Positions 1 through 64,000 of a stretch of DNA of 64,000 nucleotides are shown here, one piece after another. The stretch is from Escherichia phage vB_EcoM_LNA2. The position numbers were made by a program, and so were the translations under genes. The notes beneath the pieces were generated by a model. It was not told the origin of the DNA. It made no database searches and saw nothing but the letters and a program-made list of their open reading frames with translations. Every line of letters begins with the position of its first letter. Within the stretch, counting starts at the first letter, position 1. The DNA lies in sequence record MZ311865.1, one strand, 5' to 3'.

Positions 1-371
1 AGTGCAAAACTACGAGACTTAACTGCGTCAAGTGCACCACTACAGAACTCAAGTAAAATTCCCCAGTATTGTAAAGTAGTCTCTATTTTAAGCACATCTT
101 TATCTGCAGCCAGGACAGTTTTCATTTCAGATTTCTCGTATCGGTCCATACTGAATTCATCACCATCACCTCGTCCCGAGTAGTAGTCTAATCTTGCTTT
201 TAGAGCAGTTTTCTTCTGAGTCTCTATACGCAACATTTCTTTACGAATAAATGAGTGCTTACGTAGCCATTTGCTGTATAACTTAACATTATTCGCCGTC
301 TCATATTGCAACTTTGTCGTATCAATAGCTAAGTCTGCGTCTAACTCTTCCTGTAAATCTTCCAGCTTCAT
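1..371 (-). CDS. uvsY: UvsY recombination mediator, 3' end cut by window edge
   Basis: Minus-strand ORF from ATG at 369-371 (MKLEDLQEELDADLAIDTTKLQYE...YSGRGDGDEFSMDRYEKSEMK...) runs off the window start; matches T4 UvsY as I recall it; absent from ORF track because no in-window stop. Confidence 0.8.
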   Translation of the reverse strand, partial: MKLEDLQEELDADLAIDTTKLQYETANNVKLYSKWLRKHSFIRKEMLRIETQKKTALKARLDYYSGRGDGDEFSMDRYEKSEMKTVLAADKDVLKIETTLQYWGILLEFCSGALDAVKSRSFA

Positions 372-451
372 AATGTTCTCTCTTTTAACTAATAATCTCC
401 CGGCTGTATCGGAAGGACCTAAAACCATTATACATAGGTTGCCTTGAAGCA

Positions 452-850
452 TTACACTCTATTGCTTGATGCTAACTGAAGTTTGATTTGTTCGATATCA
501 TCAGGGTTATCTACGACCGAAAATCTAATCTCTACTATAACTGTATAGTCATCATATACTGGCGTTACACTTACAGAAAGTTTGTCGATGCGCGGCTCAT
601 AGTTACGGACGGCTGCCTGGATATTACGCTCAATCGTATCAGCTGTAAGCGGTGTCATGTTCTCGAAAAGTTCATCAACCAAATCGCATCCAAATTCAGG
701 GTCGAAGGGGCGTGAGCCTTTTCTAGTTGTCACTATGCCAAGAAGACTATTTTTAATAGAACGAAGTCCTACAGAACGAGCAACGTCCTTGTTCCAATCC
801 ATACGCATTTCTGGGTCGATATCTGAATAAAGTTTATTGATATTAGACAT
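452..850 (-). CDS. 25: baseplate wedge protein gp25
   Basis: 132 aa, same length as T4 gp25 and near-identical to it as I recall; synteny with 26/51. Confidence 0.9.
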   Translation of the reverse strand: MSNINKLYSDIDPEMRMDWNKDVARSVGLRSIKNSLLGIVTTRKGSRPFDPEFGCDLVDELFENMTPLTADTIERNIQAAVRNYEPRIDKLSVSVTPVYDDYTVIVEIRFSVVDNPDDIEQIKLQLASSNRV

Positions 851-1476
851 TATAATAACTCAAAGAATTCTTTGAGGCCTCGTATTGTGTGAACGTGTGA
901 CGCCCCACATTTGGGACATTTAATAGGGGTTGCCAGATAAATTGACGGCGATACCAAAAGATTTTTAATATTGATCATGTCATCTTCTGTTATAAGGCCG
1001 TAAAGGTCGTTTATTTCTGCTTCAGTTAAATCTTCAACAGGGATGGACTCTCCATTGACAAAAACGGCCTCAATACATGAAGCAATCATTAATGCGATAT
1101 TTTTATCGTCAAATAATTTAGGTTGTCGGAACTTAATTTTAATACCACTAAACGAATACCAGGGGTCGGCCTGTTCATCCAATTGGGTGTGCAATAAATT
1201 CATATAGACTTGAAATGAATGCCCACAGGAACAATTCCAGGTGTGTTCTTGATTCACTTCACCTAACGAATGTGCCCACAGATTTACCAACAATAACTCG
1301 GCTTCTTGTTTAGTCAAGTTTTTAGCATTAGAGCAATTAGTGATAATATTGTTCACTGCGGATTCAATAGTACCGGTAGCCCGCGCACCTATGAGTCCTA
1401 AATATTCTTTTAAAGTAAAGGCTCTACAATTCACTTCTTTATCGCCTAAACGTACGGTAAACGTATATTTGTACAT
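850..1476 (-). CDS. 26: baseplate hub protein gp26
   Basis: 208 aa, T4 gp26 length; sits between 25 and 51 as in T4. Confidence 0.8.
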   Translation of the reverse strand: MYKYTFTVRLGDKEVNCRAFTLKEYLGLIGARATGTIESAVNNIITNCSNAKNLTKQEAELLLVNLWAHSLGEVNQEHTWNCSCGHSFQVYMNLLHTQLDEQADPWYSFSGIKIKFRQPKLFDDKNIALMIASCIEAVFVNGESIPVEDLTEAEINDLYGLITEDDMINIKNLLVSPSIYLATPIKCPKCGASHVHTIRGLKEFFELL

Positions 1477-1494
1477 GTTAACTCCTTTATTGTG

Positions 1495-1506
1495 TATTTA
1501 TAAATA
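1495..1506. promoter_or_regulatory. divergent late promoters (TATAAATA on both strands)
   Basis: Palindromic TATTTATAAATA gives the T4 late-promoter consensus TATAAATA on both strands, about 20 nt upstream of gene 51 (+) and gene 26 (-). Confidence 0.6.
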
Positions 1507-1523
1507 ATAGAAAAGGAGTAATT

Positions 1524-2276
1524 ATGGCTAATATAATTCGTTGTAAATTACCGGATGGTGTTCATCGTTTCAAGCCGTTCACCGTAGCGGATTATAGAGA
1601 CTTTTTACTAGTTAGAAATGATATCGAACATCGTTCGCCACAAGAACAAAAAGAAATAATTGCCGATCTGATTGATGATTATTTTGGCGAGTACCCTAAA
1701 ACATGGCAACCATTTATATTCCTGCAAGTTTTTGCAGGCTCTATAGGCAAAACAAAAGTTCCCGTTATTTTCACTTGCCCTAAATGCTCTAAAGAAAAAA
1801 CTGCACCATTTGAGATATATCAAAAAGAACTAGTCGAACCTGAACTTGATGTTGCTGGTATAAAAATACGTTTTTCTTTCCCTGAAAAGTTTTATGACAA
1901 CAAGGCATTAATGATAAGTGAAAACATAAAAGAAATATATTATAATGACGAATGGTACCCATGGAATGATTTGACTGAAGAGAACCAAATCCAAGTAATA
2001 GAAGCAATAGACATTGACTCGCTCGAGAAGGTTATTGCTTCTATGAATCCTATTAATTTGACCCTTAGATTAGGATGTTGTGAACGACATGTTAAAACAT
2101 ATACTGATATCTTAGAGGTTTTTAAATTGTTAGTTAACCCTGATGAGATTTTTACATTCTATCAGATAAACCATTCACTGGTAAAGAGTCAATACACATT
2201 GGATTCTATTATGCAAATGATTCCTGTTGAACGTGGTATTGCTTTAACATTAGTAGAAAAGGACCATAAAAAATGA
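1524..2276 (+). CDS. 51: baseplate hub assembly catalyst gp51
   Basis: 250 aa; position and size match T4 gp51; SD AAGGAG upstream. Confidence 0.8.
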
Positions 2277-3445
2277 AAGTATTCCAACGTCCAGGATATC
2301 CTAACTTAAGCGTTAAATTATACCAAGATTATTCGGCTTGGCAAGAAAATAGATACGTTGAACTCGCGGCAACAATAACAACTTTAACCATGCGAGATTC
2401 GCTATATGGAAGAAATGAAGGGATTCTTCAATTTTATGACACTAAAAACATCCACACTAAAATGGACGGTAGACAGATAGTTCAAATCTCTGTTTCAAAT
2501 TCAAACACACCTCTCCAAGTTAGAACTCGAATTTATGGATGTAGACATTATTCTGTGTCTGTGGACTCAAAAGGTGACAATATTATTGCAATTGAGCTTG
2601 GAACAATACATTCTATAGAGAACCTTAAATTTGGGCGACCATTCTTCCCGGACGCAGGCGAATCTATACGTGAAATGTTAGGTGTCATATACAAAGACCG
2701 TGCGTTAATTACTCCGCCAATAAACACTATTAATGCTTATGTTCCTGATATTCCTTGGACAAGCACATTTGATGATTATTTGGCATATGTCAGAGAATTA
2801 GGACTTGCTACAGCGAGTGATAAGTTCGTATTCGTATGGCAAGATATTTTAGGCGTAAACATGATTGACTATGATACTCTTATTGGTCAGGAAGGCATTA
2901 AGATGATTGTAGGCGAGCCAAATACTGTAGGTCAGTATATTCAAGAGCTTGAGTATCCATTAGTATGGGATTTCACCTGGATGACTAAAGCTAACCAATT
3001 TACAAGAGACCCTATTAAAAACGCCACGATATTCGCTCATTCATTTTTAGATACATCTATTCCGGTTATTGTTACAGGCGATGGTGATAACGCTATTCTT
3101 GTGTCAAGATCTGGTGGATATTCCGAAATGACCTATCGTAATGGATTTGAAGAAGCAAGTCGTCTTCAGACAATGGCTCAATATGACGGATATGCTAAAT
3201 GCACTACTACAGGTAATTTTAACATAACGCCTGCTACTAAAATTATATTTGTTGACCAAAAGAACCAATTCAAATCCGAATTTTACGTAGATGAAGTTAT
3301 TCATGAGTTATCAAATAACAACTCACAAACTCATCTGTACATGTTTACCAACTCAATGGTGTTAGAACCTGTTAACCCAGTTAAGGTTAAAAATGAACTT
3401 AAATCTGATTCTACCTCTAAAGAAAATAATTCTACCACAGTCTAA
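2273..3445 (+). CDS. 27: baseplate hub protein gp27
   Basis: 390 aa (T4 gp27 391 aa); ATGA overlap with gene 51; synteny. Confidence 0.85.
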
Positions 3446-3926
3446 TAAAAAGGTAATGATTCCTAAATTAGGGCTCAAACATTATAATCTTTTAAAGGAC
3501 GTTAAAGGCCCTGATGAAAACATGAAAATCTTAGCTGATTCTATTTGTAAAAATATGAGTCCCGCAGATTTTGATTTTGCATGTCTACACATATTGGAAT
3601 TTAATAACAAACTTAAGTCTGAAGTTGAAAAAGATGGATTCACTTATAAACTAGATGACGTCTATGTATGCCAACGAACAGAATTCCAATTTCAAGGTAA
3701 TACTTTTTATTTTAGACCCCCAGGCAAATTTGAACAATTCGCTACAATCAGTGAAATGCTATCAAATTGCTTAATAAAAGTTAATGACGAAGAGAAAGAA
3801 ATTTCTTTCCTTGAGATGCCTGCTTTTGTAATCAAATGGGCAGAAGACCTTTCGACAACTATTGCTATTCCGGGCCCTAATGGTCCTATTAAGGGTATAG
3901 CAGAAATTATTGGATTGCTTGAATGA
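3393..3926 (+). CDS. 28: baseplate hub distal protein gp28
   Basis: 177 aa, T4 gp28 length; overlaps 3' end of gene 27 as in T4. Confidence 0.8.
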
Positions 3927-5695
3927 AACCTGAAGAAATGAAATCCATGCGTAGAAATAAGGTCATTGCCGATAATAAACCACAAAAAGTAGCTGCAACA
4001 GCAGCTACCGATTCATTAGAAGCATTGAATGACATTTCATCAAAACTAGACGATGTCCAAGCCGCGTCTGAACTCACATCACAAAGTGTAGAAGATAAAG
4101 GCAATGGAATTATTGAATCAATTGGAGACTTAAAGAATTCGACAGATAATACTGCTGAAGGCACAGAGCTTATCGCAGAAGTTATTGAAAAACAAACTGA
4201 AGTCACTAAAAGTATAAACGAAGTTTCTAGTGCAATAAGCTCTAAGTTAGACCGATTAGCTACATTATTAGAGCAAAAATTACAAGCATCTACCGCTATT
4301 CAAAATACAGGAGGCACCTCTCTTGAAGTAATTGAGAACGCGATACCTGTTAAAGTGGTTGAGAATGAAACTTCTGATGAGTTGTTTAAAGCATTACCTA
4401 CACCTGAAAAGATTGATAATAAGCCAGACGAAGATTTCTTCCCAACACCGGTTCAAGAAAGTGCTAATTCTACTTCCGATTCTAAAGGCGGAATTAGCTT
4501 TAAATTGAGCGATAAAATTGCAATGCTCACCAAAACAGTTCAAACCGGGTTTAATAAATCAATATCAATTTCAGACAGAATTGCTGGAATGCTTTTCAAA
4601 TACACTATAACAGCTGCTATTGAAGCAGCAAAAATGGCCGCACTTATTCTTGGTATTGTTATCGGTATTGATTTATTGATAGTCCATTTCAAATATTGGA
4701 CAGACAAGTTCACTTCTGCCTGGGATTTATTTGATGAAAACTTTACTAAATTCTCCGATGAAGCTAAAGAGTGGGGTAAATTCTTAAGCGATATATTCAC
4801 CTCTGTTGACTCGATAAAACAATTATGGGAAGCTGGAGACTGGGGTGGTTTAACCGTTGCTATTGTCAAAGGTGTAGGAACAGCATTAATGAACTTAGGT
4901 GAACTAATTCAATTAGGAATGGCTAAACTCTCCGCGTCTATATTGCGTGCTATAGGTTTTGGCGATACGGCGGACGAAATAGAAGGACGTGCTTTAGAAG
5001 GATTCCAAGAAACTACTGGGAACAAATTAAAGAAAGAAGACCAAGAGAAAGTCGCTAAATATCAAATGAAGCGTGACGATGGGGAATTAGGAACCGTTTC
5101 TAAAGGTCTTGATATGTTACAACGCGGCAAAACATTCGTTACTAACTGGGTTCGTGGTAATGACAATAAAGAAGAGTTTAGTACAAGCGATGAGCGTGCT
5201 GCGGAATCAGCAAAATTAAAAGAGCTACCTGAAGAGGAGCGTAAAGAGGCATATATAAAAGCTAATGAAACTCGTGCGGCACTGGTTAGATTTGAGGATT
5301 ATATCGATAAAATCGATATGACTAATCCGGAAAATGCTAAAAACGTCGAGAAGTCTTATGCTGATTTAAGTAAACTTATTAAAGACCCTGAACTTAATAA
5401 AACTCCTGTTGTTAAAAAGGAAATAGACGCTAGATTTGAAAAGCTAAATAATAAAATGGCTGAAGCCAAAAAGGCTCAGACAACAGTTAAGCCTGAATCT
5501 TCGTCTAAATCTCCAGAAGCAAAACAAGTTCAGTCAATAGAGAAAGGACGTGCTTCTGAATCTAAACAACAGCAACCGGTAGCGGCGATTAGTAACACAA
5601 ATAATGTCGTCAAAAAGAATACCGTAGTCCAGAATATGACCCCTGTAACAAGTACAACGGCTCCTGGAATTTTCCATGCCACCGGTGTTAATTAA
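3923..5695 (+). CDS. 29: baseplate hub / tail length determinator gp29
   Basis: 590 aa, T4 gp29 length; extended low-complexity charged regions typical of tape-measure-like gp29. Confidence 0.85.
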   Translation: MKPEEMKSMRRNKVIADNKPQKVAATAATDSLEALNDISSKLDDVQAASELTSQSVEDKGNGIIESIGDLKNSTDNTAEGTELIAEVIEKQTEVTKSINEVSSAISSKLDRLATLLEQKLQASTAIQNTGGTSLEVIENAIPVKVVENETSDELFKALPTPEKIDNKPDEDFFPTPVQESANSTSDSKGGISFKLSDKIAMLTKTVQTGFNKSISISDRIAGMLFKYTITAAIEAAKMAALILGIVIGIDLLIVHFKYWTDKFTSAWDLFDENFTKFSDEAKEWGKFLSDIFTSVDSIKQLWEAGDWGGLTVAIVKGVGTALMNLGELIQLGMAKLSASILRAIGFGDTADEIEGRALEGFQETTGNKLKKEDQEKVAKYQMKRDDGELGTVSKGLDMLQRGKTFVTNWVRGNDNKEEFSTSDERAAESAKLKELPEEERKEAYIKANETRAALVRFEDYIDKIDMTNPENAKNVEKSYADLSKLIKDPELNKTPVVKKEIDARFEKLNNKMAEAKKAQTTVKPESSSKSPEAKQVQSIEKGRASESKQQQPVAAISNTNNVVKKNTVVQNMTPVTSTTAPGIFHATGVN

Positions 5696-5703
5696 GGATT
5701 ATT

Positions 5704-6813
5704 ATGATTAGTGTAAAAGAAATAGTAGTAGATGCAAAGGATTTAAATAAAGCAATCCCAGTCTCAGAAAGTGCTGGGCAAAGCACTAAAACCGAAACAA
5801 CTACTAAAACTTATGTTGCTCAATTTCCTACAGGAAGAGCAGCCGGAAATGACTCCACAGGAGACTTCCAGGTAACAGACCTTTATAAGAATGGATTATT
5901 ATTTACCGCGTACAATATGTCTGCACGCGATTCAGGATCCCTCAGGAATTTACGTCCGGCATACGCCGGGACTTCATCTAATGGTATCATATCAGATTTA
6001 ACCGATAATGTGAAAGATGCAGTGACTAAATTCTCAAACGGATTGCTTCCTGCTGGAGCTAATAAATCTACCATAAATAAAACTCCTGTTGCCAATATCC
6101 TTTTGCCACGTTCCAAATCTGACGTTGATACAACTTCACATCGTTTTAATGATATCGGTGATAGTCTTATTACTAAAGGTGGAGGTACTGCTACGGGTGT
6201 TTTAAGTAACATTGCTTCTACTGCAGTCTTTGGTGCATTAGATTCTATTACCCAAGGGCTTATGGCTGATAATAACGAACAGATTTATACGACTTCTCGT
6301 AGTATGTATGGTGGTGCTGAGAACCGTACTAAAGTCTTTACATGGGATTTAACTCCGCGTTCAACTGAAGACCTTATGGCTATTATAAACATTTACCAGT
6401 ATTTTAACTATTTCTCATATGGTGAGACAGGTAAATCACAATACGCCCAAGAGATTAAAAGTTATTTAGACGAATGGTACCGTTCAACGTTTATTGAGCC
6501 TATGACACCAGATGATGCAGTAAAAAATAAGACATTGTTTGAAAAGATTACTGCGTCATTAACAAATGTATTAGTTGTAAGTAACCCTACAATTTGGATG
6601 GTTAAAAACTTTGGTTATACATCTAAATTTGACGGGTTAACTGATGTATTTGGCCCATGTCAAATTCAAAGCGTACGTTTTGATAAAACTCCAAATGGAC
6701 AATTTAATGGTCTCGCTGTTGCTCCTAACTTACCATCAACATTTACGTTAGAGATAACAATGCGAGAAATTATTACATTAAACCGTTCTTCACTTTATGC
6801 GGGGACTTTCTAA
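5704..6813 (+). CDS. 48: baseplate tail-tube junction protein gp48
   Basis: 369 aa; synteny 29-48-54. Confidence 0.85.
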   Translation: MISVKEIVVDAKDLNKAIPVSESAGQSTKTETTTKTYVAQFPTGRAAGNDSTGDFQVTDLYKNGLLFTAYNMSARDSGSLRNLRPAYAGTSSNGIISDLTDNVKDAVTKFSNGLLPAGANKSTINKTPVANILLPRSKSDVDTTSHRFNDIGDSLITKGGGTATGVLSNIASTAVFGALDSITQGLMADNNEQIYTTSRSMYGGAENRTKVFTWDLTPRSTEDLMAIINIYQYFNYFSYGETGKSQYAQEIKSYLDEWYRSTFIEPMTPDDAVKNKTLFEKITASLTNVLVVSNPTIWMVKNFGYTSKFDGLTDVFGPCQIQSVRFDKTPNGQFNGLAVAPNLPSTFTLEITMREIITLNRSSLYAGTF

Positions 6814-7775
6814 TGTACTCTTTAGAAGAATTTAATAACCAAGCTATAAATGCAGATTTCCAACGAAACAATATGTTTAGTTGTGTATTTGCTACTACAC
6901 CGTCGACCAAATCGTCTTCACTAATTTCGTCAATTGGTAGTTTTGCTTATAATAACTTAGGGTTGGATTCCGATTGGCTAGGATTAACTCAAGGTGATAT
7001 CAATCAGGGCGTAACAACCCTGATTACGGCAGGAACACAGAAATTAATTCGAAAATCAGGTATAAGTAAATATCTGATTGGAGCAATGAGTCAACGTACG
7101 GTACAAAGCTTGTTAGGTGAGTTCACAGTAGGAGCTTATCTGATAGACTTCTTCAATATGGCATATAATAATACAGGTTTAATGATTTATTCTGTAAAAA
7201 TGCCTGAGAACCGATTATCTTATGAAACGGATTTCAACTATAACTCACCGAACATCCGAATTACCGGCCGAGAAATGGACCCATTAGTAATAAGCTTTAG
7301 AATGGATTCCGAAGCATCTAACTTTAGAGCAATGCAAGACTGGGTAAACTCAGTCCAAGACCCTGTAACAGGTCTTCGCGCTTTACCACAAGACGTCGAA
7401 GCAGATATTCAGGTTAATTTACATGCGCGAAATGGTTTACCACATACCGCTGTCATGTTCACTGGTTGTATTCCTGTTAGTGTCTCTTCTCCTGAGTTAA
7501 CGTATGATGGTGATAATCAAATAACAGTTTTTGATGTAACATTTGCTTATCGCGTTATGCAATCAGGTGCTGTAAATAGACAGGCTGCTTTAGAATGGTT
7601 GGAATCAGGACTTATTAGTAGTGTTTCAGGAATGTTTGGAAATAATCAGAATGATTCTGGTCTAGGAAGTGCAGTATCAAGACTTTCTAGATTAGGTGGG
7701 ACTGCTGGAGGTGTGTCTAATATAAACACATTGACAGGTGTGGTGAATTCTGCGTCAAGAGTTTTAGGACTATAA
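6813..7775 (+). CDS. 54: baseplate tail-tube initiator gp54
   Basis: 320 aa, T4 gp54 length; ATGT/TAATG junction with gene 48. Confidence 0.85.
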   Translation: MYSLEEFNNQAINADFQRNNMFSCVFATTPSTKSSSLISSIGSFAYNNLGLDSDWLGLTQGDINQGVTTLITAGTQKLIRKSGISKYLIGAMSQRTVQSLLGEFTVGAYLIDFFNMAYNNTGLMIYSVKMPENRLSYETDFNYNSPNIRITGREMDPLVISFRMDSEASNFRAMQDWVNSVQDPVTGLRALPQDVEADIQVNLHARNGLPHTAVMFTGCIPVSVSSPELTYDGDNQITVFDVTFAYRVMQSGAVNRQAALEWLESGLISSVSGMFGNNQNDSGLGSAVSRLSRLGGTAGGVSNINTLTGVVNSASRVLGL

Positions 7776-7780
7776 GAAAA

Positions 7781-7799
7781 AGGGAGACGTTGTCTCCCT
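7781..7799. terminator. bidirectional hairpin terminator between gene 54 (+) and alt-side genes (-)
   Basis: AGGGAGAC-gtt-GTCTCCCT perfect stem followed by T-run, between convergent genes. Confidence 0.6.
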
Positions 7800-7807
7800 T
7801 TAGGGGT

Positions 7808-8101
7808 TTATTTACGGAATGAAAGGAATGCTGGTGCTCGGAATGGAGTATCATCTTTAGAGTATTTAACTAATACGACCATTGGTACCTCTGTTTCTAA
7901 ATGACCTGTCACTACACCGACAAAAATTTGATCAGTGTGCTCAGGGTCGCGAAAGTTTTTAAGAGGTTCCATAGCAATATGGAATGCACCTGGGAATACT
8001 CGATTCAATTCTTCAATCACAGCTTCGTTAAAAACATCATCTGCCGGGATAACATCTTCAACTACTAGTTCTTGACCATTAAAGCGAAGCATAGATTTCA
8101 T
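7808..8101 (-). CDS. hypothetical protein downstream of alt (alt.-1-like position)
   Basis: Track ORF 7808..8173 overlaps alt 3' end; internal ATG at 8099-8101 preceded by GAGGA gives 97 aa (MKSMLRFNG...). Confidence 0.45.
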   Translation of the reverse strand: MKSMLRFNGQELVVEDVIPADDVFNEAVIEELNRVFPGAFHIAMEPLKNFRDPEHTDQIFVGVVTGHLETEVPMVVLVKYSKDDTPFRAPAFLSFRK

Positions 8102-8130
8102 AACGTTTTCCTCATGTTGTTGATTGGATG

Positions 8131-8160
8131 ATAGTATCACACATCCATGTGTTTGTAAAC
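8131..8160 (-). promoter_or_regulatory. early-type promoter cassette (GTTTAC -35, TACTAT -10, hairpin around -10) inside alt 3' end
   Basis: Minus-strand reading GTTTAC-18nt-TACTAT with inverted repeat GGATG...CATCC flanking the -10, followed by GAGG RBS and ATG. Confidence 0.5.
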
Positions 8161-10247
8161 TATCCTTGGACAAATTTAAACGGAACTGATTCTAAATCCA
8201 TTAAAGATGCTAACAATTTCAAACCTTTAGGTGCACTAGTTTTTTCTACAAATGAGGCAAAAGATACCGGCTCATCTGATTCGATTTCACCAGTCATAGC
8301 AACTACCTCGCCTGTTTCCATGAGAACATCACCATCGTAAATGACAGCTTCGTCCAACTGGTCCGAGGACATGACTTCAGCTTGAATAAATTTAAGGTTG
8401 GATTCTAAACCTGCACCGGTGTCAGATGACGCATCTGTAATTTTATTTATCTGCAAGAGAATGCCTCTAGGCAAAATAATTTCTTGCTCATTAGGGTGAT
8501 TACTCAACTGTCCTGGATAAATCACGTTAACTTTATGGGCACCATCAATAGCCCATCCAACGTTAACACGGATTTGTTCTGGTGCATGCATAGCTGTTCT
8601 TACTTGACTAGGAGAAATAGTAACACCTTCGTCATTATTATCAATGTTAAGCTCTTTGCGAACTTCTTCAGGAGCAAGTCCAAGGGCAACGTTCTCTTTA
8701 AACCCGCCGAAAATAATAGGAGCTAGTGAAGTGGAAACATAGTTTCTGAAGTAGAATACCTTATTTTTAACCATTGCTTCGTAAATAGGCATTCTGATAG
8801 ACTGGGCTCTATACAACGTTAGTCCTTCAGGTAAACGGTCTCCATTTAAAAACGCCGAATCAAGACCATCAATAGCGCGTTTAACTTCATCTTCATCTGC
8901 AACATCATAAAAATCCGGTTTATAACGGCCTAACAACATATTATTGATATCGGTATACGCAGAAGAGGCATATTCGCGAATAGCTCGTTTTTCAGCAACA
9001 GAGTATTGTTTAGGGTCCCGATTCATTGTTATATTAAAGGTGCCTCTAGCCGATTCCCGTGCATAAGTATACATCACATTAGACAAGAACGCTGATTTAC
9101 GTTGTTTCCAAGTTCTTTCAGATACTTCAGCTAAAACGTCGTCGGGCAGTTGGAAATTATCACGTCTAAAATCTTCAAACCATTCGTCTTTAATAGAGTC
9201 TGCAATTTCATTTGCAGCTTCAACAAAAGCAGCTAATGCTTTAACAGATGTTGTTTTTTCAGTTTTAATTTTCTTAGCAAACTTTTCTAAAGTTGGCTTA
9301 ATAACACTACCATAAGAAACTTCATCGGCAAATCTAAAGGATTCATCAATACGATTATAAATCTTATTTTCGATATCAGCAACTAAAGTGCCTTTTGCTG
9401 TGGACGATGCTTGGGCTAGTACGATTTCATATGCTTCAGGAAGTAATTCGGCTGTAGCTGGGCCGCTAACTTCTTTAGCAGAATTTTCGTATTTCTGGAA
9501 TAACTCACCTTCTTGACGGTCAGCTTCTAAAGATTGACTTGCTGCAATAGCACGACGAGAAATTTTAGTACGAGCAATAACAGGCTTATCTTTACGTTTT
9601 TCTTCTACAGCAGCAATAGAACCAGCGATAGCCGTTTCTTTGGTGACCATTTCGCCAGTCTTTTTACTCACATAAACTTCGCCAACATCAGAATCTACTT
9701 TCGTGTACAACTCTGTGTTAATGTTAGGGATGCCTTTAATATCTTCAATGTTAGCATTTTTACGAACCATCATCACATAGGTGTGTTTACCTGTGAATTG
9801 ATACATTGCCGACAATACTTTAAAACGACCACCGGTTTTAGTAGAAACTAAACGAGCAAGAAGAGTTTGAAGTTGTTGTCCGCGTCCTTTCAATTTCTTG
9901 GTAGGGAATCGGAACAGAACTGCATCCATACGAAGAGCTTTAACCTGTTCATATACTGTATTGAAAATGGTGTTGATTGCATCAATAGGAGCAGGACCAA
10001 GGCCATTTTTCAATTCAGCGAGATTACCCTTTTCAGACAGACTCATAATAACAACATGAGCGTATTTGTCGCCAAGTTTAACTTGTTTTACAGCATCGCC
10101 TTCAGAAAGGTAAGAGAATAAGCGAACTACGATGTTTGTATCAACATCACCAATTTTCCAGACTTGTGGAACTTTAGCTTTAGGGTTCAAATTGACGACA
10201 GGAAGACTGCCTTCAGATTCAAACACTTCATTTAATTGTTCAGACAT
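8160..10247 (-). CDS. alt: Alt ADP-ribosyltransferase (head-packaged)
   Basis: 695 aa (T4 Alt 682 aa); position between gene 54 and DNA ligase as in T4. Confidence 0.85.
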   Translation of the reverse strand: MSEQLNEVFESEGSLPVVNLNPKAKVPQVWKIGDVDTNIVVRLFSYLSEGDAVKQVKLGDKYAHVVIMSLSEKGNLAELKNGLGPAPIDAINTIFNTVYEQVKALRMDAVLFRFPTKKLKGRGQQLQTLLARLVSTKTGGRFKVLSAMYQFTGKHTYVMMVRKNANIEDIKGIPNINTELYTKVDSDVGEVYVSKKTGEMVTKETAIAGSIAAVEEKRKDKPVIARTKISRRAIAASQSLEADRQEGELFQKYENSAKEVSGPATAELLPEAYEIVLAQASSTAKGTLVADIENKIYNRIDESFRFADEVSYGSVIKPTLEKFAKKIKTEKTTSVKALAAFVEAANEIADSIKDEWFEDFRRDNFQLPDDVLAEVSERTWKQRKSAFLSNVMYTYARESARGTFNITMNRDPKQYSVAEKRAIREYASSAYTDINNMLLGRYKPDFYDVADEDEVKRAIDGLDSAFLNGDRLPEGLTLYRAQSIRMPIYEAMVKNKVFYFRNYVSTSLAPIIFGGFKENVALGLAPEEVRKELNIDNNDEGVTISPSQVRTAMHAPEQIRVNVGWAIDGAHKVNVIYPGQLSNHPNEQEIILPRGILLQINKITDASSDTGAGLESNLKFIQAEVMSSDQLDEAVIYDGDVLMETGEVVAMTGEIESDEPVSFASFVEKTSAPKGLKLLASLMDLESVPFKFVQG

Positions 10248-10287
10248 AGTGTTTTCCTTTTAGTAATAATTTATATTTATGCCAAAA

Positions 10288-10303
10288 AGAGCCCGAAGGC
10301 TCT
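10288..10303 (-). terminator. UUCG-tetraloop hairpin
   Basis: AGAGCC-cgaa-GGCTCT on plus strand (UUCG loop in minus-strand RNA), just upstream of alt RBS. Confidence 0.5.
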
Positions 10304-10491
10304 TAATCCACAATCGGGAGCAAAGTACGATAAACTTCAAAATTAGGGCCTTTTTCGTACTTATCAAAATTGTCCATAAAAATATTATAGGAATCGTTAT
10401 TAGGAAAATCTAATATAATCTGAGAGCAAGAGGTGGAAACATCTCCACCATCCTTCTTAGCTACAATAACTGTTTCTAAATAAGCTTTCAT
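10303..10491 (-). CDS. hypothetical small protein
   Basis: Track ORF 10303..10512; likely start at internal Met (MKAYLETVIV...) overlapping the ligase stop. Confidence 0.35.
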   Translation of the reverse strand: MKAYLETVIVAKKDGGDVSTSCSQIILDFPNNDSYNIFMDNFDKYEKGPNFEVYRTLLPIVD

Positions 10492-11984
10492 TATAAACCT
10501 GTCTGGGACCACGGTCCAAATACGTCTTCAAATGAATCCGCTTCTGTTTTATCAAAACGGAACCCTTTAATAATTGGAAGGAAAATACCTACAGTGCCTT
10601 CACGGCCTTTAGAATGAACCCAACCATTACATTCACAATCAGCGATACGTCCGATTAATTTACCTTCACGAGCTTCGGTCATTAATCGTTCACGGTCTAA
10701 ATCATGACGCTCGTCTAAAGGAATAAGAACCTTTACACCGTCAACTGTTTTATGAGTTGTATCTTTAAACCCTGAACCACAATCGGTTGTAATACGACGA
10801 CAACGTGATACGAGTTCGACACCACCTAATTTGTTAGGGTCTTTAGAGTGTTCATAGTATCCTACAACTTCTAAAGCGATATCAATAACTTCTTTAAATT
10901 TAATTAGGTTCTTAGAGCGTTTGTTTTCCCAATATGAATCACGGTTTTTAAGGATAATACCTTCAAGACCTTGGTCAACATATTTTTTATAAACCACTTT
11001 AGCTTCGTCAAGATTACGAACTAACTGATTTTCAATTGGCTCAATTCGCTTAAAGCCTTCAGCCATATTTTCAAGAGCAGCAAAACGAACATCGTATTTC
11101 TGACCTTTAATTTTGCCATCAGAATAGACTTCATCTAAAGGAACATAGTCCCAGGCTTGAAGAACCATACCTTCCGCTTCTTTAGGAGAAATAGTCCCTT
11201 GAAGAGATTTATTTGCTAAACCATTTGAAGTGCTACGGTCTGCAACTCGTACTTCTTCGGATTCTTCATTATCACCAAATAAGAACGATAGGTCATTTCC
11301 TGAGCTCACAGCCTTTTTAATATCAAATGAATGATAAACTAATTCACCGTCGATTAAAACCCCATTAGGGTGTCTTTCACGAGCTTCTTTAGTCATTTCC
11401 ATTAGTTCATCCGCTAATAGAGTAAGACCATGGTATTCGTTACCGGCACGAGAAAAGAATTGAACGCCATCATCGCGAACTTCAGCGAAACAACGAGCAC
11501 CATCTGCCTTTAATTGGGCAAATGCAGGCCATTTAATATTTTTAGTAATCAATTTCTCATCATATGCAGATGCTAACATCTGTGGCTGCAATTGAATAAG
11601 TCCAGGCCACACCTTATTCGCGATAGACACTGAAGCACCTACTTCAAGGTCTCGCATCATTACACGACGAAGGACTTCTACATCGTCAGGTTTACCGTCA
11701 GCGATATAACCCATGAGCTCTTTAATTGCAGCATTACCAGTGAGTTTACGAGTGGCTAATGTGAACTCAATAAAATCCAACATGTCATCTAATTCAAGAA
11801 GACCATACGCTTGAGACCTTTCACCTGGTCCTGGCCATTTCTTAATATAATACTGGATACCACGTGCATATGTTAAACGATACACACGTTCAAGTAATTT
11901 GTTGTCCTTATTTTTCTTAAGGATTTCTTGTTTTGTTTTAGTAGAACCGATCGCAGCTATTTGGTTTAAAATATCTAAAATCAT
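10491..11984 (-). CDS. 30: ATP-dependent DNA ligase gp30
   Basis: 497 aa; ligase adenylation motif KADGARC (KxDG); T4 gp30-like; synteny alt-30-30.x. Confidence 0.9.
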   Translation of the reverse strand: MILDILNQIAAIGSTKTKQEILKKNKDNKLLERVYRLTYARGIQYYIKKWPGPGERSQAYGLLELDDMLDFIEFTLATRKLTGNAAIKELMGYIADGKPDDVEVLRRVMMRDLEVGASVSIANKVWPGLIQLQPQMLASAYDEKLITKNIKWPAFAQLKADGARCFAEVRDDGVQFFSRAGNEYHGLTLLADELMEMTKEARERHPNGVLIDGELVYHSFDIKKAVSSGNDLSFLFGDNEESEEVRVADRSTSNGLANKSLQGTISPKEAEGMVLQAWDYVPLDEVYSDGKIKGQKYDVRFAALENMAEGFKRIEPIENQLVRNLDEAKVVYKKYVDQGLEGIILKNRDSYWENKRSKNLIKFKEVIDIALEVVGYYEHSKDPNKLGGVELVSRCRRITTDCGSGFKDTTHKTVDGVKVLIPLDERHDLDRERLMTEAREGKLIGRIADCECNGWVHSKGREGTVGIFLPIIKGFRFDKTEADSFEDVFGPWSQTGL

Positions 11985-12250
11985 TTGATGTCCTCGATTT
12001 TGGTTACGGTTCTATTATAAGCCACTTCATCTAGAAGCGATTTCAGCGTTTTCTGATAAGTGGTAATCCATTTACCGAGCCCTTCAACATAGTATTCTGA
12101 AATGTAGATGAACCCTTGTTCAACACACTCTTTAAATATTTCTGCGTCTTTTACTGAACGAAACAATGGCCAGTCTCGAAAGAACATGTTAACGTGACCG
12201 TAGTCACGTGTGGTGTTTTTGCCATCTGTAATATCATGAACTACAAACAT
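11981..12250 (-). CDS. hypothetical protein (30.1 position)
   Basis: 89-aa ORF with ATGA overlap to ligase. Confidence 0.5.
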   Translation of the reverse strand: MFVVHDITDGKNTTRDYGHVNMFFRDWPLFRSVKDAEIFKECVEQGFIYISEYYVEGLGKWITTYQKTLKSLLDEVAYNRTVTKIEDIK

Positions 12251-12259
12251 AAGTATCCC

Positions 12260-13075
12260 TTAACAATTTATAGACCAAGTCCATTTAGACGAATCTAAAG
12301 GAAAGTTTTGAATCGTCCACCATGGCCGCATATCGGTTGGTCCTGGAGTTCGCCAGGTATACGGATTCGACGGAGCGCCAATTTGATTAGGCCATGCGCC
12401 TGGACTTGTTGCACCAGATTCTTTAAGCAAATCTGCCAATCGTTTTAAAAGGTCTTCATGATCTGAATCTGAATTATGCTTGGGTGGAACCAAACGAGAT
12501 TCAATATCATCCCACGTGTGTACACGTTGTGCAGTACGAGGAATATCATCACGTTCACCACGAGCCAACCAATAAATCGGTACATTAAGAATTTCTGCTG
12601 CATGGTCACAGTGATGAGCTAAATCGTCAACGTAACAAATCACGTTATATTTTGTTTTAGCTAGTTCAAATAATTGTTCCTTTGACGAATCGTGACCACA
12701 CATCATTACTTCAGAAAAAGCGCCTGGGAACAAAGCATTCAAATTAAATTGTCTATTCAATCGAGCATCAATTGAATCACCTAGCGCCGTCACGGCTACA
12801 AAATTATAGTCTTCTTTTAGTTTATTGATAACTCGAAGAGCATCCGAATAAGGCGCTAAGTAACGAATAAAATCAGAGCGATTATATTTTTCTATTAATT
12901 GTTTACCGAGGTTATCATCGGTATTGAATAGTTTACCAGGAGAAATAAATTTTTCGTCCTGAATCATTTTTAAAATATGTTCTAATGGAAGATTATATTT
13001 TTGGGCAAAATAAGGAAGTCCAGATTGCCAGCTTAAACATACACCATCAATATCAGTCAAAATAGTAGGCTTCAT
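12260..13075 (-). CDS. HAD-superfamily hydrolase-like protein (30.2 position)
   Basis: 271 aa; N-terminal DIDGV motif (DxDG[TV] of haloacid dehalogenase-like phosphatases). Confidence 0.6.
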   Translation of the reverse strand: MKPTILTDIDGVCLSWQSGLPYFAQKYNLPLEHILKMIQDEKFISPGKLFNTDDNLGKQLIEKYNRSDFIRYLAPYSDALRVINKLKEDYNFVAVTALGDSIDARLNRQFNLNALFPGAFSEVMMCGHDSSKEQLFELAKTKYNVICYVDDLAHHCDHAAEILNVPIYWLARGERDDIPRTAQRVHTWDDIESRLVPPKHNSDSDHEDLLKRLADLLKESGATSPGAWPNQIGAPSNPYTWRTPGPTDMRPWWTIQNFPLDSSKWTWSINC

Positions 13076-13539
13076 AAAGAGTCTCTTAATAGGTTTAACA
13101 CATCAATAAATTCAGCTTCGGTTAATATTGTATCATCTTTTGTTAGGTGGCTGGCCATGCTGTGCTTCAAAATTTTTCCTTTAGAGGCTTGTAAGGCATC
13201 GCGAAACCCCTTGTTTTGGATCGCTGCTTCAAAATATGCATTTGTATATAATTCTTTCCATGCTTCAGAGTATCTTGAAAATGGAACTCCTAACCAGAAG
13301 AGAGTCCCACTGTCCTGAGCTCTTGCGTAAGACCTTCCAGCTTGCTGTGCAGCCAATCCAGACAACCCAAATATACGTCTTTGTTGTTCAACATTTTTCA
13401 CCTTACATCCTTGGAGAAATCCTTCAAGACCTCCGAATTGAATACCATCCATAACAAAAGGCCATTGAGCAAAGTTACTTAATGCACATGATGGCCATTT
13501 GAAATTACTTCTTATTTCTAATTCAGACATCTTTAACAC
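13072..13539 (-). CDS. YbiA-like NADAR-domain protein (30.3 position)
   Basis: 155 aa; LSNFAQWPFVMDG resembles the E. coli YbiA/NADAR core motif (FSNFAAWP..VDG). Confidence 0.6.
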   Translation of the reverse strand: MLKMSELEIRSNFKWPSCALSNFAQWPFVMDGIQFGGLEGFLQGCKVKNVEQQRRIFGLSGLAAQQAGRSYARAQDSGTLFWLGVPFSRYSEAWKELYTNAYFEAAIQNKGFRDALQASKGKILKHSMASHLTKDDTILTEAEFIDVLNLLRDSL

Positions 13540-13741
13540 TTATAATTTCAACATCAGCCCAATGACCGTATCCAGGTATACGGTCTTCGATAGATAAATT
13601 TCTGTCATTTTTAGGCATTTTAATTGACGTAACGTATGGTTCTAAACGGTTTTCTGCATAATGTGGAAAAACGTCTGTTACACGATAAGTAACTTCAATC
13701 ATTTCCGTACCAAACAATTTCTGGATTAATTTATTCAACAT
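13523..13741 (-). CDS. hypothetical protein
   Basis: 72-aa ORF in compact operon. Confidence 0.4.
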   Translation of the reverse strand: MLNKLIQKLFGTEMIEVTYRVTDVFPHYAENRLEPYVTSIKMPKNDRNLSIEDRIPGYGHWADVEIISVKDV

Positions 13742-13928
13742 GTTTCAACCCTTTAATAGGAGATAACTCTTTACCCATACGTATGTCAGAAGTCCAATCA
13801 ACCCATTGAACAGCATACGCTTCATTGATAATTCCAGCGGCGGTTTTAAATTCAGGGAGAACTTTAAAAATCACCCCAGGAATTCCAACACCTTTTAATT
13901 GGACTGTTTGTGCTATTAAAAATTTCAT
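13731..13928 (-). CDS. hypothetical protein
   Basis: 65-aa ORF immediately downstream of a promoter cassette. Confidence 0.4.
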   Translation of the reverse strand: MKFLIAQTVQLKGVGIPGVIFKVLPEFKTAAGIINEAYAVQWVDWTSDIRMGKELSPIKGLKHVE

Positions 13929-13952
13929 ATTTTTCCACTTACTAAAGAAATC

Positions 13953-13983
13953 ATTATACTCTAATCCGTCCTTGGATGTACAC
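13953..13983 (-). promoter_or_regulatory. early-type promoter cassette (GTGTAC -35, TATAAT -10)
   Basis: Minus-strand GTGTAC-spacer-TATAAT with CCAAGG palindrome in the spacer; -35 overlaps the stop of the 204-aa ORF. Confidence 0.5.
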
Positions 13984-14597
13984 TACTTAATGAAATTAAT
14001 TTCTACCGGATGAACAACAGGTTGAGCAGTGATATATTGAGTAATTGCTTTCATGACTAGAGCTTCAGAACCAGGATTTTTCTCAACGAATTCACGTGCT
14101 AGGTTATGAGCTTCAAGTTCACTTAGTAAACCACTTCGTTGACATCCACGGTCTTGAGTACCCTGTTCAGATAAAAAGGCGACGATGTATTTTTCATCGT
14201 CATACGGTTTAGACGGTTGAGCAAATGTTCCTTTACTTCCAAAAGGAGAGTTATGACGCCACATCACGCCGTTAGGAGTTTCAACCTTCGTATATTCGTG
14301 TGGGCCATTTTTCTTAGTTTCTTGATGTGGAACTTCGTGGACCTTAGGGTTAGGACATTCAATAAAATGCTCATCTAAATCGGTCGAGAATATTAAAGAA
14401 AAACAATTACTAAATTTACCAACACCTGCCTGATAAATTTTACCTTCAGACGTTCTAATTTCACAAACCGAGCCGGCATCAGTAACTTCTAAAACTTCAA
14501 AAGGCTCGATAAGGTCATATGAGAACATGTTTTTAAGGCGTGGAGTAATATCCCCATTTTTAAAATTCATTTTATAAAAAGTATTAACTTTAAACAT
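13983..14597 (-). CDS. hypothetical protein, 204 aa, no recognisable T4 counterpart
   Basis: ORF with GAGGA RBS, preceded by a terminator hairpin and followed by a promoter cassette. Confidence 0.55.
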   Translation of the reverse strand: MFKVNTFYKMNFKNGDITPRLKNMFSYDLIEPFEVLEVTDAGSVCEIRTSEGKIYQAGVGKFSNCFSLIFSTDLDEHFIECPNPKVHEVPHQETKKNGPHEYTKVETPNGVMWRHNSPFGSKGTFAQPSKPYDDEKYIVAFLSEQGTQDRGCQRSGLLSELEAHNLAREFVEKNPGSEALVMKAITQYITAQPVVHPVEINFIK

Positions 14598-14609
14598 AAT
14601 TTCCTCAGT

Positions 14610-14625
14610 GGGAGCCGAAGCTCCC
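14610..14625 (-). terminator. UUCG-tetraloop hairpin
   Basis: GGGAGC-cgaa-GCTCCC on plus strand. Confidence 0.55.
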
Positions 14626-14632
14626 AGTTAAA

Positions 14633-14998
14633 TTAGATATCGAATTCATTAAGAACTACATCAAAGATTGCTTCGAGATGTTCAGGTTTAGCTCGATGAC
14701 TCAGGATATGACGAATCCAAGTTTTAACCAGAAGTTTACGATTAACACCGTTCCAGCAAGGATGGGTACCTAAATCACGTTGACGGAAATCGTCATCTAA
14801 AGCGATTTTAAAAGTAGAACCTTCCATCGTGATTGAAACCGTGATGCCATTTTCAAATCGCATATAAACGTAATTAGGAGTCATGCACTGTTCGATTTCA
14901 CAAACTGTACCGTTTTCATGTTTCCATAAGCAAATAACTTCAGAAGAACCAGCGATACCGTTAGAAACATATCTGCGTTCGAAGTTGATGTAGTTCAT
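14633..14998 (-). CDS. hypothetical protein (30.7-like position)
   Basis: 121-aa ORF. Confidence 0.45.
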   Translation of the reverse strand: MNYINFERRYVSNGIAGSSEVICLWKHENGTVCEIEQCMTPNYVYMRFENGITVSITMEGSTFKIALDDDFRQRDLGTHPCWNGVNRKLLVKTWIRHILSHRAKPEHLEAIFDVVLNEFDI

Positions 14999-15039
14999 TT
15001 TATTCTCCAGATGTTTAAGTTGTTTGTTGGTACAGGTCT

Positions 15040-15068
15040 ATAATAACATAACCTGTACCAAAGTAAAC
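15040..15068 (-). promoter_or_regulatory. early-type promoter cassette with 9-10 bp hairpin around -10
   Basis: Minus-strand GTTTAC-17nt-TATTAT; inverted repeat GGTACAGGT...ACCTGTACC flanks the -10. Confidence 0.5.
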
Positions 15069-15072
15069 TGTT

Positions 15073-15441
15073 TTATGCAACTTTAATCCAATTGTCTAAA
15101 TTTAAAACACCTTTGGCTTTCATTTTTTCGATCAGGCTATCTGCTGTAATGCGTCCATTTTGATACCATGTAACATCTTCAGAGTAACCAGTTTCTTCGT
15201 CAACATATGTTTCTGAACGAATTTTACCGGTAATAATAGTTTTTAATTCGTATGTGTCACCTGTGAAAAAGTTTGCTAACACAATTTTCCAAGAGAAATC
15301 ATCTGAAGGACCTTCAGGGGTCATACAACCTACGAACTCAAATTGCTCTTTGTATAACATCCACCGGAATTCTTTAATTTCGATAGCTTTATAACCGCCG
15401 TGGTCTTTACATTTGATGTATGAGTTCAGATTGATTTTCAT
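15073..15441 (-). CDS. hypothetical protein (30.8-like position)
   Basis: 122-aa ORF. Confidence 0.45.
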   Translation of the reverse strand: MKINLNSYIKCKDHGGYKAIEIKEFRWMLYKEQFEFVGCMTPEGPSDDFSWKIVLANFFTGDTYELKTIITGKIRSETYVDEETGYSEDVTWYQNGRITADSLIEKMKAKGVLNLDNWIKVA

Positions 15442-15483
15442 TTTGTTCTCCGGTTTGTTTTATTGATTAGGTGGTACAAGTCT

Positions 15484-15512
15484 ATAGTAACACATCCTAC
15501 AGGAGAGTAAAC
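15484..15512 (-). promoter_or_regulatory. early-type promoter cassette
   Basis: Minus-strand GTTTAC-17nt-TACTAT upstream of ORF 15073..15441. Confidence 0.45.
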
Positions 15513-15550
15513 ATCTTTTTTTAAACTTTTTCTGCCCTAAACGCACAAAA

Positions 15551-15568
15551 GGGAGACCGAAGTCTCCC
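15551..15568 (-). terminator. UUCG-tetraloop hairpin
   Basis: GGGAGAC-cgaa-GTCTCCC on plus strand, immediately 3' of the small basic ORF. Confidence 0.55.
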
Positions 15569-15573
15569 TAAAT

Positions 15574-15753
15574 TTATGCAACAACCTTTCCAAAACGAGA
15601 AGCATCATCTCGAAGAACTGCACGTGCTCTGCGCATGATCTTCTCAACTGTTTGATTAATACGAGAGTTCGACCCACGCTTGTATCCAGCGCGTTTAGAG
15701 GTACCATCAACTTTCTTTTCAACTGCTTTCTTTGCTTTAGCTTGTTTTGCCAT
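15574..15753 (-). CDS. small basic protein, 59 aa (missed by ORF track)
   Basis: Hand translation: MAKQAKAKKAVEKKVDGTSKRAGYKRGSNSRINQTVEKIMRRARAVLRDDASRFGKVVA; Lys/Arg-rich; stop followed by terminator hairpin. Confidence 0.5.
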   Translation of the reverse strand: MAKQAKAKKAVEKKVDGTSKRAGYKRGSNSRINQTVEKIMRRARAVLRDDASRFGKVVA

Positions 15754-16021
15754 TATAAATTCTCTTTAAATGAAAATGCAGGACTTATTGACATTGCCTG
15801 CGCAAGCCCTCAAGGGGAACATAGGTTTTGGGTATTTAACGACAGGATAACCATAAACCCGTCATCATACTTACCATGACTTACACAGCTAACCTTTTGC
15901 TGACGCATGATAGTACAAAATACATTCAAGAGGTACACCGTAAAATTGTCGGGGCGGTACTTCTAAAACATAGCGATTCGCAAATCGATAATCAGACAAT
16001 TCGACGGCTCCTCGATTTAGC

Positions 16022-16270
16022 TTACTTCAGGGTAATAATAAAATGACGTACTGCTTTACGTGCGGCAGAAGCCAGAGGCTTAGCATATTTCAATTCATCT
16101 TTCTGGACCAGGATATCGCGAAGATCGGCTTGTGCTGGATTCAGATGTTTGAAATACTGTAAGATTTCGAGGGCTTCGGCTTCGACATCAATAGATGCAC
16201 CGTAATTTTCGTGGCCATTATTCCATGCATGGCGTTGCAGTTCAAGAGCGTGTTGTAATTGTTTAATCAT
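16022..16270 (-). CDS. rIII: rIII lysis-inhibition accessory protein
   Basis: 82 aa, T4 rIII length, adjacent to gene 31 as in T4. Confidence 0.75.
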   Translation of the reverse strand: MIKQLQHALELQRHAWNNGHENYGASIDVEAEALEILQYFKHLNPAQADLRDILVQKDELKYAKPLASAARKAVRHFIITLK

Positions 16271-16394
16271 TTTAAATTCTCAATTCGAGACAATATTTAG
16301 TAGCCACGTTCGTCTGAATTTCACCTTCTTTCGACAGGTCTCTCAGTTGTAGGCTACCGCTTAGAAGAGTGTTCTCTTCATATAGTTATTTATA

Positions 16395-16727
16395 TCACTT
16401 ATAAAGACACGGAATAGCTTTATAGTGGCATGTTACGAATTTCTGTTTAATTTCTTTAGGTTGTTTAAGTCCCAAAGCCACAAATGGATGTGGAACATTT
16501 CGAATTTGTCCAACTGGTATTGGAGTCAAATCACCGACTTCAACAAAACCTTCAGGAACATCAGGACCTACAGAATGAACTACACATAGTTCAGGAACTT
16601 CACCTTGAACACGTTTACCAATCACAAGTCCTGATTCTGTAACTTCTTCATCACCTGCTTGAGCTGGTTCAGAAACCAGAATGACATATTCACCAACAGC
16701 ACGAATTGGGAGTTGTACTTCAGACAT
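16395..16727 (-). CDS. 31: co-chaperonin gp31 (GroES-like)
   Basis: 110 aa; sequence matches T4 gp31 as I recall it ([34 protein letters not shown]...). Confidence 0.85.
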
Positions 16728-16784
16728 CTTATTTCCTTGTTGTTTGACTATAGATTAATAATACCATACTATTCGTAAAGCATA

Positions 16785-17093
16785 TTACATAAGAAGCAAA
16801 CGTTCCGCCGGAGTACCATCAACCGAAATTACTTTATCAAGGCGGAAAGAACGCCACTGGCCTAACTTGGTATCGAATGCTCGAACTGATTCACGAGGTT
16901 CATAACGAACTTCTGTTGCTGGATTGTTATTTTCATATTTGACTTCAAGTTCATCGCGCGAAGCAAACATAGTGCGTACCTCGCCGTTAGCCTTTTCAAA
17001 TACAACACAATGAACGCCTACAGACAGAATAGTTTTAATACGTTCACGAAGAACCATAGTTTCTTGTTCAGTTAAAATCATATTATTCACCAC
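16785..17093 (-). CDS. hypothetical protein (31.1-like position)
   Basis: 102-aa ORF between gene 31 and cd. Confidence 0.4.
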   Translation of the reverse strand: MVNNMILTEQETMVLRERIKTILSVGVHCVVFEKANGEVRTMFASRDELEVKYENNNPATEVRYEPRESVRAFDTKLGQWRSFRLDKVISVDGTPAERLLLM

Positions 17094-17664
17094 AAAAGTT
17101 TCGGATTTGTTCCCAATTCAGAGAACGAAGATTATTACGAGAGTACTGAATTACTTCAATACCGGCTTGTTTTAGAATGTCTGCCCAATTTTCAGGAGAT
17201 CGATCGTATAATTCTGCGTATACAACCTTTTTAATACCTGACTGCGTAATAGCTTTAGTGCAATCAGGACATGGAGAAAGCGTCGTATATAACGTAGCGC
17301 CTTCAATAGAATTACCTTTACGAGCTGCAAACAAAATTGCATTCAATTCTGCATGGATTTCATTATTAGCAGACCATGCACTATGAGCGGCCCGATGTTC
17401 TTTAGCCAAAACAAAATTATCTGCCCGTCCAAATGCTGTAGTGCCTTCTTTATGTCCAGCAACGATGACCGGGCTTGGTTTATTCTTCAACCAACCATTT
17501 TCGGATGCATGTTCACAACAGTTAACGCCACCTGCTGGTGAGCCATTATATCCAGTAGAGATAATGCGCCCATCTTTTTCAATGACTGCGCCAACTTTCC
17601 ATGAACAACATTTTGATTCTTGAGAAATCAGATATGCAATCTGAAGGTATGTGCTAGCTTTCAT
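17083..17664 (-). CDS. cd: dCMP deaminase
   Basis: 193 aa; zinc-binding deaminase motifs HAELNAI and SPCPDC; T4 Cd length. Confidence 0.9.
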   Translation of the reverse strand: MKASTYLQIAYLISQESKCCSWKVGAVIEKDGRIISTGYNGSPAGGVNCCEHASENGWLKNKPSPVIVAGHKEGTTAFGRADNFVLAKEHRAAHSAWSANNEIHAELNAILFAARKGNSIEGATLYTTLSPCPDCTKAITQSGIKKVVYAELYDRSPENWADILKQAGIEVIQYSRNNLRSLNWEQIRNFCGE

Positions 17665-18656
17665 TATTGAACCTTATTAATATAAGTTAACAGCTCTTTA
17701 GTTTGTTCCCAACTGATGCACGCATCGGTAACGGAAACGCCATAGGACATATTATCAGAAATTTTTTGATTTCCTTCATGTAGGAATGATTCTATCATAA
17801 TTCCTTTGACCAAATCATTAGCTGCTAAATTTTTACCAATACCAATTTGATTGCTATAATGTCCATCAGCGTTTGCATGGCTACAGTCAACCATTACATA
17901 ATGATTCAGACCTACTGCCCTTGCTTTGTTAGAAGCTTCTTGAATATCAGAAGAATGATAGTTCGGGCCGTTGGTCCCGCCACGCAATACGATATGCGTA
18001 TTCTGATTACCTTCAGCTTCAACAATGCCTACAGTACCATCGACGTCCATACCCATATACCGATGAGGCCAGGCGGCACTATACATCGCGTCTGTAGCTA
18101 CTTTAATAGAACCATTGGTTGCGTTCTTGAAGCCTACGCACATCGGTAGACCTGAAGCAATTTCACGATGTGTCTGACTTTCAGTCGTACGGGCGCCAAT
18201 AGCAACCCATGAGAAAATACCAGAAAGATACTTAATCGTGAATGGGTCTAATACTTCAGTTGCTAATGGAAGTCCCATACGTAGAAGTTTACGACACAAT
18301 GTTCGTGCAACTATAAGACCGTGGTTCATATCAAAACTTCCGTCAAGATATGGATCATTTACAAGACCTTTCCAACCTACGGTAGTTCGAGGCTTTTCAA
18401 AATAAACGCGCATCACTAACAGAACATTAGGAAGACGAGTTTGAAGTTCAGCCAGACGTTTGCCGTATTCAACAGCAGCAATAGGGTCATGAATTGAACA
18501 AGGACCTACAACAATAAGTTTGCGTGGGTCTTCACCATTCATAATCGAATTAACTTGTTCGCGATGAGAAGCCACTTGTGATGCGTAAGCTTCCGACAAA
18601 GGAATAATCTCAGCTAGTTCTTTTGGAGAAATAAGTTTTCCGACGACAGGTAACAT
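17664..18656 (-). CDS. DAHP synthase (phospho-2-dehydro-3-deoxyheptonate aldolase), AroF/AroG-like
   Basis: 330 aa with class I DAHP synthase signatures (VVGPCSIHDP, RVYFEKPRTTVGWKGL, GARTTESQTHRE, VMVDCSHAN, GVSVTDACISWE); locally higher GC than flanks. Confidence 0.85.
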   Translation of the reverse strand: MLPVVGKLISPKELAEIIPLSEAYASQVASHREQVNSIMNGEDPRKLIVVGPCSIHDPIAAVEYGKRLAELQTRLPNVLLVMRVYFEKPRTTVGWKGLVNDPYLDGSFDMNHGLIVARTLCRKLLRMGLPLATEVLDPFTIKYLSGIFSWVAIGARTTESQTHREIASGLPMCVGFKNATNGSIKVATDAMYSAAWPHRYMGMDVDGTVGIVEAEGNQNTHIVLRGGTNGPNYHSSDIQEASNKARAVGLNHYVMVDCSHANADGHYSNQIGIGKNLAANDLVKGIMIESFLHEGNQKISDNMSYGVSVTDACISWEQTKELLTYINKVQ

Positions 18657-18776
18657 AACAATCCTTAGGAGATATAAACAGATTCTGATTCAACAATACC
18701 TTTAACCGGATTAGACAGGCTAAGTTGGTAGTGCTCAGATTTATGACCATTCTCGATAGTAATGAGATAGCTCTCA

Positions 18777-19013
18777 TTATAGTGTTCCATATACTCGAGT
18801 TGCTTCAACAAGACCATCGCTGCCTAATTTAAGATTAGTAATTTGGTCACCATCTTTAGGATTAACGATTATGAGAAAAGAACGTGGAGATTCTTGAATA
18901 ACTCGTAATGTTGCATCTTGGAAACGTTCAGACACTTTATTGATGAGTGCTTGAGCAAATTCTTTTACTTTAATCTGAAATTCGTGTACTGTAATTGGGT
19001 TTTCACTTAGCAT
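18777..19013 (-). CDS. hypothetical protein
   Basis: 78-aa ORF downstream of a promoter cassette. Confidence 0.4.
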   Translation of the reverse strand: MLSENPITVHEFQIKVKEFAQALINKVSERFQDATLRVIQESPRSFLIIVNPKDGDQITNLKLGSDGLVEATRVYGTL

Positions 19014-19040
19014 TTCTATTTCCTCATTTGTTGGTAGAGT

Positions 19041-19070
19041 TATAGTATCACAACTCCACCATGTTGTAAA
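19041..19070 (-). promoter_or_regulatory. early-type promoter cassette with hairpin around -10
   Basis: Minus-strand GTTTAC-18nt-TACTAT; inverted repeat GGTGGAGTT...AACTCTACC flanks the -10. Confidence 0.5.
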
Positions 19071-19073
19071 CCA

Positions 19074-19349
19074 TTAAATTGCTTTGCATTCAATTTTTTG
19101 TGTACCGAAATTGATATCACATTGGATAACTAAATCGCCGTCAAGATCAAATACCACTATGACGTGTGCAGACCCAGGGAGAAGAGTAATAGCAATAGAA
19201 TCTACTTGGTCTGGGAGCAAAGCATTGAGTACATGAGTTAGTTGAGCATGAACTCTGAGTTCGGCTGCATTATCAAGCACTTCAAACATATTATTAGCAA
19301 TAATCTGACTGAAGACTACCTTTACAATTTCAGAATAAGTTGGGAACAT
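19074..19349 (-). CDS. hypothetical protein
   Basis: 91-aa ORF. Confidence 0.4.
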   Translation of the reverse strand: MFPTYSEIVKVVFSQIIANNMFEVLDNAAELRVHAQLTHVLNALLPDQVDSIAITLLPGSAHVIVVFDLDGDLVIQCDINFGTQKIECKAI

Positions 19350-19356
19350 AATTACC

Positions 19357-19581
19357 TCAGTGTACAGTATTTACTTTAACTCGAACAACAAATCGCTCGG
19401 TCGGTTCACCTACAGGAACAAACTCTACATGATATTCACCTTTGTAACGAGTATTCAGATCATTACGAATTCCTGCGAGTTTGTTGATTAATGTAGGACT
19501 CATATTAAGTCCCACTAGTTCACGAAGCATTTTGTATGCTTCATCTTCGATTTCATGATGTTTATCGTACATAGTTTTCAT
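19357..19581 (-). CDS. hypothetical protein
   Basis: 74-aa ORF. Confidence 0.4.
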   Translation of the reverse strand: MKTMYDKHHEIEDEAYKMLRELVGLNMSPTLINKLAGIRNDLNTRYKGEYHVEFVPVGEPTERFVVRVKVNTVH

Positions 19582-19752
19582 TTAACCATTCAATTGCCTG
19601 GTCGACGTTATCAAATATACCGCCGTCCAACCATTCTTCATGTTCATAGTCCAGCACATCAATACCGAACCGTCCATTTACTAAAGGCCATACTACAAAC
19701 AAATATTCTTTATGCTGTTCGATGGCCTCAATCACTTCATATAATCGTTTCA

Positions 19753-19753
<1 letters not shown>
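19562..19753 (-). CDS. hypothetical protein
   Basis: 63-aa ORF directly downstream of pseT. Confidence 0.4.
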
Positions 19754-20839
<1,086 letters not shown>

Positions 20840-20840
<1 letters not shown>

Positions 20841-21139
20841 TATTTTATTCCTAAGAAAATTTCAAGAATACGAATGTTATGCTCGCGCCGGTCTTTATTA
20901 ATTTCAGCAACGTTTTTATTAATTGACGTACTTCTAACGTTTGAAGAAATAAATTTAATCATATGACTTTTGAGTTGTTGCAAATCCAACCCTTTTTCTT
21001 TAGCAGCTTTACGAAGAGCTTTACCTGCTTCATCTAGTGCCTTTGCTGCATCTTTGTCATAATTGCCAAGTGACATTCCACGACAGATATCAATATACTC
21101 ATCAGACCGTTTGATGTAATTCTCTAGTAATGTTTTCAT
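20840..21139 (-). CDS. hypothetical protein
   Basis: 99-aa ORF. Confidence 0.4.
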
Positions 21140-21167
21140 TTAGATTTCCTCAATTATCCATAGGAGC

Positions 21168-21197
21168 ATTATACTCTGCTCCTGAGAGTTTGTAAAC
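21168..21197 (-). promoter_or_regulatory. early-type promoter cassette with hairpin around -10
   Basis: Minus-strand GTTTAC-18nt-TATAAT; stem GGAGCA/TGCTCC encloses the -10. Confidence 0.5.
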
Positions 21198-21421
21198 TAT
21201 TTTACTAAAGATTCAATATACTCGTGAAGAGCTTTAGTCGCTACTGCCCACTTATTCTGATATTCATTTTTCAGATTAGCCCGAGACTGAACTAACAATC
21301 GGTCATTAGTCGGAGGCAAAGATTCTAATCGTTGAATCTGGCGCCCATAAATCATAGCCGCCATTTCAGATTCATAGATAAGCCCTTTAATGTATTCATG
21401 TTGTTCTTTAGTCATTGGCAT
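21197..21421 (-). CDS. hypothetical protein (pseT.1 position)
   Basis: 74-aa ORF. Confidence 0.4.
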   Translation of the reverse strand: MPMTKEQHEYIKGLIYESEMAAMIYGRQIQRLESLPPTNDRLLVQSRANLKNEYQNKWAVATKALHEYIESLVK

Positions 21422-21702
21422 TTTTCCTCTTTTAAACCACTACGATAATAACATATCATAGTCTTCTGGTCATGTACATATCTTTTTACATCGTTTAACC
21501 AGATACGAAATTCTTGAGAGTCTTCAAACGGCATTCCAACCCACGGATTACCATCAATAACCTTTACTTGCCATTTCTGGTTATATTCAACAATAGATTC
21601 AGGCCATGGCGGATGTAAAGTTTCTTTAGGGCTTAAGGGCACATCCTGGGCACATCCAGCCAAAATGCCAATAGATAATACAACTGCGGTTAATTTAATC
21701 AT
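21412..21702 (-). CDS. outer-membrane spanin (o-spanin lipoprotein, PseT.2-like)
   Basis: 96 aa; signal peptide with lipobox ILAGC; immediately follows and overlaps the i-spanin ORF. Confidence 0.7.
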   Translation of the reverse strand: MIKLTAVVLSIGILAGCAQDVPLSPKETLHPPWPESIVEYNQKWQVKVIDGNPWVGMPFEDSQEFRIWLNDVKRYVHDQKTMICYYRSGLKEEKCQ

Positions 21703-22055
21703 TCTGAGAGCTTCCTGAGGTCTTCTGCAAAGGAATCGAAGGACTTGTTGATTTGTTTTTCGACCAATCCTGGTTTACTTGCCACCACGTTCTTCTTCTT
21801 CGAATCCTTACGGAGCTTTTCATTTTCGGCCTTAAGTTGGTCAACTAAAACACGGTTCTTATAAGTCATTTCTTCGATTGACTGATATTGAACCTTGAAG
21901 TCGTCTAATACTTTAGCATTGTTTTTAGCAGTCTCTTTAACAGAAGCTAATTCAGTATTCAACGAATCAACTTTGTTGTTTAAGACAACTATTGTTACCG
22001 TAGAAACTAGAGCAAAAGCTGCTACTATAGCATAAATCGGGTTTACTTTAAGCAT
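21699..22055 (-). CDS. inner-membrane spanin (i-spanin, PseT.3-like)
   Basis: 118 aa; N-terminal transmembrane helix (IYAIVAAFALVSTVTIVVL) then coiled-coil; two-component spanin arrangement. Confidence 0.7.
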   Translation of the reverse strand: MLKVNPIYAIVAAFALVSTVTIVVLNNKVDSLNTELASVKETAKNNAKVLDDFKVQYQSIEEMTYKNRVLVDQLKAENEKLRKDSKKKNVVASKPGLVEKQINKSFDSFAEDLRKLSE

Positions 22056-22543
22056 GTTTTAATAATCTCAATGATTTCATCTCGGGATAATCCATTGATA
22101 AGAACGGTTTTCGGACCATCACACTGGATTTTGTACGATTCAAACAATACACACAACTCTTCTGCTGTATGATATGGACTTGAAATTCCGAGGCGGTTGA
22201 ATTTGTCTGTAAGAGGGTCGCAAATAATGTAGAATTTTATACCTGCGATATGTACGTTTGGTTGACTAATATTAATGAAAACATTGGCGTCATATTTAGT
22301 CAAATTGTTTTGAAGAAATTCTACCATAGCATTAACTGCTTCTGGCATCGCTTCACGTTTCTCTTCGGTGTAACGTGTTGAATATTCCTTTTGCTTTAAC
22401 TTCTTTTTAGCATTTTTGGCCAGTGTAACACGTAGGTCAGTAAGATAACCAACTGGACGTCCTTTCTTAAAGACCCTGATTCCATCTGAAGAATCACCAA
22501 ATGCTGCCACAACCATATCGTTAGTAATCAATTGCATATTCAT
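22043..22543 (-). CDS. alc: Alc (host transcription elongation inhibitor)
   Basis: Track ORF 22043..22606 trimmed to internal ATG at 22541-22543 preceded by GAGGAG (166 aa, MNMQLITNDMVVAAF...); T4 Alc is 167 aa. Confidence 0.7.
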   Translation of the reverse strand: MNMQLITNDMVVAAFGDSSDGIRVFKKGRPVGYLTDLRVTLAKNAKKKLKQKEYSTRYTEEKREAMPEAVNAMVEFLQNNLTKYDANVFINISQPNVHIAGIKFYIICDPLTDKFNRLGISSPYHTAEELCVLFESYKIQCDGPKTVLINGLSRDEIIEIIKTCLK

Positions 22544-22573
22544 AATTTTCTCCTCGTGATGTTGATAAAAGCC

Positions 22574-22603
22574 ATAGTAACACCATCCTTGGTGTTTGTA
22601 AAC
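22574..22603 (-). promoter_or_regulatory. early-type promoter cassette
   Basis: Minus-strand GTTTAC-18nt-TACTAT with stem AACACCA/TGGTGTT; -35 overlaps the rnlA stop codon. Confidence 0.5.
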
Positions 22604-22605
22604 CA

Positions 22606-23739
<1,134 letters not shown>

Positions 23740-23757
23740 TCAGTTAGTTTTTTTTAA

Positions 23758-23787
23758 ATTGTACCACAATCCTTGTGGTGTGTAAAC
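23758..23787 (-). promoter_or_regulatory. early-type promoter cassette
   Basis: Minus-strand GTTTAC-18nt-TACAAT with stem CCACAA/TTGTGG in the spacer; overlaps the denA stop. Confidence 0.5.
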
Positions 23788-24197
23788 TACTTTTTCTTAT
23801 GTTGGATATTCCAAGGCGGGTTGAACTTTTTGATAAAAAGTGGTTCTTCAAGGTCCATTGTTGCGATGGTCATTGAACCAAGTTCGTTGGTGACTGAAAG
23901 ATCAAAACATTGGCGGGCCCAGAATTCAACCTTTTTGCCTTGCATTAAGGCATCCAAAATCATAAGTGATTTTCTTGAATCTGAAGTCTGGTCTTTTCGA
24001 TTTATGGCTGTTCGATAATAGTTAATGCGTTTCTTTAAATTCTTGGTTTTACCAATATACACAAGTTCGTCATCTATAGCAATAGCGTATATGACATTTT
24101 TCTTATTAGGGACATCAACTGTTTTAATTGTTGCATCTTCTAATAGCTCCAATTCTGTATATTTAATAAAGGAATATTCGGCGGCAATATCTTTCAT
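23787..24197 (-). CDS. denA: endonuclease II (GIY-YIG family)
   Basis: 136 aa, T4 EndoII length; GIY-YIG-type motif VIYAIA...VYIGKTKNLKKRINYYR. Confidence 0.85.
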   Translation of the reverse strand: MKDIAAEYSFIKYTELELLEDATIKTVDVPNKKNVIYAIAIDDELVYIGKTKNLKKRINYYRTAINRKDQTSDSRKSLMILDALMQGKKVEFWARQCFDLSVTNELGSMTIATMDLEEPLFIKKFNPPWNIQHKKK

Positions 24198-24205
24198 AAT
24201 AAAGT

Positions 24206-24219
24206 GGGACCGAAGTCCC
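24206..24219 (-). terminator. UUCG-tetraloop hairpin between nrdB and denA
   Basis: GGGAC-cgaa-GTCCC on plus strand. Confidence 0.45.
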
Positions 24220-24223
24220 GTCC

Positions 24224-25414
24224 TTAGAAATATTTTTTGTATGAATTGATTACATTTTGGTCTACATCATTATCAATTTGTGCGACAAGATAAGAACTGA
24301 TTTCAACTTCCTGAGGAGCTGCTTGAACTAAATCGGAGTTCAGATATTCACGAATCCAAGGATATGGATGCTTGGTCGGAGCATCAGTGATTGGGCATGG
24401 CAAACCACACTGTTTCATACGAGACACAGTCAAGTAATCGACAAAAGCACACATACTCTGCGTATTGATACCTGGACATGTACCGTCTTTAAAGAGGTGT
24501 GCAGCCCATTCCTTCTCTTGTCTATTTACTTCCATAAAAATATCAACTGCTTCTTGTTCACATTCTTTAGCAATTTGAACCCACTCATCACCATCAGTAC
24601 CAGATTGAAGTTGACGGATAATGTACTGAGTACCCTTGAGGTGGAGTTGTTCGTCACGAGCAATGAACTTCATAATCTTTGCATTGCCTTCCATAATTTC
24701 CATATTTTTATGGAAGTTAAAGGTACATGCAAATGATACGTAAAAACGAATAGCTTCTAAGGCGTTGATAACATGCAAACAGAGATAAAGAGACTTCATT
24801 AAATCACGCTTAGCAGCGGCTTCTTGCTTAATAGCACGTTCTAATTGAAGGTCTGCACCAATTGACGCTTTGGCTAGTTCCGTGAATTCTTTCTGGTTTT
24901 CCCAATGGCGGGTCTTGACTAGAACATCATCGTAATATTTACCTATTGATTCAGCTCGTTTCATGATTGCTTCGTCTAATACAATCTCATCAAATACCTT
25001 AGATGGGTCTGTATAAAGATTTCGCATGATATGAGTATATGAACGAGAGTGAATAGTTTCACTGAATGTCCATGTTGCAACCCATGTATCTAATGAAGGG
25101 TCAGAAATCAGTGCCATAAGTACCGCAGATGGGGCTCTGCCTTGGATAGAATCTAATAATGATTGATACTTAAGGTTGTTTGTAAAGATGTCCTGTTGGA
25201 ACTGAGGAAGCTTATTGAACTGCGCAGAGTCCAACATCAAGTTTACCTCTTCGGGGCGCCAGAAAAATGACAATTGCTTTTCGGTCAAATCTTCAAAAAC
25301 TTTATGGCGTTGAATATCATAACGCGCAATACCAAGACCCGAACCGAAGAACATAGGTTCGTTCAAAACATCGACTTGTTGTGTGTTAAAAACTGTACTC
25401 ATTATATTTCTCAC
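24224..25414 (-). CDS. nrdB: ribonucleotide reductase small subunit (intron-less)
   Basis: 396-aa uninterrupted ORF; iron-centre/tyrosyl-radical family features; synteny nrdB-nrdA-td-frd. Confidence 0.9.
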   Translation of the reverse strand: MRNIMSTVFNTQQVDVLNEPMFFGSGLGIARYDIQRHKVFEDLTEKQLSFFWRPEEVNLMLDSAQFNKLPQFQQDIFTNNLKYQSLLDSIQGRAPSAVLMALISDPSLDTWVATWTFSETIHSRSYTHIMRNLYTDPSKVFDEIVLDEAIMKRAESIGKYYDDVLVKTRHWENQKEFTELAKASIGADLQLERAIKQEAAAKRDLMKSLYLCLHVINALEAIRFYVSFACTFNFHKNMEIMEGNAKIMKFIARDEQLHLKGTQYIIRQLQSGTDGDEWVQIAKECEQEAVDIFMEVNRQEKEWAAHLFKDGTCPGINTQSMCAFVDYLTVSRMKQCGLPCPITDAPTKHPYPWIREYLNSDLVQAAPQEVEISSYLVAQIDNDVDQNVINSYKKYF

Positions 25415-25455
25415 TTAGTTTTAACTCATCCATGAGTAAATTATAATCAAAAGAC

Positions 25456-27711
25456 TTAAAGCTTACAAGCAGAACAATCTTCAGCTTTAGGTGTTTCTAA
25501 TTCATAGTCATCTGTACCCGACCCATCACGAGTGTTATGATAGTAGAGGTTTTTTCCGCCAAAGTACCAGAAGTAAAGCAAATCGTCAAGCATTACTGAC
25601 ATTGGCACTTTACCTTTCTCAAATACTGCAGGGTCATAGTAAGTATTAGCAGAAGCAGATTGGCACACCCATTTCAACATGATAACAACTTGGGTCAAAT
25701 AAGGTTTATTACCTTTCTTAGCAAGTTTCCACGCATAGTCGTAAAGACTCATGTTATGTTCGATATTAGGAACAACCTGTCGGAAGTTGCCTTCTTTAGA
25801 TTCTTTAATACTTACTGGGCCGCGTGGGGGCTCAATCCCATTTGTAGAGTTCGATACTTGACTGCTTGACTCACAAGGCATGAGTGCAGACAACGTTGAG
25901 TTACGAATTCCATGTTCTTTGAGTTCAGCTCGAAGTTCTTCCCAGTCACAGACGTAGTTCGGGGCTGCGATTTGGTCAATCTTTTTATTGTACCAGTCGA
26001 TAGGTAATTCGCCTCTAGACCATTTAGTGTCTGAATAATACTCGCAACATCCTTTTTCTTTGGCGAGTTTGATTGATGCTTTGATAAGGCCATATTGCAA
26101 TCTCTCAAACAATTCATGAGTCAAATCGTTAGCGTCTTCATATGAAGCAAAGTTAGAAGCTAACCATGCGGCATAGTTCGTCACACCAACACCGAGGTTT
26201 CGACGCTTTTTAGCTTTTAAAGCTTCCGGAACCGGATAATCTTGATAGTCTAGCAGGTTATCAAGTGCACGTACTTGTACTTCGGCAAGTTCATTAATTT
26301 TATCTTGGTCTTGCCAATCAAATTTATCTAATACAAAAGCAGATAATGTGCATAAACCAATTTCAGCATCAGGACCATTCACATCATTAGTTGGAATAGC
26401 GATTTCACAACATAAGTTACTCTGACGAATTGGAGCTTTTTCACGAATAAATGGAGTGTAGTTGTTCGTGTTATCAACGAATTGCGGATAAATTCGAGCG
26501 GTGCCAGAACGTTCAGTCATGAACAATTCAAAGAGTTCTAGTGCTTTGATTCTTTTCTTTCTGATTGTTGGGTCTTTTTCAGCTTTCTCATAAAGCTCAC
26601 GGAATTTATCTTGATCTTCAAAGAACGAGTAGTATAGTTCGCCTGACATTTCGTGAGGGCTAAATAAAGTAATATAATCATTTTTACCAAGGCGTTCCAT
26701 CATAAGGTCATTAATCTGAATTCCGTAGTCCATATGTCGAATACGGTTTTCATCCACGCCTTTGTTATTTTTCAGAACTAATAGGTTCTCTACTTCCAAG
26801 TGCCACATCGGATAATACGCTGTAGCAGCACCACCACGAATACCACCTTGAGAACAAGATTTTACTGCAGTTTGGAAATGTTTCCAGAATGGAATAACAC
26901 CCGTATGTCGAACTTCACCCATACCGATCTTAGAACCTTCTGCACGAAGCATACCAACGTTGATACCAATACCAGCTCGTTTAGAAATATATTCAATAAT
27001 TGATGCTGAAGTTTTGTTAATAGATTTTAACGAATCACCGGCTTCAATAACTACACAACTAGAGAACTGGCGAGTTGGAGTACGAGCACCTGCCATAATT
27101 GGGGTTGGCAATGAAACTTGATGAGTAGAAACGGCATCATAAAAACGAATAATATGTTTCAAACGGTCATGAGTTTCGTCTTGGTGTAAGGCCATGCCAA
27201 TAGCCATGATAGCAAACTGGGGAGTTTCATAAATCTTCCCAGTTGTTTTATCTTTAACTAGATATTTTTCTTTAAGCTGCATAGCACCAGCATAAGTCAG
27301 GTCAAAGTCTCGTTCATGTTTAATCTGTGAATCGAGATAAATGATTTCTTCTGCTGAATATTGAGACAACAGCTCAGGGTCATATTTGCCTTCATTAACA
27401 CAATAAGAAATATGGTCGATAAAAGCAGGCGGTTCAAACTGCCCATATACATCTTTACGAAGTGCAAACATTAGCCCTTTGGCGGCGACATATTGATAAT
27501 CAGGTTCTTCGACAGAAATCGAGTTAGCTGCAACTTTAATACAAATCTTCTGGATATCTTTGGTGCTCATCCCGTCGACAAGATGGGTCTTAATTTCTTC
27601 GTACAATTCATATGGGTCAATTTGTGTTCCTTCACATTGCCAAGTTAAGACTTGAATAATTTTCTGTGCATCAAAATTTTGGGATACACCACTGCTCTTA
27701 GTTACTTGCAT
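25456..27711 (-). CDS. nrdA: ribonucleotide reductase large subunit
   Basis: 751 aa (T4 NrdA 754 aa); class Ia RNR large-subunit features. Confidence 0.9.
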   Translation of the reverse strand: MQVTKSSGVSQNFDAQKIIQVLTWQCEGTQIDPYELYEEIKTHLVDGMSTKDIQKICIKVAANSISVEEPDYQYVAAKGLMFALRKDVYGQFEPPAFIDHISYCVNEGKYDPELLSQYSAEEIIYLDSQIKHERDFDLTYAGAMQLKEKYLVKDKTTGKIYETPQFAIMAIGMALHQDETHDRLKHIIRFYDAVSTHQVSLPTPIMAGARTPTRQFSSCVVIEAGDSLKSINKTSASIIEYISKRAGIGINVGMLRAEGSKIGMGEVRHTGVIPFWKHFQTAVKSCSQGGIRGGAATAYYPMWHLEVENLLVLKNNKGVDENRIRHMDYGIQINDLMMERLGKNDYITLFSPHEMSGELYYSFFEDQDKFRELYEKAEKDPTIRKKRIKALELFELFMTERSGTARIYPQFVDNTNNYTPFIREKAPIRQSNLCCEIAIPTNDVNGPDAEIGLCTLSAFVLDKFDWQDQDKINELAEVQVRALDNLLDYQDYPVPEALKAKKRRNLGVGVTNYAAWLASNFASYEDANDLTHELFERLQYGLIKASIKLAKEKGCCEYYSDTKWSRGELPIDWYNKKIDQIAAPNYVCDWEELRAELKEHGIRNSTLSALMPCESSSQVSNSTNGIEPPRGPVSIKESKEGNFRQVVPNIEHNMSLYDYAWKLAKKGNKPYLTQVVIMLKWVCQSASANTYYDPAVFEKGKVPMSVMLDDLLYFWYFGGKNLYYHNTRDGSGTDDYELETPKAEDCSACKL

Positions 27712-27746
27712 ATATTCCTCAGTATAGGTTGATAGACATTACTCCA

Positions 27747-27769
27747 AACGGGATAGTATTTATCCCGTT
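27747..27769 (-). promoter_or_regulatory. 8-bp stem hairpin upstream of nrdA
   Basis: AACGGGAT-agtattt-ATCCCGTT inverted repeat in the nrdA 5' region. Confidence 0.35.
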
Positions 27770-27798
27770 AATTTATTATACACTTTTAAACTGAAGCA

Positions 27799-28053
27799 TT
27801 AATTATCCTCAGCAATAATTTCTTCATATTCTTTAGGTGTCAAGACTGTGATATTGAAATAAACCAACGGTTCTTTTTCTATACCGAATCCACCACAAAA
27901 TTCACGATATTCATAAATTCGTTCATGTGAATAACAAATGAATCGTTCACCTTTAACTGTGATTTCACTATTCGGTGAAGGGATATCTAGTTCGGTAGGA
28001 TTTTTCATTTCAAAAATTGTGGTGCCATATGAATTAATAAAACGTAAAATCAT
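27799..28053 (-). CDS. hypothetical protein (nrdA.1 position)
   Basis: 84-aa ORF. Confidence 0.4.
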   Translation of the reverse strand: MILRFINSYGTTIFEMKNPTELDIPSPNSEITVKGERFICYSHERIYEYREFCGGFGIEKEPLVYFNITVLTPKEYEEIIAEDN

Positions 28054-28054
28054 T

Positions 28055-29740
<1,686 letters not shown>

Positions 29741-29742
29741 AA

Positions 29743-29991
29743 TTATTTCCTCAGATTTTTCTTAACAACTTTCCAATCGGCTTTGAACATTTCAACATCA
29801 GAGTGGCAAATCCAGAATCCTGCACTTTCACCATCTTCGTAGAGTGGACATCCATCACATTCTTCGTTCCAACCCATTTCGCGTAAAGCTTCTTCAGCTT
29901 GTTCAAGGAGTTCAGCATCTTTACCAACGATGTTGAAGTACCATTTACCTCTAACTTCAGAATCTTTGATGCTCTGACGTTGCAATCTCAT
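29743..29991 (-). CDS. hypothetical protein (frd.2 position)
   Basis: Track ORF 29743..30054 trimmed to internal ATG at 29989-29991 preceded by AAGGAG; the longer version would run through the promoter cassette. Confidence 0.45.
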   Translation of the reverse strand: MRLQRQSIKDSEVRGKWYFNIVGKDAELLEQAEEALREMGWNEECDGCPLYEDGESAGFWICHSDVEMFKADWKVVKKNLRK

Positions 29992-30024
29992 TTTATTCTC
30001 CTTCACTTTTGATTTGATAGGGCT

Positions 30025-30054
30025 ACTATAACATAACCCTATCTGATTGTACAC
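30025..30054 (-). promoter_or_regulatory. early-type promoter cassette with hairpin around -10
   Basis: Minus-strand GTGTAC-18nt-TATAGT; stem GATAGGG/CCCTATC encloses the -10. Confidence 0.5.
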
Positions 30055-30446
30055 TACTTTTTAAAAGTTTTTTGCAAAAGTTCGATGATTTCGTCGACGT
30101 TGGTTTCATCTACGATACAATGGATTTTTGTTACACCTAAAGCTATACCTTCGTTAGTAGGTTGAGGCTTTACTATATCTACCTCAGTAAAGTATTTGAA
30201 CTCGTCAGGATAAATCTCAAAATAAGTTTCAATTTCACCACCGGCAGAACATACAGTACCATCTTCCATAGTTACACTTACTACGTTTGACGTATCGCTA
30301 TCATAATCAGGTTCCATTCCGTTTACAACAAAACTAGGCCCGTGGAGTTCAATCAATTTTAACATCTTAGCGTTATTGTGTGGTGCTTCTTGAACAAAGT
30401 CGTCTTTAAATAAAGGGTTAATGATATAAGATTTTCCGATTTCCAT
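30054..30446 (-). CDS. hypothetical protein (frd.3 position)
   Basis: 130-aa acidic ORF. Confidence 0.45.
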   Translation of the reverse strand: MEIGKSYIINPLFKDDFVQEAPHNNAKMLKLIELHGPSFVVNGMEPDYDSDTSNVVSVTMEDGTVCSAGGEIETYFEIYPDEFKYFTEVDIVKPQPTNEGIALGVTKIHCIVDETNVDEIIELLQKTFKK

Positions 30447-30475
30447 TTTGATTTCCTCATGTTGTTGATAGGTCT

Positions 30476-30504
30476 ATACTAACACATCCAGGGAAGAAGT
30501 AAAC
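30476..30504 (-). promoter_or_regulatory. early-type promoter cassette
   Basis: Minus-strand GTTTAC-17nt-TAGTAT upstream of ORF 30054..30446. Confidence 0.45.
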
Positions 30505-30535
30505 AACTTTTTCAGCAATTTACAGATACTCAAAA

Positions 30536-30553
30536 GGGAGACCGAAGTCTCCC
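30536..30553 (-). terminator. UUCG-tetraloop terminator after gene 32
   Basis: GGGAGAC-cgaa-GTCTCCC on plus strand, a few nt 3' of the gene 32 stop. Confidence 0.6.
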
Positions 30554-30559
30554 AATTTA

Positions 30560-31462
30560 TTATAGACCAGCTAACAGGTCATCGAGGTCGCCATCATCAG
30601 AGGATGAGGTAGAGCTCATGAAGTCATCTTCAGTTTTTGCAGAACTAAAGGCTTCCATGTCTTTATCAAAATCGTCAAGGTCAGAAGCAACTTTATCTGC
30701 AACAGAAGCTGCTGCGGCTGCTGCACCACCAAGAGCGGCAGTACCAAGAACCTTAGCGAAAGATTCATTTAATTTTTCAAAGGATTTGAACTGGTCTTTA
30801 GCCGTCAAAGTAGTAAGGTCTACCATCTGGTCATATAGTTCTTTCTGGAATGCTTCGTCATTAATACGAGGAATTTCAGATTGACCCAAGAATTTAGATT
30901 CGTCATAGTTGCTAAAACCAGAAACCTGCTTAGCTTTAAGAACGAAGTTAGCACCTTCAAACGGGCAAGTAACATCAACTGGAGTTTCACCCATTTCAGT
31001 ATCAACTGCAATCATTGCATTAATTTTGTCCCAAATCTTTTTACCGAAACGATATTTAAATACTTTACCTTCGTTATCTGGAGCTTGAGGGTCTTTAACA
31101 ACCAGAATATTAGCCCAATAAGAAGTTTTACGTTTCAGTTGAGAATATTCATTTTTGTTGGTATTGTACAGGTCATTTTTACTAATGTACTGACATACAG
31201 GACAAGAGTCATAATCACCATGTGTAGAAGAGCAATTTTCAATATACCATTTACCATTTTTCTTGAAACCGTGGTTAACAAGAATTGCAAATGGTAGTGC
31301 ATCATCAGTTTTTGCTGGCAAGAAACGAATTACCGCTTGACCATTACCGGATGCATCTAGCTTCAGCTTCCATTCGCCTTTATCTTCTGAAGAGAAACCT
31401 TTGTTACCATTCAGTTTAGCCATTTGAGCAGCGAGGTCAGCAGTAGATTTACGTTTAAACAT
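30560..31462 (-). CDS. 32: single-stranded DNA-binding protein gp32
   Basis: 300 aa; matches T4 gp32 as I recall it ([36 protein letters not shown]...); acidic Asp/Ser-rich C-terminus. Confidence 0.9.
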
Positions 31463-31588
31463 GGATTATTACCTTTATTTAGATTATTTAGATTATTTAA
31501 TTTATTTACAGTTGGTTGCTACGACACTTATACCTCGTAGCTGGTATGATTTATTTATAAAGTAATTTTAACACACAAGAAATAAAGC
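31463..31588 (-). promoter_or_regulatory. gene 32 5' leader / translational operator
   Basis: AU-rich repeated UAAAUAAUC-type tracts immediately upstream of the AUG, preceded by a 7-bp stem hairpin (GCTACGA...TCGTAGC); resembles the T4 gene 32 autoregulatory operator. Confidence 0.5.
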
Positions 31589-32242
31589 TTAATACCTACA
31601 TGATTTGATTGTTTCTATGAACAATTTCTTAGCAGCATTTCCATCGATTTGAAGTATTTTTCGATATGCCTTTAATTTGGTAGAATAATTTTGCCAGACT
31701 AAGTTATCAGTGAGTTCGTCATGCTTATCTATAATATTCAAAAATGAGTCCAACAATAAGAAAGTCTCAAATGAAATTATATTGCTTTGTAGCAATTTGA
31801 ATATGTAGCTCGACTGAACGTTGTTATTATAATCAAATATCTCTTGAAGCGCGCTAACTTCAACTTTCTTACTGAAATAGTAGATGTTACGTACGTCTTC
31901 AGCAAACGTCTCCTTGGCTTGTTTGAGACGTCCAATATATTCCCTATAGAAAACTAATGCATCAGCGTCTGATATCTCACCAATCCATGCGTCTTGGTTA
32001 GCAACTAAGTTGCTTATGAATATCAAGGTGAGTTCCTTCAATTTATATTTCTCTGCTAGTTTTTCAAAGAAATATTTATCTCGGCGTTTTTGATACGCAT
32101 TATCCGAAACACGCATGCACCAGTTATATTTGATTACGTCATACCGACCATTAAAATGTTGTTTGCACATCAAGTATAGTTTGTATACCGATTTTCCGTT
32201 AATATAACGTTCTCCGTCAGGAGGCATGCGTATTTTAATCAT
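31589..32242 (-). CDS. 59: helicase loader gp59
   Basis: 217 aa, T4 gp59 length; synteny 32-59-33. Confidence 0.85.
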   Translation of the reverse strand: MIKIRMPPDGERYINGKSVYKLYLMCKQHFNGRYDVIKYNWCMRVSDNAYQKRRDKYFFEKLAEKYKLKELTLIFISNLVANQDAWIGEISDADALVFYREYIGRLKQAKETFAEDVRNIYYFSKKVEVSALQEIFDYNNNVQSSYIFKLLQSNIISFETFLLLDSFLNIIDKHDELTDNLVWQNYSTKLKAYRKILQIDGNAAKKLFIETIKSCRY

Positions 32243-32577
32243 AATAAGAAATCTAACGTATTAGTTTTTTCACCACGAGCAACTGATGGGCGAAGCATGT
32301 TTTCGTCAATTGCTTCGCTTGTAATTTTTTCAACAATTCCTGTAGGAATAAATTTAGCAAATTGTGTTTCTGGAATAGAATTTTCTTCCAAGAAAGCAGT
32401 TGTTGCTTCTAAATAAGACATACCAAATTGTTCAACCATGGATTCGATAATGAATCCGTTTTCTTGACGGTCAAGCAATTTAGCGATATCATCTTTATCG
32501 TGTTTTACTGCTAATTCTTGTTCAGATAAACCGGCCTCATCAACCGGTTTAATATCACTTAGTGAAAACTGTGTCAT
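32239..32577 (-). CDS. 33: late transcription co-activator gp33
   Basis: 112 aa, T4 gp33 length; acidic. Confidence 0.8.
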   Translation of the reverse strand: MTQFSLSDIKPVDEAGLSEQELAVKHDKDDIAKLLDRQENGFIIESMVEQFGMSYLEATTAFLEENSIPETQFAKFIPTGIVEKITSEAIDENMLRPSVARGEKTNTLDFLL

Positions 32578-32842
32578 AAAGCTCGACTACCTCTTCATTT
32601 TCAGCTTCAAATTGGTCACGAGCGTCTTTATGATAAAGAGCCAACAAACGATTAAACATTTTTCCATCGACGCCAAGCTCTTCTTTAGCACGAGTACGAA
32701 TGTCTTTAATCAGTTCATTATAACCAGAAATTTTAAGTTTGTTATCGGAAGCTTCCTTGACTAGTTTAGCCAGTTCTTCACCATGCACATCTTGATTAAA
32801 TTCAACTGCTTCTTTCTTAGCCATGTTTACCTCAGAATTCAT
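32555..32842 (-). CDS. dsbA: double-stranded DNA-binding protein DsbA
   Basis: 95-aa ORF between gene 33 and rnh as in T4. Confidence 0.7.
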   Translation of the reverse strand: MNSEVNMAKKEAVEFNQDVHGEELAKLVKEASDNKLKISGYNELIKDIRTRAKEELGVDGKMFNRLLALYHKDARDQFEAENEEVVELYDTVFTK

Positions 32843-33749
32843 TAATTACACTTGTTAATTTAGAAAGACCAGATTTTACAAAGTATGAATAAATCTTGCC
32901 TTTAGGTTGTGGTTTATATGAATTATAATACTCTATAATGGTTGAAGCAATATTATCAGGGATATAATCAAAATCAATGAGAACCAAATTTTCTTGGTAC
33001 CGTTTATATTCTTCTGCACTTAATAATACTTCAGCTTGAGAACGGTCATTGGCAATTGCTTCAATAATTGATGTTTTCATGCTTGGAGTTCGTTCACCAT
33101 CAACTCGAGTAAACCAGAAGTCGCCACGAACTCGAACAGATGCAACGCCATCTTTACGGTCACCTTTAAGAATTTTAGTCATGCAATCAATTTCAGCAGA
33201 ACCGTTCTTAATTTTAACCCATTTTTTCTGTGGTGGCGACCACTGTTTAACGTTAGGGTATTTGTGTAATTGTGTAAAGTCACCGTCTGATGCAACAATA
33301 CATACCTTATGACCGGCTAATGACAAATATTTAGTTAATACACCGATATGGTCATCCGCTTCATACTTATCAATATCCATTACAACGTATGGCATGTATT
33401 TCTTAATCTCATCAACAACTTGGCGGAGTGCAGTAAAATATCCTTCCCAATCCCACTTTGAAGCTTCACGATCGGTTTTACGATTTTTCTTGTAATAGTA
33501 AGCAAAATCACGACGCCAATAACCTGAAGTAGCATTATCCATACACAATACAAATTTTGTATAGCCTTGCTTACGGAACATCACTACGTTTTTACGAATT
33601 GAATTCAAGATTACATGGCGAACCATCGGAACAGTAATTTTATCACCATCTTCAAAGTTGTTTAATGCAGCTGCTAATGCAATGTTACTAAAGTCGGCAA
33701 GTGCAATACCTTCTTTGTAATCTTCATCCAACATCATTTCTAAATCCAT
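32832..33749 (-). CDS. rnh: RNase H (5'-3' exonuclease, FEN family)
   Basis: 305 aa, T4 RNase H length; synteny. Confidence 0.85.
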   Translation of the reverse strand: MDLEMMLDEDYKEGIALADFSNIALAAALNNFEDGDKITVPMVRHVILNSIRKNVVMFRKQGYTKFVLCMDNATSGYWRRDFAYYYKKNRKTDREASKWDWEGYFTALRQVVDEIKKYMPYVVMDIDKYEADDHIGVLTKYLSLAGHKVCIVASDGDFTQLHKYPNVKQWSPPQKKWVKIKNGSAEIDCMTKILKGDRKDGVASVRVRGDFWFTRVDGERTPSMKTSIIEAIANDRSQAEVLLSAEEYKRYQENLVLIDFDYIPDNIASTIIEYYNSYKPQPKGKIYSYFVKSGLSKLTSVINEF

Positions 33750-33814
33750 ATGAACCTCTTGTTCAGTTAGTCAACTTATCTATAGTAACATACTCATTTG
33801 AAAGCGTAAACTGG

Positions 33815-33822
33815 TATAAATA
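33815..33822 (+). promoter_or_regulatory. late promoter TATAAATA for gene 34
   Basis: Exact TATAAATA about 30 nt upstream of the gene 34 start. Confidence 0.65.
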
Positions 33823-33852
33823 AGTATTATTGAAACAATAAAGGAAAAACGA

Positions 33853-36800
33853 ATGGCCGACATCAAACGTAAGTTCAGAGCCGAAGACGGTCTGGACGCC
33901 GGTGGCGACAAGATTGTTAACGTAGCATTAGCCGACCGTACAGTAGGTACTGATGGCGTAAACGTTGACTTCCTGGTACAAGAAAACACCGTTCAAGTAT
34001 ATGATTCTACGCGTGGATATAACAAAGGATTTGTTGTTCTTTATGACAACCGTTTATATCAAGCAATAAATGATATCGTGTCTCCTTCCGGGGCATTTAA
34101 CCTTTTACAATGGCGTGCAGTTCGTACCGATGCACAATGGATAACTGTAGCTTCTGGGTCTTATCAACTTTCTTCAGGTGAATCGATTTCGGTTAACACT
34201 GGTGCCGGCAATGATATGGTTTTCACGTTGCCAAATGCGCCGGTTGATGGTGACACTATTGTTTTGGCTGATATTGGTGGAAGAACCGGGGCAGTTAAAG
34301 TACAGATTAACGCGTCTGTGCAGAGTATTTTAAACTTTAGAGGCGAACAAGTTCGTACAGTTTTAATGACGCGTCCGCGTTCACAACTAGTGTTTGTGTT
34401 TAGTAATCGTTTGTGGCAGATGTATATTACCGATTATGGTAAAGAATCAATCACTGTTACACCTGCTACACCATATCAAGCGCAAGCAAACGATTTTATT
34501 GTTCTTCGTTTTACTAGTGCAGCACCAATCAACATTACACTTCCACGTAATGCTAACAATGGTGATATAATCAGCCTAGTTGATTTAGATAAATTAAACC
34601 CACTGTATCATACGATTATTAAAACATTTGATGATACAACGTCTATTGGCGAAGTCGGGACTCATATCGTCGAAGGTAGAACTTCTTCTGACGCGTTTTT
34701 TGTTTTTGATGCTGCAAATAGTTTATGGCGTATATGGGAAGGCGACCAGAAATCACGTCTTCGTATTATCCGTACAGATTCAAATATTCGCCCAAATGAA
34801 GAAGTTCTTATTTTTGGTACAAATAACGCTACAGCAGAAACTATTAACCTTACGCTTCCTACAGGAATTTTGACCGGTGACACTGTTAAAATTTCAATGA
34901 ACTACATGCGTAAAGGCCAAACAGTAAAAATTAAAGCTGCCGAAGGTGATACAATTGCTTCTTCTGTTGCATTACTTCAGTTCCCTAAACGTTCTGAATA
35001 TCCACCTGATGCTCAATGGGTCTCTGTTACTGAACTAGAATTCAATGGCACTACTTCATATGTTCCTGTATTAGAATTAGCGTATATCGAAGACACCGAT
35101 TCTGACACTCATTATTGGGTTGTGCAACAGAATGTCCCTACGGTAGAACGTGTTGATGCTGGAACTGATGCTACACGAGCTCGTTTAGGTGTTATTGCTC
35201 TTGCTACTCAAGCGCAAGCAAATGTTGATTTAGAGAATACTCCAGCTAAAGAAGTGGCTATTACTCCTGAAACTTTGGCAAATCGTACAGCAACTGAAGC
35301 TCGACGTGGTATCGCTAAAATTGCTACAACAGCACAAGTTAACCAGAATTCCACAGCATCATTTGTGGACGATACTATTGTTACGCCTAAAAAACTAAAT
35401 GAGCGTACAGCAACTGAAACTCGTCGTGGTCTTGCTGAAATTGCTACTCAGGCTGAAACCGATGCTGGTCTTGATGACACAACGATTATTACACCTAAGA
35501 AATTGCAGGCACGTCAGGGCTCTGAAACACTATCTGGTATAGTTAAATATGTATCAACTACTTCTGCTACACCTGCCGCGACTCGTGGAGCTGCAGGCAC
35601 TAATGTTTATAATAAAGACACAACCACGTTAACTATTTCTCCTAAAGCCCTTGACCAATATAAAGCAACTTATGCTCAACAAGGTGCAGTAATTTTAGCT
35701 GTTGATAGTGAAGTAATTGCTGGTCAATCACAAGCAGGTTATTCTCACGCTGTAGTAACTCCTGAAACACTACATAAGAAAACTTCTACTGATGGACGTA
35801 TTGGTTTAATTGAAATTGCTACGCAAGCAGAAACTAATGCTGGGACTGATTATACACGTGCAGTAACGCCTAAGACGTTAAATGATAGGAAAGCTACGGA
35901 AGGATTATCCGGCATAGCCGAACTTGCTACGCAAGTTGAATTTGATACTGGAACTGATGATACTCGTATCTCGACTCCACTGAAAATTAAAACTCATTTT
36001 GATTCTTCTGACCGTACCAGTGTTAATTCTGATTCCGGACTTATTGAAGAAGGAACCTTGTGGAACCATTATACTCTTGATATTTCTAAAGCAAATGAAA
36101 CACAACGTGGTACACTTCGCGTAGCGACCCAGGCAGAATCTAATGCAGGAACTTTAGATGATGTTCTTATTACTCCTAAAAAGCTTTTAGGGACTAAGTC
36201 CACTGAAACGTCTGAAGGCGTAATTAAGGTTGCTACTCAGGCTGAAACTGTAACAGGAACTTCTGCTAATACTGCTGTATCTCCTAAGAATTTAAAATGG
36301 ATTGTCCAGTCTGAACCAACATGGGCTGCTACTACGGCGATTCGTGGATTCGTTAAAACTTCATCCGGTTCTATTACATTCGTTGGTAATGATACAGTTG
36401 GTTCAACACAACCTTTAGAATCATATGAAAAAAATAGCTATGCTATATCTCCATATGAATTAAACCGTGTACTTGCTAACTATTTGCCATTGAAAGCTAA
36501 AGCAGTAGATAGTAATTTATTAGATGGTCTAGATTCATCTCAGTTCATTCGTAGGGATATTGCACAGACGGTTAATGGTTCACTAACCTTAACCCAACAA
36601 ACGAATCTGAGTGCCCCTCTTGTATCATCTAGTACTGCTACGTTTGGTGGTTCAGTTTCGGCAAATAGTACATTGACTATTTCTAACACTGGAACGACTT
36701 CTTCTCGATTTACATTTGAGAAAGGTCCTGCTTCTGGTAGTAATGCTGATTCTGCATTGTATGTTCGTGTATGGGGTAATAAGTACAGCGGCGGTTCTGA

Positions 36801-37731
36801 TGTAACTCGTGCAACGATTATAGAATTCTCTGATGCTACCGGCTCTCATTTCTATTCTCAAAGAGATACGTCAAATAATGTGTTGTTCAACATTTCAGGT
36901 ACGATGCAATCAGTCAACGCTAGCGTTCGTGGTGTTCTGAACGTTACAGGTGTCTCAACGTTTAATAGTTCAGTTACAGCCAATGGTGAATTTATTGGTA
37001 AATCACCAAATGCTTTTAGAGCAATAAATGGAAATTACGGATTCTTTATTCGTAACGCTGGTAATGACACCTATTTTATGCTCACTGCAGCCGGCGACCA
37101 GACAGGTGGATTTAATGGATTACGCCCTTTAGCTATTAATAATCAATCCGGTCAGGTTACAATTGGTGAAAGTTTGATTATTGCTAAAGGTGCTACTATA
37201 AATTCAGGTGGTTTGACTGTTAACTCTAGAATTCGTTCTCAGGGTACTAAAGCATCTGATTTATATACCCGTGCGCCAACATCTGATACTGTAGGATTCT
37301 GGTCAATCGATATTAACGATTCAGCCACTTATAACCAGTTCCCAGGTTATTTTAAAATGGTTGAAAAAACTAATGAAGTGACTGGGCTTCCATACTTAGA
37401 ACGTGGCGAAGAAGTTAAATCTCCTGGTACATTGACTCAGTTTGGTAATACACTTGATTCACTTTACCAAGATTGGATTACTTATCCAACAACTCCGGAA
37501 GCACGTACCACTCGCTGGACACGTACATGGCAGAAAACTAAAAATTCTTGGTCAAGTTTTGTTCAAGTATTTGATGGGGGTAATCCTCCTCAACCTTCTG
37601 ATATCGGTGCTTTACCTTCTGATAATGCAACAATCGGAAACTTGACAATAAGGGATTTCTTAAGGATTGGTAATGTCCGCATTATTCCAGACCCTGTGAA
37701 TAAATCTGTTAAATTCGAGTGGATTGAATAA
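33853..37731 (+). CDS. 34: long tail fibre proximal subunit gp34
   Basis: 1292 aa (T4 gp34 1289 aa); internal repeated ..ATE.RRG.A.IATQAE.. motifs. Confidence 0.9.
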   Translation: MADIKRKFRAEDGLDAGGDKIVNVALADRTVGTDGVNVDFLVQENTVQVYDSTRGYNKGFVVLYDNRLYQAINDIVSPSGAFNLLQWRAVRTDAQWITVASGSYQLSSGESISVNTGAGNDMVFTLPNAPVDGDTIVLADIGGRTGAVKVQINASVQSILNFRGEQVRTVLMTRPRSQLVFVFSNRLWQMYITDYGKESITVTPATPYQAQANDFIVLRFTSAAPINITLPRNANNGDIISLVDLDKLNPLYHTIIKTFDDTTSIGEVGTHIVEGRTSSDAFFVFDAANSLWRIWEGDQKSRLRIIRTDSNIRPNEEVLIFGTNNATAETINLTLPTGILTGDTVKISMNYMRKGQTVKIKAAEGDTIASSVALLQFPKRSEYPPDAQWVSVTELEFNGTTSYVPVLELAYIEDTDSDTHYWVVQQNVPTVERVDAGTDATRARLGVIALATQAQANVDLENTPAKEVAITPETLANRTATEARRGIAKIATTAQVNQNSTASFVDDTIVTPKKLNERTATETRRGLAEIATQAETDAGLDDTTIITPKKLQARQGSETLSGIVKYVSTTSATPAATRGAAGTNVYNKDTTTLTISPKALDQYKATYAQQGAVILAVDSEVIAGQSQAGYSHAVVTPETLHKKTSTDGRIGLIEIATQAETNAGTDYTRAVTPKTLNDRKATEGLSGIAELATQVEFDTGTDDTRISTPLKIKTHFDSSDRTSVNSDSGLIEEGTLWNHYTLDISKANETQRGTLRVATQAESNAGTLDDVLITPKKLLGTKSTETSEGVIKVATQAETVTGTSANTAVSPKNLKWIVQSEPTWAATTAIRGFVKTSSGSITFVGNDTVGSTQPLESYEKNSYAISPYELNRVLANYLPLKAKAVDSNLLDGLDSSQFIRRDIAQTVNGSLTLTQQTNLSAPLVSSSTATFGGSVSANSTLTISNTGTTSSRFTFEKGPASGSNADSALYVRVWGNKYSGGSDVTRATIIEFSDATGSHFYSQRDTSNNVLFNISGTMQSVNASVRGVLNVTGVSTFNSSVTANGEFIGKSPNAFRAINGNYGFFIRNAGNDTYFMLTAAGDQTGGFNGLRPLAINNQSGQVTIGESLIIAKGATINSGGLTVNSRIRSQGTKASDLYTRAPTSDTVGFWSIDINDSATYNQFPGYFKMVEKTNEVTGLPYLERGEEVKSPGTLTQFGNTLDSLYQDWITYPTTPEARTTRWTRTWQKTKNSWSSFVQVFDGGNPPQPSDIGALPSDNATIGNLTIRDFLRIGNVRIIPDPVNKSVKFEWIE

Positions 37732-37739
37732 GAGGTATT

Positions 37740-38867
37740 ATGGAAAAATTTATGGCTAAGTTTGGACAAGGATACGTCCAAACGCCATTTTTATCGGAAA
37801 GCAATTCAGTACGATTTAAATTAAGCATAGCGGGCTCTTGCCCGCTATCAACATCTCCTGCTTATATTAAGTTCCAGGATAATCCACTTGGGTCCCAGGT
37901 TTTTTCCGTTGGATTAAACGTTCGTGTAATAAATCCTACAACAGGTGCAGTAGTTGAATCTAAGACATATAATTTCTCTACTGAAAACGACGCCACGTCA
38001 AGTGCATTTGTTACTTTCATGGACACATATGCTTCAAATTTTATATTTGCTCTTGTTACTAACGCTAAAACAAACTTTCCACCAGAAGTTCTTGCATGGC
38101 TTACTAAATCTGGGAGTTCTGCTATTCCATTAGCTCAACAAGTTTTAAATATAGTGGACATTTCTTATTCTGCATTTTATATTTCTGGTAAGAATGCTAT
38201 AGCACTAGAACATATTAAGTATAGTAATAAGAAAACTTCAACCGACTATAGTACACCACTTGATGTTGTGTACGACACGATCGATGATATTGGTGCTACC
38301 GGCTTCCCTAGTCGTACGTACGAATCGACAGACACATTTTTATCTGCTGTTGGAGGTACTAATAATGAAATTAAAAGGATGCCTACAACGTCCCTTATTA
38401 CACCTCTCGCTGGGTATAAATTGAAGCCTGGAGATTTCCTTTATATGAAATTCCAACTAATGGCCGATGCTGATTTGTTAGCACAAGGGACGACACGACT
38501 TTCTATTCGTTTCTTTAAATCTCCTTCTACTTCACCTATTTCATTTAATGATATAAACTTTGATGGGGCTGCAGGTGAATGGAAGATATATGAAGACTAC
38601 ATAGAAATTCCTGCTGGTGCTGACGGGTTCATGATTTATTGTTATCGTACAGCTCCAGTCGGGCAAGGTGGATTAAGAAACGTTATATTCACTGAAGTGT
38701 CATGTAATGGAAGCGTTTCAAAACCTGCTGAGTTTGGTATAAATGGTATTCGTGTAAATTATGTTTCAGAATCTTTAAGTGCTCCAGACATAATGACATT
38801 ACCTACTCAATCTTCAACTGATACTGGTAAGGTATTTGGACAAGAATTTAAAGAAGCATCAGAATAA
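37740..38867 (+). CDS. 35: long tail fibre hinge protein gp35
   Basis: 375 aa; synteny 34-35-36-37. Confidence 0.85.
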   Translation: MEKFMAKFGQGYVQTPFLSESNSVRFKLSIAGSCPLSTSPAYIKFQDNPLGSQVFSVGLNVRVINPTTGAVVESKTYNFSTENDATSSAFVTFMDTYASNFIFALVTNAKTNFPPEVLAWLTKSGSSAIPLAQQVLNIVDISYSAFYISGKNAIALEHIKYSNKKTSTDYSTPLDVVYDTIDDIGATGFPSRTYESTDTFLSAVGGTNNEIKRMPTTSLITPLAGYKLKPGDFLYMKFQLMADADLLAQGTTRLSIRFFKSPSTSPISFNDINFDGAAGEWKIYEDYIEIPAGADGFMIYCYRTAPVGQGGLRNVIFTEVSCNGSVSKPAEFGINGIRVNYVSESLSAPDIMTLPTQSSTDTGKVFGQEFKEASE

Positions 38868-38872
38868 ATTTA

Positions 38873-38890
38873 GGGAGACTTCGGTCTCCC
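38873..38890 (+). terminator. UUCG-tetraloop hairpin after gene 35
   Basis: GGGAGAC-ttcg-GTCTCCC followed by T-run. Confidence 0.6.
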
Positions 38891-38897
38891 ATTTTTG

Positions 38898-38905
38898 TAT
38901 AAATA
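38898..38905 (+). promoter_or_regulatory. late promoter TATAAATA for genes 36-37-38
   Basis: Exact TATAAATA about 25 nt upstream of the gene 36 start. Confidence 0.65.
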
Positions 38906-38929
38906 TGGTATACATATAAGGAGACAACT

Positions 38930-39595
38930 ATGGCCGATTTAAAAGCTGGTAGTACAACTGGCGGTGCCGTTATATGGCACCAAGGTAATTTCCCTTTAAT
39001 GCCAGCAGGTGATGACGTCCTGTATAAAACGTTTAAACTCTATTCAGAATACAATAAACCACAAGCGGCTGATAACGATTTTGTTTCTAAAGCTAATGGT
39101 GGTACTTTTGCGTCAAAGGTAACATTTAATGCTGGTGTTCAAGTACCATATGCTGTAAACAATACAAACCAAAGCGGTATTTATCCTGGCAATGGCGACG
39201 CAGCTACTTTTGCTACAGCAAATATTGATATTGTTTCATGGTATGGTATTGGTTTTAAATCATCACAGGGTTCAGCAGCCCGAACTGTGGTAATTAACAC
39301 ACGTAATGGTGATATTAGTACAAAAGGTGTTGTGTCGGCAGCTGGTCAAGTAAGAAGTGATGCGACTGCTCCTATAGCAGCGAATGACCTTACTAGAAAA
39401 GATTATGTTGATGGACGAATAAATATTATTACAGATAACGCAAATTCCCGTGTATTGCGTAAAGGCGATACCATGACTGGTACTTTAACAGCACCAAACT
39501 TTTTCTCACAGAATCCGGCGTCTGAGGCTAATCATGTTCCTCGTTTCGACCAGATTGTAATTAAAGATTCTGTTCAAGATTTCGGCTATTATTAA
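38930..39595 (+). CDS. 36: long tail fibre distal connector gp36
   Basis: 221 aa, T4 gp36 length. Confidence 0.85.
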
Positions 39596-39603
39596 GAGGA
39601 CTT

Positions 39604-42600
39604 ATGGCTACATTAAAACAGATACAATTTAAAAGAAGCAAAGTAGCAGGAGTTAATCCTACTGCAGCACAATTAGCCGAAGGCGAATTAGCGATAAACT
39701 TAAAAGATCGAACTCTTTTTACTAAAGATGACCTCGGTAATATTATTAGCCTAGGCTTTGCTAAGGGCGGGGATATTAACGGTAATGTAACTCAAAATGG
39801 AGATTATTTACAGAACGGTACATATAATCTCAATGGAAACCAGTTTGTTTATGCAGGAAAATATATTGAATTTTTACCTAAAACTGCAGGCAATGGTGCT
39901 TGGGCTAACCAACATCTGAATAAAGCTCCTATCTTTACAGATTTGAGTTCAACTACTTCTGTTTCAGAATATCATCCGCTGATTAAACAACGCTATAAAG
40001 ATGGAACTTTTTCTGTTGGTACGTTAGTAAACGAAGGAAGTTTTAAAATTCATTTTATGAATGAATCTGGTGATTCGAAATATTGGACGTTTCGCCGTGA
40101 CGGTGGATTTACTGTTGATGGTGGAGGTTTAGCAGTATCAGGAGGTAGTATAACTACATCTGGAAATATTGCAGCTCTCGGAAATATTACTTCGCCTCAG
40201 ATTAATACTAAAAATATTATTTTAGACACAAAAGCATTTGGACAATACGATTCGCAATCATTAGTTCAATATGTTTATCCTGGAACAGGCGAAGAAAATG
40301 GTGTAAACTATCTTCGTAAAGTTCGCGCTAAATCAGGCGGAACTATTTACCACGAAATCGCTTCAGCTCAAACCGGTAAGAATGATGAAATTTCTTGGTG
40401 GACCGGAAATACACTTACTACTAAATTAATGGGCCTTCGTAATGATGGCGCAATGGTATTACGTCGTTCGCTTGCTATTGGCACAATTACCACTGACGAA
40501 AATACTAATAACTATGGCTCTCCTACTCCAATGGGAGAAAGATATATTGCTTTGGGCGATGCTGCCACTGGTTTAAAATACATTAAGCAGGGTGTTTATG
40601 ATTTAGTAGGTAATTGGAATTCTGTTGCTTCTATTACTCCAGATAGTTTCCGTAGTACTCGTAAAGGTATATTTGGCCGTTCCGAGGACCAAGGTGGAAC
40701 ATGGATAATGCCGGGAACCAATGCTGCTCTCTTGTCTGTTCAAACACAAGCTGATAATAACAATGCTGGAGACGGACAAACTCATATCGGGTACAACGCT
40801 GGCGGTAAAATGAACCACTATTTCCGCGGTACTGGTCAGATGAATATCAATACCCAACAAGGTATGAAAATTAACCCGGGTATTTTGAAACTGGTAACTG
40901 GCGGTGAAAGTATTAGCTTTAATGCCGCAACTGGAAGTATTAATTCTACATTAGCTTTTCGTCTTAATAAAGGCATAATTATTGATGGACCTGATAATCA
41001 GGGATTCCAGTTTAACGCCCCGACGGCTGCAGATGGTACTAGAAGTATATACTGGAACAGTGGTACTCGCGCAGGTCAAAACAAAATCCCTGTTACAGTT
41101 AAAGTGTGGGGTAATTCATTTAACGCATCTGGCGATCGTTCTCGTGAAACGGTTTTTGAAGTAGCTGATGGGCAAGGTTACCATTTTTATTCTCAACGCG
41201 TAGCTCCTGCTCCTGGTTCTACCGTCGGACCTATTCAATTTCGAGTTAATGGTGGTTTATTAACTTCAGGTAGTATTGTTACTTCTGGTTCTATTACAAC
41301 TGAATCTTCTTTAAGTGTTAATAATGGCATGTCAGTAAACGGACAAGCTAAATTCGGTGGAACAGCTGATGCATTAAGAATTTGGAATGCTGAATACGGC
41401 GCAATTTTCCGTCGTTCAGAAGCATCATTATATATTATCCCGACTCCTAAAGATGCTGGAGAATCAGGCGGTATAAGTAATCTTAGACCATTGATAATAG
41501 AACTGAACACTGGCACAGTTAAAATGTCGCATGATGTTCATTTAGGAGATTCTGGATCTGGTACAGGATTATTACAAGTAAGTAATAGTCTTAAAACTAT
41601 TAAAATGATATGTCCAGTAACTATTACTGAACGTAATGCAGCGCTTACTCTAGATTCTCCTTCATCTTCTTCTGCTAATTATTTACAGGGTTCTAAAGCT
41701 GGAACTAGAACGTGGTATGTTGGTCTTGGTGGCTCTGGAAATGATTTATCACTTTATAGTCAATCTTATGGACACGGTCTTGTTATAAGCGATAATTTCG
41801 TGGCAATCAGTAAACCTCTTAAAGTTGGAAATGCTCAATTCGGTACTGATGGTAACATTACTGGTGGTTCTGGTAATTTTGCTAACTTGAATACCACAAT
41901 AAATAACCTTAAGACGGATATTGTGTCGAGTTACCCAATTGGTGCTCCGATTCCTTGGCCTACTGATACACCTCCTGAAGGTTATGCCATAATGGAAGGT
42001 CAAACATTTGATGCTGGCTTGTATCCTAAGTTAGCTGCGGTGTATCCTTCCGGCACTCTGCCTGATATGCGTGGTCAAACTATCAAGGGTAAACCATCTG
42101 GGCGTGCTGTATTAAGTACAGAAGCGGACGGCGTTAAGTCACATAGCCATAGTGCAAGTGCATCAAGCACAGATTTGGGTACTAAAACTACGTCAAGCTT
42201 TGATTATGGTACTAAGACGACAAGTAGCTTCGACTATGGTACTAAGACCAGTAATACCACTGGTAACCATAACCATACCGTGAGTGGTAATACTGGTTCC
42301 GCTGGTGCGCACCAACACGCGCGTTCAGGTCCTCAGGTACAAGGCGGCATACCCACTAGCGTATTCTATGATGGATACAATAGTGCTGGTCCAAACGGCA
42401 ACGCTAAATTCACTGCAACCGTGAGCGGTGCTACTGCATCGTCGAATATGGCCAAAACTTCTTCAGACGGCGCCCACACCCATAGTTGGTCAGGAACTAC
42501 TAGCGCTACTGGTAACCATGCTCATACTGTGGGTATTGGTGCTCATACCCATTCGGTAGGTATTGGTGCCCACTCTCATTCGGTAGCGATTGGTTCTCAT

Positions 42601-42687
42601 GGCCATACTATCACTGTAAATAGTACAGGTAATACAGAAAACACGGTTAAAAACGTTGCTTTTAACTATATCGTTCGTTTAGCATAA
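39604..42687 (+). CDS. 37: long tail fibre distal subunit gp37 (receptor-binding)
   Basis: 1027 aa (T4 gp37 1026 aa); C-terminal His-box repeats (GNHNH, GAHTHS, GAHSHS, GSHGH) typical of the T4-type fibre tip. Confidence 0.9.
42171..42260 (+). repeat. 30-nt tandem repeat x3 inside gene 37 ([10 protein letters not shown] / [10 protein letters not shown] / [10 protein letters not shown])
   Basis: Three consecutive imperfect 30-nt units read directly in the sequence. Confidence 0.7.
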
Positions 42688-42717
42688 GGAGAAGGGACTT
42701 CGGTCCCTTTTTATAAC
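42686..42717 (+). promoter_or_regulatory. gene 38 split ribosome-binding site with intervening UUCG hairpin
   Basis: SD AAGGAG at 42686-42691, hairpin GGGAC-ttcg-GTCCC, then ATG at 42718; the stem-loop shortens the effective SD-AUG spacing. Confidence 0.6.
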
Positions 42718-43269
42718 ATGAAACTCTATCATTATTATTTTGACACTAAAGAATTTTACAAAGAAGAAAATTATAAACCATTAAAAGGCGTAGGATTTCC
42801 GGCTCATTCGACACCAAAAAAACCTTTAGACCCTAAAGAAGGCTATGCTGTTATATTTGATGAACGCGAACAAGAATGGGTATATGTTGAAGACCATCGC
42901 GGAAAAACAGTATGGACTTATGATAAGCAAAAAATTGTTATTGACACCCCAGGTGCTCTTCAAAATGTTACTACAGAAGAACCTGGTGAATTTGACATTT
43001 GGACCGGTGACGGGTGGAAGGAAGATGAAGCATATAAACGCGTAGTTCAACGTGATAAGAAAATTCATGAACTCTATAAATTATTCAGTGTTTTAAGTTC
43101 TCTTATTGACGCAGAGGTTGCTAATAGAGAAGAAAAACGAAAATTTAAAGAGCTCAAAAAATTCTTTGCTCTTTTAGAAAAACATGAACATCTTGGCGGC
43201 GAATTCCCTAAATTCCCTGACCTTGAAAACAAATCTATTATCAAAGCGATTATAAATATCTTTAAGTAA
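42718..43269 (+). CDS. 38: tail fibre assembly chaperone gp38 (T4 type)
   Basis: 183 aa, T4 gp38 length; N-terminus MKLYHYYFDTKEFYKEENYKP matches T4-type gp38 as I recall. Confidence 0.85.
   Translation: MKLYHYYFDTKEFYKEENYKPLKGVGFPAHSTPKKPLDPKEGYAVIFDEREQEWVYVEDHRGKTVWTYDKQKIVIDTPGALQNVTTEEPGEFDIWTGDGWKEDEAYKRVVQRDKKIHELYKLFSVLSSLIDAEVANREEKRKFKELKKFFALLEKHEHLGGEFPKFPDLENKSIIKAIINIFK
43251..43258 (+). promoter_or_regulatory. late promoter TATAAATA for holin t (inside 3' end of gene 38)
   Basis: Exact TATAAATA about 20 nt upstream of the t start. Confidence 0.55.
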
Positions 43270-43278
43270 GGAGGTATT

Positions 43279-43938
43279 ATGGCAACACCAAAAGTGTCAT
43301 TTTCGCCTAGTGATATTCTATTTGGGTTGCTAGATCGTATTTTCAAAGATAACGCTACTGGAAAGGTTTTAATGTCCCGAGTAGCGGTAATTATTCTTTT
43401 GTTCCTAATGGCACTAATATGGTACAAAGGAAGTATTTTGCTGGATTATTATGTAAGAGCTAAGTATGATACTTATACTGAAATAATCCAAAAAGAACGA
43501 GCTTTACGTTTTGAATCTGCGGCTCTAGAACAACTGCAAATAGTTCATATCTCATCTGGTGCAGATTTTAGTGCTGTGTATTCTTTCAGACCTAAAAACT
43601 TAAATTATTTTGTCGACCTTATAGCTTATGAAGGCAAACTACCTAGCACAATTTCTGAAAAGTCCCTTGGTGGATTCCCGGTGGATAAAACGGCCAATGA
43701 ATATATAATTCATTTAAGTGGCCGTCATTTCTCGTCTAAATCAGAATTTGCATTTTTGCCTACAAAATCTAAGACTGCCGAACTTTCTTATATGTATAGT
43801 TGTCCATACTTTAATTTGGATAACATCTATGCTGGAACTGTGACGATGTATTGGTATAAGGGGAATAATATACTTGAGGAAGATCGCTTAGCGGCTATAT
43901 GCAACCAAGCGGTCCGAATACTAGGAAGGGCTAAATAA
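43279..43938 (+). CDS. t: holin T
   Basis: 219 aa (T4 T 218 aa); single N-terminal TM segment; C-terminal conserved block ...SCPYFNLDNIYAGT.TMYWY... Confidence 0.9.
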   Translation: MATPKVSFSPSDILFGLLDRIFKDNATGKVLMSRVAVIILLFLMALIWYKGSILLDYYVRAKYDTYTEIIQKERALRFESAALEQLQIVHISSGADFSAVYSFRPKNLNYFVDLIAYEGKLPSTISEKSLGGFPVDKTANEYIIHLSGRHFSSKSEFAFLPTKSKTAELSYMYSCPYFNLDNIYAGTVTMYWYKGNNILEEDRLAAICNQAVRILGRAK

Positions 43939-44211
43939 TTAGTTGTTAGAATACATCGCTAAATGACGATAAATATTTTCAAAACCTTCATTGAATTCAC
44001 TAATCAGTGTTTTCTTTTCTTCGGCAGTTAAATTTGTAATTAGTTTTCTGAACGAATTCTGATTTAGCTGCCGACCATCTTTTTTAATTCCAATCTCATT
44101 CAAGAATCCGATGAAACTTGCTCGGTCTTCAACAATATCTTCCCTAGAGAATTTAATCAAAATAGAAGCAATAGTAATAATTTCACGTACGATTTCAATG
44201 TCTTTATTCAT
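43939..44211 (-). CDS. asiA: anti-sigma70 factor AsiA
   Basis: 90 aa, T4 AsiA length; conserved REIITIASILIKFSREDIVE region. Confidence 0.9.
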   Translation of the reverse strand: MNKDIEIVREIITIASILIKFSREDIVEDRASFIGFLNEIGIKKDGRQLNQNSFRKLITNLTAEEKKTLISEFNEGFENIYRHLAMYSNN

Positions 44212-44245
44212 AACGTTTTATTCATTCCACTTAATTGATAGGAGT

Positions 44246-44275
44246 ATAGTACCATTATCAGTGTTGATTGTAAAC
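44246..44275 (-). promoter_or_regulatory. early-type promoter cassette for asiA
   Basis: Minus-strand GTTTAC-18nt-TACTAT about 35 nt upstream of the asiA ATG. Confidence 0.5.
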
Positions 44276-44419
44276 GGCTTTTTCTACGCTTTTAACGTAA
44301 TCGGTATAGTCTTCCTGTTCGTACGAGTGTAAGACCAAGAATTGAACTAATAGTTCATTATAGACTAAAGCCTCACGCTCACGTTCGGCCTCTACTACGT
44401 TCTGAAGATTATGACTCAT
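44258..44419 (-). CDS. hypothetical small acidic protein
   Basis: Track ORF 44258..44473 trimmed to internal ATG at 44417-44419 preceded by AAGGAA (53 aa). Confidence 0.35.
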   Translation of the reverse strand: MSHNLQNVVEAEREREALVYNELLVQFLVLHSYEQEDYTDYVKSVEKAVYNQH

Positions 44420-44708
44420 ATTGTTCCTTATAACTATCAATGTAGTCCTGTATGTCAAAGAATGACATTTCATATTCTAGGACATTAAGAGCCCGTTCTT
44501 CAGTATAGTCAGAACCAAAGACGATAGTGATTTCACCAGGATTCATGTGATTGAAATCGACACTAAAAGGAATACGAGAACAGACTTCATCTTCCATATC
44601 TACGATAACACTACGACACACTTCTCGGTTAACCTGATAAAGCTCTGCAAGTTCTTCACAATGAATAACAAGTTCAGTGGCAGGATTTTCTTTGATTTTA
44701 GTAAGCAT
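44409..44708 (-). CDS. acidic protein, possible Arn-like anti-restriction DNA mimic
   Basis: Track ORF 44409..44795 trimmed to internal Met (MLTKIKENPATELVIHCEELAELYQV..., 99 aa); strongly acidic; sits at the T4 arn position between asiA and motA; identity not verified. Confidence 0.4.
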   Translation of the reverse strand: MLTKIKENPATELVIHCEELAELYQVNREVCRSVIVDMEDEVCSRIPFSVDFNHMNPGEITIVFGSDYTEERALNVLEYEMSFFDIQDYIDSYKEQYES

Positions 44709-44791
44709 AGTCTTTACCCTTATGTTTTTGTTTACGTTTAGATTGAAGTTCTGATTTCTTTTTGTCCTTATGGACGGAAGCCTTATTGAAA

Positions 44792-45010
44792 TCATGTTTT
44801 GCTACAAGATTGTTCATAATGATTTATAACCTCGTTTAAACATTTGTCTGTGAAAGAAAACTTTTTAGCCACAGAACATTCTATAATGTGCTCTTTCAAA
44901 TCTTTAGAGTCAGTATATCCCATCTCAGTAATAAAGTGACGAATTAAAGCTTTATTCTTATCATTAACAGAATTAAAATAATCTGCTTTAGAATCAATTA
45001 TTCTCATCAT
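44792..45010 (-). CDS. hypothetical protein
   Basis: 72-aa ORF. Confidence 0.4.
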   Translation of the reverse strand: MMRIIDSKADYFNSVNDKNKALIRHFITEMGYTDSKDLKEHIIECSVAKKFSFTDKCLNEVINHYEQSCSKT

Positions 45011-45275
45011 CTAATTTCCTTAATTGATATTGCAATGAGCTAATAATTTCTTCGTTCATTTTAATATACATGTCGCGCAAGAAAGGTTTTAACCCATCAC
45101 GAATAATTGCTAACGTATCACCTTTACATAAATTAACCAAATAAGGATGGTCTAAAGCCTCCCAACCAGGCTGATTAGCATACATACCATAATTTTCTTC
45201 CATCATAGCATTCAGGCGTTTGATATGATTAATGTGGGCTTCAATAGCATCAATCTGGAGTTGTTTAAGATTCAT
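44994..45275 (-). CDS. hypothetical protein
   Basis: 93-aa ORF. Confidence 0.4.
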   Translation of the reverse strand: MNLKQLQIDAIEAHINHIKRLNAMMEENYGMYANQPGWEALDHPYLVNLCKGDTLAIIRDGLKPFLRDMYIKMNEEIISSLQYQLRKLDDENN

Positions 45276-45736
45276 TAGTAAAGGTCCTCAGAGTAAAGTT
45301 CTTTTTCATTACCACCACGTTCAATACGTACTTGTCCAGCGTAAGTTGCAATAATCATTGCTTCTTCACGTGTCCAATAATTACTATATTGGTCAATAAA
45401 CCCTTGGTCATCATCACAAACTTGTTGAGTAACTAATTGAGGTTTAACTACATCTAAAACTTCTGCCATATCTTTAGAATAATGACGAGCACCTGGAATA
45501 ATAAGAGTTCGTCCATCTTTTAATTTAAAACGGTTGGCTGCACAGACAATTCGTCGTTGATACTTTTGGTTTTCATCCCAATACAAAGTCTGCCAACAGA
45601 TTTCAGGAACTTCATCTAAAACATTTTGTTCTGTATATTCACCACCGTAAGAAGCTAATTTAGCAGCCAAACTTTCCGGAGTCTCACGAGATAAAGCTTT
45701 ATCTAACAGAGCTAAACGTTCTTTAAAAGTTTTCAT
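45275..45736 (-). CDS. hypothetical protein
   Basis: 153-aa ORF. Confidence 0.45.
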
Positions 45737-46083
45737 TTAAACCATCCTTTAATACGTTGCCACAAAGTTTTCTGCTGAGCTTTGTTAACACCAATCGAAC
45801 GAATAACCGGTTGTGACTGCTGATATTCTTTATAATCTTCTTTATAGATTTCGTAAGCTGCATCAACAAATGAACTGATCGCTGCCATGTAGTTTTTACG
45901 AAGGCCAAATGGCGCGTCATTATTTTCACGAATAACCGTATATTGGCCTGCTTTAATCTTTACAATTGTCCCTAAATAAGCCCCGTGGTACCAAATATCC
46001 CATCCTTCCTGAGTAGGTTCTGCACATTTACGAAGTTCGTTAATAATATTCAGCTTATTCATTATGTATTCCTCACAGTACAT
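45733..46083 (-). CDS. hypothetical protein (motA.1 position)
   Basis: 116-aa ORF; a second track ORF 45723..45929 in another frame is embedded and rejected. Confidence 0.4.
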
Positions 46084-46705
46084 TAGTTACAAGGGTAATG
46101 ATTTCTTTGGACACATTAGGGAAGTCAATGTAAGTATATTTACCACCGATCTTAATCTTAACATCATTTTCAAGAGAAGTAAACAGCTTTGATTCAGTTT
46201 CTGACATGTTGTATGCAAAGATTCTAAGAGCGCCATCTCGACGAATTTCAATTTGGCGAATGCCTAGAACTCGTTTAGCGAATCGAACTTCTAAGTTACT
46301 ACGGTTTTCACCAATTTCTTTAACTTCAACTTTATCTTTAATATTTTCAAAAACAAAGTTTGCTAATTCATGCATTTCAGGAGTAACTCCACGTGCTTTT
46401 CTAGTGTTACGTTTCTGAAGAAGTTCTGGAGCATTTTCTTTGGCAAAGAGGTCTGCAGCTTTTTGGATAATATCCATTGCTTCGCCTGTTGCTACAAGTC
46501 CATCACCGGATTTTTCGACTAAACCTTTCTTAATCAATACACCAATGTTAGAGTTAACAACTGATGCATTGTATTCCGCTTCCAGAGCTTCACGGACATT
46601 GGCAGCAGTGGTGAAGTTGTTCTTAATGATATAAACCATTATTGCAGCAGTTTTTTCATTCAGAGCGTTTTCAGAAGCTTTGATGATGTAAGTAACTTTA
46701 GACAT
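46073..46705 (-). CDS. motA: middle-transcription activator MotA
   Basis: 210 aa (T4 MotA 211 aa); N-terminus MSKVTYIIKAS... and conserved NSNIGVLIKKGLVEKSGDGL block. Confidence 0.9.
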   Translation of the reverse strand: MSKVTYIIKASENALNEKTAAIMVYIIKNNFTTAANVREALEAEYNASVVNSNIGVLIKKGLVEKSGDGLVATGEAMDIIQKAADLFAKENAPELLQKRNTRKARGVTPEMHELANFVFENIKDKVEVKEIGENRSNLEVRFAKRVLGIRQIEIRRDGALRIFAYNMSETESKLFTSLENDVKIKIGGKYTYIDFPNVSKEIITLVTNVL

Positions 46706-46742
46706 TTTATTTCTCCAAATTAGTATTTGTTTTGATAGGTCT

Positions 46743-46771
46743 ATAATATCATGTTTGAAGCAAAAGTAAAC
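46743..46771 (-). promoter_or_regulatory. early-type promoter cassette for motA (copy A of duplicated element)
   Basis: Minus-strand GTTTAC-17nt-TATTAT; contains TGCTTCA (MotA-box-like) in the spacer. Confidence 0.5.
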
Positions 46772-46780
46772 TTTATTTTG

Positions 46781-46800
46781 GGCTCTTTTTCCAAAAGCCC
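46781..46800 (-). terminator. hairpin after ORF 46810..47025
   Basis: GGGCTCTTTT...AAAAGCCC imperfect inverted repeat. Confidence 0.35.
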
Positions 46801-46809
46801 TGGTAAAAT

Positions 46810-47025
46810 TTACAAACTCATTTCTTTAATAAGGCCAATAAGTTTTGCCTTTTTAGAACGAAGCTTTTCTAAACGATGTCCATTTGAACCGCGAACCACT
46901 AAAGAATTGATTTCAACTTCTAAGAAATTTAATTCTTCAACAAGTGCTTTACGGGGAGCATTCATACCAGGTTTAACTTTACCAAAACGAGTAGTTGTGT
47001 TTTGGGTTAATTTCATTTTAGACAT
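46810..47025 (-). CDS. hypothetical protein (52.1 position)
   Basis: 71-aa ORF with the same leader and first codons as motA. Confidence 0.45.
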   Translation of the reverse strand: MSKMKLTQNTTTRFGKVKPGMNAPRKALVEELNFLEVEINSLVVRGSNGHRLEKLRSKKAKLIGLIKEMSL

Positions 47026-47064
47026 TTTATTTCTCCAATTTGGTTGTTTTGTTTTGATAGGTCT

Positions 47065-47093
47065 ATAATATCATGTTTGAAGCACATGTAAAC
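47065..47093 (-). promoter_or_regulatory. early-type promoter cassette (copy B of duplicated element)
   Basis: Minus-strand GTTTAC-17nt-TATTAT, duplicate of the motA promoter. Confidence 0.5.
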
Positions 47094-47118
47094 TGTTTTG
47101 TGAGAAAAATGCACAAAA

Positions 47119-47134
47119 GGGAGCCGAAGCTCCC
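47119..47134 (-). terminator. UUCG-tetraloop hairpin after gene 52
   Basis: GGGAGC-cgaa-GCTCCC on plus strand. Confidence 0.55.
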
Positions 47135-47210
47135 TAATCATGTTTGTCCAACCAATACAGCCAAATCACTAGTGCAGCTATTGCACCGAGAAATCCTAAG
47201 GCTAGGGCAC

Positions 47211-48536
47211 TCAAAGTGCCTCCAAGTCTTTAGTGTACTCTGTCACAACATCGGTAGACTTCCAATACTCATTTTCTTCTTTCTTAGCTTTAGCTTCTTC
47301 GGCTAGTTTACGTGCTTCATCGGAAGTGATATGGAAGATGTTAAGACCTACCAGTTTATCGACATGTTCTTTATACATTTCTATTTGTGCTAGCTCTTCA
47401 GTCAAAGCTTTACGAGTCTTGCCCTGAATCACAATTTCACCGTTGATAACTTTTTTGATGAAGTGTGCCTTAGCAAAAGCCAGTTTAAATGCTTTTTCAG
47501 ATTCAAGGATTTTGTTGTCAATACGTTTCTGAACGTAAGTCTTACGGACTTCAACAAAATCTTTGATTAAGTCCACTACGTTATCGTAGACAGCTAATTT
47601 ACCCTTTTCATTAATCACTGTGATGTTTTGTGAACGACGTTCGATGAGACTAAAATCTTTCATGATTTTTTCATGACGTAGCTCTTCATCATCAGGAAGC
47701 GAGTACTCTTTACGGAACTTCACCTTAAACCCAAAGCCGTGTTCACCACAATCATCTTCCCATGAGATTAGACCTTTGTCTTCCAACGGGTCAAGAACCT
47801 TACTCACATACGTTTCACGGTCGAATTTATATGGGATTTCAGTTATCTGCATTTGAGTGCGAGATGTGAACTTATACGTTCCGTGAATCTCATAACGCCC
47901 ATCAACTTCATGTACTTCACCACGGAATTCCGGGAATTCAACTTTTGGCTTAGTGACATTTTTACCTTGAAGAGCTTGTAATACAGCCTTTTTTACCGAT
48001 TTAAAACTATGAGGCAGAATATTTGTTGCGTAACCGGTTGCAATACCAGAGACGCCATTCAAAAGAACTGTCGGAATAATAGGAAGATAGAATTTTGGTG
48101 GAATGTGTTCTTTATCTTCATGAGCTGGAGCATATTCAGTATCTTTATATACGTTATAGAAATTTTTACTTACACGAGCAAAAATATAACGAGATGCTGC
48201 AGCTTTTTGGACTGTTCTAGAACCAAAGTTGCCTTGGCCATCTAACAGTGGATAGTTGTTGTTCCATGTGTTAGCCATCAATGCACCTGCATCTTGTGCA
48301 GAAGATTCACCATGGTGATAACCTAAATCTGCAACACCGCCTGCAATTGACGCAAGTTTATGAAATTTTTCTTTATTACCACGAGCCAAATCTAACGCAC
48401 GATGGACCACAAAACGTTGAACCGGCTTAAATCCATCAATCATGTTTGGGATTGCACGGTTTTCAACGGTGTACATCGCATATGCTAAGGCTTCGTTATC
48501 AATAATACTTTTTAGATTACGAGAATTCAATTGCAT
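47211..48536 (-). CDS. 52: DNA topoisomerase II medium subunit gp52
   Basis: 441 aa (T4 gp52 442 aa); type II topoisomerase A-subunit-like. Confidence 0.9.
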   Translation of the reverse strand: MQLNSRNLKSIIDNEALAYAMYTVENRAIPNMIDGFKPVQRFVVHRALDLARGNKEKFHKLASIAGGVADLGYHHGESSAQDAGALMANTWNNNYPLLDGQGNFGSRTVQKAAASRYIFARVSKNFYNVYKDTEYAPAHEDKEHIPPKFYLPIIPTVLLNGVSGIATGYATNILPHSFKSVKKAVLQALQGKNVTKPKVEFPEFRGEVHEVDGRYEIHGTYKFTSRTQMQITEIPYKFDRETYVSKVLDPLEDKGLISWEDDCGEHGFGFKVKFRKEYSLPDDEELRHEKIMKDFSLIERRSQNITVINEKGKLAVYDNVVDLIKDFVEVRKTYVQKRIDNKILESEKAFKLAFAKAHFIKKVINGEIVIQGKTRKALTEELAQIEMYKEHVDKLVGLNIFHITSDEARKLAEEAKAKKEENEYWKSTDVVTEYTKDLEAL

Positions 48537-48540
48537 ATTT

Positions 48541-48681
48541 TCACCATATTAATGAACGAATATCCATTATAACATCTGAAATGAAAAGCACTACTTGGAT
48601 TAGTCCAAACATCACACCGTAGTACAGAACCGTAAGCAACAACAAGAGCCCGAAGGCTCCTGCTAAAATTTTCTTAATCAT
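48541..48681 (-). CDS. small hydrophobic membrane peptide, 46 aa (missed by ORF track; T4 ac position)
   Basis: Hand translation: MIKKILAGAFGLLLLLTVLYYGVMFGLIQVVLFISDVIMDIRSLIW; TAATG overlap with the upstream peptide ORF. Confidence 0.45.
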   Translation of the reverse strand: MIKKILAGAFGLLLLLTVLYYGVMFGLIQVVLFISDVIMDIRSLIW

Positions 48682-48827
48682 TACTCGCCTTTTAACACGT
48701 TAAGAAGAGCTAAGACCGCTAAGGTACCTTGTGATACGGCCTGTTGAAATACTGTTGTTTCGCCTGTAACTAAAGTGCTAACGAATAAAAATGTCCAACA
48801 CAGCAATGCAATAATCCATGCTATCAT
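48681..48827 (-). CDS. small hydrophobic membrane peptide, 48 aa (missed by ORF track)
   Basis: Hand translation: MIAWIIALLCWTFYSFSTLVTGETTVFQQAVSQGTLAVLALLNVLKGE; RBS GAGGT upstream. Confidence 0.45.
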   Translation of the reverse strand: MIAWIIALLCWTFLFVSTLVTGETTVFQQAVSQGTLAVLALLNVLKGE

Positions 48828-48879
48828 TTTAATTACCTCAAAAATAAATTAAAGGCCCAACTTAATAGGCCTGTATAAA

Positions 48880-49326
48880 TTAGTAACTCTGCAGAATGAA
48901 TTTGAAATTATCTGCCAGAAGACGGTTCATTTCAGTGAGTGTTTGATATTCTGATGTATGGTTGCGAGTGAATGCCAGAGCCAATTGACCTTTACCATAA
49001 CCAGTGGTCAGTGGTTTCATGTTCTTAGCTGCAACAAAGATTACATCATATTCAATATTGTTAGTGCCCATGGTACGGGCTAGTTGTGAACGGCCTTGAC
49101 GAATGTGAGAAAGAATTGCATCCAACCCTTGTTTAGAACGTTGACGTCCTACAAAGAATCGTGCTGCTACTTGTCGCCAATCAGATGAACCTTTAACGAA
49201 GAAGTAAAAACCTTCACGAGAACGAAACTCTTTAGAAACTTCAGAACCGTATTCGCCATTACGAACTACTGCAACAACTTCACCGCCAACTGCCAGAAGG
49301 TCTTTACGAGTTAAATATTTGGACAT
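48880..49326 (-). CDS. ndd: nucleoid disruption protein Ndd
   Basis: 148 aa (T4 Ndd 151 aa); conserved ...RFFVG.QRSKQG..A.LSHIRQ.RSQLART... and [22 protein letters not shown] blocks. Confidence 0.85.
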
Positions 49327-49370
49327 GCTAATTTCCTCAATTGATTAATGTTTTTGTAATCCATGAGAGC

Positions 49371-49400
49371 ATTATACTCTGCTCTCAAGAGTTTGTACAA
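49371..49400 (-). promoter_or_regulatory. early-type promoter cassette for ndd with hairpin around -10
   Basis: Minus-strand TTGTAC-18nt-TATAAT; stem GAGAGC/GCTCTC encloses the -10. Confidence 0.5.
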
Positions 49401-49402
49401 TT

Positions 49403-49603
49403 TTATTCGGCTATATCAGAACGTTCAAAAAGCTCTTCAACAGTTAAACATTCAGTGTCATCTTCAATAAAGAATCGAGTCCAACACGTTGGGGCGATAC
49501 AGTTATGAGTTTGTCCGGCTATAGAAGCTACACGAATAAGCTGCTGGCCATTGTTCAGGACAAATTTTTCACCAATTTCAACATCTTTAAAAAGCTTAGC
49601 CAT
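49403..49603 (-). CDS. hypothetical protein
   Basis: 66-aa ORF. Confidence 0.4.
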   Translation of the reverse strand: MAKLFKDVEIGEKFVLNNGQQLIRVASIAGQTHNCIAPTCWTRFFIEDDTECLTVEELFERSDIAE

Positions 49604-49631
49604 TTTGTGTTCCTCATGTTTCAGTAGGACT

Positions 49632-49661
49632 ACTATACCATAATCCTACCTTGTTGTAAAC
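49632..49661 (-). promoter_or_regulatory. early-type promoter cassette
   Basis: Minus-strand GTTTAC-18nt-TATAGT with GTAGGA/TCCTAC stem. Confidence 0.5.
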
Positions 49662-49853
49662 AATTAAATTACATTAAAATATGTTAAAGCCAACCATGTT
49701 CCAGTGAACGAACATGCAATGTAAAAACCCGTATCACAAATTGTTCTTAGTACAATAAGAAGTGCAATTTTCATAAGTACCTCAACACAATTGAAAATAT
49801 TATACAAATCATTGGGATACTAAGCAACCATATTCCTATCCACATTTTAGAGC

Positions 49854-50117
49854 TCATATCTCAACTTCCGCGAGTTCCATATATCCTTTGTTGATAACCT
49901 CTTTAAGGTCTTTAGAAAGAATAACACTAAAATGGTCGTTCATATGTCCATTAACTAAACGAGTTATTTCTGCTTCAGATGACATATAAGGCACGTCTGA
50001 GTCCCAATGAGATAGACCCAAATGGGTATAAATCATCCCTTCGTCATCTGCAGTGTTGTACATTGAAACAAATTCGCCTGTTACTTTATGTTTTGCGTAG
50101 AAAAATTTAAATTTCAT
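49854..50117 (-). CDS. hypothetical protein
   Basis: 87-aa ORF. Confidence 0.4.
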   Translation of the reverse strand: MKFKFFYAKHKVTGEFVSMYNTADDEGMIYTHLGLSHWDSDVPYMSSEAEITRLVNGHMNDHFSVILSKDLKEVINKGYMELAEVEI

Positions 50118-50143
50118 GATGTTATCCTCTTTTAGATAGGACT

Positions 50144-50173
50144 ACTATATCATAGTCCTACTTAGTTGTAAAC
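50144..50173 (-). promoter_or_regulatory. early-type promoter cassette with hairpin around -10
   Basis: Minus-strand GTTTAC-18nt-TATAGT; stem TAGGACT/AGTCCTA encloses the -10. Confidence 0.5.
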
Positions 50174-50185
50174 ACTTTTATGAAA

Positions 50186-50806
50186 TTAAAGATGAAGATA
50201 CCACCCGTTGTAGTTGCTCTTGCGGACGATTTTCTTTAGGTCTTCATGGTCTCCCACGAACTTTATAGAATAAGAGAAGACGTCAGGTGAGGTTTCTTTG
50301 ACATCTAATATAATAATGCAATCTGCGACTCGATGGTTCAAGAAGGGCCCTATATTGATTCCATTACCACCCGGATAATCACCACTGTATCCTGTGGTAA
50401 CTGAAATCCATTTAGAATCTATCTGGTGTGTCTTGACTTCTACACGAATTCCACAATACTTGGGATGGGCTAACACGTCCCACGCATACGTGTACGGGTC
50501 TTCTACGTCTTCAATACCTTTATTAACATATCCGTCTAGCCAATTTGCTACCACATACTCTGCAAAGACCGCAACCTTACAACGTCGAACTACATCTTCT
50601 TTGTTTTGGTCAGGATTTTGGCTCAGGGAATACCGAGCAGTGTCAGCAATCTTCACCTTCATTTCACTAGTCAAAAACTCATTCGACAGGATAAATGTCG
50701 GAAGATTCTTCAGTCTCAACAGTCCCAAGTTCGTCTTTACCATAGATACCTCTGATGTGTAGTTCGCCAAAATAAATGCGGTCACCTTCTTCAAGATATT
50801 CAGCAT
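50186..50806 (-). CDS. hypothetical protein at the T4 denB position (start uncertain)
   Basis: 206-aa track ORF; internal Met (MVKTNLG) would give 185 aa, the T4 DenB length, but identity is not verified. Confidence 0.4.
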   Translation of the reverse strand: MLNILKKVTAFILANYTSEVSMVKTNLGLLRLKNLPTFILSNEFLTSEMKVKIADTARYSLSQNPDQNKEDVVRRCKVAVFAEYVVANWLDGYVNKGIEDVEDPYTYAWDVLAHPKYCGIRVEVKTHQIDSKWISVTTGYSGDYPGGNGINIGPFLNHRVADCIIILDVKETSPDVFSYSIKFVGDHEDLKKIVRKSNYNGWYLHL

Positions 50807-50966
50807 CTACCGGTGGGATTTCAATAACAACTTCGTCGCATTCTAACCAGCCGTAGTGTGCATCACCAGGATGTTTTACCAATTTAGCACAATAAACTGA
50901 TTTACACTTATGATGACCACGAAGATTAGCAATTTTGGATTCTGATACGTCAAATGGATGAATCAT
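50679..50966 (-). CDS. hypothetical protein, overlaps the next ORF
   Basis: 95-aa ORF directly after the rIIB terminator; its 3' end overlaps the 5' end of ORF 50186..50806 in a different frame. Confidence 0.35.
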   Translation of the reverse strand: MIHPFDVSESKIANLRGHHKCKSVYCAKLVKHPGDAHYGWLECDEVVIEIPPVDAEYLEEGDRIYFGELHIRGIYGKDELGTVETEESSDIYPVE

Positions 50967-50986
50967 AATTACCCCTAAAGAAAAAA

Positions 50987-51002
50987 GGGGACCGAAGTCC
51001 CC
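50987..51002 (-). terminator. UUCG-tetraloop hairpin after rIIB
   Basis: GGGGAC-cgaa-GTCCCC on plus strand. Confidence 0.55.
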
Positions 51003-51007
51003 AATTA

Positions 51008-51955
51008 TTATTCTGCAAATAATTCAGTAACGTCTGAAATTACTTCATAACGACAAGTACGCATCTTAGCATCGCCATAGTCAACTGGGATAGATACAAC
51101 ATCACGTGGATGAACTTTAACCTTCACAACTTTATCTGAGCTTGAACCAAAGTGGCGAATATAAGATTTAGCACAAACGTGGAGACCGCGAGAACAGGTT
51201 TGAGTATCATCGTCGTTAACTCGAGTACGAGGCATTGAAACAACTTTACCTGGGGAGTTATCAAACGTACCACTATAGCAGTCTAAATAGTCCTTACGAA
51301 CTACTTTCCACGCATAGAAATGACCATCTTCAGTGATTTCAATATCGTTTGCAACCAAGAAGTCGAATAAACGTTGTACAGCTTTTTCGCTTGGGTTTTC
51401 TAACAGGTTTTCAAGGAATGGCAGATAGAATTTAAAGTCTTCACCTTTTTCCATGGAATCAATAATACGGTTAACCAGCCCTGAACGAATCTCTATACCT
51501 TGATAAAATAAACTACCACCTTCAATAACAACATTACCGTCAACAAACTTACTAATAGCTTTCTTGATGTTAATAAGTTCGACAGCTTTACTAAGGTTTC
51601 CTGCGACCAAATTAGCTTTAATTTCTTCAAAATTTGCATGACTTGATGGAGTCGCATTGTATGCTACGCGTCCTTCAATAATTGAAATAAATTTAGATGA
51701 CGCGTTCCATATGATTTCAGGACGATGTCCGCCGATAATAGGTTCATCATTTTCTGGAACTTCTTCGATTACATAAGAGGCATCGTTTGCTTCAGGGACA
51801 ACGCCTTCTGCTTTAAAATTCTTAACAATCTTACGAAGAGTATCTGTTGAAATGTCGAAGTAATCGGCAATTTCTTTACGAGTCCATTTGCCTGATTCAA
51901 CCAGGCCATAAGCTTCTAACTGTTCTTCTTGGGACAAGCATTTGATATTGTACAT
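51008..51955 (-). CDS. rIIB: rIIB membrane-associated lysis-inhibition protein
   Basis: 315 aa (T4 rIIB 312 aa); N-terminus MYNIKCL and conserved C-terminal half (FLVANDIEITEDG.FYAWKVVR...CSRGLHVC.KSYIRHFGSS). Confidence 0.9.
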   Translation of the reverse strand: MYNIKCLSQEEQLEAYGLVESGKWTRKEIADYFDISTDTLRKIVKNFKAEGVVPEANDASYVIEEVPENDEPIIGGHRPEIIWNASSKFISIIEGRVAYNATPSSHANFEEIKANLVAGNLSKAVELINIKKAISKFVDGNVVIEGGSLFYQGIEIRSGLVNRIIDSMEKGEDFKFYLPFLENLLENPSEKAVQRLFDFLVANDIEITEDGHFYAWKVVRKDYLDCYSGTFDNSPGKVVSMPRTRVNDDDTQTCSRGLHVCAKSYIRHFGSSSDKVVKVKVHPRDVVSIPVDYGDAKMRTCRYEVISDVTELFAE

Positions 51956-51964
51956 AATGTTTCC

Positions 51965-54178
51965 TTATTTGGCCGCTTCCACGGCCTTCATGAATTTAAC
52001 GATTTGAGCGACCTGTTCTTTAGAAAGAGTACCACGTCGTCCCATGTATTCTGACACAATATGATAATTGGTTTCAAATTCAATAACCATTTTATCATCA
52101 TTATCGTAAGCATTATCTTTAAGCTTATCGAAAATTTTAGCACACAATTCTAACTTCTTATTCAGATCTCTGTTAGTAGCACCCGAGAATCGATTCCAAC
52201 CCCAACGATTATTTACTGTTGAAAGTTTTGCAAAATCTTTACTGATTTCTTTGTTCTTAGAGCTAAAATACTTACTAAGGAAGTTAAGCTCTTCATTACG
52301 AGTAATATGATTCAAATAAGGCTGTGCTCTACGACTTGGTGATACATACTCATCATAATCCACTTTATCAATTAGCGTAATATAGTCGTTAATTGATTTT
52401 TCGAACAAGCATTCTACTTCACCAAGTTTACGAACTTTCTTAGCAATCTGTGGACGAACTACAGTGAACTCTTTAATACCTGACAAATCAGCAATACGGG
52501 TCAAGAAATTGGAGTCATAGTTCAACCAACCTTTATCTGCGTCAAGACATTCAGCATTAGAACGATTACGAACTATAGCATAACCTTGGATTTCATCAGC
52601 TTCACTCGCTGGAATAAAGAGATCTTCTAATACCCAAACATCGTTTTCATTCTTAAAGAACCGATGAGCACTTGGAGATTTAGGACGAGGCTCATTAGTT
52701 CGTTTCCTGACTTCAATCCATGGTTTAACGATTTGTAAAAGCTCTGAAGTCTTGTACATGTTAATGCTATCGCCATCAAAGATAACTTTAAGGCGTTCCA
52801 GAAGTTTCATTGCATCTTCGTCTGTAGGGTCAACGAATAGTACGCTTTTACCAAAACCGCGTGGAACTTTACCGGTTAATTTAACCTCGTCTTTAGACAT
52901 TTCAATTGAATTAAGAGCTCGCATTAATGGAACGCGTCCCTTAACGTCGTCAATAACAATTTCAACGTTTTTAATGTTAATGCCAATCAGACTGTTAATT
53001 GAAATGGTTGCCGTTGAGCTACCGCTTTCACGAATACGACGAAGACGAGGGGATTCAACGATATCGTATACGACACCAAGATTACACCACTCAGGCCCCA
53101 TTTTAAAACGTTTGTACAACTCAGAATAAGTTAGTTGTTCTTTAGAGTATTTCAGTGATTCAATATTAGACCCGGCCTTTTCCATGTATTTACGAGCGGT
53201 ATAGCCAAGAGAATCAATTTCACGGAACACATGACGTGGGTATTTACAATCAATCCATTTCTTAGAATCTTCAGCAAATAATTTTGCATCGATTTCTGCA
53301 ACACGTTTATGGATATTTGCTACTGTACGTTTATCAAATGACAATGCTTCACGAGACGGGGCTACATCTAGTTCACCCATAGGGAATTTAATATAAGCTG
53401 TAGTGCATCGCGTCATCATCCATGTTTGTTCTTTAATAACACTTCCGATTGGATATACAATACCACCATAAACAGCCATGATATTACCACGTTCACCCCA
53501 TGGAGCTTCCTTGGCCAAATATACATCGTCAAATTCTGGGAAGTATTTGATATCTTTAACACCGCGAACTTCTGCAATATCACCTAGAGGACGCATAACA
53601 TATGCAATTTCAGATGCGAACTTTTCAAAATCTTCTGGGTTAACCGGTACAACTACTTCTACACCCGTACGGTCATCAGGGCCCATCTTATCTACAAAGG
53701 TTGGCTTAATCTGTGGACCACTGTCATCTTGGTAGATTACGTAACCACGAACTTCACCATTGTGATAAGACGTAAGGTTAAACGTATCAGTATATGCTAG
53801 CGGAGCTTTAGAGCCGAGTCCGAATCCACCAATGAAATCGTTACTCGATGTTTTAGTTGAAGCAAAATATGAGTTATAGATTCCTGGCTCTTCGTCATTA
53901 CCTCGAATGGTGAAATCACTCATACCAGGACCAAAGTCTCGAACTACAAAACGTGGGTCTAAACGACCTGGAGCCTGAACAATAAACTTATCAGTGCAAC
54001 CGTTAAGAATTTGTCCATCGATACAGTTTGTAATTAATTCACGTACACAAGCCAATTCTTTGTTTGTATAAAGGTCATTAGACAAAATCTTATAAACTTT
54101 GCTATTGCCTTGAATAGTAAATGCTGTGCTCTTACCGCCTGAACCAATAATCGTTTCTTTAGCCGTTTCAATAATCAT
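51965..54178 (-). CDS. rIIA: rIIA protein
   Basis: 737 aa (T4 rIIA 725 aa); adjacent to rIIB. Confidence 0.85.
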   Translation of the reverse strand: MIIETAKETIIGSGGKSTAFTIQGNSKVYKILSNDLYTNKELACVRELITNCIDGQILNGCTDKFIVQAPGRLDPRFVVRDFGPGMSDFTIRGNDEEPGIYNSYFASTKTSSNDFIGGFGLGSKAPLAYTDTFNLTSYHNGEVRGYVIYQDDSGPQIKPTFVDKMGPDDRTGVEVVVPVNPEDFEKFASEIAYVMRPLGDIAEVRGVKDIKYFPEFDDVYLAKEAPWGERGNIMAVYGGIVYPIGSVIKEQTWMMTRCTTAYIKFPMGELDVAPSREALSFDKRTVANIHKRVAEIDAKLFAEDSKKWIDCKYPRHVFREIDSLGYTARKYMEKAGSNIESLKYSKEQLTYSELYKRFKMGPEWCNLGVVYDIVESPRLRRIRESGSSTATISINSLIGINIKNVEIVIDDVKGRVPLMRALNSIEMSKDEVKLTGKVPRGFGKSVLFVDPTDEDAMKLLERLKVIFDGDSINMYKTSELLQIVKPWIEVRKRTNEPRPKSPSAHRFFKNENDVWVLEDLFIPASEADEIQGYAIVRNRSNAECLDADKGWLNYDSNFLTRIADLSGIKEFTVVRPQIAKKVRKLGEVECLFEKSINDYITLIDKVDYDEYVSPSRRAQPYLNHITRNEELNFLSKYFSSKNKEISKDFAKLSTVNNRWGWNRFSGATNRDLNKKLELCAKIFDKLKDNAYDNDDKMVIEFETNYHIVSEYMGRRGTLSKEQVAQIVKFMKAVEAAK

Positions 54179-54190
54179 ATTTTTCTCTCA

Positions 54191-54391
54191 TCACAAGTTA
54201 CGTTTAAAAATTTCTGCCACTTCGAGAAGTTCTTCTTTAGTAGCTGTATCGGTTTGTATTTTATATCGAATTTCTTTAAAGCGTTCTTTAAAGGACTCTG
54301 CTGACTCGATATCAAAAAATCTTTGGATAAGCCGGAATTCCCGGAGCACTGCTTTATCAAAAAGTTCCAAGTCCACGTTATATGTTCTCAT
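54191..54391 (-). CDS. hypothetical protein (rIIA.1 position)
   Basis: 66-aa ORF immediately upstream of rIIA; a second track ORF 54175..54360 in another frame is rejected. Confidence 0.45.
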   Translation of the reverse strand: MRTYNVDLELFDKAVLREFRLIQRFFDIESAESFKERFKEIRYKIQTDTATKEELLEVAEIFKRNL

Positions 54392-54415
54392 AATATTCTC
54401 TTCAGTAGATTCCTA

Positions 54416-54470
54416 GGGCACTATTACTAAAGACCATATAATCTATCATCTTATGTGTAATAGTGCCTCA
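54416..54470 (-). promoter_or_regulatory. long-loop hairpin between glycosyltransferase gene and rIIA.1
   Basis: About 11-bp stem GGCACTATTAC...GTAATAGTGCC with ~29-nt AT-rich loop. Confidence 0.35.
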
Positions 54471-54483
54471 GGCTATTCAGGAT

Positions 54484-55584
54484 TTACGCTGTGAAGATTT
54501 TATCCCACATCGCAACAACTGCATCTCGATTATACTTCTTCCATACTGCTTCAGCACGTTTAACTCGAGCTTCGTATGTGTCAGTGAATTCTAATACAGC
54601 TTTTGTGTAAAGCGCAACTACTTCTTTCTTAGGAGTAGAGGAATCAATTTCTACACGCACAGTATCTGGGTCGTATTCGAATGTCGCATGAGGATAATCC
54701 TTAAAAACTAACTGGATTACAGGGACACCTTTAGAGATGGCTTCAATAGAACTATTCTCTACCGTACCTGTGTCAGGACACGTATTAATAAGTGCTTTAG
54801 CTGTTTTAAGACGTTCCATAATTTCACTGTGTGGAGCATCAATAATAACAGGATATTTAGCCGGTGGCGCCCATTTACTAGGACAGTATCCTACACCATT
54901 TTCGCCTAGTGCTTTAATCGCTTCAAGAGCAACATCAGTACGACGCATTTTAGTGTCATAACGTTGTGCACTAATAATCAGATCCGTCGCCGGAAGAACT
55001 TCTGGCTTTTCAGTCAAACAAATAACCGGATAATCTTCGGCTTCAAACAACGGATTTGCTCGCCAATAATCATAATCAATTTTGTCAGTCAGACCTGAAG
55101 TCATATAACAATATTTGCGTTCAAATTCACGGAAGGCTTTAGTAGGAGCATAGCTCTTCCCACCATTCTTATGAATTTGAATAGTCTGGTCCCAAATTTG
55201 AACAATGCCACGAGATACTGGTTCAAATGGTGTTGCCATAAAATTCTTATGAACTTTAGAGAGACCTGCGTCTTTAATTGCCTGAACGGTTAGTTTAGTC
55301 GGTTCCATAGTAACAACAAAATCGTATTCATGGATGCCGGCTAGTTCAACAATCTTACGAGCCATAGTATAACTCATACCTAGACTGAATTTTGTCAGAT
55401 GACCAACAGGATGATGATTAACTTTCCAATCACCAAATGTGTCATTATCAAAACCGATATAATCAATATCAGCACCGATGGACACAAGATATTTCAACAC
55501 GTTCAAATGAACCGCTTCAAGACCACCTTGTACACGTTCTGGGTTAAATGGGACTGCACGAGATGGGATAAACATAACTTTCAT
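54484..55584 (-). CDS. GT-B fold glycosyltransferase (GT4-like), candidate DNA sugar-modification enzyme
   Basis: 366 aa; N-terminal MKVMFIPS...GG.EAV..NVLKYL and C-terminal TGTVENSSIEAISKGVPVIQ (E-x7-EA-x3-G-x-PVI) typical of retaining GT-B glycosyltransferases; no T4 gene occupies this position. Confidence 0.7.
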   Translation of the reverse strand: MKVMFIPSRAVPFNPERVQGGLEAVHLNVLKYLVSIGADIDYIGFDNDTFGDWKVNHHPVGHLTKFSLGMSYTMARKIVELAGIHEYDFVVTMEPTKLTVQAIKDAGLSKVHKNFMATPFEPVSRGIVQIWDQTIQIHKNGGKSYAPTKAFREFERKYCYMTSGLTDKIDYDYWRANPLFEAEDYPVICLTEKPEVLPATDLIISAQRYDTKMRRTDVALEAIKALGENGVGYCPSKWAPPAKYPVIIDAPHSEIMERLKTAKALINTCPDTGTVENSSIEAISKGVPVIQLVFKDYPHATFEYDPDTVRVEIDSSTPKKEVVALYTKAVLEFTDTYEARVKRAEAVWKKYNRDAVVAMWDKIFTA

Positions 55585-55610
55585 AATTAAGCCTTATTAA
55601 AATTAAAATG

Positions 55611-55628
55611 AAGCTCCCGAAGGAGCTT
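55611..55628 (-). terminator. UUCG-tetraloop hairpin after gene 39
   Basis: AAGCTCC-cgaa-GGAGCTT on plus strand, overlapping the gene 39 stop. Confidence 0.5.
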
Positions 55629-57444
55629 AGGACATCCATTCTTTACGAAGTTCTGAATCATCACCCATCAACATTTCAAAGAGTTCTTTCCAATTTTCAG
55701 GAAGTTTAACTACGTCGTACACAGGGTTCTGAATCATTTCACGATATTCTGACTTTTCAAGGGAGCCTAATCCCTTGATGTATCGAATACTGTGCTTAGG
55801 CAGTGTATCTTTAACTTCTTCGTACTCAGCCACAGTATAAAACCATTTTTGAGTTTTGCCAATTTGTGCAATAATTACAGGCGTTTTAACAAAGCGAATA
55901 CGTCCTTGTTCAAACAATTCAGGCCAATTACTAAAGAAAGCAAGCAAAGCCGGATAGATACTTCCAAGACCGTCATGATCGGCATCGGTCATAATTGCAA
56001 TATTACGATAGTTCGTATTCTCTGCCTTTTCACCAAGAATAAGACCCGTGATAGCACAGATATCAAAGAGCTCTTTGTTCTTCATCATATCAGCATATGA
56101 CATACCCCAGCTATTCATCACCTTACCACGTAATGGGAATCCACCGTGTAGTTCACGGTCACGAACATCAATGAGATAACCAATTGCCGAATCACCTTCT
56201 GTTAAGAACAATGTCGTATCTGCATCTTTACCGCATTGGTTAGCTTTAATATGCTTATGAACCTTAGCTTTAGTTGCCTTTTTAGCTGCTTTAGTTTCTG
56301 CAGCCTTTTCTGCTGCCAATTTACGAGCTAATGCTGCTTCAACAATAGGCATAATCAAGGCTTCGTTTTTAAGAAGTGCCTGAGCAATTTTCTTAGCATC
56401 TAATTGGATATGATTACGAATATCACCATACGTTGACGTTAAACGTTCTTTAGTCTGAGAATCAAAACGCATGTTGCTCATGTCTCTAATAAACATCAAC
56501 ATTGTGAGACATTCTTTAACACGAGCTTTAGTGACTTCAATACCCTTATATTTCTTTTTAATACCAGGCAAAAGATGTTCGCAGATATCATCCATTACAC
56601 ATTCAACATGATGACCACCATTTTTAGTATGGATGTTATTCACGTAAGTTAAATGACGGAAGCCATCTGGTGATGTTGTGAATGCCATAGAGACTCTATC
56701 GTTTTCTTGAATGATGTTATCTTCGCCAAATTGTTTAGCAAATCGTTTAAAATTACCATCAACCTTTTTACCATTAAATGTGAACTTGATATCAGGATAA
56801 ACGACTGCCAATGTTTGAAGTCGGTCTAAAGTAATATCTAAATAAATTTGAGATAAATTATGCTCTTCAAATGAAGAGAAATCAGGAGTGAAGATTACTT
56901 TAGTGCCTTTACCTTTAGATTTCTTAGAAGACCATGATTTGTTTTCCATTCCGTTTGAACAGTTAACAGTGATTTCATTTTCGCCATCTGACGTGATGCC
57001 TGTAAACAACGTAGAGAAGATATTAGTTAAACTACTCCCGACGCCGTTCATACCACCAGTCTTGCGTTCAGAGTCATCACCAAAGTTACCACCAGCCTTT
57101 GGAATAGTCCAGGCTGCTACAGGCCCAGGAATTTGTTCACCTGTTTGGTCGGTAACTAAACCTTGAGGAATACCACGTCCGTTATCTTCCACTGAGACTT
57201 GATTATTTTTAATTTGCACATCGATTTTATTTGCAAACTTAAATGATGTACGAATAGCTTCATCAACCGAGTTGTCAATAATCTCATCGATTAATTTAAC
57301 CAGACCAGGAACATATTCAACTTGTTGATATTTGCCAAACAAAAAACGCTCATGTGCTTCTTTAGCAGAAGAACCAATATACATACCACTACGTTTCTTA
57401 ATATGTTCTACATCTGACAATACCTTAATTTCATTTTTAATCAT
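55627..57444 (-). CDS. 39: DNA topoisomerase II large subunit gp39 (unsplit 39+60 form)
   Basis: 605-aa single ORF with GHKL ATPase/Toprim-type features; no separate gene 60 and no inserted homing endonuclease. Confidence 0.9.
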   Translation of the reverse strand: MIKNEIKVLSDVEHIKKRSGMYIGSSAKEAHERFLFGKYQQVEYVPGLVKLIDEIIDNSVDEAIRTSFKFANKIDVQIKNNQVSVEDNGRGIPQGLVTDQTGEQIPGPVAAWTIPKAGGNFGDDSERKTGGMNGVGSSLTNIFSTLFTGITSDGENEITVNCSNGMENKSWSSKKSKGKGTKVIFTPDFSSFEEHNLSQIYLDITLDRLQTLAVVYPDIKFTFNGKKVDGNFKRFAKQFGEDNIIQENDRVSMAFTTSPDGFRHLTYVNNIHTKNGGHHVECVMDDICEHLLPGIKKKYKGIEVTKARVKECLTMLMFIRDMSNMRFDSQTKERLTSTYGDIRNHIQLDAKKIAQALLKNEALIMPIVEAALARKLAAEKAAETKAAKKATKAKVHKHIKANQCGKDADTTLFLTEGDSAIGYLIDVRDRELHGGFPLRGKVMNSWGMSYADMMKNKELFDICAITGLILGEKAENTNYRNIAIMTDADHDGLGSIYPALLAFFSNWPELFEQGRIRFVKTPVIIAQIGKTQKWFYTVAEYEEVKDTLPKHSIRYIKGLGSLEKSEYREMIQNPVYDVVKLPENWKELFEMLMGDDSELRKEWMS

Positions 57445-57495
57445 GTTGTCTCCTCGTTATGAAGGTATTCTATCATCCGAAATCTAAAGCAAAAA

Positions 57496-57507
57496 GGGCC
57501 GAAGCCC
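57496..57507 (-). terminator. short UUCG-tetraloop hairpin upstream of gene 39
   Basis: GGGC-cgaa-GCCC on plus strand. Confidence 0.4.
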
Positions 57508-57951
57508 TTATTTAAATTTAATTTTCTGAAGTGCATCAATTGCAGCTAAACGCCCTTGTTCACTTTTAACTGTAATGACCACATCGCCTGATACGATCAC
57601 CGAACCATCAACAAATTCTATAGAGCCTTTTTTGAAATCGACAGCTGTATCTGGTTCCGGAACTTCTTCAAAGAATTTAAATTCTGCACCATAAATCAGA
57701 ATATCACCTTGCATACTAATGATTGTACGTCTAGGTCCATCGGTTTCAGCGGCAATCATTGAAACACCATAACCAATCATCTCTTCTACAATAAAATCTC
57801 TTGATAATAAAACTGTATGCAGAGTAGTGTTAAGACGTTTACCAGTTGTATTAAGAATTCTCAAGAAATTATCTTCTTGACCTTTGATAATACGATATTT
57901 CTTACCAACTTCAAAACCTTTAAAACCTTTAAAAGCCGTATTAAAAGCCAT
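57508..57951 (-). CDS. hypothetical protein
   Basis: 147-aa ORF, TAATTATG junction with the upstream zinc-ribbon ORF. Confidence 0.45.
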   Translation of the reverse strand: MAFNTAFKGFKGFEVGKKYRIIKGQEDNFLRILNTTGKRLNTTLHTVLLSRDFIVEEMIGYGVSMIAAETDGPRRTIISMQGDILIYGAEFKFFEEVPEPDTAVDFKKGSIEFVDGSVIVSGDVVITVKSEQGRLAAIDALQKIKFK

Positions 57952-57953
57952 AA

Positions 57954-58133
57954 TTAACCCTTCTTAAGTAAGTCGTAAAAACCACCGTTCACATGTTTAG
58001 GAGCAGAAACCCGACGAGTAGACAGACGATGACATTCAGGGCAAACATCGTTTTCTCGTTCAGAAATCCTTTTAATTTTTTCATATTCATGACCACAATC
58101 TTCAGATTGACATTTATAGTCGTATAACGGCAT
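57954..58133 (-). CDS. small zinc-ribbon protein (FmdB-like CxxC...CxxC), 59 aa (missed by ORF track)
   Basis: Hand translation: [59 protein letters not shown]; two CxxC pairs; TAATG overlap with the upstream ORF. Confidence 0.55.
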   Translation of the reverse strand: MPLYDYKCQSEDCGHEYEKIKRISERENDVCPECHRLSTRRVSAPKHVNGGFYDLLKKG

Positions 58134-58564
58134 TATTGTTCCTTAAAGTGAGCTTTCAACATTTGATACAAAGACCATGCCTGGTCGTTATTTTCGATAG
58201 TAATCGTCATCACCGGAAATTCAGACAATTCATCAAGTTCACCAGAATCTTGCTCTTCAGACTCTTGATACGGATTTCCAACTTCGTCAAAGAACTCTGC
58301 TTCATTCGTGGAGAGCCAGATAAAGTTTTCATCAAGGATGTCACCGCCTGTTGCGTATCCAACCATGCCAGTAGATGTCACAATTTTAGTAGGACGACCA
58401 AGATGGTCAACATCTAATATTTTAAATGGTTCCATGCCAAGACGTCGTGCGTAAATCCCATTATCAGTGTGGTCTTTAATAAACTCTTCTTGGGCACGTT
58501 TATCTTTAAATTGGTACCATGAGTTAACGCGGAATTTATTAGCCATTAGTAAGTTTCCTTCCAA
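58133..58564 (-). CDS. hypothetical acidic protein
   Basis: 143-aa ORF. Confidence 0.45.
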
Positions 58565-58773
58565 TAAGTTGTACCATTTTCAGTGATTTCACGGAAGATA
58601 CCATAGATAGGCATTTCGTCACCGAGTTTTTCGTAAACGTAAACCACTTCAGTGTAGCATAAAAATTCAGTCCAGTTTTTCTGTACAACAACTAAATCAG
58701 GATTAAACAGAACATCTTCAAACTCATCGATGTTTGAATCAGTAGTTACGTTTTTAATGATTTGACGTTTCAT
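58546..58773 (-). CDS. hypothetical protein
   Basis: Track ORF 58546..58818 trimmed to internal ATG at 58771-58773 preceded by GAGGAG (75 aa). Confidence 0.4.
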
Positions 58774-58801
58774 AATATTCTCCTCTTGTTTTGATAGGTC
58801 T

Positions 58802-58830
58802 ATAGTATCATAGACCATAGTTGTTGTACA
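58802..58830 (-). promoter_or_regulatory. early-type promoter cassette with hairpin around -10
   Basis: Minus-strand TGTACA-17nt-TACTAT; palindrome GGTCTAT..ATAGACC around the -10. Confidence 0.45.
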
Positions 58831-59355
58831 TCATTTTAGCAAAATAAAATCAACTTGTTCTGCCAATGAACGTCTGAACATTAATTGACAACTTCCGAGG
58901 ATGAAATCAGGTGCTTCATAGACCGCGATGTAGTATCCTTTAGCTTTCAAGAGTTCAACATCCACCTGGTCATCAAACCATGCATAAACCGCGTCAACAC
59001 TTTCAAATCCAAAATAGAACTCTTGAGCCCAATCTTCGCTCAATTCAAATGTGTGCTCAATTCTATAGTATCTTAAGATATTTTGTTCAAGGAGTTTGTC
59101 TTCATTTACTGTAGGACGATTAGGGACATTATAGTTGTCGCCATGATGGTAGAAGTTACCTGAGAGTATTCCATGCTTATCAAGGAACTCCCATGTTTCT
59201 TCAGAGTTGTCGGTGCCCGACCAACCGTATGGCGAACGAGGTTCTTTATTCCAAGAGGTTTCCCAAATTCTGACGGCTTTACCGTCTTCAATAGCAATTC
59301 CTGGTAATGATTCACGTTGAGTACAAAAACTACGTTCTACGCGGTAAACTAACAT
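58831..59355 (-). CDS. hypothetical protein
   Basis: 174-aa ORF; RBS GAGGAGAA. Confidence 0.45.
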   Translation of the reverse strand: MLVYRVERSFCTQRESLPGIAIEDGKAVRIWETSWNKEPRSPYGWSGTDNSEETWEFLDKHGILSGNFYHHGDNYNVPNRPTVNEDKLLEQNILRYYRIEHTFELSEDWAQEFYFGFESVDAVYAWFDDQVDVELLKAKGYYIAVYEAPDFILGSCQLMFRRSLAEQVDFILLK

Positions 59356-59381
59356 ATTATTCTCCTCTGGTTGATATGGTT

Positions 59382-59410
59382 ATAATATCAAAACCAGAGG
59401 AGAAGTAAAC
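59382..59410 (-). promoter_or_regulatory. early-type promoter cassette with 13-bp hairpin enclosing -10 and pairing with the downstream RBS
   Basis: Minus-strand GTTTAC-17nt-TATTAT; inverted repeat TTCTCCTCTGGTT (59360-59372) / AACCAGAGGAGAA (59391-59403). Confidence 0.5.
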
Positions 59411-59414
59411 AACT

Positions 59415-59834
59415 TTATGCAAAAGATGCTGGACAATATTTTTTGATTTGGAACTCAGGAACTACCATGAACTGTCCAGCAAAAACAATGTTATAAAGCT
59501 TGACTCCATCTTCAACCCATTGGTCACTGATGAACCCAGCGACTTGATTCGTTGTCCACGGTGTTCCATCTGTCGCAGAGGCAATGGTGAACTTGTGGTC
59601 TTTTACAACTAAAACCGATCTGCACAGTTTCCATTTGAACGCTTTTTCTTCCGGTTCAATGAATTGGCTTTTAACGTAACCAATGTTACCATCGGCGTCA
59701 CGAACTTTAACTTCGTTACGTCCAAAAACAGGATCACTCACATAAAGAACTTCAACCAACTTCCCGGCAACTTTAGAGCGAGAAGCATCCGATACGTGTA
59801 CATAATCACCAATAGAGAGATTTGCAATATTCAT
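59415..59834 (-). CDS. hypothetical protein, paralog family member 1
   Basis: 139 aa; C-terminal GFISDQWVEDGVKLYNIVFAGQF block shared with the two upstream ORFs. Confidence 0.5.
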   Translation of the reverse strand: MNIANLSIGDYVHVSDASRSKVAGKLVEVLYVSDPVFGRNEVKVRDADGNIGYVKSQFIEPEEKAFKWKLCRSVLVVKDHKFTIASATDGTPWTTNQVAGFISDQWVEDGVKLYNIVFAGQFMVVPEFQIKKYCPASFA

Positions 59835-59843
59835 AATAATTCC

Positions 59844-60341
59844 TTAAGCTTTACGAGGAGACACATAGCGAGTGATTTCAGATTCTTCAACAACTCGGAA
59901 GTCACCTAAGAATACAATATTGTATAGCTTTTTACCATCTTCAACCCATTGGTCGCTGATGAAGCCGCACATAGTATCAGTTTTGCTTGGATAACCGTAT
60001 TCGTCGATGTAATCAAATTCTTTATCGGTTATAAATTCAACGCCTTTGCAAAGGGCCCATTTGAACTGTGTAGTAGGCTCAACGATATCGCTTGAAGCAA
60101 AGTGTGCAGGTGCAACTTCTTCGCTTGAAGCAAATTGGACTCGTATATGTTTTTCCAGGAATTTAGGACTTACGTAAGCATACTGGGCATCTTGTCCGCC
60201 AAAACTGGGGATGATTCGAACTTTAACTTCTTTAACACGTCCCATGCCGTTAGTACGAAGCCCTGCTACTTCAACCAGACGACCTGCAGCTTTAGAACGA
60301 GAAGCAGGAGATACACGAAGGATTTCACCAATAGTAATCAT
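59844..60341 (-). CDS. hypothetical protein, paralog family member 2
   Basis: Track ORF 59844..60404 trimmed to internal ATG at 60339-60341 (MITIGEILRV..., 165 aa); C-terminal GFISDQWVEDGKKLYNIVFLGDF. Confidence 0.5.
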   Translation of the reverse strand: MITIGEILRVSPASRSKAAGRLVEVAGLRTNGMGRVKEVKVRIIPSFGGQDAQYAYVSPKFLEKHIRVQFASSEEVAPAHFASSDIVEPTTQFKWALCKGVEFITDKEFDYIDEYGYPSKTDTMCGFISDQWVEDGKKLYNIVFLGDFRVVEESEITRYVSPRKA

Positions 60342-60371
60342 ATTTTTTCTCTCTTTGTTTAAGTTGAATTC

Positions 60372-60402
60372 ATTATACTCCATCCATCCTTGGATGTAAA
60401 AC
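60372..60402 (-). promoter_or_regulatory. early-type promoter cassette
   Basis: Minus-strand GTTTTAC-18nt-TATAAT with CATCC..GGATG stem in the spacer. Confidence 0.45.
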
Positions 60403-60403
60403 A

Positions 60404-60898
60404 TTAATTAAGAATATTAACTACTGCACTACGTGGAACAACACTAAAATCACCAGCATGAACAACGTTAATAAGTTCAACACCATCTTCAATCCACTGG
60501 TCAGTTACCCATCCACTCACTGGACCTGCGAACGGACGTCGAATTGAAACGGCTTTACACAACAAATCAGTAGGCTCAATAGGCTTAATCAGAGTACCGT
60601 ACATACAAGCGATGTCCATATCAAAGTGGAGACCATCTTTAACAGGTGCTTCTTCAATCAAGAGTTCAAAGTCGGTGCTCGGAAGGGCAGTAGTAGAAAT
60701 TGTACCGTATGAATTTTTAATTTCTAAGAATAACCAAGGGCCTTCAACTTGTTTGATGAAGTTAACAATAGTGAAACTATTACCTTGAGTGGCACCTAAA
60801 ATTTCACAAAACTTTTCATAAGCTCGCACTGAAGCACCGTACCAATTGATTTGTTTTTCGTCTTTCAGGATGTAAGTAGCCGTAGTATTGATATTCAT
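60404..60898 (-). CDS. hypothetical protein, paralog family member 3
   Basis: 164 aa; C-terminal GWVTDQWIEDGVELINVVHAGDF, divergent copy of the same domain. Confidence 0.5.
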   Translation of the reverse strand: MNINTTATYILKDEKQINWYGASVRAYEKFCEILGATQGNSFTIVNFIKQVEGPWLFLEIKNSYGTISTTALPSTDFELLIEEAPVKDGLHFDMDIACMYGTLIKPIEPTDLLCKAVSIRRPFAGPVSGWVTDQWIEDGVELINVVHAGDFSVVPRSAVVNILN

Positions 60899-60929
60899 AA
60901 TGTTTTTCCTGTTTGGTTAAGATAGAAAG

Positions 60930-60959
60930 ATTATACTCCAACCATCCTTGGTTGTAAAC
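60930..60959 (-). promoter_or_regulatory. early-type promoter cassette
   Basis: Minus-strand GTTTAC-18nt-TATAAT with CCAAGG-centred stem in the spacer. Confidence 0.5.
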
Positions 60960-60964
60960 TGCTT

Positions 60965-61642
60965 TTATCGCTGTTTTACACTTAACGGGTCAGGATTCTC
61001 AGGGACATCTTCAAGGCCAAGCGCATAACGCTGAGCATATTTTAACATCAAAATATCTTTAGCACAATCATGAATACTATCATGGGCAACGAATCCTTTT
61101 AGCGTACCCATCGGTAATGGACACATACTTAATCCTCGTGTCAACGAGTAAGCTTCGATTGCTGTACGAATATCACGTTGAGCCCAGAATTTAACCGGTT
61201 CTAATTTATCAGTATCAATATCTGGTTCAAGAACACCTTCATCACGATAGAGGTCACGAATCAAATCGACCAAGATTGGGAAGTCAAAGCTCATACCACG
61301 GCACCACATCTGTGATTTCCATTGGTCAACTTTATTAGCTCGACAATAATCTAAAAAGATTTTAATGCCTTCAAGCGTAGTGACATCGTCTTCAGACGGA
61401 GCCAAGTTTTTACGCGCTTCAGCAGATTGTTCTTTCCACCATTTCATAGTGGATTTAGCGAAAACTCGCTTCCCTTTCTGAGAAGCTAAATTAAATTTAA
61501 TTCGCTTACCTCGTTGAACAAGGTCTTCAAATGATTCAACAACTTCTGGGTCGGAATTATATGCAATAACCGCAAGGTCAATAACAGCCGCTTTTGATGT
61601 ATTGCCGAATGTTTCAAAATCTATAATAACATCAGTGCTCAT
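60965..61642 (-). CDS. dexA: exonuclease A (DEDD/DnaQ-like 3'-5' exonuclease)
   Basis: 225 aa (T4 DexA 227 aa); N-terminal IIDFETFG Exo I motif; adjacent to dda. Confidence 0.8.
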   Translation of the reverse strand: MSTDVIIDFETFGNTSKAAVIDLAVIAYNSDPEVVESFEDLVQRGKRIKFNLASQKGKRVFAKSTMKWWKEQSAEARKNLAPSEDDVTTLEGIKIFLDYCRANKVDQWKSQMWCRGMSFDFPILVDLIRDLYRDEGVLEPDIDTDKLEPVKFWAQRDIRTAIEAYSLTRGLSMCPLPMGTLKGFVAHDSIHDCAKDILMLKYAQRYALGLEDVPENPDPLSVKQR

Positions 61643-61651
61643 AATTTTCTC

Positions 61652-62965
61652 TCAAATAAAATGGACGTCAAACCGGCCACGAGTTGTGCCGACATACAAT
61701 AACTGTTTAGCTAATTCTGAATCGGCATAATGGATACACGGTGTATAAACAAAGGCCGTGTCAACAGACATACCCTGAGCCTTATGGAAGGTTGATACTG
61801 GTAGTGCCTTCACCTTAGTGAACATACGTTTAGCATCCCAGAATTCGCTCCATGGAGCTTTACCACCTTTATTCCAGAATTTGTATGTTTCTGCTGTCTT
61901 AGCCAAAAACAAATTGAATTTATAAAGCTCTTCTTCAGAAGAAATAACCTTTATATCTTCACGGATGTATTCTTCATCATCCCCATATGTTTCTACTGTA
62001 AGATTCCAGTATCGTATCATATATTCGCCTGAAACACCACGTGCTTTAACGAATGTAGACGTTTCTACAGCATCTCGAATACGAACGAATTGCCCATTAT
62101 TGAAAAGCATTTCGGTCATATTTTTACCGTCTAGCTTATATGTCTTAGTAAATGGCTCTTGTAGAACAATGACTTCGTCTTTAATAAATGGTTTTTCTGT
62201 TTCAAGAAGTTTTCGGCGAATAATTGAATTTAACTTGTCCACCGACTTATTTGTGAATGCCATCATTCGATTTTCGAAAAGGTCTTCAGGAGTTTTAACG
62301 ACGTTAAAATAGTTCATCATATACGATTTAAGGTCTGTATATCCATGAACACCGTGTCCATCAACTACTTTATCGTAAATCCATTTGCCATTACGAATAT
62401 CAGTCGCAACATCAATAATTGGTGCATTACTACGTTTAACTTCTGTAAGGTTGCATTGCACGAAGTCTTTGTGAGTGAAGAAAGGACTTAGATACGCAGT
62501 TGATTCGCCTGGGTCTACCGGTCGAATTTGACATCGGTCGCCGATTCCAATTACTGTGCACCATTTAGGGATACTAGCTAACATTATTTTAAACAGAGAA
62601 CGGTCGCACATTGACGCTTCATCAAATAACAGTACACGACACAAGGCTAAGTCGGGAACCTTTTTCTGTTCAAACAATACGTTTTCTTCGTATGTAGTTG
62701 GGTTGATTTTAAGAATGCTATGAATAGTCGATGCTTCTTGACCTGCAAGTTTGCTTAGAACCTTTTTAGCAGCATGTGTAGGGGCTGCTAAAATAATACC
62801 TGATTCTCCAGAAGAAATAAGGGCTTCAACGATGAATCTAGTAAGGGTTGTTTTACCTGTACCAGCAGGTCCATTAATAGTTACATGATGTTTCTTTTCT
62901 TTAATAGCTTCCATAACAACGTTGAAGGCGTTTTTCTGGCCTTCAGTCAAATCATCAAATGTCAT
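61652..62965 (-). CDS. dda: Dda DNA helicase (SF1B)
   Basis: 437 aa (T4 Dda 439 aa); Walker A GPAGTGKT, Walker B LLFDEASM, C-terminal VGTTRGR. Confidence 0.9.
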   Translation of the reverse strand: MTFDDLTEGQKNAFNVVMEAIKEKKHHVTINGPAGTGKTTLTRFIVEALISSGESGIILAAPTHAAKKVLSKLAGQEASTIHSILKINPTTYEENVLFEQKKVPDLALCRVLLFDEASMCDRSLFKIMLASIPKWCTVIGIGDRCQIRPVDPGESTAYLSPFFTHKDFVQCNLTEVKRSNAPIIDVATDIRNGKWIYDKVVDGHGVHGYTDLKSYMMNYFNVVKTPEDLFENRMMAFTNKSVDKLNSIIRRKLLETEKPFIKDEVIVLQEPFTKTYKLDGKNMTEMLFNNGQFVRIRDAVETSTFVKARGVSGEYMIRYWNLTVETYGDDEEYIREDIKVISSEEELYKFNLFLAKTAETYKFWNKGGKAPWSEFWDAKRMFTKVKALPVSTFHKAQGMSVDTAFVYTPCIHYADSELAKQLLYVGTTRGRFDVHFI

Positions 62966-63273
62966 CGTAAAGTCCCTGCAATTGGAATACTAACAATACG
63001 GCCTGTATCCAGGATTCGTTGATACAATTTTTGCGTCTCCGCATCTAGTTTAATGTGTTTCATTTCAAGCTTATTAAACCAGAATTTACGCGGAGTTTCG
63101 ACCATTCTTAGAACTCCCATTTTTAAATCTGTTTTATACTGTGTTTTCAAAGTATCGAAAACTTTATCTGCAATATCCTTTCTAAAAAATACTGCAGGAC
63201 GATGCTCATCAAGTGGAACCGGGACAGTAAATCCTTCCATATCTCGATAAACTATTGCATATACATAAACCAT
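62962..63273 (-). CDS. hypothetical protein (dda.1 position)
   Basis: 103-aa ORF with ATGA overlap to dda. Confidence 0.45.
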   Translation of the reverse strand: MVYVYAIVYRDMEGFTVPVPLDEHRPAVFFRKDIADKVFDTLKTQYKTDLKMGVLRMVETPRKFWFNKLEMKHIKLDAETQKLYQRILDTGRIVSIPIAGTLR

Positions 63274-63275
63274 AA

Positions 63276-64000
63276 TTAACCTTTAATCAGTTGGAATAAT
63301 GATGCGCTAAGTGGTAAGCCACGTTTCAATTTTAATTTACCAATGAAACCGATCTTTTCAAAACGTTGCAGACCTTGGATAACTTTATCATATGTATCGA
63401 AAAGCGATTCAGCGTCAGTTAATTTAGTTTTAGTTTTCCAGTCAGAGCCTTTAAGAAGAACGTTGAGTTTAGTAAGTTCACGGCCTTCTGCTTGATGTGA
63501 GCCATTAATGCGTGCTTTCAAAGCAACAATTCTAAGTTTAGATTCGTTAGATAAAGGTTGATTTTTCATCATGTTCGCCATATGCTTAACACGATTTTCA
63601 CGTTTTGCTCGGATTTTTAAAATAGTACCATAAACCTTTTTAATTTGGGCCCATTTCTTCTCGTCGAGATTAAGTTTCTCTACTTTACTGGCAGAAGGAT
63701 TAGCGATACGTCTTGCAATGGCATCACGTTTCTCAATAAGCTCTTCTAATGTTAAATCAGAACGAGCCGTGTTATATTTTTTCTTAACTGGGATAACATT
63801 ACCTTTAATGTAGCCTATATCATTATTAAAACGTTCTAAGGATAATTTCTCACCTTCAACAGAGTTATTGAAAGATTCACCTGAGTAAGCGCAGACCTTT
63901 TGATCAAGAATGTTTTTAAGGTAATTAAAGTCTAAGTTAAAATCCTTAGAGCGCCTCTTCGCAGAAGCTCTGGTGTGGTCAAGACGACGATTGATTTTGT
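63276..64000 (-). CDS. hypothetical protein, 5' end beyond window (srd/modA-side region)
   Basis: Hand translation shows the track's 101-aa ORF is in frame and continuous with upstream sequence to the window edge (>240 codons: ...KINRRLDHTRASAKRRSKDF...LERFNNDIGYIKGNVIPV...MANMMKNQ...); product not identified. Confidence 0.5.
   Translation of the reverse strand, partial: KINRRLDHTRASAKRRSKDFNLDFNYLKNILDQKVCAYSGESFNNSVEGEKLSLERFNNDIGYIKGNVIPVKKKYNTARSDLTLEELIEKRDAIARRIANPSASKVEKLNLDEKKWAQIKKVYGTILKIRAKRENRVKHMANMMKNQPLSNESKLRIVALKARINGSHQAEGRELTKLNVLLKGSDWKTKTKLTDAESLFDTYDKVIQGLQRFEKIGFIGKLKLKRGLPLSASLFQLIKG

Follow-up and report, generated by a model that had tools for sequence, protein, structure and literature searches.

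Gene 30.9 of bacteriophage T4 (T4p212, NP_049823) lies between rIII and 30.8 and encodes a 58-aa product recorded as a 'conserved hypothetical protein'. Its entry in the T4 catalogue goes back decades, and RB69 and most other T4-type genomes also carry an annotation for it. The literature that we found on gp30.9 or its gene consists of annotation tables, besides a citation of a study of the in-vivo expression of rIII and 30.9 (Driukas and Nivinskas, 2003, Biologija; cited in PMC9409239). In a time-resolved omics study of T4, the 30.9 transcript was placed in the 'early' class and the protein was classed as NA, meaning that it was not detected by mass spectrometry (PMC9697503, Table S2). Such a miss is expected, because a K/R-rich protein of 58 aa yields mostly tryptic peptides that are too short. 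In a CRISPRi-ART screen, knock-down of T4 30.9 scored 0.04 for fitness (p 0.26, 'Not Fit'), compared with 4.1 for the neighbouring gene 31 (PMC11879866, supplement). The early class and the dispensability are both reported for T4 only.

Identity and coding status of the ORF

The window analysed here is a stretch of 64,000 nucleotides from Escherichia phage vB_EcoM_LNA2 (MZ311865.1), an RB69-like (Mosigvirus) T4-type phage. Over the 2.2 kb that surround the ORF of interest, the sequence is 96-98% identical to many Escherichia/Shigella T4-type phages, and Shigella phage Shf125875 is among the RB69-group relatives that match at this level. The following features define the ORF and its start:

15574..15753, minus strand: coding sequence assigned to gene 30.9, ATG to TAA, 59 codons, with the translation MAKQAKAKKAVEKKVDGTSKRAGYKRGSNSRINQTVEKIMRRARAVLRDDASRFGKVVA
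15760-15767, minus strand: Shine-Dalgarno-like AAAGAGAA, 6-8 nt before the ATG, as read from the sequence
15766-15768, minus strand: in-frame TAA, 12 nt (four codons) upstream of the ATG

This ORF is almost certainly the RB69-group orthologue of T4 gene 30.9. Its product is 100% identical to Shf125875 gp200 (YP_009100751, 'similar to RB69 gp30.9') and 95% identical over its whole length to T4 gp30.9; it also matches PHROG 1427 (unknown function) over residues 1-57 with an E-value of 2.4e-31, and a profile search recovered the T4 gp30.9 entry at E 5e-30. A first-pass annotation made from the letters of the window had described the ORF as an unannotated gene and proposed a homology search of its peptide. 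That search thus gave a clear answer, and the claim of an unannotated gene falls with it: as a gene call, the ORF is an already known gene, represented by PHROG 1427 and annotated in T4, in RB69 and in most genomes of the type. The gene had been missed in that annotation because the ORF track ended at 60 aa.

The window copy shares with T4 gp30.9 the rIII and 30.8 flanks, the MAK start and a terminator straight after the stop codon, and differs from it by an extra residue (D16) and by a C-terminal end of VVA instead of QKA. Around the identical protein of Shf125875, the flanking genes are 95-99% identical to those of the window. We saw no notable difference from RB69 gp30.9 (AAP76119), Shf125875 gp200 or PHROG 1427, all of which are labelled 'hypothetical protein' or 'unknown function'. 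The ORF has the similarity, locus position, size (~53-64 aa), MAK/MSK start and SKRAGYKRxSNxR motif that characterise the T4 gp30.9 family. Nothing that we found contradicts the assignment. Some GenBank and UniRef records among the homologues (our hits H26, H31, H56, H80 and P0017) carry the name 1,4-alpha-glucan branching enzyme (GH13), which we rejected as an annotation artefact for a protein of 59 aa with no Pfam domain.

Many ORFs of similar size occur in the AT-rich 64-kb window, and a length of 59 codons is by itself within chance; it is conservation that takes this ORF beyond chance. The homologous ORFs were taken from 28 related loci. Of the six frames, the annotated one alone is free of stops across all relatives examined. 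Mean pairwise differences at the first, second and third codon positions are 0.21, 0.17 and 0.36, so that the third position is the most variable, and dN/dS against the window copy is 0.13-0.5 (Nei-Gojobori), with 35-55% of synonymous sites changed. Indels are whole codons and are confined to the variable N-terminal tail. The MAK/MSK ATG is the only start common to all homologues, and upstream in-frame extensions are not conserved. With the in-frame TAA 12 nt ahead of the ATG, the window cannot encode a version of the protein with a longer N-terminus. This TAA also makes impossible here the 97-aa model of UniProt P17310 (T4, 'uncharacterized 11.1 kDa protein in Gp30-rIII intergenic region'), which we rejected for the in-frame stop and for the absence of a conserved upstream start. 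An overlapping 61-aa ORF with a TTG start (15537-15722) was likewise rejected, as its frame has stops in relatives. The gene is real, conserved, syntenic and under purifying selection. The clean, protein-coding minus-strand ORF of 59 aa described in the first-pass annotation is borne out by the dN/dS values, the codon-position pattern and the unique conserved open frame, and the loss of frame conservation in relatives that it had named as a refutation was not seen; the frame is kept.

Homologues of the ORF were found by tblastn in 984 records of the phage collection, from phages of Escherichia, Klebsiella, Shigella, Enterobacter, Yersinia, Salmonella, Serratia and Citrobacter. The window and 26 of the 28 loci share the gene order cd-31.1-31-rIII-30.9-30.8-30.7; the other two loci, which are the most distant and of which one belongs to a 235-kb genome, have no rIII, and 30.9 comes straight after gene 31 there. 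When 1.84 billion representative proteins were searched exhaustively with a profile, just 17 clusters came back. These are short (47-97 aa) and unannotated, apart from one repetitive match of 617 aa and two fragments of 20 residues. Those distant members whose source could be traced come again from T4-type genomes, of 160-235 kb. The most distant cluster members, including that of the 235-kb phage, keep just SKRAGYKRxSNxR(I/V)(N/D) and a basic helix after it, and the SKRAGYKRxSNxR motif is retained in them at 31-45% overall identity. A tblastn search of the phage collection with one distant member (P0074) gave no match.

Protein features and family searches

The product of 59 aa (6.56 kDa) has 18 K+R against 5 D+E, a pI of 11.35 and a net charge of +13. 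The strongly basic composition on which the first-pass annotation had remarked is therefore plain. Three parts can be distinguished in the protein:

Residues 1-19: Lys/Ala-rich tail, predicted to be disordered and variable between relatives
Residues 19-31: invariant SKRAGYKRxSNxR motif
Residues 30-54: long amphipathic helix, from the AF2 model

The AF2 model, built from an alignment of 30 sequences, places a disordered tail at residues 1-19 and helices at 20-26 and 30-54, with a moderate mean pLDDT of 67. The long helix has a hydrophobic moment of 0.59 compared with 0.26 +/- 0.13 in shuffles, and its hydrophobic stripe (I32, V36, I39, A43, V46/L47 and F54) is conserved. The core, SKRAGYKRGSN(S/K)RINQTVEKIMRRARAVLRDDASRFGK, is 90-100% identical across phages of Escherichia, Klebsiella, Yersinia and Serratia, genera between which gp31 and RIII are 55-80% identical. 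Against Klebsiella phage Marfa, for example, the 30.9 core is 91% identical compared with 62% for gp31 and 65% for rIII; the core is often more conserved than the neighbouring genes. This strong conservation fits oddly with the missing knock-down phenotype in T4.

Family and fold searches returned little. Pfam searches with the window protein and 13 diverse members gave sub-threshold noise, and NCBIfam gave noise alone for the gp30.9 orthologue. Ribosomal and nucleoid-associated families (HU, H-NS, Fis, bS21, bL35 and similar) did not appear at E <= 10 in Pfam, nor in NCBIfam. Foldseek with the AF2 model gave zero matches in the PDB and matches of E > 6 in BFVD; we regard this result as uninformative for a modelled single helix, which carries little fold information. 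The sole PDB sequence match, obtained with two profiles, was to one helix of SlmA (25 residues, 122-146), where a segment of gp30.9 aligns with RINQTVEKIMRRARAVLRDDASRFG at E 0.15-1.2 and ~44% identity, as counted by eye from the alignment. SlmA is a nucleoid occlusion factor of the TetR family, and both its HTH domain and the remainder of its fold are missing from gp30.9. We rejected homology to SlmA, as the E-value is not significant and the similarity covers one helix only, and keep the match as a lead and not as evidence; membership of the SlmA/TetR family was rejected too, as a protein of 59 aa is too short for the HTH or the helical C-terminal domain.

The role that the first-pass annotation had suggested, of a nucleic-acid-binding or a ribosome- or nucleoid-associated small protein, stays a reasonable guess from composition alone, neither supported nor excluded by these searches.

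Transcript boundaries and leader RNA

The sequences on either side of gene 30.9 contain the following candidate signals and structures:

15544..15569, minus strand: putative intrinsic terminator, stem (A)GGGAGAC/GUCUCCC(U) with a UUCG tetraloop, then UUUUGUG
15484..15512, minus strand: T4-early-type promoter of the gene 30.8 unit, GTTTAC at 15507-15512, 17-nt spacer, TACTAT at 15484-15489
15820..15863, minus strand: predicted H-type pseudoknot of 44 nt (module B), GACGGG-UU-UAUGGUU-AU-CCUGUC-G-UUAAAUACCCAA-AACCUAUG
15807-15817, minus strand: leader hairpin CCCC-UUGA-GGG (module C), by inspection
15797-15801 with 15778-15782, minus strand: leader hairpin GCAGG/CCUGC (module C) with the conserved loop CAAUGUCAAUAAGU, then a U-rich run, by inspection

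The UUCG hairpin that had been reported at the end of the ORF stands up well. It occupies 15551-15568, 5-7 nt past the stop codon (15574-15576), and its fold of -21.1 kcal/mol has a z-score of -5.05 against dinucleotide shuffles. A hairpin and T-run directly past the stop are found in all the fetched loci but L022, which holds the most divergent homologue (92 aa). The stems vary in sequence yet stay complementary, as in GGACUCC/GGAGUCC of T4 and GGGAACC/GGUUCCC, GGGGCUCC/GGAGCCCC and AAGCCCC/GGGGCUU elsewhere. With a GC-rich stem-loop, a U-run and a conserved position, the element has the hallmarks expected of a Rho-independent terminator, as far as can be judged from sequence. A generic terminator scan missed it because an extra A-U pair in the stem shortens the T-run that the scan counts.

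About 40 nt beyond the terminator, and preceded by an A-rich stretch, lies the GTTTAC promoter at 15484..15512, read from the sequence, which we take to be a T4 early promoter on the T4 early-promoter consensus. It was not listed by a generic sigma-70 scan. In most relatives, the pattern GTTTAC...TA(t/c)(a/t)(a/g)T is likewise found past the terminator. The early promoter of 30.8 appears to mark the downstream boundary of the 30.9 unit. Because the terminator is conserved and is followed by an early promoter, gene 30.9 would close a transcription unit in all members of the group, as the last cistron of a 31-rIII-30.9 unit. Neither scanning nor inspection gave a convincing sigma-70 or MotA promoter just upstream of 30.9.

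The intergenic region between rIII and 30.9 measures 268 nt in the window and 120-416 nt in relatives, and consists of short, conserved, GC-rich modules arranged as a mosaic: from one phage to another, a module may be there, missing or in a different order. The predicted pseudoknot is the best characterised of these. Over 15 distinct sequences, 82% of the cells of its pairs are standard, compared with 34-51% in slid controls; 7 of the 14 pairs show double compensatory changes, and the observed covariation score was reached by none of 500 shuffles. It is assigned to the sense RNA strand because of its G-U pairs. With a covariance model, the 64-kb window gave one match of 55.6 bits (E 2.6e-11), the next best scoring 9.8 bits. 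Of 24 related loci, 22 have a single copy, in each case in the rIII-30.9 interval, and the other two are those without rIII.

The two module C hairpins stand directly ahead of the 30.9 ribosome-binding site, and their stems vary between relatives with complementarity kept. The second stem takes the forms GAACUGG/CCAGUUC, GGGAGC/GCUCCC, GGGAAC/GUUCC and GGUGGAG/CUCCAC in relatives (by inspection). Nearer to the start codon, minimum-free-energy folding predicts a weak hairpin at 15759-15777 in which the Shine-Dalgarno AAAGAGAA pairs with an upstream AUUUUC (AUUUUC/GAGAAU); in relatives, for which 27 homologue upstream contexts were available, the predicted pairing is of GGAAGA with UCUCC instead. 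The folding energy of the leader as a whole is ordinary (z -0.43), and the evidence for structure is for this reason comparative and not thermodynamic. Neither the leader RNA modules nor the element at 16299-16358 and the ~135-nt module of relatives, both described below, matched Rfam at E <= 1. Resemblances of the pseudoknot to preQ1-I and guanidine-III were considered and dropped, as no Rfam score supported them.

The closest described counterpart of the pseudoknot is the autoregulatory pseudoknot of T4 gene 32 mRNA, likewise a small H-type structure in a 5' leader and conserved among relatives. The two differ in sequence, locus and loop composition, and the distance to the start codon is variable in the present case. 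This variable distance, together with the co-occurrence with rIII, argues against the pseudoknot as a simple operator of 30.9.

Modes of action of gp30.9 and neighbouring RNA elements

Gene 30.9 would be transcribed from upstream promoters and translated from its own conserved ATG, and its transcript would end at the intrinsic terminator. We propose that gp30.9 may be a non-essential accessory factor which uses its basic motif and its tail to dock on a polyanionic target that is itself conserved, with RNA (mRNA or ribosome) likelier than DNA. The hydrophobic face of the helix could then provide a second contact, either for self-association or for a protein partner. Arginine-rich-motif RNA-binding peptides such as the N-terminal motif of lambda N offer an analogy, being likewise very small, strongly basic and partly disordered, with a conserved K/R-rich motif beside a helix. 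The composition of gp30.9 and the structured RNA next to its gene are suggestive in this respect. Sequence similarity between such peptides and gp30.9 was not detected, and the likeness would be one of action and not of membership. We know of no antitermination role in T4, nor, to our knowledge, has an RNA target of gp30.9 been described. Against docking of this kind stands the lack of significant similarity to nucleic-acid-binding, ribosomal or nucleoid families in Pfam, NCBIfam, the PDB and fold searches. Joined to the orthology with gene 30.9, this tentative, polyanion-docking mode of action makes up our best overall explanation of the ORF, one that comes close to probable without quite reaching it.

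Peptides that bind acidic protein surfaces typically carry a high positive charge too, and gp30.9 might bind a conserved host protein instead of nucleic acid. Its amphipathic helix would dock on, or mimic, a helix in some host factor, for instance RNA polymerase, a chaperone or a protein of division or nucleoid occlusion, and the basic tail would lie on an acidic surface, by analogy with other very small phage modulators of host proteins. The conserved hydrophobic stripe of the helix speaks for such a partner, near-invariance across genera suggests that the partner is conserved, and the only PDB sequence match, at E 0.15-1.2, is a helix of SlmA. That similarity is, however, not significant and covers a single helix, a knock-down phenotype is absent on laboratory E. 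coli, and the charge and composition suit a polyanion at least equally; we consider a host-protein target rather unlikely, if still worth bearing in mind. A dispensable, very small protein with an early transcript, encoded among T4 early accessory genes without known function, would also suit a conditional counter-defence or antitoxin-like factor (cf. Dmd) needed only on certain hosts. Counter-defence genes are usually patchy and fast-evolving, but 30.9 keeps to one locus and occurs in almost all the enterobacterial T4-type phages sampled, with a core 90-100% identical across genera, and no annotated family matches it, which makes this role improbable.

Several T4 proteins regulate their own translation: gp32, RegA and gp43 repress the translation of their own mRNAs. 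With these precedents, and with a basic, putatively RNA-binding protein encoded just downstream of a covarying pseudoknot and conserved hairpins, gp30.9 could be imagined as the trans-acting partner of its own leader RNA (15820-15863 and the adjacent hairpins), repressing or timing its own translation. The distance from the pseudoknot to the start of 30.9 varies, however, from ~70 nt in the window to >300 nt in Marfa, and where 30.9 occurs without rIII, in two loci, there is no pseudoknot. Because of this absence and the variable distance, the pseudoknot appears to track rIII or the enterobacterial clade and not 30.9, and we think autoregulation of this kind very unlikely. The undetected protein in the T4 proteome time course (PMC9697503) might even be read as a sign that the ORF is untranslated and that what is conserved is some RNA or DNA element which happens to stay open. 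The third-position bias, dN/dS below 0.5, the conserved start and stop, the stops carried by the other frames in relatives and the whole-codon indels in the tail all speak against a noncoding element, and tryptic peptides of this protein are mostly below detectable length; the chance of such an element is close to nil.

Polyanion docking by gp30.9 thus remains our preferred reading. The protein is among the most conserved small T4-type proteins, with neither a detected tryptic peptide in the time course nor a laboratory phenotype, and such conservation implies a function under selection which the usual laboratory assays have missed. What is of continuing interest at this locus is the unexplained, extreme conservation of a dispensable mini-protein, along with structured leader RNAs that have no Rfam match. 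As candidates for new biology, the covarying RNA structures around rIII, which belong to no Rfam family, are better than the ORF.

Ribosomal protein S1 is a known partner of RIII. It is conceivable, as a distant prospect, that 30.9 and the structured RNAs around rIII form one RNA-protein unit that times the translation or stability of 31-rIII-30.9, perhaps with S1. The members of such a unit would be the leader structures at 15820-15863 and 15778-15817, an element at 16299-16358 and, in relatives, a module of ~135 nt. If it were true, the unit would represent a new form of phage cis/trans regulation on RNA motifs that are not in Rfam.

The last two of these RNAs were seen outside the leader of the window copy. 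The element at 16299-16358, in the spacer between gene 31 and rIII, is ~60 nt long and has three helices, all of which covary; it recurs between rIII and 30.9 in phages that include the Marfa-like ones. The ~135-nt module lies in the rIII-30.9 spacer of many relatives and is absent from the window and from T4. It is 90-100% identical in 407 phage records and folds into a multi-branch structure, in which 16 of the 44 pairs show compensatory changes.

Structured RNA between gene 31 and 30.9

We identified the following RNA and promoter features around rIII, one of them outside the window:

Window 15754-15817, minus strand: hairpins of the proximal 30.9 leader, seen by inspection
Window 15820-15863, minus strand: H-type pseudoknot, conserved among relatives, in the leader between rIII and 30.9
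Window 16299-16358, minus strand: three-helix RNA element of about 60 nt in the gene 31-rIII spacer
Window 16387-16394, minus strand: perfect T4 late-promoter motif, TATAAATA
L003 (Klebsiella phage Marfa) 859-993: GC-rich module of about 135 nt between rIII and 30.9

The pseudoknot (GACGGG-UU-UAUGGUU-AU-CCUGUC-G-UUAAAUACCCAA-AACCUAUG) shows covariation in both stems, with double changes in seven of the 14 pairs. We found 82% of pseudoknot cells to be paired, compared with 34-51% in slid controls, for which pairing was recomputed with shifted partners. The window contains one copy, as do 22 of the 24 related loci; among these 24, loci that lack rIII also lack the pseudoknot. By inspection, the proximal 30.9 leader contains a CCCC-UUGA-GGG hairpin, next a GCAGG/CCUGC stem whose loop (CAAUGUCAAUAAGU) is conserved and which is followed by a U-rich tail, and then a predicted weak hairpin in which an upstream anti-SD segment pairs with the Shine-Dalgarno region. 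This layout also appears, on inspection, to be retained in relatives, whose stems are different but complementary, and the leader of some relatives contains a 47-nt insert.

On the other side of rIII, the window holds one copy of the three-helix element (GGUAGCC-UACAAC-UGAGAG-ACCU-GUCGAAAGA-AGGU-GAAAU-UCAGA-CGAACGU-GGCUACU), and all three helices covary when the window, T4 and Marfa-type phages are compared. In some phages the element is found in the rIII-30.9 spacer rather than in the 31-rIII spacer, which indicates that it swaps sides of rIII.

The GC-rich module is absent from the window and was observed, besides Marfa, in the related loci L004, L005, L009, L010, L013, L017-L021, L027 and L028. 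It occurs once in each of 407 phage records, with 90-100% identity across genera, and is left unannotated in most of them. RNAalifold predicted a multi-branch fold in which 16 of 44 pairs are compensatory. Rfam searches returned no match for the pseudoknot or the three-helix element, and none at E ≤ 1 for the module. We regard the module as a candidate for a structured RNA of T4-type phages that has no name yet.

The late-promoter motif lies immediately 3′ of the gene 31 stop codon, upstream of rIII, and is followed by a GAAGAG-AACA-CUCUUC hairpin. As a sequence-based prediction, it fits the report that rIII has early, middle and late promoters (PMC9409239). Transcription starting at this predicted promoter would continue into 30.9.

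Names and weak similarity of the 30.9 protein

Several GenBank/UniRef entries (among them phage records H26, H31, H56 and H80, matched by tblastn, and the protein-database homologue P0017) give the 59-aa 30.9 protein (15574-15753) the name “1,4-alpha-glucan (glycogen) branching enzyme, GH-13-type”, which we rejected as a propagated annotation error; other records use “putative 11.1 kDa protein”, a label that stems from an obsolete 97-aa T4 model. Searching PDB sequences with two profiles yielded nothing besides one helix of the nucleoid occlusion factor SlmA (residues 122-146), which resembles residues 31-55 of the 30.9 protein without reaching significance (E 0.15 and 1.1). The Pfam TetR_C_12 match in one family member (E 0.014) is probably the same signal, and we treat this non-significant resemblance as a lead.

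Neighbouring genes

A 330-aa ORF (17664-18656, minus strand) adjoins the dCMP deaminase gene (cd) and reads, from its sequence, as a DAHP synthase; its counterpart in Shigella phage Shf125875 is annotated as phospho-2-dehydro-3-deoxyheptonate aldolase (AroG superfamily). This DAHP-synthase-like ORF is an auxiliary metabolic gene, and T4 is not known to have a DAHP synthase gene beside cd.

Downstream of 30.9, gene 30.8 (15073-15441, minus strand) is mosaic. It shares 95% identity with Shf125875, 74% with Klebsiella phage Marfa and only 37% with T4 gp30.8, while the flanking 30.7 and 30.9 remain 91-96% identical to T4, which suggests a cassette swap with the terminator/early-promoter junction as its boundary.

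What the first reader, a model, noticed from the sequence alone, without database searches (positions are those of the whole stretch)
15754..16021. Unusually long (~270 bp) non-coding gap between rIII and the small basic ORF
In a genome where most genes abut or overlap, this interval has no ORF longer than about 30 codons on either strand and contains GC-rich patches (e.g. GCCTGCGCAAGCCCTCAAGGGG) capable of forming local structure. It could encode a small RNA or hold a structured regulatory or replication-related element.
Basis: seen in the sequence. Interest (0 to 1): 0.4.

Follow-up and report, generated by a model that had tools for sequence, protein, structure and literature searches.

The report
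Conserved structured RNA spacer upstream of 30.9
The 268-base gap between the phage genes rIII and 30.9 is not empty spacer but a conserved, folded stretch of RNA (a long hairpin, a pseudoknot and smaller hairpins) that T4 itself and its relatives share, that matches no family in the Rfam catalogue of RNA families, and whose job is still unknown.

Summary
Window 15754-16021 is exactly the spacer between the rIII stop codon and the 30.9 start codon, both on the minus strand, in a Mosigvirus (T4-like) genome. The claim of no ORF above about 30 codons is not literally true: mechanical ORFs of 36-56 codons exist, but none is conserved.

The spacer is present in T4 (244 bp, unannotated) and in 54 of 56 distinct related rIII-30.9 loci. 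Where it aligns, it is better conserved than rIII. On the transcribed strand it forms covarying RNA modules:
- a long irregular hairpin (16013-15930);
- a branched hairpin (15911-15873);
- an H-type pseudoknot (15867-15821), found in nearly all relatives and single-copy in the window;
- a mini-hairpin and a final hairpin just upstream of a weakly sequestered ribosome-binding site.

Close relatives swap, gain or lose modules, including a ~150-nt four-helix RNA that this window lacks. There are no Rfam hits, no E. coli similarity and no conserved promoter.

Most likely it is a cis-acting structured intercistronic leader that controls processing, stability and translation of 30.9, perhaps through a bound protein. 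A processed trans-acting RNA is a serious rival. That RNA structure is under selection is well supported; the function is inferred.

The parts
15754..16021 (-). Whole rIII-30.9 spacer (268 nt), transcribed on the minus strand as part of the rIII/30.9 transcript
   Evidence: Flanking ORFs. Homologous spacers of 120-416 bp in 54 of 56 distinct related loci. 87-97% identity to relatives, against 81-85% for rIII.
15930..16013 (-). Domain 1: a long irregular hairpin. Helices: GAGG 16013-16010 / CCUC 15933-15930; CCGU 16007-16004 / ACGG 15941-15938; AAUUGUC 16001-15995 / GACAAUU 15950-15944. It encloses hairpin A.
   Evidence: the count of structure pairs on A4: 98.6% of cells paired, 5 pairs with changes on both sides, slid controls 0-1. 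Recovered independently by RNAalifold. G-U to A-C ratio 15:4 favours the sense strand.
15971..15990 (-). Hairpin A at the tip of domain 1: UAUCGAUU, loop UGCG, AAUCGCUA. It is followed by UAUGUUUUAG.
   Evidence: Pair 32-45 is U-A in 13 sequences and C-G in 3. Pair 31-46 is A-U in 13 and U-G in 2.
16008..16011 (-). GGAG tetranucleotide (core motif of the T4 RegB endonuclease), partly buried in the basal helix of domain 1
   Evidence: Sequence. RegB consensus GGAGRAYARAA and protection by secondary structure from PMC3014915. The downstream context here (CCGUCGA) does not fit that consensus.
15917..15944 (-). Weak early-promoter-like match TTTACG-N16-TATTTT. Its -35 part overlaps the 3' strands of the domain 1 helices.
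   Evidence: My own scan. It falls below the threshold of the sigma-70 scan. It is degenerate in T4 and absent in most lineages.
15873..15911 (-). Module C: branched hairpin. Outer stem AUCAUG 15911-15906 / CAUGGU 15878-15873; inner stem CAGC 15902-15899 / GCUG 15889-15886; loop AAAAGGUUA.
   Evidence: Compensatory variants CACG/CGUG and CAGA/UCUG in relatives. T4 lacks it. A ~150-nt module E replaces it at the same site in L007, L018 and L019. The same 27 nt sit inside another hairpin in L062.
15821..15867 (-). Module B: H-type pseudoknot. P1 is GACGGG 15863-15858 / CCUGUC 15846-15841. P2 is (AU)GGUU 15854-15849 / AACC(U)AU 15827-15821. Loop GGUUAUC is conserved, and loop 3 is the A-rich GUUAAAUACCCAA.
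   Evidence: Covariation test on 27 distinct sequences: 81.4% paired, score 0.352 against 0.143 shuffled (0/500), 4 doubly changed pairs in each helix. The covariance model hits 15814-15869 (-) at 70 bits, E 2e-15, the only significant hit in 64 kb. One copy per related locus. In this window P2 has only 4 contiguous pairs.
15807..15817 (-). Module H: mini-hairpin CCCC-UUGA-GGG, part of the conserved GUNCCC..GGGCUUG motif
   Evidence: Present in most lineages, at different positions. The stem is invariant, so there is no covariation evidence.
15778..15801 (-). Module T: last hairpin GCAGG (15801-15797) / CCUGC (15782-15778), followed by AUUUUCAUUU
   Evidence: The stem at the homologous position varies among lineages but stays complementary: GGGAGC/GCUCCC, GAACUGG/CCAGUUC, GGCUCUAUG/CAUAGAGCU, GAGAGGU/ACCUCUC, GAAAGGU/ACCUUUC. 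In T4-type sequences an alternative pairing GGGCUUG/UAAGUCC is the minimum-energy fold.
15760..15776 (-). Weak hairpin UUUUC (15776-15772) / GAGAA (15764-15760) that would occlude the 30.9 Shine-Dalgarno region. The AUG is at 15753-15751.
   Evidence: Predicted in this window and, as CUCC..GGAAG or CCUC..GAGG, in most other lineages. Prediction only.
15574..15753 (-). Gene 30.9: 59-aa, very basic protein, the gene served by the spacer
   Evidence: 100% identical to the Mosigvirus protein and 96% to T4 gp30.9. Restricted to T4-like phages, no Pfam family, PHROG 1427 of unknown function. AlphaFold2 gives a basic low-confidence N-terminal half plus a helix at residues 30-54, mean pLDDT 66.
15547..15568 (-). 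Terminator hairpin GGGAGAC-UUCG-GUCUCCC plus UUUU, directly after 30.9. It closes the rIII-spacer-30.9 unit.
   Evidence: Sequence. The homologous site is annotated as a terminator in PhAPEC2 and KAW3E185. The simple scan did not flag it.
16022..16270 (-). rIII (lysis inhibition accessory protein), the upstream gene

Best explanation
The spacer is a conserved, modular, structured RNA segment of the rIII-30.9 transcript that acts in cis.

Shown:
- It is transcribed-strand RNA structure under purifying selection.
- It consists of a long irregular hairpin, a branched hairpin, an H-type pseudoknot with a conserved loop and an A-rich third loop, a mini-hairpin, and a final hairpin that abuts the 30.9 ribosome-binding site.
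- The pseudoknot plus the final hairpin form the universal core upstream of canonical 30.9 genes.

Inferred:
- Transcripts from the rIII promoters run through the spacer.
- The stacked structures keep about 270 untranslated nucleotides from being attacked or terminated, and set the processing and decay boundaries between the rIII and 30.9 messages.
- The last hairpin, with its U-rich tail and the weak anti-Shine-Dalgarno pairing, limits how much 30.9 is made.
- The invariant unpaired nucleotides of the pseudoknot (GGUUAUC, CGUUAAAU) are a recognition site for a protein. The small basic gp30.9 is the most economical candidate, giving autogenous control as for T4 gp32 or ribosomal-protein leaders.
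For: - Conservation: the gap exists in T4 and in 770 phage records. Aligned gap positions are 87-97% identical, while rIII is 81-85% identical and 64-76% at third codon positions.
- Structure: the pseudoknot shows covariation in both helices. Domain 1 is 98.6% paired with 5 compensated pairs. RNAalifold gives sense -48.2 against antisense -33.2 kcal/mol. G-U pairs favour the sense strand.
- Association with 30.9: the pseudoknot is single-copy and present in 54 of 56 distinct rIII-30.9 spacers. It is absent where 30.9 is missing or highly divergent. Those divergent 30.9-like genes have a 9-bp gap or their own clear early promoter (L031, L070, L091).
- The last hairpin always sits directly before the ribosome-binding site, with complementary but different stems in different lineages.
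- No promoter is conserved across lineages, so 30.9 must largely be read through from upstream. A strong terminator follows 30.9.
- gp30.9 is a basic, partly disordered peptide with one long helix, compatible with nucleic-acid binding but not diagnostic.
Against: - The distance from the pseudoknot to the start codon varies from about 77 to 353 nt, and other modules can lie between them. This is hard to reconcile with a simple operator or riboswitch acting on the ribosome-binding site.
- Modules are exchanged, gained or lost between very close relatives. That pattern suits autonomous units or accessory functions more than one integrated leader.
- There is no experimental transcript, processing or binding data for this region in any paper I could read.
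- Folding energy of the single sequence is ordinary.
- In this window the second pseudoknot helix has only 4 contiguous pairs, and the last hairpin only 5, with a competing fold.
- The role of gp30.9 is pure inference.
Confidence: 0.45

Rival explanations
1. The spacer is the gene for one or more stable non-coding RNAs, or for the RNA part of a ribonucleoprotein. These would be cut out of the rIII-30.9 transcript and act in trans, for example by titrating a host RNA-binding protein or nuclease, or a defence system. The exchangeable modules would be alternative functional cassettes.
For: - Modules keep their structure and loop sequences whatever their order or their distance from 30.9.
- Close relatives differ by whole cassettes: C against the ~150-nt module E, and G present or absent.
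- Module E is a four-helix junction with 21 compensated pairs, far more elaborate than a leader needs.
- Loop sequences are nearly invariant.
- Nothing similar exists in Rfam or in E. coli.
Against: - No conserved promoter or clear terminator delimits an independent RNA.
- The elements are always in the same locus and orientation, directly upstream of canonical 30.9, one per genome.
- No reported stable T4 RNA maps here. From my own knowledge, only the tRNAs and the species 1 and 2 RNAs of the tRNA region are known.
Confidence: 0.3
2. The conserved sequences are DNA-level regulatory cassettes of the PeSL type: a terminator stem-loop plus an early promoter. Such cassettes end the rIII unit, restart transcription for 30.9, and mediate recombinational shuffling.
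For: - Hairpin A is followed by a U-rich run. About 40 nt downstream lies TTTACG-N16-TATTTT, close to the T4/PST PeSL promoter consensus TTTACW-N17-TAYWAT (PMC4122927).
- The locus is mosaic between relatives.
- Distant 30.9-like genes do have a clear early promoter (L070, L091).
Against: - The -35-like bases are the 3' strand of covarying helices. Substitutions that weaken the -35 (TTTACG to TTTATG) are matched by changes on the partner strand (CCGU to CCAU).
- The promoter match is degenerate in T4 and absent in most lineages and in the 162-bp spacers.
- It does not explain the pseudoknot, or modules C, H and T.
- The elements are single-copy, unlike PeSLs.
- The terminator scan finds nothing in the gap.
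Confidence: 0.12
3. The gap holds a decayed or unannotated small protein-coding gene.
For: - Mechanical ORFs of 36-56 codons exist.
- Some GenBank records annotate a 26-37-aa ORF, or an N-terminally extended 30.9, here.
Against: - No ORF keeps its frame across relatives; 1-, 2-, 5- and 6-nt indels are tolerated. The longest ORF differs in strand and frame between genomes.
- Substitutions are compensatory in helices rather than confined to third codon positions.
- The extended T4 30.9 frame is closed by TAA five codons upstream of the start in this window.
Confidence: 0.03
4. It is a DNA element, such as a replication origin, a recombination hotspot or a packaging signal, that uses hairpins in single-stranded DNA.
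For: Inverted repeats would also form in DNA, and the locus is recombinationally mosaic.
Against: - The pairing is strand-asymmetric: G-U on the sense strand would be A-C on the other, and the sense strand is 15 kcal/mol better.
- From my own knowledge, the known T4 origins lie elsewhere.
Confidence: 0.03

Closest known systems
T4 gene 32 mRNA leader pseudoknot (autogenous translational operator)
   Same: Both are H-type pseudoknots in the 5' untranslated region of a T4-type phage gene, conserved among relatives. Both are candidates for binding a basic nucleic-acid-binding phage protein that is encoded just downstream.
   Different: The gene, sequence and geometry differ: here loop 3 is a 13-15-nt A-rich stretch and there is a conserved GGUUAUC loop. 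The pseudoknot lies at a variable distance (77-353 nt) from the start codon, with structured modules in between rather than an unstructured A/U-rich tract. No binding protein is known.
Ribosomal-protein and other autoregulatory mRNA leaders
   Same: Both have a conserved structured leader upstream of a small basic protein gene, with the ribosome-binding site next to the last hairpin.
   Different: There is no evidence that gp30.9 binds RNA, and no mimicry target is known. The gap has no similarity to E. coli sequences.
RNase III processing hairpins between phage T7 early genes
   Same: Domain 1 is a long irregular intercistronic hairpin of about 15 lower-stem pairs with small internal loops. 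Cutting it would leave protective hairpins on both messages.
   Different: Cleavage is untested, T4 is not known to depend on RNase III here, and there is no sequence similarity.
PeSL promoter-terminator cassettes of T4-type phages (PMC2839356, PMC4122927)
   Same: Both are conserved intergenic motifs in T4-like genomes, linked to modular shuffling between close relatives. A stem-loop followed by a TTTAC-type -35 is present.
   Different: PeSLs are multicopy and defined by a working early promoter. Here the elements are single-copy, the promoter match is weak and not conserved, and the conservation follows RNA pairing.
Small H-type pseudoknot aptamers (preQ1-I, SAM-II classes)
   Same: The topology is the same (P1, short loop, P2, A-rich loop 3 after P1) and the size is about 45-50 nt.
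   Different: There is no Rfam hit even at E up to 10. No adjacent expression platform exists in lineages where other modules intervene. No metabolic link to the downstream gene is known.
Catalogue of about 8,500 candidate structured RNAs from IMG/VR (PMC10690425)
   Same: It used the same kind of evidence (covariation in phage intergenic regions) and the same source collection. It may already contain one or more of these modules.
   Different: I could not check. The supplementary models are not held, and the text mentions no T4 rIII/30.9 element.

Membership tests
Any Rfam 15 family | Covariance-model match at or near the gathering score | tested here: not met
   No match in the gap at E up to 10. 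No family reaches its gathering score anywhere in the window. No match at E up to 1 in 8 related loci carrying larger versions of the spacer.
preQ1-I riboswitch | Match to RF00522 and an aptamer immediately followed by its expression platform | tested here: not met
   No Rfam hit. The pseudoknot lies 77-353 nt from the start codon, with other modules in between in several lineages.
H-type RNA pseudoknot (structural class) | Two helices, with the loop of the first pairing with sequence 3' of it, both supported by covariation | tested here: met
   P1 is 89% paired and P2 75% paired, each with 4 pairs changed on both sides. 0/500 shuffles reach the covariation score, and all slid controls are lower.
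T4 gene 32-type autogenous operator | The pseudoknot is bound by the protein encoded downstream, which represses its own translation | not testable with these tools
   Only the arrangement (pseudoknot upstream of a basic protein gene) is seen. The gp30.9 model is low-confidence and non-diagnostic.
PeSL cassette | Stem-loop followed by an early promoter matching TTTACW-N17-TAYWAT | tested here: not met
   The best match is TTTACG-N16-TATTTT. It is degenerate in T4 and absent in most lineages (consensus from PMC4122927).
PeSL cassette | Many copies per genome, flanking variable ORFs | tested here: not met
   The pseudoknot model finds one copy in 64 kb and one per related locus. Module E occurs once per genome.
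Intrinsic terminator | G+C-rich hairpin followed directly by a run of U | tested here: inconclusive
   The scan finds none in the gap. Hairpin A (A+U-rich, tail UAUGUUUUAG) and hairpin T (5 bp, tail AUUUUCAUUU) are weak candidates. In L062 and L069 the homologous T hairpin has a good UUUUAUU tail.
Protein-coding gene | Reading frame conserved among relatives | tested here: not met
   Frames are broken by 1-, 2-, 5- and 6-nt indels, and the longest ORFs differ in frame and strand.
tRNA / tmRNA | ARAGORN detection | tested here: not met
   No tRNA or tmRNA gene in the window.

The most novel reading that the evidence does not exclude
T4-like phages carry, between rIII and 30.9, a locus of exchangeable structured RNA cassettes. 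These include a universal pseudoknot plus optional units such as the ~150-nt four-helix module E. They would be released as stable non-coding RNA, or assembled with the basic gp30.9 into a small ribonucleoprotein, and would act in trans on the host, for example as a decoy for a host RNA-binding protein, nuclease or defence system. This would be a new class of phage RNA, present in T4 itself.
Probability: 0.25. Interest if true: 0.8.

Novelty: new member of a known kind. Interest (0 to 1): 0.6.

Why it matters
T4 is the best-studied virulent phage, yet this 244-268-bp spacer is unannotated in its reference records, and none of the papers I could read describes an element in it.

Several things follow from showing that it is a covarying pseudoknot-containing RNA, better conserved than the neighbouring lysis-inhibition gene and shared across Tequatrovirus, Mosigvirus and related genera.
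- It gives a concrete, cheap experimental target.
- It gives a first functional handle on the orphan protein gp30.9.
- It points to at least one further uncharacterised structured RNA (module E) at the same site in relatives.
- If the modules act in trans, it would add RNA cassettes to the accessory, rapidly exchanged repertoire of T4-type phages.

Tried and rejected
- Rfam searches of the region, the whole window and eight related loci found nothing. ARAGORN found nothing.
- Single-sequence folding gave a z-score near 0 on both strands, so it is uninformative.
- The sigma-70 and terminator scan found nothing in the gap. My own scan for early, MotA-type and late promoters found only a weak, non-conserved early-like match.
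- Coding hypotheses were rejected on frame conservation.
- A host origin is rejected at the sequence level: there was no blastn match in 5,426 E. coli genomes.
- gp30.9 gave no Pfam, PDB or informative PHROG match, and only a low-confidence AlphaFold model, so I ran no fold search.
- Literature searches for rIII/30.9 transcripts, T4 small RNAs and phage structured-RNA catalogues gave nothing on this spacer. Miller et al. 2003 is not held.
- A riboswitch reading of the pseudoknot was considered and set aside, because the pseudoknot's distance to the ribosome-binding site is not conserved.
- An alternative pairing GGGCUUG/UAAGUCC in the 3' part is the minimum-energy fold in T4-type sequences, but other lineages do not support it.
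- A predicted long-range helix UGAAUG/CAUUUU has no covariation.

Full report
WHAT THE WINDOW IS. The region is from a T4-like phage of the genus Mosigvirus. A 1-kb query around the finding is 98.7% identical to Escherichia phage PNJ-6 and 93-97% identical to Shf125875, JS09, HX01 and PhAPEC2. All genes here lie on the minus strand:
- gp31 at 16395-16727;
- rIII at 16022-16270;
- the spacer at 15754-16021;
- a 59-aa basic ORF at 15574-15753, which is the homologue of T4 gp30.9;
- gene 30.8 at 15073-15441.

A C(UUCG)G hairpin plus a U-run at 15568-15547 follows 30.9. The homologous site is annotated as a terminator in two relatives.

CHECK OF THE OBSERVATION. The coordinates are exact and the quoted GC-rich patch is at 15797-15818. 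The 'no ORF above about 30 codons' statement is loose. Mechanical ORFs of 36, 42 and 56 codons overlap the gap. They are not conserved: the 56-codon antisense ORF is unique to this window, and the 42-codon GTG ORF changes frame in relatives because of a 1-nt indel and loses its 5' half in T4. Some database records annotate small ORFs, or an N-terminally extended 30.9, in the spacer. In this window the 30.9 frame is closed by TAA five codons upstream of the AUG. Few other intervals of 100 bp or more in the 64-kb window escape mechanical ORFs.

THE SPACER IS ANCIENT AND CONSERVED. A blastn search with the 268 bases alone finds 770 phage records (Escherichia, Shigella, Yersinia, Salmonella, Citrobacter). 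These include T4-type genomes at about 86% identity over about 255 bp. In T4 the equivalent spacer is 244 bp (NC_000866 130541-130784) and carries no annotation in either T4 record.

I collected rIII- or 30.9-containing loci from IMG/VR and from metagenomes. This gave 56 distinct rIII-30.9 spacers. All but two are 120-416 bp long. One exception has a 9-bp gap before a very divergent 44-aa 30.9-like gene (L031). The other, L091, has a 687-bp gap containing a textbook early promoter. L070, which lacks rIII, likewise has a textbook early promoter in front of its divergent 30.9-like gene.

Where this window's spacer aligns with relatives it is 87-97% identical. rIII is 81-85% identical overall and 64-76% at third codon positions. 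In some comparisons the spacer is also better conserved than 30.9. The 115 bases nearest 30.9 are the most widely shared part.

THE CONSERVATION FOLLOWS RNA PAIRING ON THE TRANSCRIBED STRAND. Single-sequence folding is unremarkable (z about 0 on both strands), so the case rests on comparison.

(a) Domain 1 (16013-15930) has three stacked helices: GAGG/CCUC, CCGU/ACGG and AAUUGUC/GACAAUU. They enclose hairpin A (UAUCGAUU-UGCG-AAUCGCUA).
- On 16 distinct sequences, 98.6% of cells pair.
- Five pairs show changes on both sides, for example CCGU/ACGG against CCAU/AUGG, AACUGUC/GACAGUU against AAUUGUC/GACAAUU and AACUGUU/AACAGUU, and U-A against C-G in hairpin A.
- Only 7 of 500 shuffles reach that number, and slid controls give 0-1.
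- The caveat is that I derived this structure from these sequences. RNAalifold recovers it independently.

(b) Module C (15911-15873) is a branched hairpin with compensatory variants CAUG/CAUG to CACG/CGUG and CAGC/GCUG to CAGA/UCUG.

(c) Module B (15867-15821) is an H-type pseudoknot.
- P1 is GAC(g)NGG/CCN'GUC. It has variants GUC-UGG/CCAGAC, GUGG/CCAC, GUC-UAG/CUAGAC and GGCGAGG/CCUGCC.
- P2 joins the hairpin loop to the segment after a conserved A-rich loop, GUUAAAUAUCCAAAAC. Partner sets are GGUAG/CUACU, GUGAG/CUCAC, GAUGG/CCAUC, GUUGG/CCAAC, AGGUU/AACCU and CAAGGUU/AAUCUUG.
- On 27 distinct sequences, 81.4% of cells pair, against 30-52% in slid controls. The covariation score is 0.352 against 0.143±0.018 in shuffles (0/500). 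Each helix has four pairs changed on both sides.
- In this window P2 is only GGUU/AACC, extendable to six pairs with one bulge. Support for P2 here is therefore by homology.

(d) Module H (15817-15807) is a mini-hairpin with an invariant stem, so it offers no covariation evidence.

(e) Module T (15801-15778) is the last hairpin before the ribosome-binding site. Its stem differs between lineages but stays complementary: GCAGG/CCUGC, GGGAGC/GCUCCC, GAACUGG/CCAGUUC, GGCUCUAUG/CAUAGAGCU, GAGAGGU/ACCUCUC, GAAAGGU/ACCUUUC and GGCGA/UCGCC. It is followed by a U-rich or CUCC-containing stretch that can pair weakly with the Shine-Dalgarno region: UUUUC/GAGAA here, CUCC/GGAAG or CCUC/GAGG elsewhere.

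The strand is the sense strand. The RNAalifold consensus energy is -48.2 kcal/mol for the sense strand against -33.2 for the antisense strand, on the same 17 sequences. In domain 1, G-U pairs outnumber A-C by 15 to 4.

MODULAR MOSAIC. The modules occur in different orders and combinations: A-C-B-H-T here, G-A-B-H-T in T4, B-G-E-H-T, E-B-H-T, H-B-T and others.

Very close relatives differ by whole cassettes. At the exact site of module C, phages L007, L018 and L019 carry module E. This is a ~150-nt multi-helix junction with a GNRA hairpin. RNAalifold predicts 44 pairs for it, 21 of them with compensatory changes. Module E occurs once per genome in 19 IMG/VR contigs, all about 170-kb T4-like genomes. 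It is absent from this window and has no Rfam match.

Further small hairpins with conserved loops (G: UACCUUAAGU; K: UGUACG) also covary. A covariance model of the pseudoknot finds exactly one significant hit in the 64-kb window (15814-15869, 70 bits, E 2e-15; next best E 0.7). It finds one per related locus, and none in loci that lack a canonical 30.9. The pseudoknot and hairpin T are the universal core. The distance from the pseudoknot to the AUG ranges from about 77 to 353 nt.

WHAT IT IS NOT.
- It matches no Rfam family and is not a tRNA.
- It is not host-derived at the sequence level.
- It is not coding.
- It is not a conserved promoter. The only promoter-like site is TTTACG-N16-TATTTT (15944-15917). 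This is below the threshold of the standard scan, degenerate in T4, and absent in most lineages and in the 162-bp versions of the spacer. Its -35 bases are the 3' strands of covarying helices, and a -35-weakening C-to-T change is matched by G-to-A on the partner strand. There are no late (TATAAATA) or MotA-type sites.
- PeSL promoter-terminator cassettes (PMC4122927) are the nearest DNA-level concept. They are multicopy and promoter-defined, and neither feature holds here.

THE DOWNSTREAM GENE. gp30.9 is confined to T4-like phages of enterobacteria. It has no Pfam or PDB relative and belongs to a PHROG of unknown function. The AlphaFold2 model has mean pLDDT 66. It shows a Lys-rich, low-confidence N-terminal half, including the invariant SKRAGYKR segment, and a helix at residues 30-54. 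This is compatible with nucleic-acid binding but proves nothing.

MECHANISM. Shown: a transcribed-strand RNA with several covarying structures, under stronger constraint than the neighbouring gene, tied to canonical 30.9 genes, single-copy, with the last hairpin abutting the ribosome-binding site.

Inferred: rIII in T4 is reported to be served by early, middle and late promoters (PMC9409239). No conserved promoter lies in the spacer, and a strong terminator follows 30.9. So the spacer is most simply part of an rIII-spacer-30.9 transcript.

My preferred reading (0.45) is a cis-acting structured leader. The stacked structures would shield a long untranslated stretch and define processing and decay boundaries. 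Domain 1 resembles an RNase III-type intercistronic hairpin and buries a GGAG motif. Hairpin T plus the anti-Shine-Dalgarno pairing would throttle 30.9. The invariant unpaired bases of the pseudoknot would be a protein site, perhaps for gp30.9 itself.

The main rival (0.30) is that the modules are released as stable RNA, or form a ribonucleoprotein acting in trans. The position-independence and cassette exchange of the modules, and the elaborate module E, fit this better. The absence of delimiting signals and the strict linkage to 30.9 fit it worse. A PeSL-like DNA cassette (0.12), a hidden gene (0.03) and a DNA hairpin element (0.03) are poorly supported.

NOVELTY AND LIMITS. I found no description of this element in the reference T4 records, in Rfam 15 or in the papers I could read. 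I could not read Miller et al. 2003, the 1990s Nivinskas-lab papers on this region, or the supplementary models of the IMG/VR structured-RNA catalogue. Prior mention therefore cannot be excluded.

The compensatory counts come from about 60 distinct sequences that are phylogenetically related. The alignments of the pseudoknot's 3' strand are imperfect, and that lowers rather than raises the paired fraction. I rate it a new member of a known kind (a structured phage mRNA leader with a pseudoknot) and score interest at 0.6. RNA structure under selection is well supported (about 0.85); the specific function is not.

Noticed in passing
L007:1743-2142 (also L018, L019, L021-L028, L049-L051, L059, L066, L068, L071, L102, L108); absent from the window: Module E is a ~150-nt RNA with an outer stem, three internal helices or hairpins including a GNRA-capped one, and invariant stretches GGCAAGUGCAUGC and AACGGUGUGCAACAGAU. 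RNAalifold predicts 44 pairs, 21 of them with compensatory changes. It has no Rfam match. It occurs once per genome in 19 T4-like IMG/VR contigs. In close relatives it sits exactly where this window has module C.
   Followed up: partly
window 15792-15794 to 15753-15755 (minus strand): An AUG in the loop of hairpin T opens a 13-codon upstream ORF (MSISPAFSFKENL). Its UAA stop overlaps the 30.9 AUG (UAAUG). In T4 one extra A puts the same AUG in frame with 30.9, and the PST record annotates it that way. In L015-L017 and L020 the codon is ACG, so the ORF is not conserved.
   Followed up: partly
window 15547-15568 (minus strand): GGGAGAC-UUCG-GUCUCCC plus UUUU lies directly after 30.9. It is a C(UUCG)G-loop terminator, annotated as a terminator in PhAPEC2 and KAW3E185. 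The simple terminator scan missed it.
   Followed up: partly
window 16271-16394: The 124-bp spacer between gene 31 and rIII is also free of ORFs. On the minus strand it carries the T4 late-promoter motif TATAAATA at 16394-16387, just after the gene 31 stop.
   Followed up: no
GenBank records matched (e.g. MZ868638, PP658200, OR352942) and UniRef entry P0017: Several records name one of the genes under the match '1,4-alpha-glucan (glycogen) branching enzyme, GH-13-type'. P0017 (68 aa, 89% identical to gp30.9) shows that this name is applied to gp30.9 homologues, so it is evidently an annotation-pipeline artefact. The old UniProt entry 'Uncharacterized 11.1 kDa protein in Gp30-rIII intergenic region' (97 aa, P0005) extends the ORF into the spacer.
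   Followed up: partly
L070:1405-1494 and L091 (about 100 nt upstream of its 30.9-like gene): Distant phages with divergent 30.9-like genes lack the RNA modules. Instead they have a textbook early promoter just upstream: GTTTAC-N17-TATTAT in L070 and GTTTACA-N17-TATAAT in L091.
   Followed up: no
window 48537-48879 and 49604-49853: Two further stretches of 343 and 250 bp contain no ORF of 50 codons or more on either strand. Neither holds a tRNA or an Rfam family. I did not examine them.
   Followed up: no
window 15849-15855 and 15890-15896 (minus strand): The pseudoknot loop (GGUUAUCCUGUCGUUAA) and the loop and 3' side of module C (GGUUAGCUGUGUAA; GGUUAUCUGUCUAA in relatives) share a motif, GGUUA(U/G)C..UGU..UAA. 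Module C may therefore be a diverged duplicate of the pseudoknot hairpin.
   Followed up: no

Follow-up and report, generated by a model that had tools for sequence, protein, structure and literature searches.

The classical auxiliary metabolic genes of phages, such as psbA and talC of cyanophages, replace a flux-controlling step of the host. For the gene described here the closest characterised enzymes are the DAHP synthases AroF, AroG and AroH of Escherichia coli, whose feedback site is known from mutants. In AroG, P150L is fully feedback-resistant and S180F and F209A/S are resistant, whilst Q151 is involved in the feedback site, D155 takes part in a salt bridge, and S180 binds the main chain of the inhibitor through its side chain (PMC9529685). 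Deletion of Ile11 from AroF also abolishes feedback inhibition (PMC10729320). The phage gene is mentioned in passing in two papers (PMC11845039 and PMC8022965), and our literature search found no functional, biochemical or genetic study of a phage DAHP synthase. Its presence in phages is already known: it forms PHROG 5045 (category "moron, auxiliary metabolic gene and host takeover") and occurs in 212 GenBank phage records, a total that includes a few non-T4-like or mislabelled bacterial contigs, and many of these records name DAHP synthase. The original prediction of such a gene in Escherichia phage vB_EcoM_LNA2 (MZ311865.1), made from 64,000 nucleotides of sequence (the window), was therefore not novel and, as first written, adds little. 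We place the source genome in Mosigvirus, the RB69 group of T4-like phages, and we propose, with a probability of roughly 0.6, that the gene encodes a catalytically competent, early-expressed DAHP synthase which is insensitive to Tyr, Phe and Trp and feeds the shikimate pathway, and that it is an accessory gene of a lineage long resident in phages.

A class I-alpha DAHP synthase upstream of cd

The features of the locus, all on the minus strand, are as follows.

17083–17664, minus strand: cd (dCMP deaminase), directly downstream of the DAHP synthase gene; Pfam dCMP_cyt_deam_1, 72.5% identical to T4 Cd.
17664–18656, minus strand: DAHP synthase coding sequence, identified from the open-reading frame, Pfam, NCBIfam, PHROG and PDB matches, an AF2 model and catalytic residues.
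17668–18761, minus strand: cassette of ~1.09 kb (leader and DAHP synthase), exactly the stretch left unmatched when the window is compared with RB69 by blastn.
18662–18666, minus strand: ribosome-binding site AAGGA, read from the sequence, with a 5-nt spacer (TTGTT, 18657–18661) before the ATG at 18656.
18665–18790, minus strand: 41-aa open-reading frame filling the 120-nt leader; phrog_15876 (1.9e-32).
18777–19013, minus strand: cd.2 homologue; Pfam DUF7320, 65% identical to T4 Cd.2 (E = 7e-35).
19042–19070, minus strand: site resembling an early promoter, TTTACA-17-TACTAT preceded by a TG, from a promoter scan and alignment to T4.

The 330-aa open-reading frame begins with ATG and contains each of the motifs from which it had been called an AroF/AroG-family class I enzyme, an assignment whose matches lie far beyond chance. 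It matched Pfam DAHP_synth_1 (PF00793) at E = 5e-75 (252 bits, cutoff 25.5), the NCBIfam aroFGH equivalog TIGR00034 at 427.7 bits (cutoff 173.2) and PRK12755 at 455 bits (cutoff 343), and in the NF006723/NF009396 pair of isozyme models it scored under the cutoffs for both AroG (363 bits, cutoff 568) and AroH (386 bits, cutoff 463). E. coli AroF is the best solved sequence relative (6agl/6agm, E = 5e-105), with 51, 47 and 43% identity to E. coli AroF, AroG and AroH respectively, and the closest cellular homologues reach no more than ~54%. The product is a class I-alpha DAHP synthase of the AroF/AroG/AroH type, belonging to a phage clade. An AF2 model (pLDDT 90, pTM 0.90) is placed by Foldseek at TM 0.93–0.96 and rmsd 1.4–1.8 Å from the AroG, Neisseria and Francisella enzymes (TM 0.95 and about 1.5 Å for AroG and the Neisseria enzyme), and predicts a (beta/alpha)8 barrel with I-alpha decorations. 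Alignment to AroG, which the original prediction had proposed as a check, recovered the catalytic residues: metal ligands C53, H260, E289 and D311 correspond to AroG C61, H268, E302 and D326, and R83, K88, R90, R156, K177 and R225 to the PEP and erythrose-4-phosphate (E4P) residues R92, K97, R99, R165, K186 and R234. All ten are invariant across 125 aligned sequences, and the KPR(T/S) motif is kept as KPRT.

These residues bear on whether the protein could have another function, be it that of an aldolase (KDO8P-synthase-like or otherwise) whose sugar-acid product serves LPS, capsule or DNA modification, or that of a host-takeover protein which catalyses nothing. PF00793 does include KdsA, and one genome paper loosely ties the domain to LPS (PMC8022965), but all 21 PDB sequence matches are DAHP synthases, the NCBIfam matches include no KdsA model, the aroFGH equivalog is passed comfortably, the KPRT motif and every substrate and metal residue are retained, and no partner pathway genes lie nearby. 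We regard another function as very improbable.

As had been claimed, the gene lies between the small genes on the pseT side and cd and is absent from T4. The slot is taken in T4 by cd.1; we found no similarity that would make T4 Cd.1 a decayed remnant of the enzyme. The TAA stop of the DAHP synthase gene and the cd start share one base (TAATG at 17664), an overlap that suggests translational coupling. The T4 cd.3–cd.2 intergenic region aligns near-identically across both hexamers of the promoter-like site, and the T4 record annotates the early promoter Pe133295 there. A generic promoter scan of the region returned 11 sites against 14.9 expected from shuffled sequence, so only the Pe133295-homologous site was used. 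No MotA box or late promoter was seen just ahead of the gene when the leader was read by eye. Promoter homology thus suggests that the DAHP synthase is probably expressed early, in a putative transcription unit whose first gene would be the cd.2 homologue. No other aromatic-pathway genes occur near it, the neighbours being ordinary T4 genes; td and frd lie ~10 kb away. This neighbourhood offers nothing for or against the originally suggested supply of a precursor for DNA modification. Phe, Tyr and Trp together make up 9.85% of the window-encoded proteins, a slightly higher share than is average for E. coli. We give an argument from aromatic demand little weight because T4 is similar in make-up yet lacks the gene.

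Distribution and ancestry of the cassette

Of the Mosigvirus records, 139 contain the cassette and 11, RB69 among them, lack it; it is also missing from Dhakavirus genomes, and the uninterrupted, cassette-free junction occurs in 20 records. Its flanks are 88–100% identical to RB69 right to the edges, and an imperfect repeat of ~20 nt around TAATGA(A/G)AGCTA is common to the junctions. The DAHP synthase gene is accessory in Mosigvirus, and as T4, RB69 and Dhakavirus manage without it, any benefit must be conditional. The leader that accompanies the gene shows no sign of a regulatory RNA or attenuator, having no Rfam match at E ≤ 1 and an ordinary folding energy (z = −0.69). Its 41-aa open-reading frame is unrelated to Cd.1 but matches the Cd.2 family phrog_1504 (1.8e-5) over profile positions 44–76 of 77, and is closer to the Cd.2 homologues of Kanagawavirus Entb_45 (51% identity, E = 2e-7) and Marfavirus PWKp18 (55%, E = 8e-6) than to the Cd.2 of its own genome (30%, E = 0.13). 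These matches identify it as what is left, in diverged form, of the 3′ half of a foreign cd.2, and so as a recombination scar; PNJ-6 has it as an annotated CDS, and it is possibly still translated. Because the cassette holds a cd.2 fragment of the Kanagawavirus/Marfavirus type, we conclude that it probably came into Mosigvirus from another T4-like phage.

This probable phage-to-phage route leaves little room for the original prediction of a host-like gene recently acquired from an enterobacterium. That the gene is richer in G+C than its surroundings is true (0.410 against 0.380 in the other window genes, third highest of 74 open-reading frames), and this is what speaks for recent capture, but the excess is small and confined to codon positions 1 and 2. 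GC3 is 0.287, compared with 0.284 in the other window genes and 0.50–0.57 in E. coli aroFGH, and relative synonymous codon usage follows the other window genes (r = 0.889) far more closely than E. coli aroFGH (r = 0.23). In other phages the G+C of the gene follows its own locus (0.325 against 0.312 in PM2, 0.443 against 0.425 in PWKp18). The T4-like DAHP synthases form their own clade (bootstrap 173/200), and in the tree this phage clade is monophyletic and falls outside the Enterobacterales AroF. The gene adjoins cd in at least four T4-like genera, Kanagawavirus, Marfavirus and Bragavirus having it at the corresponding locus, and its divergence among these phages parallels that of cd and gp31. 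Recent capture with a still host-like composition is refuted by the composition, identity, tree and cassette results, and we consider it scarcely credible. Owing to the phage-like GC3 and codon usage, the 51% identity to AroF and the separate clade beside cd, the lineage appears instead to be long resident in T4-like phages of Enterobacterales. The gene fits a phage auxiliary metabolic gene, a cellular-type metabolic gene which is stably carried and phage-like in composition. The "Acinetobacter phage MD-2021a" contigs, which are bacterial (cob operon) with a canonical feedback site, and two unverified faecal scaffolds of a different subtype and uncertain origin were not accepted as independent replicates. 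Aeromonas phage HJ05 is the only credible second phage lineage, with a non-canonical pocket of its own (A, H, P, P, V). A dN/dS check within Mosigvirus found just 10 variable sites among three genomes, too few for the ratio to carry information.

The feedback site and N-terminus

To compare phage and bacterial enzymes without bias, we scanned the alignment for columns in which conservation reaches 90% or more both among the 26 sequences of the phage clade and among the 98 from bacteria. The residue is identical between the two groups in 98 of these 104 columns and different in six: P150I, Q151K, D155G, S180P, F209Y and T223A in AroG numbering, which in the window protein are I141, K142, G146, P171, Y200 and A214. 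Five of the six are published feedback-site positions (Fisher p = 8e-6). Bacterial homologues keep Q151 in 98/98, S180 in 97/98, P150 in 91/98, D155 in 95/98 and F209 in 97/98 sequences, whilst all 26 phage sequences carry K or R at Q151 and P at S180. The signature IKGPYA was found at 10 of 10 T4-like IMG/VR loci and at none of 70 other viral-collection loci.

The N-terminus differs too: ahead of a conserved Pro, phage-clade proteins have 8–12 residues and bacterial ones 16 or more (median 19). It had been described as 15–20 residues short; it is indeed shorter, but by 8–9 residues only, the rest of the 20–26 aa by which the protein falls short of AroG/AroF being due to two gaps in its interior and to its C-terminus, which is shorter as well. 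The window protein lacks AroG residues 1–8 (AroF 1–9), a stretch that includes AroG D6/D7 and AroF N8. The canonical aromatic-amino-acid inhibitor site, comprising AroG P150, Q151, D155, S180, F209 and N-terminal residues of the partner subunit, is not found in the window protein. The original suggestion of a deregulated enzyme, made from the N-terminus, is considerably strengthened by these sequence comparisons, which point to a loss of feedback inhibition, and the feedback-site substitutions are possibly a new point.

The phage protein could alternatively be an ordinary Tyr-sensitive, AroF-like isozyme that adds DAHP synthase capacity, its substitutions being neutral markers of the lineage. 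Its best solved and named relatives are AroF, and it keeps the AroF-type Pro and Gly (AroG 147 and 211), so residual Tyr sensitivity is possible. Neutral markers would not be expected to cluster at the inhibitor site as the six clade-fixed differences do, at positions near-invariant in bacteria where E. coli mutations abolish inhibition (PMC9529685), and the N-terminal segment is missing as well; we consider this reading quite unlikely. The phage substitutions (I for P150, K for Q151, P for S180, G for D155, Y for F209) do differ from the P150L, S180F and F209A/S tested in E. coli.

The replacement residues are themselves almost invariant, being kept in 25–26 of 26 sequences, although members of the phage clade are 53–100% identical to each other, and 11 of 12 pocket positions listed in the literature are at least 90% conserved in the clade against a background of 44% (binomial p = 8e-4). 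This conservation appears to fit a pocket retained for some purpose better than an abandoned one, and raises the idea that the site has been re-tuned for another molecule relevant to infection, such as a nucleotide, chorismate/prephenate or a phage-specific metabolite. In the same direction, Q to K adds a charge and F to Y a hydroxyl, rather than just filling the cavity, and according to the T4 record the enzyme encoded by the neighbouring cd is under allosteric control by hm-dCTP/dCTP. No result points to any ligand, however, the N-terminal lid of the pocket is absent, and the conservation is equally explicable by packing that locks the active conformation. A new effector is thus unlikely, though not negligible, and an enzyme insensitive to the aromatic amino acids remains our preferred reading.

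Proposed role and comparison with known systems

We propose that the phage enzyme condenses PEP and E4P into DAHP, and that it would be transcribed early, from the Pe133295 counterpart, in one unit with cd.2 and cd. Its catalytic centre is unchanged whilst the Tyr/Phe/Trp pocket of the bacterial isozymes has been rebuilt, and the absent N-terminal segment is the piece that closes the pocket from the partner subunit. Aromatic amino acids would then fail to shut off the phage enzyme, and carbon could keep entering the shikimate pathway after host expression stops, even with the host AroG/F/H inhibited. Phage production would presumably gain aromatic amino acids, cofactors derived from chorismate, or both. 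A bolder version, which we think improbable, would set the DAHP synthases of T4-like phages apart as a natural regulatory class of their own, with a pocket rebuilt and held fixed as IKGPYA through the history of the clade; the enzyme would either sense an infection-specific effector or be locked on, and in the latter case, in amino-acid-rich hosts where PheA, TyrA and TrpE are inhibited, the extra chorismate would be channelled into folate and quinones that serve the T-even dTMP/hm-dCMP pathway.

Besides correcting the reading of recent host capture, the analysis yields a sharp prediction that is inexpensive to test: a phage clade with a bacterial catalytic site in which the end-product pocket is rewritten where metabolic engineers mutate AroG. 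If confirmed, these would be natural feedback-resistant enzymes, usable in the production of aromatic compounds, and would show clearly how a phage can override the control that its host exerts over a pathway at the committed step. Near-identical phages with and without the cassette (most Mosigvirus against RB69 and moha) provide natural pairs for measuring the worth of the gene.

Compared with E. coli AroF, the phage protein shares the fold, the catalytic residues and the Pro/Gly pair, but it is shorter (330 aa against 356), starts beyond AroF residue 9, and carries I-K at P151-Q152, G at D156, P at S181 and Y at F210. Its AF2 model superimposes on E. coli AroG (1KFL, 1GG1) at TM 0.95 and rmsd 1.5–1.7 Å. 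The phage clade is naturally substituted where single mutations (P150L, S180F, F209A/S, D146N) make engineered AroG insensitive to Phe (PMC9529685); its residues, however, are different ones (I, K, G, P, Y), fixed jointly across the clade and combined with the N-terminal truncation. The DAHP synthases of Kanagawavirus, Marfavirus, Bragavirus and other PHROG 5045 members (319–343 aa) share the clade, the signature and the position upstream of cd, whereas the Mosigvirus gene sits behind a 120-nt leader made of a foreign cd.2 remnant and varies in presence among close relatives. T4 cd.1 likewise lies between cd.2 and cd, within the corresponding early unit, but has no sequence similarity to the gene (E = 12) and encodes 112 aa. 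Relative to psbA and talC, the target here would be the shikimate pathway of enterobacterial hosts, yet the arrangement is the same: a lone phage enzyme at a controlling step of a host pathway, carried with no other genes of that pathway.

Family identity and position of the synthase

The window is 98-99% identical to Mosigvirus genomes, including PNJ-6, HX01, ST0 and JS09, Mosigvirus being the RB69 group of T4-like phages, and the window follows the standard T4 gene order. The corresponding stretch of T4 runs pseT, cd.5, cd.4, cd.3, the early promoter Pe133295, cd.2, cd.1, cd, 31.2, 31.1, 31 and rIII; in the window the cd.1 slot is filled by the synthase, for which sequence comparison found no similarity to the T4 cd.1 product. 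The features of this region are:

17664-18656 (-): synthase ORF, 330 aa, ATG start
18662-18666 (-): AAGGA, ribosome-binding site of the synthase, read from the sequence
18777-19013 (-): cd.2, 78 aa, 65% identical to T4 Cd.2
19070-19042 (-): early-promoter-like site TTTACA-17-TACTAT, aligning at nearly every base with the intergenic region between T4 cd.3 and cd.2

The frame offers no earlier start codon, so the protein is complete at 330 aa, and its TAA stop overlaps the ATG of the following gene by one base (TAATG at 17664). Every DAHP synthase motif quoted in the original prediction is present in the ORF, and the assignment to the AroF/AroG family was right: the protein matches Pfam DAHP_synth_1 at 5e-75, passes the NCBIfam aroFGH equivalog (427.7 bits, cutoff 173) and PRK12755 (455, cutoff 343), and scores under the cutoffs of both the AroG-specific and AroH-specific NCBIfam models. 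The closest solved structures are E. coli AroF (6agl/6agm, 5e-105), followed by the Neisseria, Francisella and E. coli AroG enzymes, with no KdsA among these sequence matches. An AlphaFold model built with 35 homologues as input reached a pLDDT of 90 and superposed on AroG and the Neisseria enzyme with a TM of 0.95 and an rmsd of about 1.5 A. A function other than DAHP synthase is essentially excluded.

The T4 record marks an early promoter in the intergenic region matched by the TTTACA-17-TACTAT site, and from this alignment we infer, by homology with T4, that one early transcript would span cd.2, the leader, the synthase and cd. The surrounding locus is mosaic, with gp31 (16395-16727, -) 96% identical to its T4 counterpart, cd (17083-17664, -) only 72% and pseT (19753-20652, -) 75%. 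Near-identical genomes disagree in their annotation of where pseT starts: read from a GTG the ORF has 299 aa, and it is a 900-nt gene in the PNJ-6 annotation and a shorter 777 nt in 308Ecol101PP. Inside rIII (16022-16270), 100 bp at 16100-16199 are only 73% identical to RB69, against 94-100% in the rest of the flank.

A phage lineage of DAHP synthases

The gene had been predicted to be host-like and recently acquired; this was wrong, as its GC3 and codon usage are those of the phage, its identity to E. coli AroF, AroG and AroH is 51, 47 and 43%, and it belongs to a clade of its own. The G+C excess claimed for it does exist overall (0.410, third highest of 74 ORFs), but GC3 is phage-like, at 0.287 vs. 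0.284 in the other window genes and 0.50-0.57 in E. coli aroF/G/H. The excess sits in codon positions 1 and 2 (0.547/0.396 vs. 0.492/0.366) and reflects amino-acid composition. Relative codon usage correlates with the other window genes at r = 0.889 (range 0.59-0.96 for the 25 large genes taken as comparison) and with E. coli aroFGH at 0.23. The gene also tracks the G+C of its phage locus in other genera (PM2, 0.325 vs. 0.312; PWKp18, 0.443 vs. 0.425).

A search of 5.8 billion proteins returned a phage group at 55-98% identity (319-343 aa), then a plateau at 50-54% spanning Planctomycetota, Pontiella, Pseudomonadota and enterobacterial AroF. Neighbour-joining of 125 sequences placed the 26 phage-group members in one split (173/200 bootstraps), which is not nested in Enterobacterales AroF. 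In Kanagawavirus and Marfavirus cd follows the gene immediately, and in Bragavirus two small genes separate them. Divergence from the window copy runs parallel across these three loci (synthase 77/67/59%, cd 84/80/65%, gp31 86/69/44%). Recent capture from a host is essentially excluded by composition, identity, tree and synteny together.

The gene is already known at annotation level and is not new. Of 50,697 phage records, 212 encode the protein by translated search, 139 at 95% identity or above, 47 at 60-80% and 26 below 60%, the last including Proteus phages at 58-59%. Carriers include Kanagawavirus Entb_45, Marfavirus PWKp18, Erwinia phage Virsaitis27, Serratia phage X20, Escherichia phage EcS1 and Edwardsiella phage PEi26, and many records name the product phospho-2-dehydro-3-deoxyheptonate aldolase, aroF or DAHP synthase. 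It corresponds to PHROG 5045, categorised as 'auxiliary metabolic gene', and is mentioned in passing as a proposed AMG in a Kanagawavirus (PMC11845039) and as a listed domain in phiC120 (PMC8022965); our literature search found no functional study. In contigs given the name 'Acinetobacter phage MD-2021a' (CAKLQH020000056.1), aroF adjoins a cobalamin operon (cobS, cobT, cobU); they look like bacterial DNA and the label is probably wrong. Many giant-virus-bin (GVMAG) contigs among IMG/VR loci L029-L094 encode class I DAHP synthases in which the inhibitor site is canonical, and some dozen of them are open frames of ~650 aa, which suggests fusion to another domain; the GVMAG genes could be true viral genes or cellular contamination.

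A probably phage-derived cassette in Mosigvirus

RB69 lacks the synthase, its cd.2 stop overlapping the cd start, and alignment to it leaves 17668-18761 of the window unmatched, with flanks 88-100% identical right to the edges. Both junctions share an imperfect ~20-nt repeat around TAATGA(A/G)AGCTA.

17668-18761 (-), RB69 locus 6237-6255: 1.09-kb cassette, a presence/absence polymorphism within one genus
18665-18790 (-): 41-aa leader ORF (phrog_15876) in the 120-nt leader, matching the C-terminal half of the Cd.2 family

Queried with the RB69 junction, 20 records proved uninterrupted, vs. the 139 carrying the gene at 95% identity or above: 11 from Mosigvirus (RB69 twice, ECO111 5-P, vB_Eco_mar005P1 five times, JK42, JK36 and moha) and nine more distant at 77-79% identity (WG01, QL01 and relatives, taken to be Dhakavirus). 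In OZ035759, named Mosigvirus mar005p1, the query matched two separate places, the pattern of cassette-bearing genomes. Since RB69 and moha lack the gene, it is dispensable for laboratory growth.

The family match of the leader ORF is weak, and it aligns with the Cd.2 homologues of Kanagawavirus (51%, E = 2e-7) and Marfavirus (55%, E = 8e-6), where cd.2 immediately precedes the synthase gene, but at just 30% (E = 0.13) with its own genome's Cd.2. The ORF shares 14 nt with the 3' end of the resident cd.2, and its stop codon overlaps the ribosome-binding site of the synthase; PNJ-6 and SSE1 annotate it, whereas 308Ecol101PP does not. Judged by similarity, it is the diverged C-terminal half of a Cd.2 of the Kanagawavirus/Marfavirus type. 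Most simply, the 3' half of cd.2 and the synthase would have moved together from a Kanagawavirus/Marfavirus-like phage into an RB69-type cd.2/cd junction. The gene was thus fairly described as inserted, but the donor appears to be a phage, which left a foreign cd.2 fragment in the leader.

A rewritten inhibitor pocket

All ten catalytic positions checked are invariant in 125/125 aligned sequences: in the window protein, four are metal ligands (C53, H260, E289 and D311) and six are substrate residues (R83, K88, R90, R156, K177 and R225). We scanned, blind to function, for columns at least 90% conserved in both the phage clade (26 T4-like phage sequences) and 98 bacterial homologues: 98 columns hold the same residue and six differ, in AroG numbering P150 to I, Q151 to K, D155 to G, S180 to P, F209 to Y and T223 to A. 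Published inhibitor-site positions account for five of the six (PMC9529685; Fisher p = 8e-6), and the sixth, T223, is two residues from V221, where the V221A change gives feedback resistance. P150L confers complete Phe resistance, and resistance is also seen with S180F and F209A/S; the main chain of the inhibitor is bound by the S180/S181 side chain, Q151 takes part in inhibition and D155 makes a stabilising salt bridge (PMC9529685). Q151 is retained in 98/98 bacterial sequences and S180 in 97/98, whereas 26/26 phage sequences have K/R and P there.

The N-terminus is likewise altered, with 8-12 residues before the conserved proline in the phage clade vs. at least 16 in bacteria. The window protein lacks the equivalent of AroG residues 1-8, D6 and D7 among them, and of AroF 1-9 with N8. 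In the AroG-Phe structure, the inhibitor pocket is closed by this segment of the partner subunit. AroF without Ile11 shows no feedback inhibition (PMC10729320). In IMG/VR, the phage-clade residues (IKGPYA) with a short N-terminus occur in 10/10 T4-like loci and in 0/70 others; these 70 belong largely to giant-virus bins and other contigs, and almost all have the canonical PQDSFT.

We therefore predict from sequence an active DAHP synthase with rewritten end-product control, most likely insensitive to Tyr, Phe and Trp, so that DAHP synthesis would go on during infection whatever the aromatic amino-acid pool (probability roughly 0.6 for all of this together). An ordinary Tyr-sensitive isozyme, to which AroF similarity might point, is improbable given the site-specific substitution pattern. 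In the phage clade, 11/12 literature-listed pocket positions are at least 90% conserved vs. a 44% background (p = 8e-4), so the pocket is not decaying and may be a re-tuned site binding something else, an alternative that this retention favours and that we consider unlikely, if slightly less so. The benefit could be aromatic amino acids for phage proteins (F+Y+W make up 9.85% of window-encoded proteins), or instead folate and quinones made from chorismate: the branches to Phe, Tyr and Trp remain inhibited when the host is rich in amino acids, T-even nucleotide metabolism has a high demand for folate, and td and frd lie ~10 kb from the synthase.

The new content is modest, a clade-wide rewriting of the inhibitor pocket and the scar of a phage-to-phage cassette, both directly testable. 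The unrelated 79 kb Aeromonas phage HJ05 encodes a distant DAHP synthase (38% identity; 4899-6062 of its locus, L009), whose inhibitor-site residues are likewise non-canonical, in a set of their own (A, H, P, P, V), and may be a second, independent instance of pocket alteration in a phage.

Follow-up and report, generated by a model that had tools for sequence, protein, structure and literature searches.

Gene 37 and its neighbourhood

The window is a 64,000-nucleotide stretch of the genome of Escherichia phage vB_EcoM_LNA2 (MZ311865.1), and 24 kb of it are about 96% identical to members of the Tevenvirinae such as JS09 and EP02SG. The tail fibre genes are arranged in the order g34-g35-g36-g37-g38-t, which is the same as in T4 (Table 1). 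Two tandem repeat arrays are located within the last 520 bases of the gene 37 ORF. The preliminary description of this DNA had assigned the ORF to gp37, and both homology and gene order identified its product as a T4-type gp37, 59% identical to T4 gp37 over the full length. A Pfam search detected the gp37_trimer and Collar families in the protein. No match to PF03335 (Phage_fiber) was obtained for the window gp37 at E <= 0.01; a precomputed match to this family is present in many homologues.

Gene 38 corresponds in position and length to T4 gp38, annotated as ‘tail fiber assembly’. A downstream gp38 of the Caudo_TAP type is expected with gp37 tips that are themselves the adhesin. A tip of the T2/T6 type, in which gp37 is capped by a gp38 adhesin of about 260 amino acids with glycine-rich motifs, was also considered and was rejected because the downstream ORF encodes a Caudo_TAP protein of 183 amino acids. 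The minus strand beneath the repeats contains no ORF of at least 80 amino acids. A hairpin after gene 37 was folded by RNAfold, and the terminator scan made no call.

The solved tip of T4 gp37 (2XGF, residues 785-1026) was matched with an E value of 1.7e-87 in a phmmer search against all PDB chains, gp37 residues 750-1027 being aligned onto chain residues 2-242. The first HxH motif is invariant in an alignment of 30 homologues. In T4, residues 1010-1026 of the C-terminal strand belong to the D10 domain (PMC6957217).

Table 1. Features of the gene 37 region; positions are those of the window.
Feature	Position	Strand	Basis or remark
g34	33853-37731		ORF call and gene order
Gene 37, long tail fibre distal subunit, 1027 aa	39604..42687	+	3084-base ORF; T4-type (adhesin within gp37 itself)
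Collar (knob, D10) domain core, gp37 residues 780-827	41941..42084	+	PF07484, E 8.5e-11; aligns to the 2XGF collar
HxH motif 1, H847-S-H849, predicted collar-proximal metal site, outgoing strand	42142..42150	+	Aligns with T4 H883/H885
Outgoing array, three 10-residue His-free units	42172..42261	+	TRF score 80; 10-residue insertion relative to T4 (two units)
Outgoing His boxes 2 and 3, 14 residues apart	42268..42318	+	GNHNH (residues 887-891) and GAHQH (901-905); align with T4 H915/917 and H929/931
Head (tip) subdomain, residues 906-957, variable, TuIb-like	42319..42474	+	Segment between HxH3 and HxH4
Returning His boxes 4 and 5, 14 residues apart, mirroring the outgoing pair	42475..42531	+	GAHTH (residues 956-960) and GNHAH (970-974)
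Returning array, three 9-residue His-box units, HxH motifs 6-8	42532..42612	+	TRF score 89; 9-residue insertion relative to T4 (two units)
C-terminal strand returning into the collar	42613..42684	+	Nearly invariant in the family; corresponds to T4 residues 1003-1026
Gene 38, T4-type tail fibre assembly chaperone, 183 aa	42718..43269	+	Pfam PF02413, Caudo_TAP
t holin	43279-43938		Pfam Phage_holin_T

Repeats and His boxes of the fibre tip

Tandem Repeats Finder (TRF) detected a 30-nt period (2.3 copies, 42178-42245, 78% matches, score 80) and a 27-nt period (2.6 copies, 42532-42600, 78% matches, score 89). The 30-nt unit is present three times, as had been described, and the coordinates given earlier (42171-42260) were shifted by one base relative to the reading frame, in which the units span 42172-42201, 42202-42231 and 42232-42261. 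The threefold 27-nt repeat of the preliminary description was likewise recovered, in frame, with units at 42532-42558 (GIGAHTHSV), 42559-42585 (GIGAHSHSV) and 42586-42612 (AIGSHGHTI), directly preceded by a more diverged copy, ATGNHAHTV, at 42505-42531. The longer run of GxHxH boxes reported there consists of eight HxH motifs, at gp37 residues 847, 889, 903, 958, 972, 981, 990 and 999, all of them GxHxH except the first, which is KSHSH.

Units 1 and 2 of the 30-nt array are alike at nine of ten residues but at only 21 of 30 nucleotides, indicating that the duplication is old and has been maintained by selection at the protein level. Unit 3 agrees with the other two at five to six of ten residues, and the best two copies of the 27-nt unit share 23 of 27 nucleotides. 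Overall, DNA identity between the copies is 57-85%, with high synonymous divergence, and adjoining copies have exact words of at most 14 and 11 nt in common. Divergence is also seen in the third copy of each array, and the region is of low complexity. Judged from this divergence, the repeat copies are not recent.

Comparison with the T4 gp37 tip

All seven HxH motifs of T4 are conserved in the window gp37, which has one more, and the motifs are invariant in the 30 homologues. Because they aligned with the iron-coordinating HxH motifs of 2XGF, the earlier assignment of the His boxes to the metal-coordinating needle of T4 is supported. Relative to the T4 stem, that of the window gp37 has one extra 10-residue unit and one extra 9-residue unit (GIGAHxHSV) and no other difference, as seen both in the phmmer alignment with 2XGF and when full-length T4 gp37 was aligned by MAFFT. 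A difference in copy number from T4, raised in the preliminary description as a point for alignment, was thereby found, with one extra unit in each array. The spacing between HxH1 and HxH2 is 42 residues here and 32 in T4, and the stem halves comprise 60 and 59 residues here compared with 50 and 50. In the MAFFT alignment the head is 18 residues longer than that of T4. By analogy with T4, whose receptor-contact residues lie within 932-959 (PMC6957217), the head is presumed to contact the receptor. An AlphaFold2 monomer model of residues 750-1027, part of an obligate interwoven trimer, was generated from the 30-sequence alignment and had a mean pLDDT of 49 and a pTM of 0.19.

In the T4 tip, the chain goes from the knob to the tip and then turns back (PMC9603124). 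[quoted passage not shown] Contacts have been described between G921 and F970 and between G964 and H929 (PMC6957217). When the T4 sequence is numbered, both contacts give residue sums of about 1892, which indicates an antiparallel register. On this linear register, rather than on coordinates, the His-free units of T4 (residues 893-912) would be level with the returning His boxes 989/991 and 998/1000.

Copy number of the two arrays

Spacings between HxH motifs were collected from protein-database tips, 80 IMG/VR loci and 150 representatives at 50% identity, and from GenBank phages, a usable tip being obtained for twelve of the thirteen examined; T4 and the window were included. Outgoing units were counted by length, as a regular-expression count was too strict for diverged sequences and produced false mismatches. 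In the resulting 216 distinct complete tips, the spacing from HxH1 to HxH2 equalled 12+10n residues and was accompanied by n terminal spacings of exactly 9. Outgoing and returning copy numbers were the same in 214 of the 216 (n = 1 in one tip, n = 2 in 95, n = 3 in 110, n = 4 in seven and n = 5 in one). When returning counts were shuffled among sequences 10,000 times, at most 127 pairs were equal, compared with 214 of 215 observed. Symmetry extends to the 14-residue His modules beside the head (0/0, 1/1 or 2/2, and 12/12 in a single tip). The table of 216 tips contains eight architectures, seven of which are symmetric. The same rule holds for tips excluded by the filters, one of them 6/6, and for another 32 proteins.

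Of the two apparent exceptions, one (P0217) merely lacks the distal outgoing HxH and is 2/2 when units are counted. The sole real exception (L002; IMGVR_UViG_3300030021_000020), with three outgoing and two returning units, is an intact T4-like gene on a 10.5-kb metagenomic contig. No further tip with three outgoing and two returning units was found with this sequence as the query, its nearest relatives being 81% identical. Unless it is an assembly artefact, this tip may show that a mismatch can be tolerated.

Two pairs of tips carry the same head on stems of different n. BYEP01 (n = 2) and AV122 (n = 3) are distinguished by a clean indel in each array, of 30 nt in the outgoing and 27 nt in the returning one, and 25-30 of 30 nucleotides are identical in most 30-nt windows along the tip; for PhiZZ23 (n = 2) and P0006 (n = 3) the same was seen in the protein sequences. 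About 31 changes of n were obtained by Fitch parsimony when a neighbour-joining tree was built from the conserved flanks, a tree of only 72 columns. This count is taken to indicate only that n has changed several times, and eight distinct symmetric architectures appear to be the firm lower bound. Part of the covariation could come from the inheritance of whole tips as cassettes, rather than from selection. No statement of a one-to-one coupling of the arrays was found in the literature searched, which excluded Bartual 2010 and Tetart 1996.

Distribution among related phages

The HxH spacing of the window tip (42, 14, 55, 14, 9, 9, 9) recurs unchanged in TuIb, R5505 and mogra. In 114 phage records, with identities of about 90-94%, the match spans at least 80% of the 791-nt tip region. 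Among the 40 close relatives listed out of these 114, 39 are colinear with the window without a net length change and none shows a copy-number polymorphism; the one listed relative with a length change, F31, has an extra 15 nt in the head. With the same spacing found in TuIb and R5505 and this colinearity, the strain-specific expansion envisaged in the preliminary description is not borne out. The best phage records are about 94% identical over the tip, with none higher in the phage collection, and the best protein match (P0001) has 96% identity. Only 24 records contained a T4-type tip at a coverage of at least 80% of its length, so that T4 represents the minority form. TuIb is listed as an OmpC/LamB phage, and a family joining T4, TuIa, TuIb, phiD1 and lambda Stf has already been described (PMC9659904).

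Discussion

We consider it very likely that the two arrays encode the two strands that run antiparallel in the part of the needle stem (D11) nearest the collar of a T4-type gp37 tip, and that they are fixed and do not act as a slippage switch. The equality of their copy numbers points to opposite strands of one hairpin stem; if the arrays are such strands, their copy numbers must match. From homology, motif positions, copy numbers and covariation, all computed here, we infer a trimer geometry in which each chain would exit the collar, go outward via the His-free 10-residue units (D-x-G-T-K-T-T-S-S-F), build the head and come back via the 9-residue G-x-G-x-H-x-H-x-V units. Three chains would intertwine, with one axial metal ion (iron in T4) held by every HxH triplet. 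A rung would be assembled from three chains, each contributing one outgoing unit and one returning His box, and every such rung would bring an octahedral metal site and make the stem longer. That the two arrays are apposed is suggested by the linear register together with the two published T4 contacts. The window tip would have three rungs and eight HxH motifs, and that of T4 two rungs and seven. The extra rung would provide one more metal site, presumably occupied, and a stem about ten residues longer per strand than in T4, together with any functional consequence that this length may have. As the strands are kept in register, the number of rungs would change solely through matched indels in both arrays.

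The preliminary description had read the arrays as prone to slippage or recombination and able to alter fibre length and host range. In its full form this reading would make them contingency-type, hypervariable repeats whose units slip or recombine often, with strains differing in fibre length and host range as a result. In its favour, T4 (2+2) and the window phage (3+3) do not have the same copy number, which spans 1 to 6 over the wider family, and the exact words shared by adjoining copies could serve such a process. Host-range mutants of T4 reportedly arise via duplications in the C-terminal region of gene 37; these laboratory-selected duplications are said to be bounded by the conserved His-box motifs, to include the specificity region and to be linked to host range. 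Such events in this region, reported by Tetart et al. (1996), also speak for this reading. However, slippage of this kind calls for near-identical units, and the copies have diverged to 57-85% identity in DNA with high synonymous divergence. Length is unchanged in all but one of the listed relatives at 90-94% identity, and the change in F31 is in the head. The repeats are located in the stem, away from the receptor-contacting head, and a change in a single array was seen once in 216 tips. Slippage in one array would mismatch the stem if the arrays pair as opposite strands. Because copy numbers are equal in 214 of 216 tips, such slippage looks counter-selected and not a source of useful variation. 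In view of the diverged copies, the lack of copy-number polymorphism among the listed relatives and the equality of the arrays, we regard contingency-type variation as very improbable.

We find it slightly more improbable still that the His-box and DxGTK units are mainly short homology patches for swapping heads between phages and prophages, kept for the sake of evolvability. This reading follows the ‘conserved motif’ shuffling of Tetart and Krisch and could be compatible with a structural role. The same heads on n = 2 and n = 3 stems (BYEP01/AV122 and PhiZZ23/P0006) agree with it, as do differing heads on near-identical stems in T4-like phages and lambda-type prophage fibres, and over 27 nt of DNA there is 81% identity between the His boxes on either side of the head, outgoing (42259-42285) and returning (42508-42534). 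Against it, recombinants from one crossover within the head of n = 2 and n = 3 parents would have mismatched stems, which are almost never seen, and metal coordination and strand packing fully explain the conservation of the motifs, alanine at H929 or H931 being lethal in T4 (PMC6957217). A compositional accident of a Gly/Ser/Thr/His-rich fibre, with no defined unit structure, would suit the low complexity of the region and its diverged third copies. It is nevertheless extremely improbable, as none of 300 codon shuffles of gene 37 reached a TRF score of 80 (the highest was 67), and the unit boundaries, with spacings of exactly 10 and 9 residues, are kept across a set of over 200 homologues that extends to identities as low as about 55%.

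Under the paired-strand stem that we favour, the flagged repeats belong to the normal architecture of a common type of tail-fibre tip and are not a hypervariable locus; within the TuIb/phiD1/JS09-type tip, they appear to be a fixed, old and structurally constrained part. More generally, we would give an even chance to the proposal that the stem of the T4 gp37/lambda Stf family is a quantised ladder of one to six rungs, strand-matched in all but one of more than 216 sequences and with the 14-residue modules beside the head matched as well, in which needle length and metal load would be tunable and would change only by paired indels about 100 codons apart. For the engineering of T4- or lambda-type tips, the corresponding design rule is to add or remove stem units in pairs and to place crossovers symmetrically about the head. 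The predicted metal load is eight sites per fibre here compared with seven in T4, or 48 compared with 42 per virion (six fibres), which is relevant to the idea of iron sequestration by phage tail fibres. Earlier work had established the His boxes, the iron needle and the hairpin topology. The flagged feature is itself known and widespread; what the paired-rung rule adds to it is modest and possibly not new.

Comparison with known systems

The T4 gp37 tip (2XGF; Bartual et al. 2010) resembles the window tip in its collar, its six-stranded needle with axial HxH sites, its head, the C-terminal strand that goes back to the collar and the gp38 chaperone gene downstream. It differs in having seven HxH motifs instead of eight and two units per array instead of three, and the longer head of the window tip is also different in sequence. 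The T4 duplications of Tetart et al. (1996) are reportedly tandem and affect the same C-terminal region of gene 37, whereas the window arrays are old, fixed, strand-matched and located in the stem.

Close counterparts are found in the TuIb/phiD1/JS09/R5505/mogra group of the Tevenvirinae, which differ from the window tip by point substitutions only. TuIb (X55191; Montag et al. 1990) shares the HxH spacing, and its head is identical at 39 of 52 residues (75%); phiD1 and JS09 are 93.7-94.3% identical in nucleotides over the 791-nt region, without a net length change. In the GenBank record of phage mogra, the stretch of the 27-nt array is already annotated as a repeat_region.

The lambda-type Stf tips of enterobacterial prophages have a homologous collar, needle and head built from the same two module types, and they obey the same copy-number rule. 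They are borne on unrelated shafts in siphovirus and myovirus prophages, their heads differ, and many have n = 2 or lack the 14-residue modules. The long and short fibre tips of the Felixounavirus Bas63 are also gp37-like, with six or seven HxH motifs, and the number of these motifs has been suggested to scale with needle length (PMC12609058). In that study the HxH motifs were counted alone, and a one-to-one coupling of outgoing His-free units to returning His boxes was left unstated.

Direct repeat around the specificity region and head expansion

The outgoing and returning His boxes on either side of the head of gp37 (Table) share 81% DNA identity over 27 nt at a separation of 249 nt, and form a direct repeat on both sides of the specificity region. 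Duplication, deletion or exchange of this region could occur through the flanking repeat.

Features in and downstream of gene 37
Feature	Window coordinates	Description
gp37 shaft	39604-41850	Residues 1-749
Outgoing His box	42259-42285	TGNHNHTVS; one side of head
Returning His box	42508-42534	TGNHAHTVG; other side of head
Hairpin	42689-42712	Gap between genes 37 and 38; GGGAC-TTCG-GTCCC followed by TTTTT

The gp37 head of Escherichia phage vB_Eco_F31 (OP870147.1; locus L093) contains a tandem duplication of five residues, reading IQGGVPQGGVPTS where the window, taken as the reference, has QVQGGIPTS. This duplication accounts for the additional 15 nt in F31 and is a genuine strain-specific repeat expansion, located in the receptor-contacting part of the protein and not in the stem. 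The 27-nt array of the returning strand has been annotated before. In the record of Escherichia phage mogra (MN850579.1), the submitters marked a 69-nt repeat_region (L082:1833-1901), which is the exact counterpart of the array detected by TRF at 42532-42600 in the window, and the phage teqskov record carries a similar feature.

Unequal and composite tips

Among more than 216 tips, unequal arrays were found only in the homologous locus L002 (IMGVR_UViG_3300030021_000020, 1501-2307), where three outgoing units accompany two returning His-box spacings (spacings between successive HxH motifs: [42,14,55,14,9,9]). The reading frame of this gene 37 homologue is kept, and downstream of it lie two intact ORFs, one gp38-like (183 aa) and one holin-like (219 aa). 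The 3/2 state is to be explained by a mismatch that is tolerated, by recombination or by faulty assembly. Two tips, the first of them partial, are present in a prophage fibre protein of 938 aa from the protein database (P0122; [32,14,324,32,14,51,14,9,9]). Its first tip has a collar, outgoing units and a pair of His boxes and is cut short within the head; beyond it come another shaft and a second tip, which is complete. This protein looks like the product of fusion or recombination between two fibre genes.

Intergenic hairpin

The hairpin downstream of gene 37 has a fold energy of -14.3 kcal/mol (RNAfold) and looks like an intrinsic terminator. A consensus terminator scan made no call at this hairpin; the phage NBG1 record has a terminator annotated beneath the region matched by the window.

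Comparison with T4 gp37

Whole-protein identity between the window's gp37 and T4 gp37 is 59%, with numerous indels in the shaft. Although their total lengths are nearly equal (1027 aa in the window and 1026 in T4), the window protein has a shaft about 35 residues shorter and a tip about 36 residues longer than those of T4.
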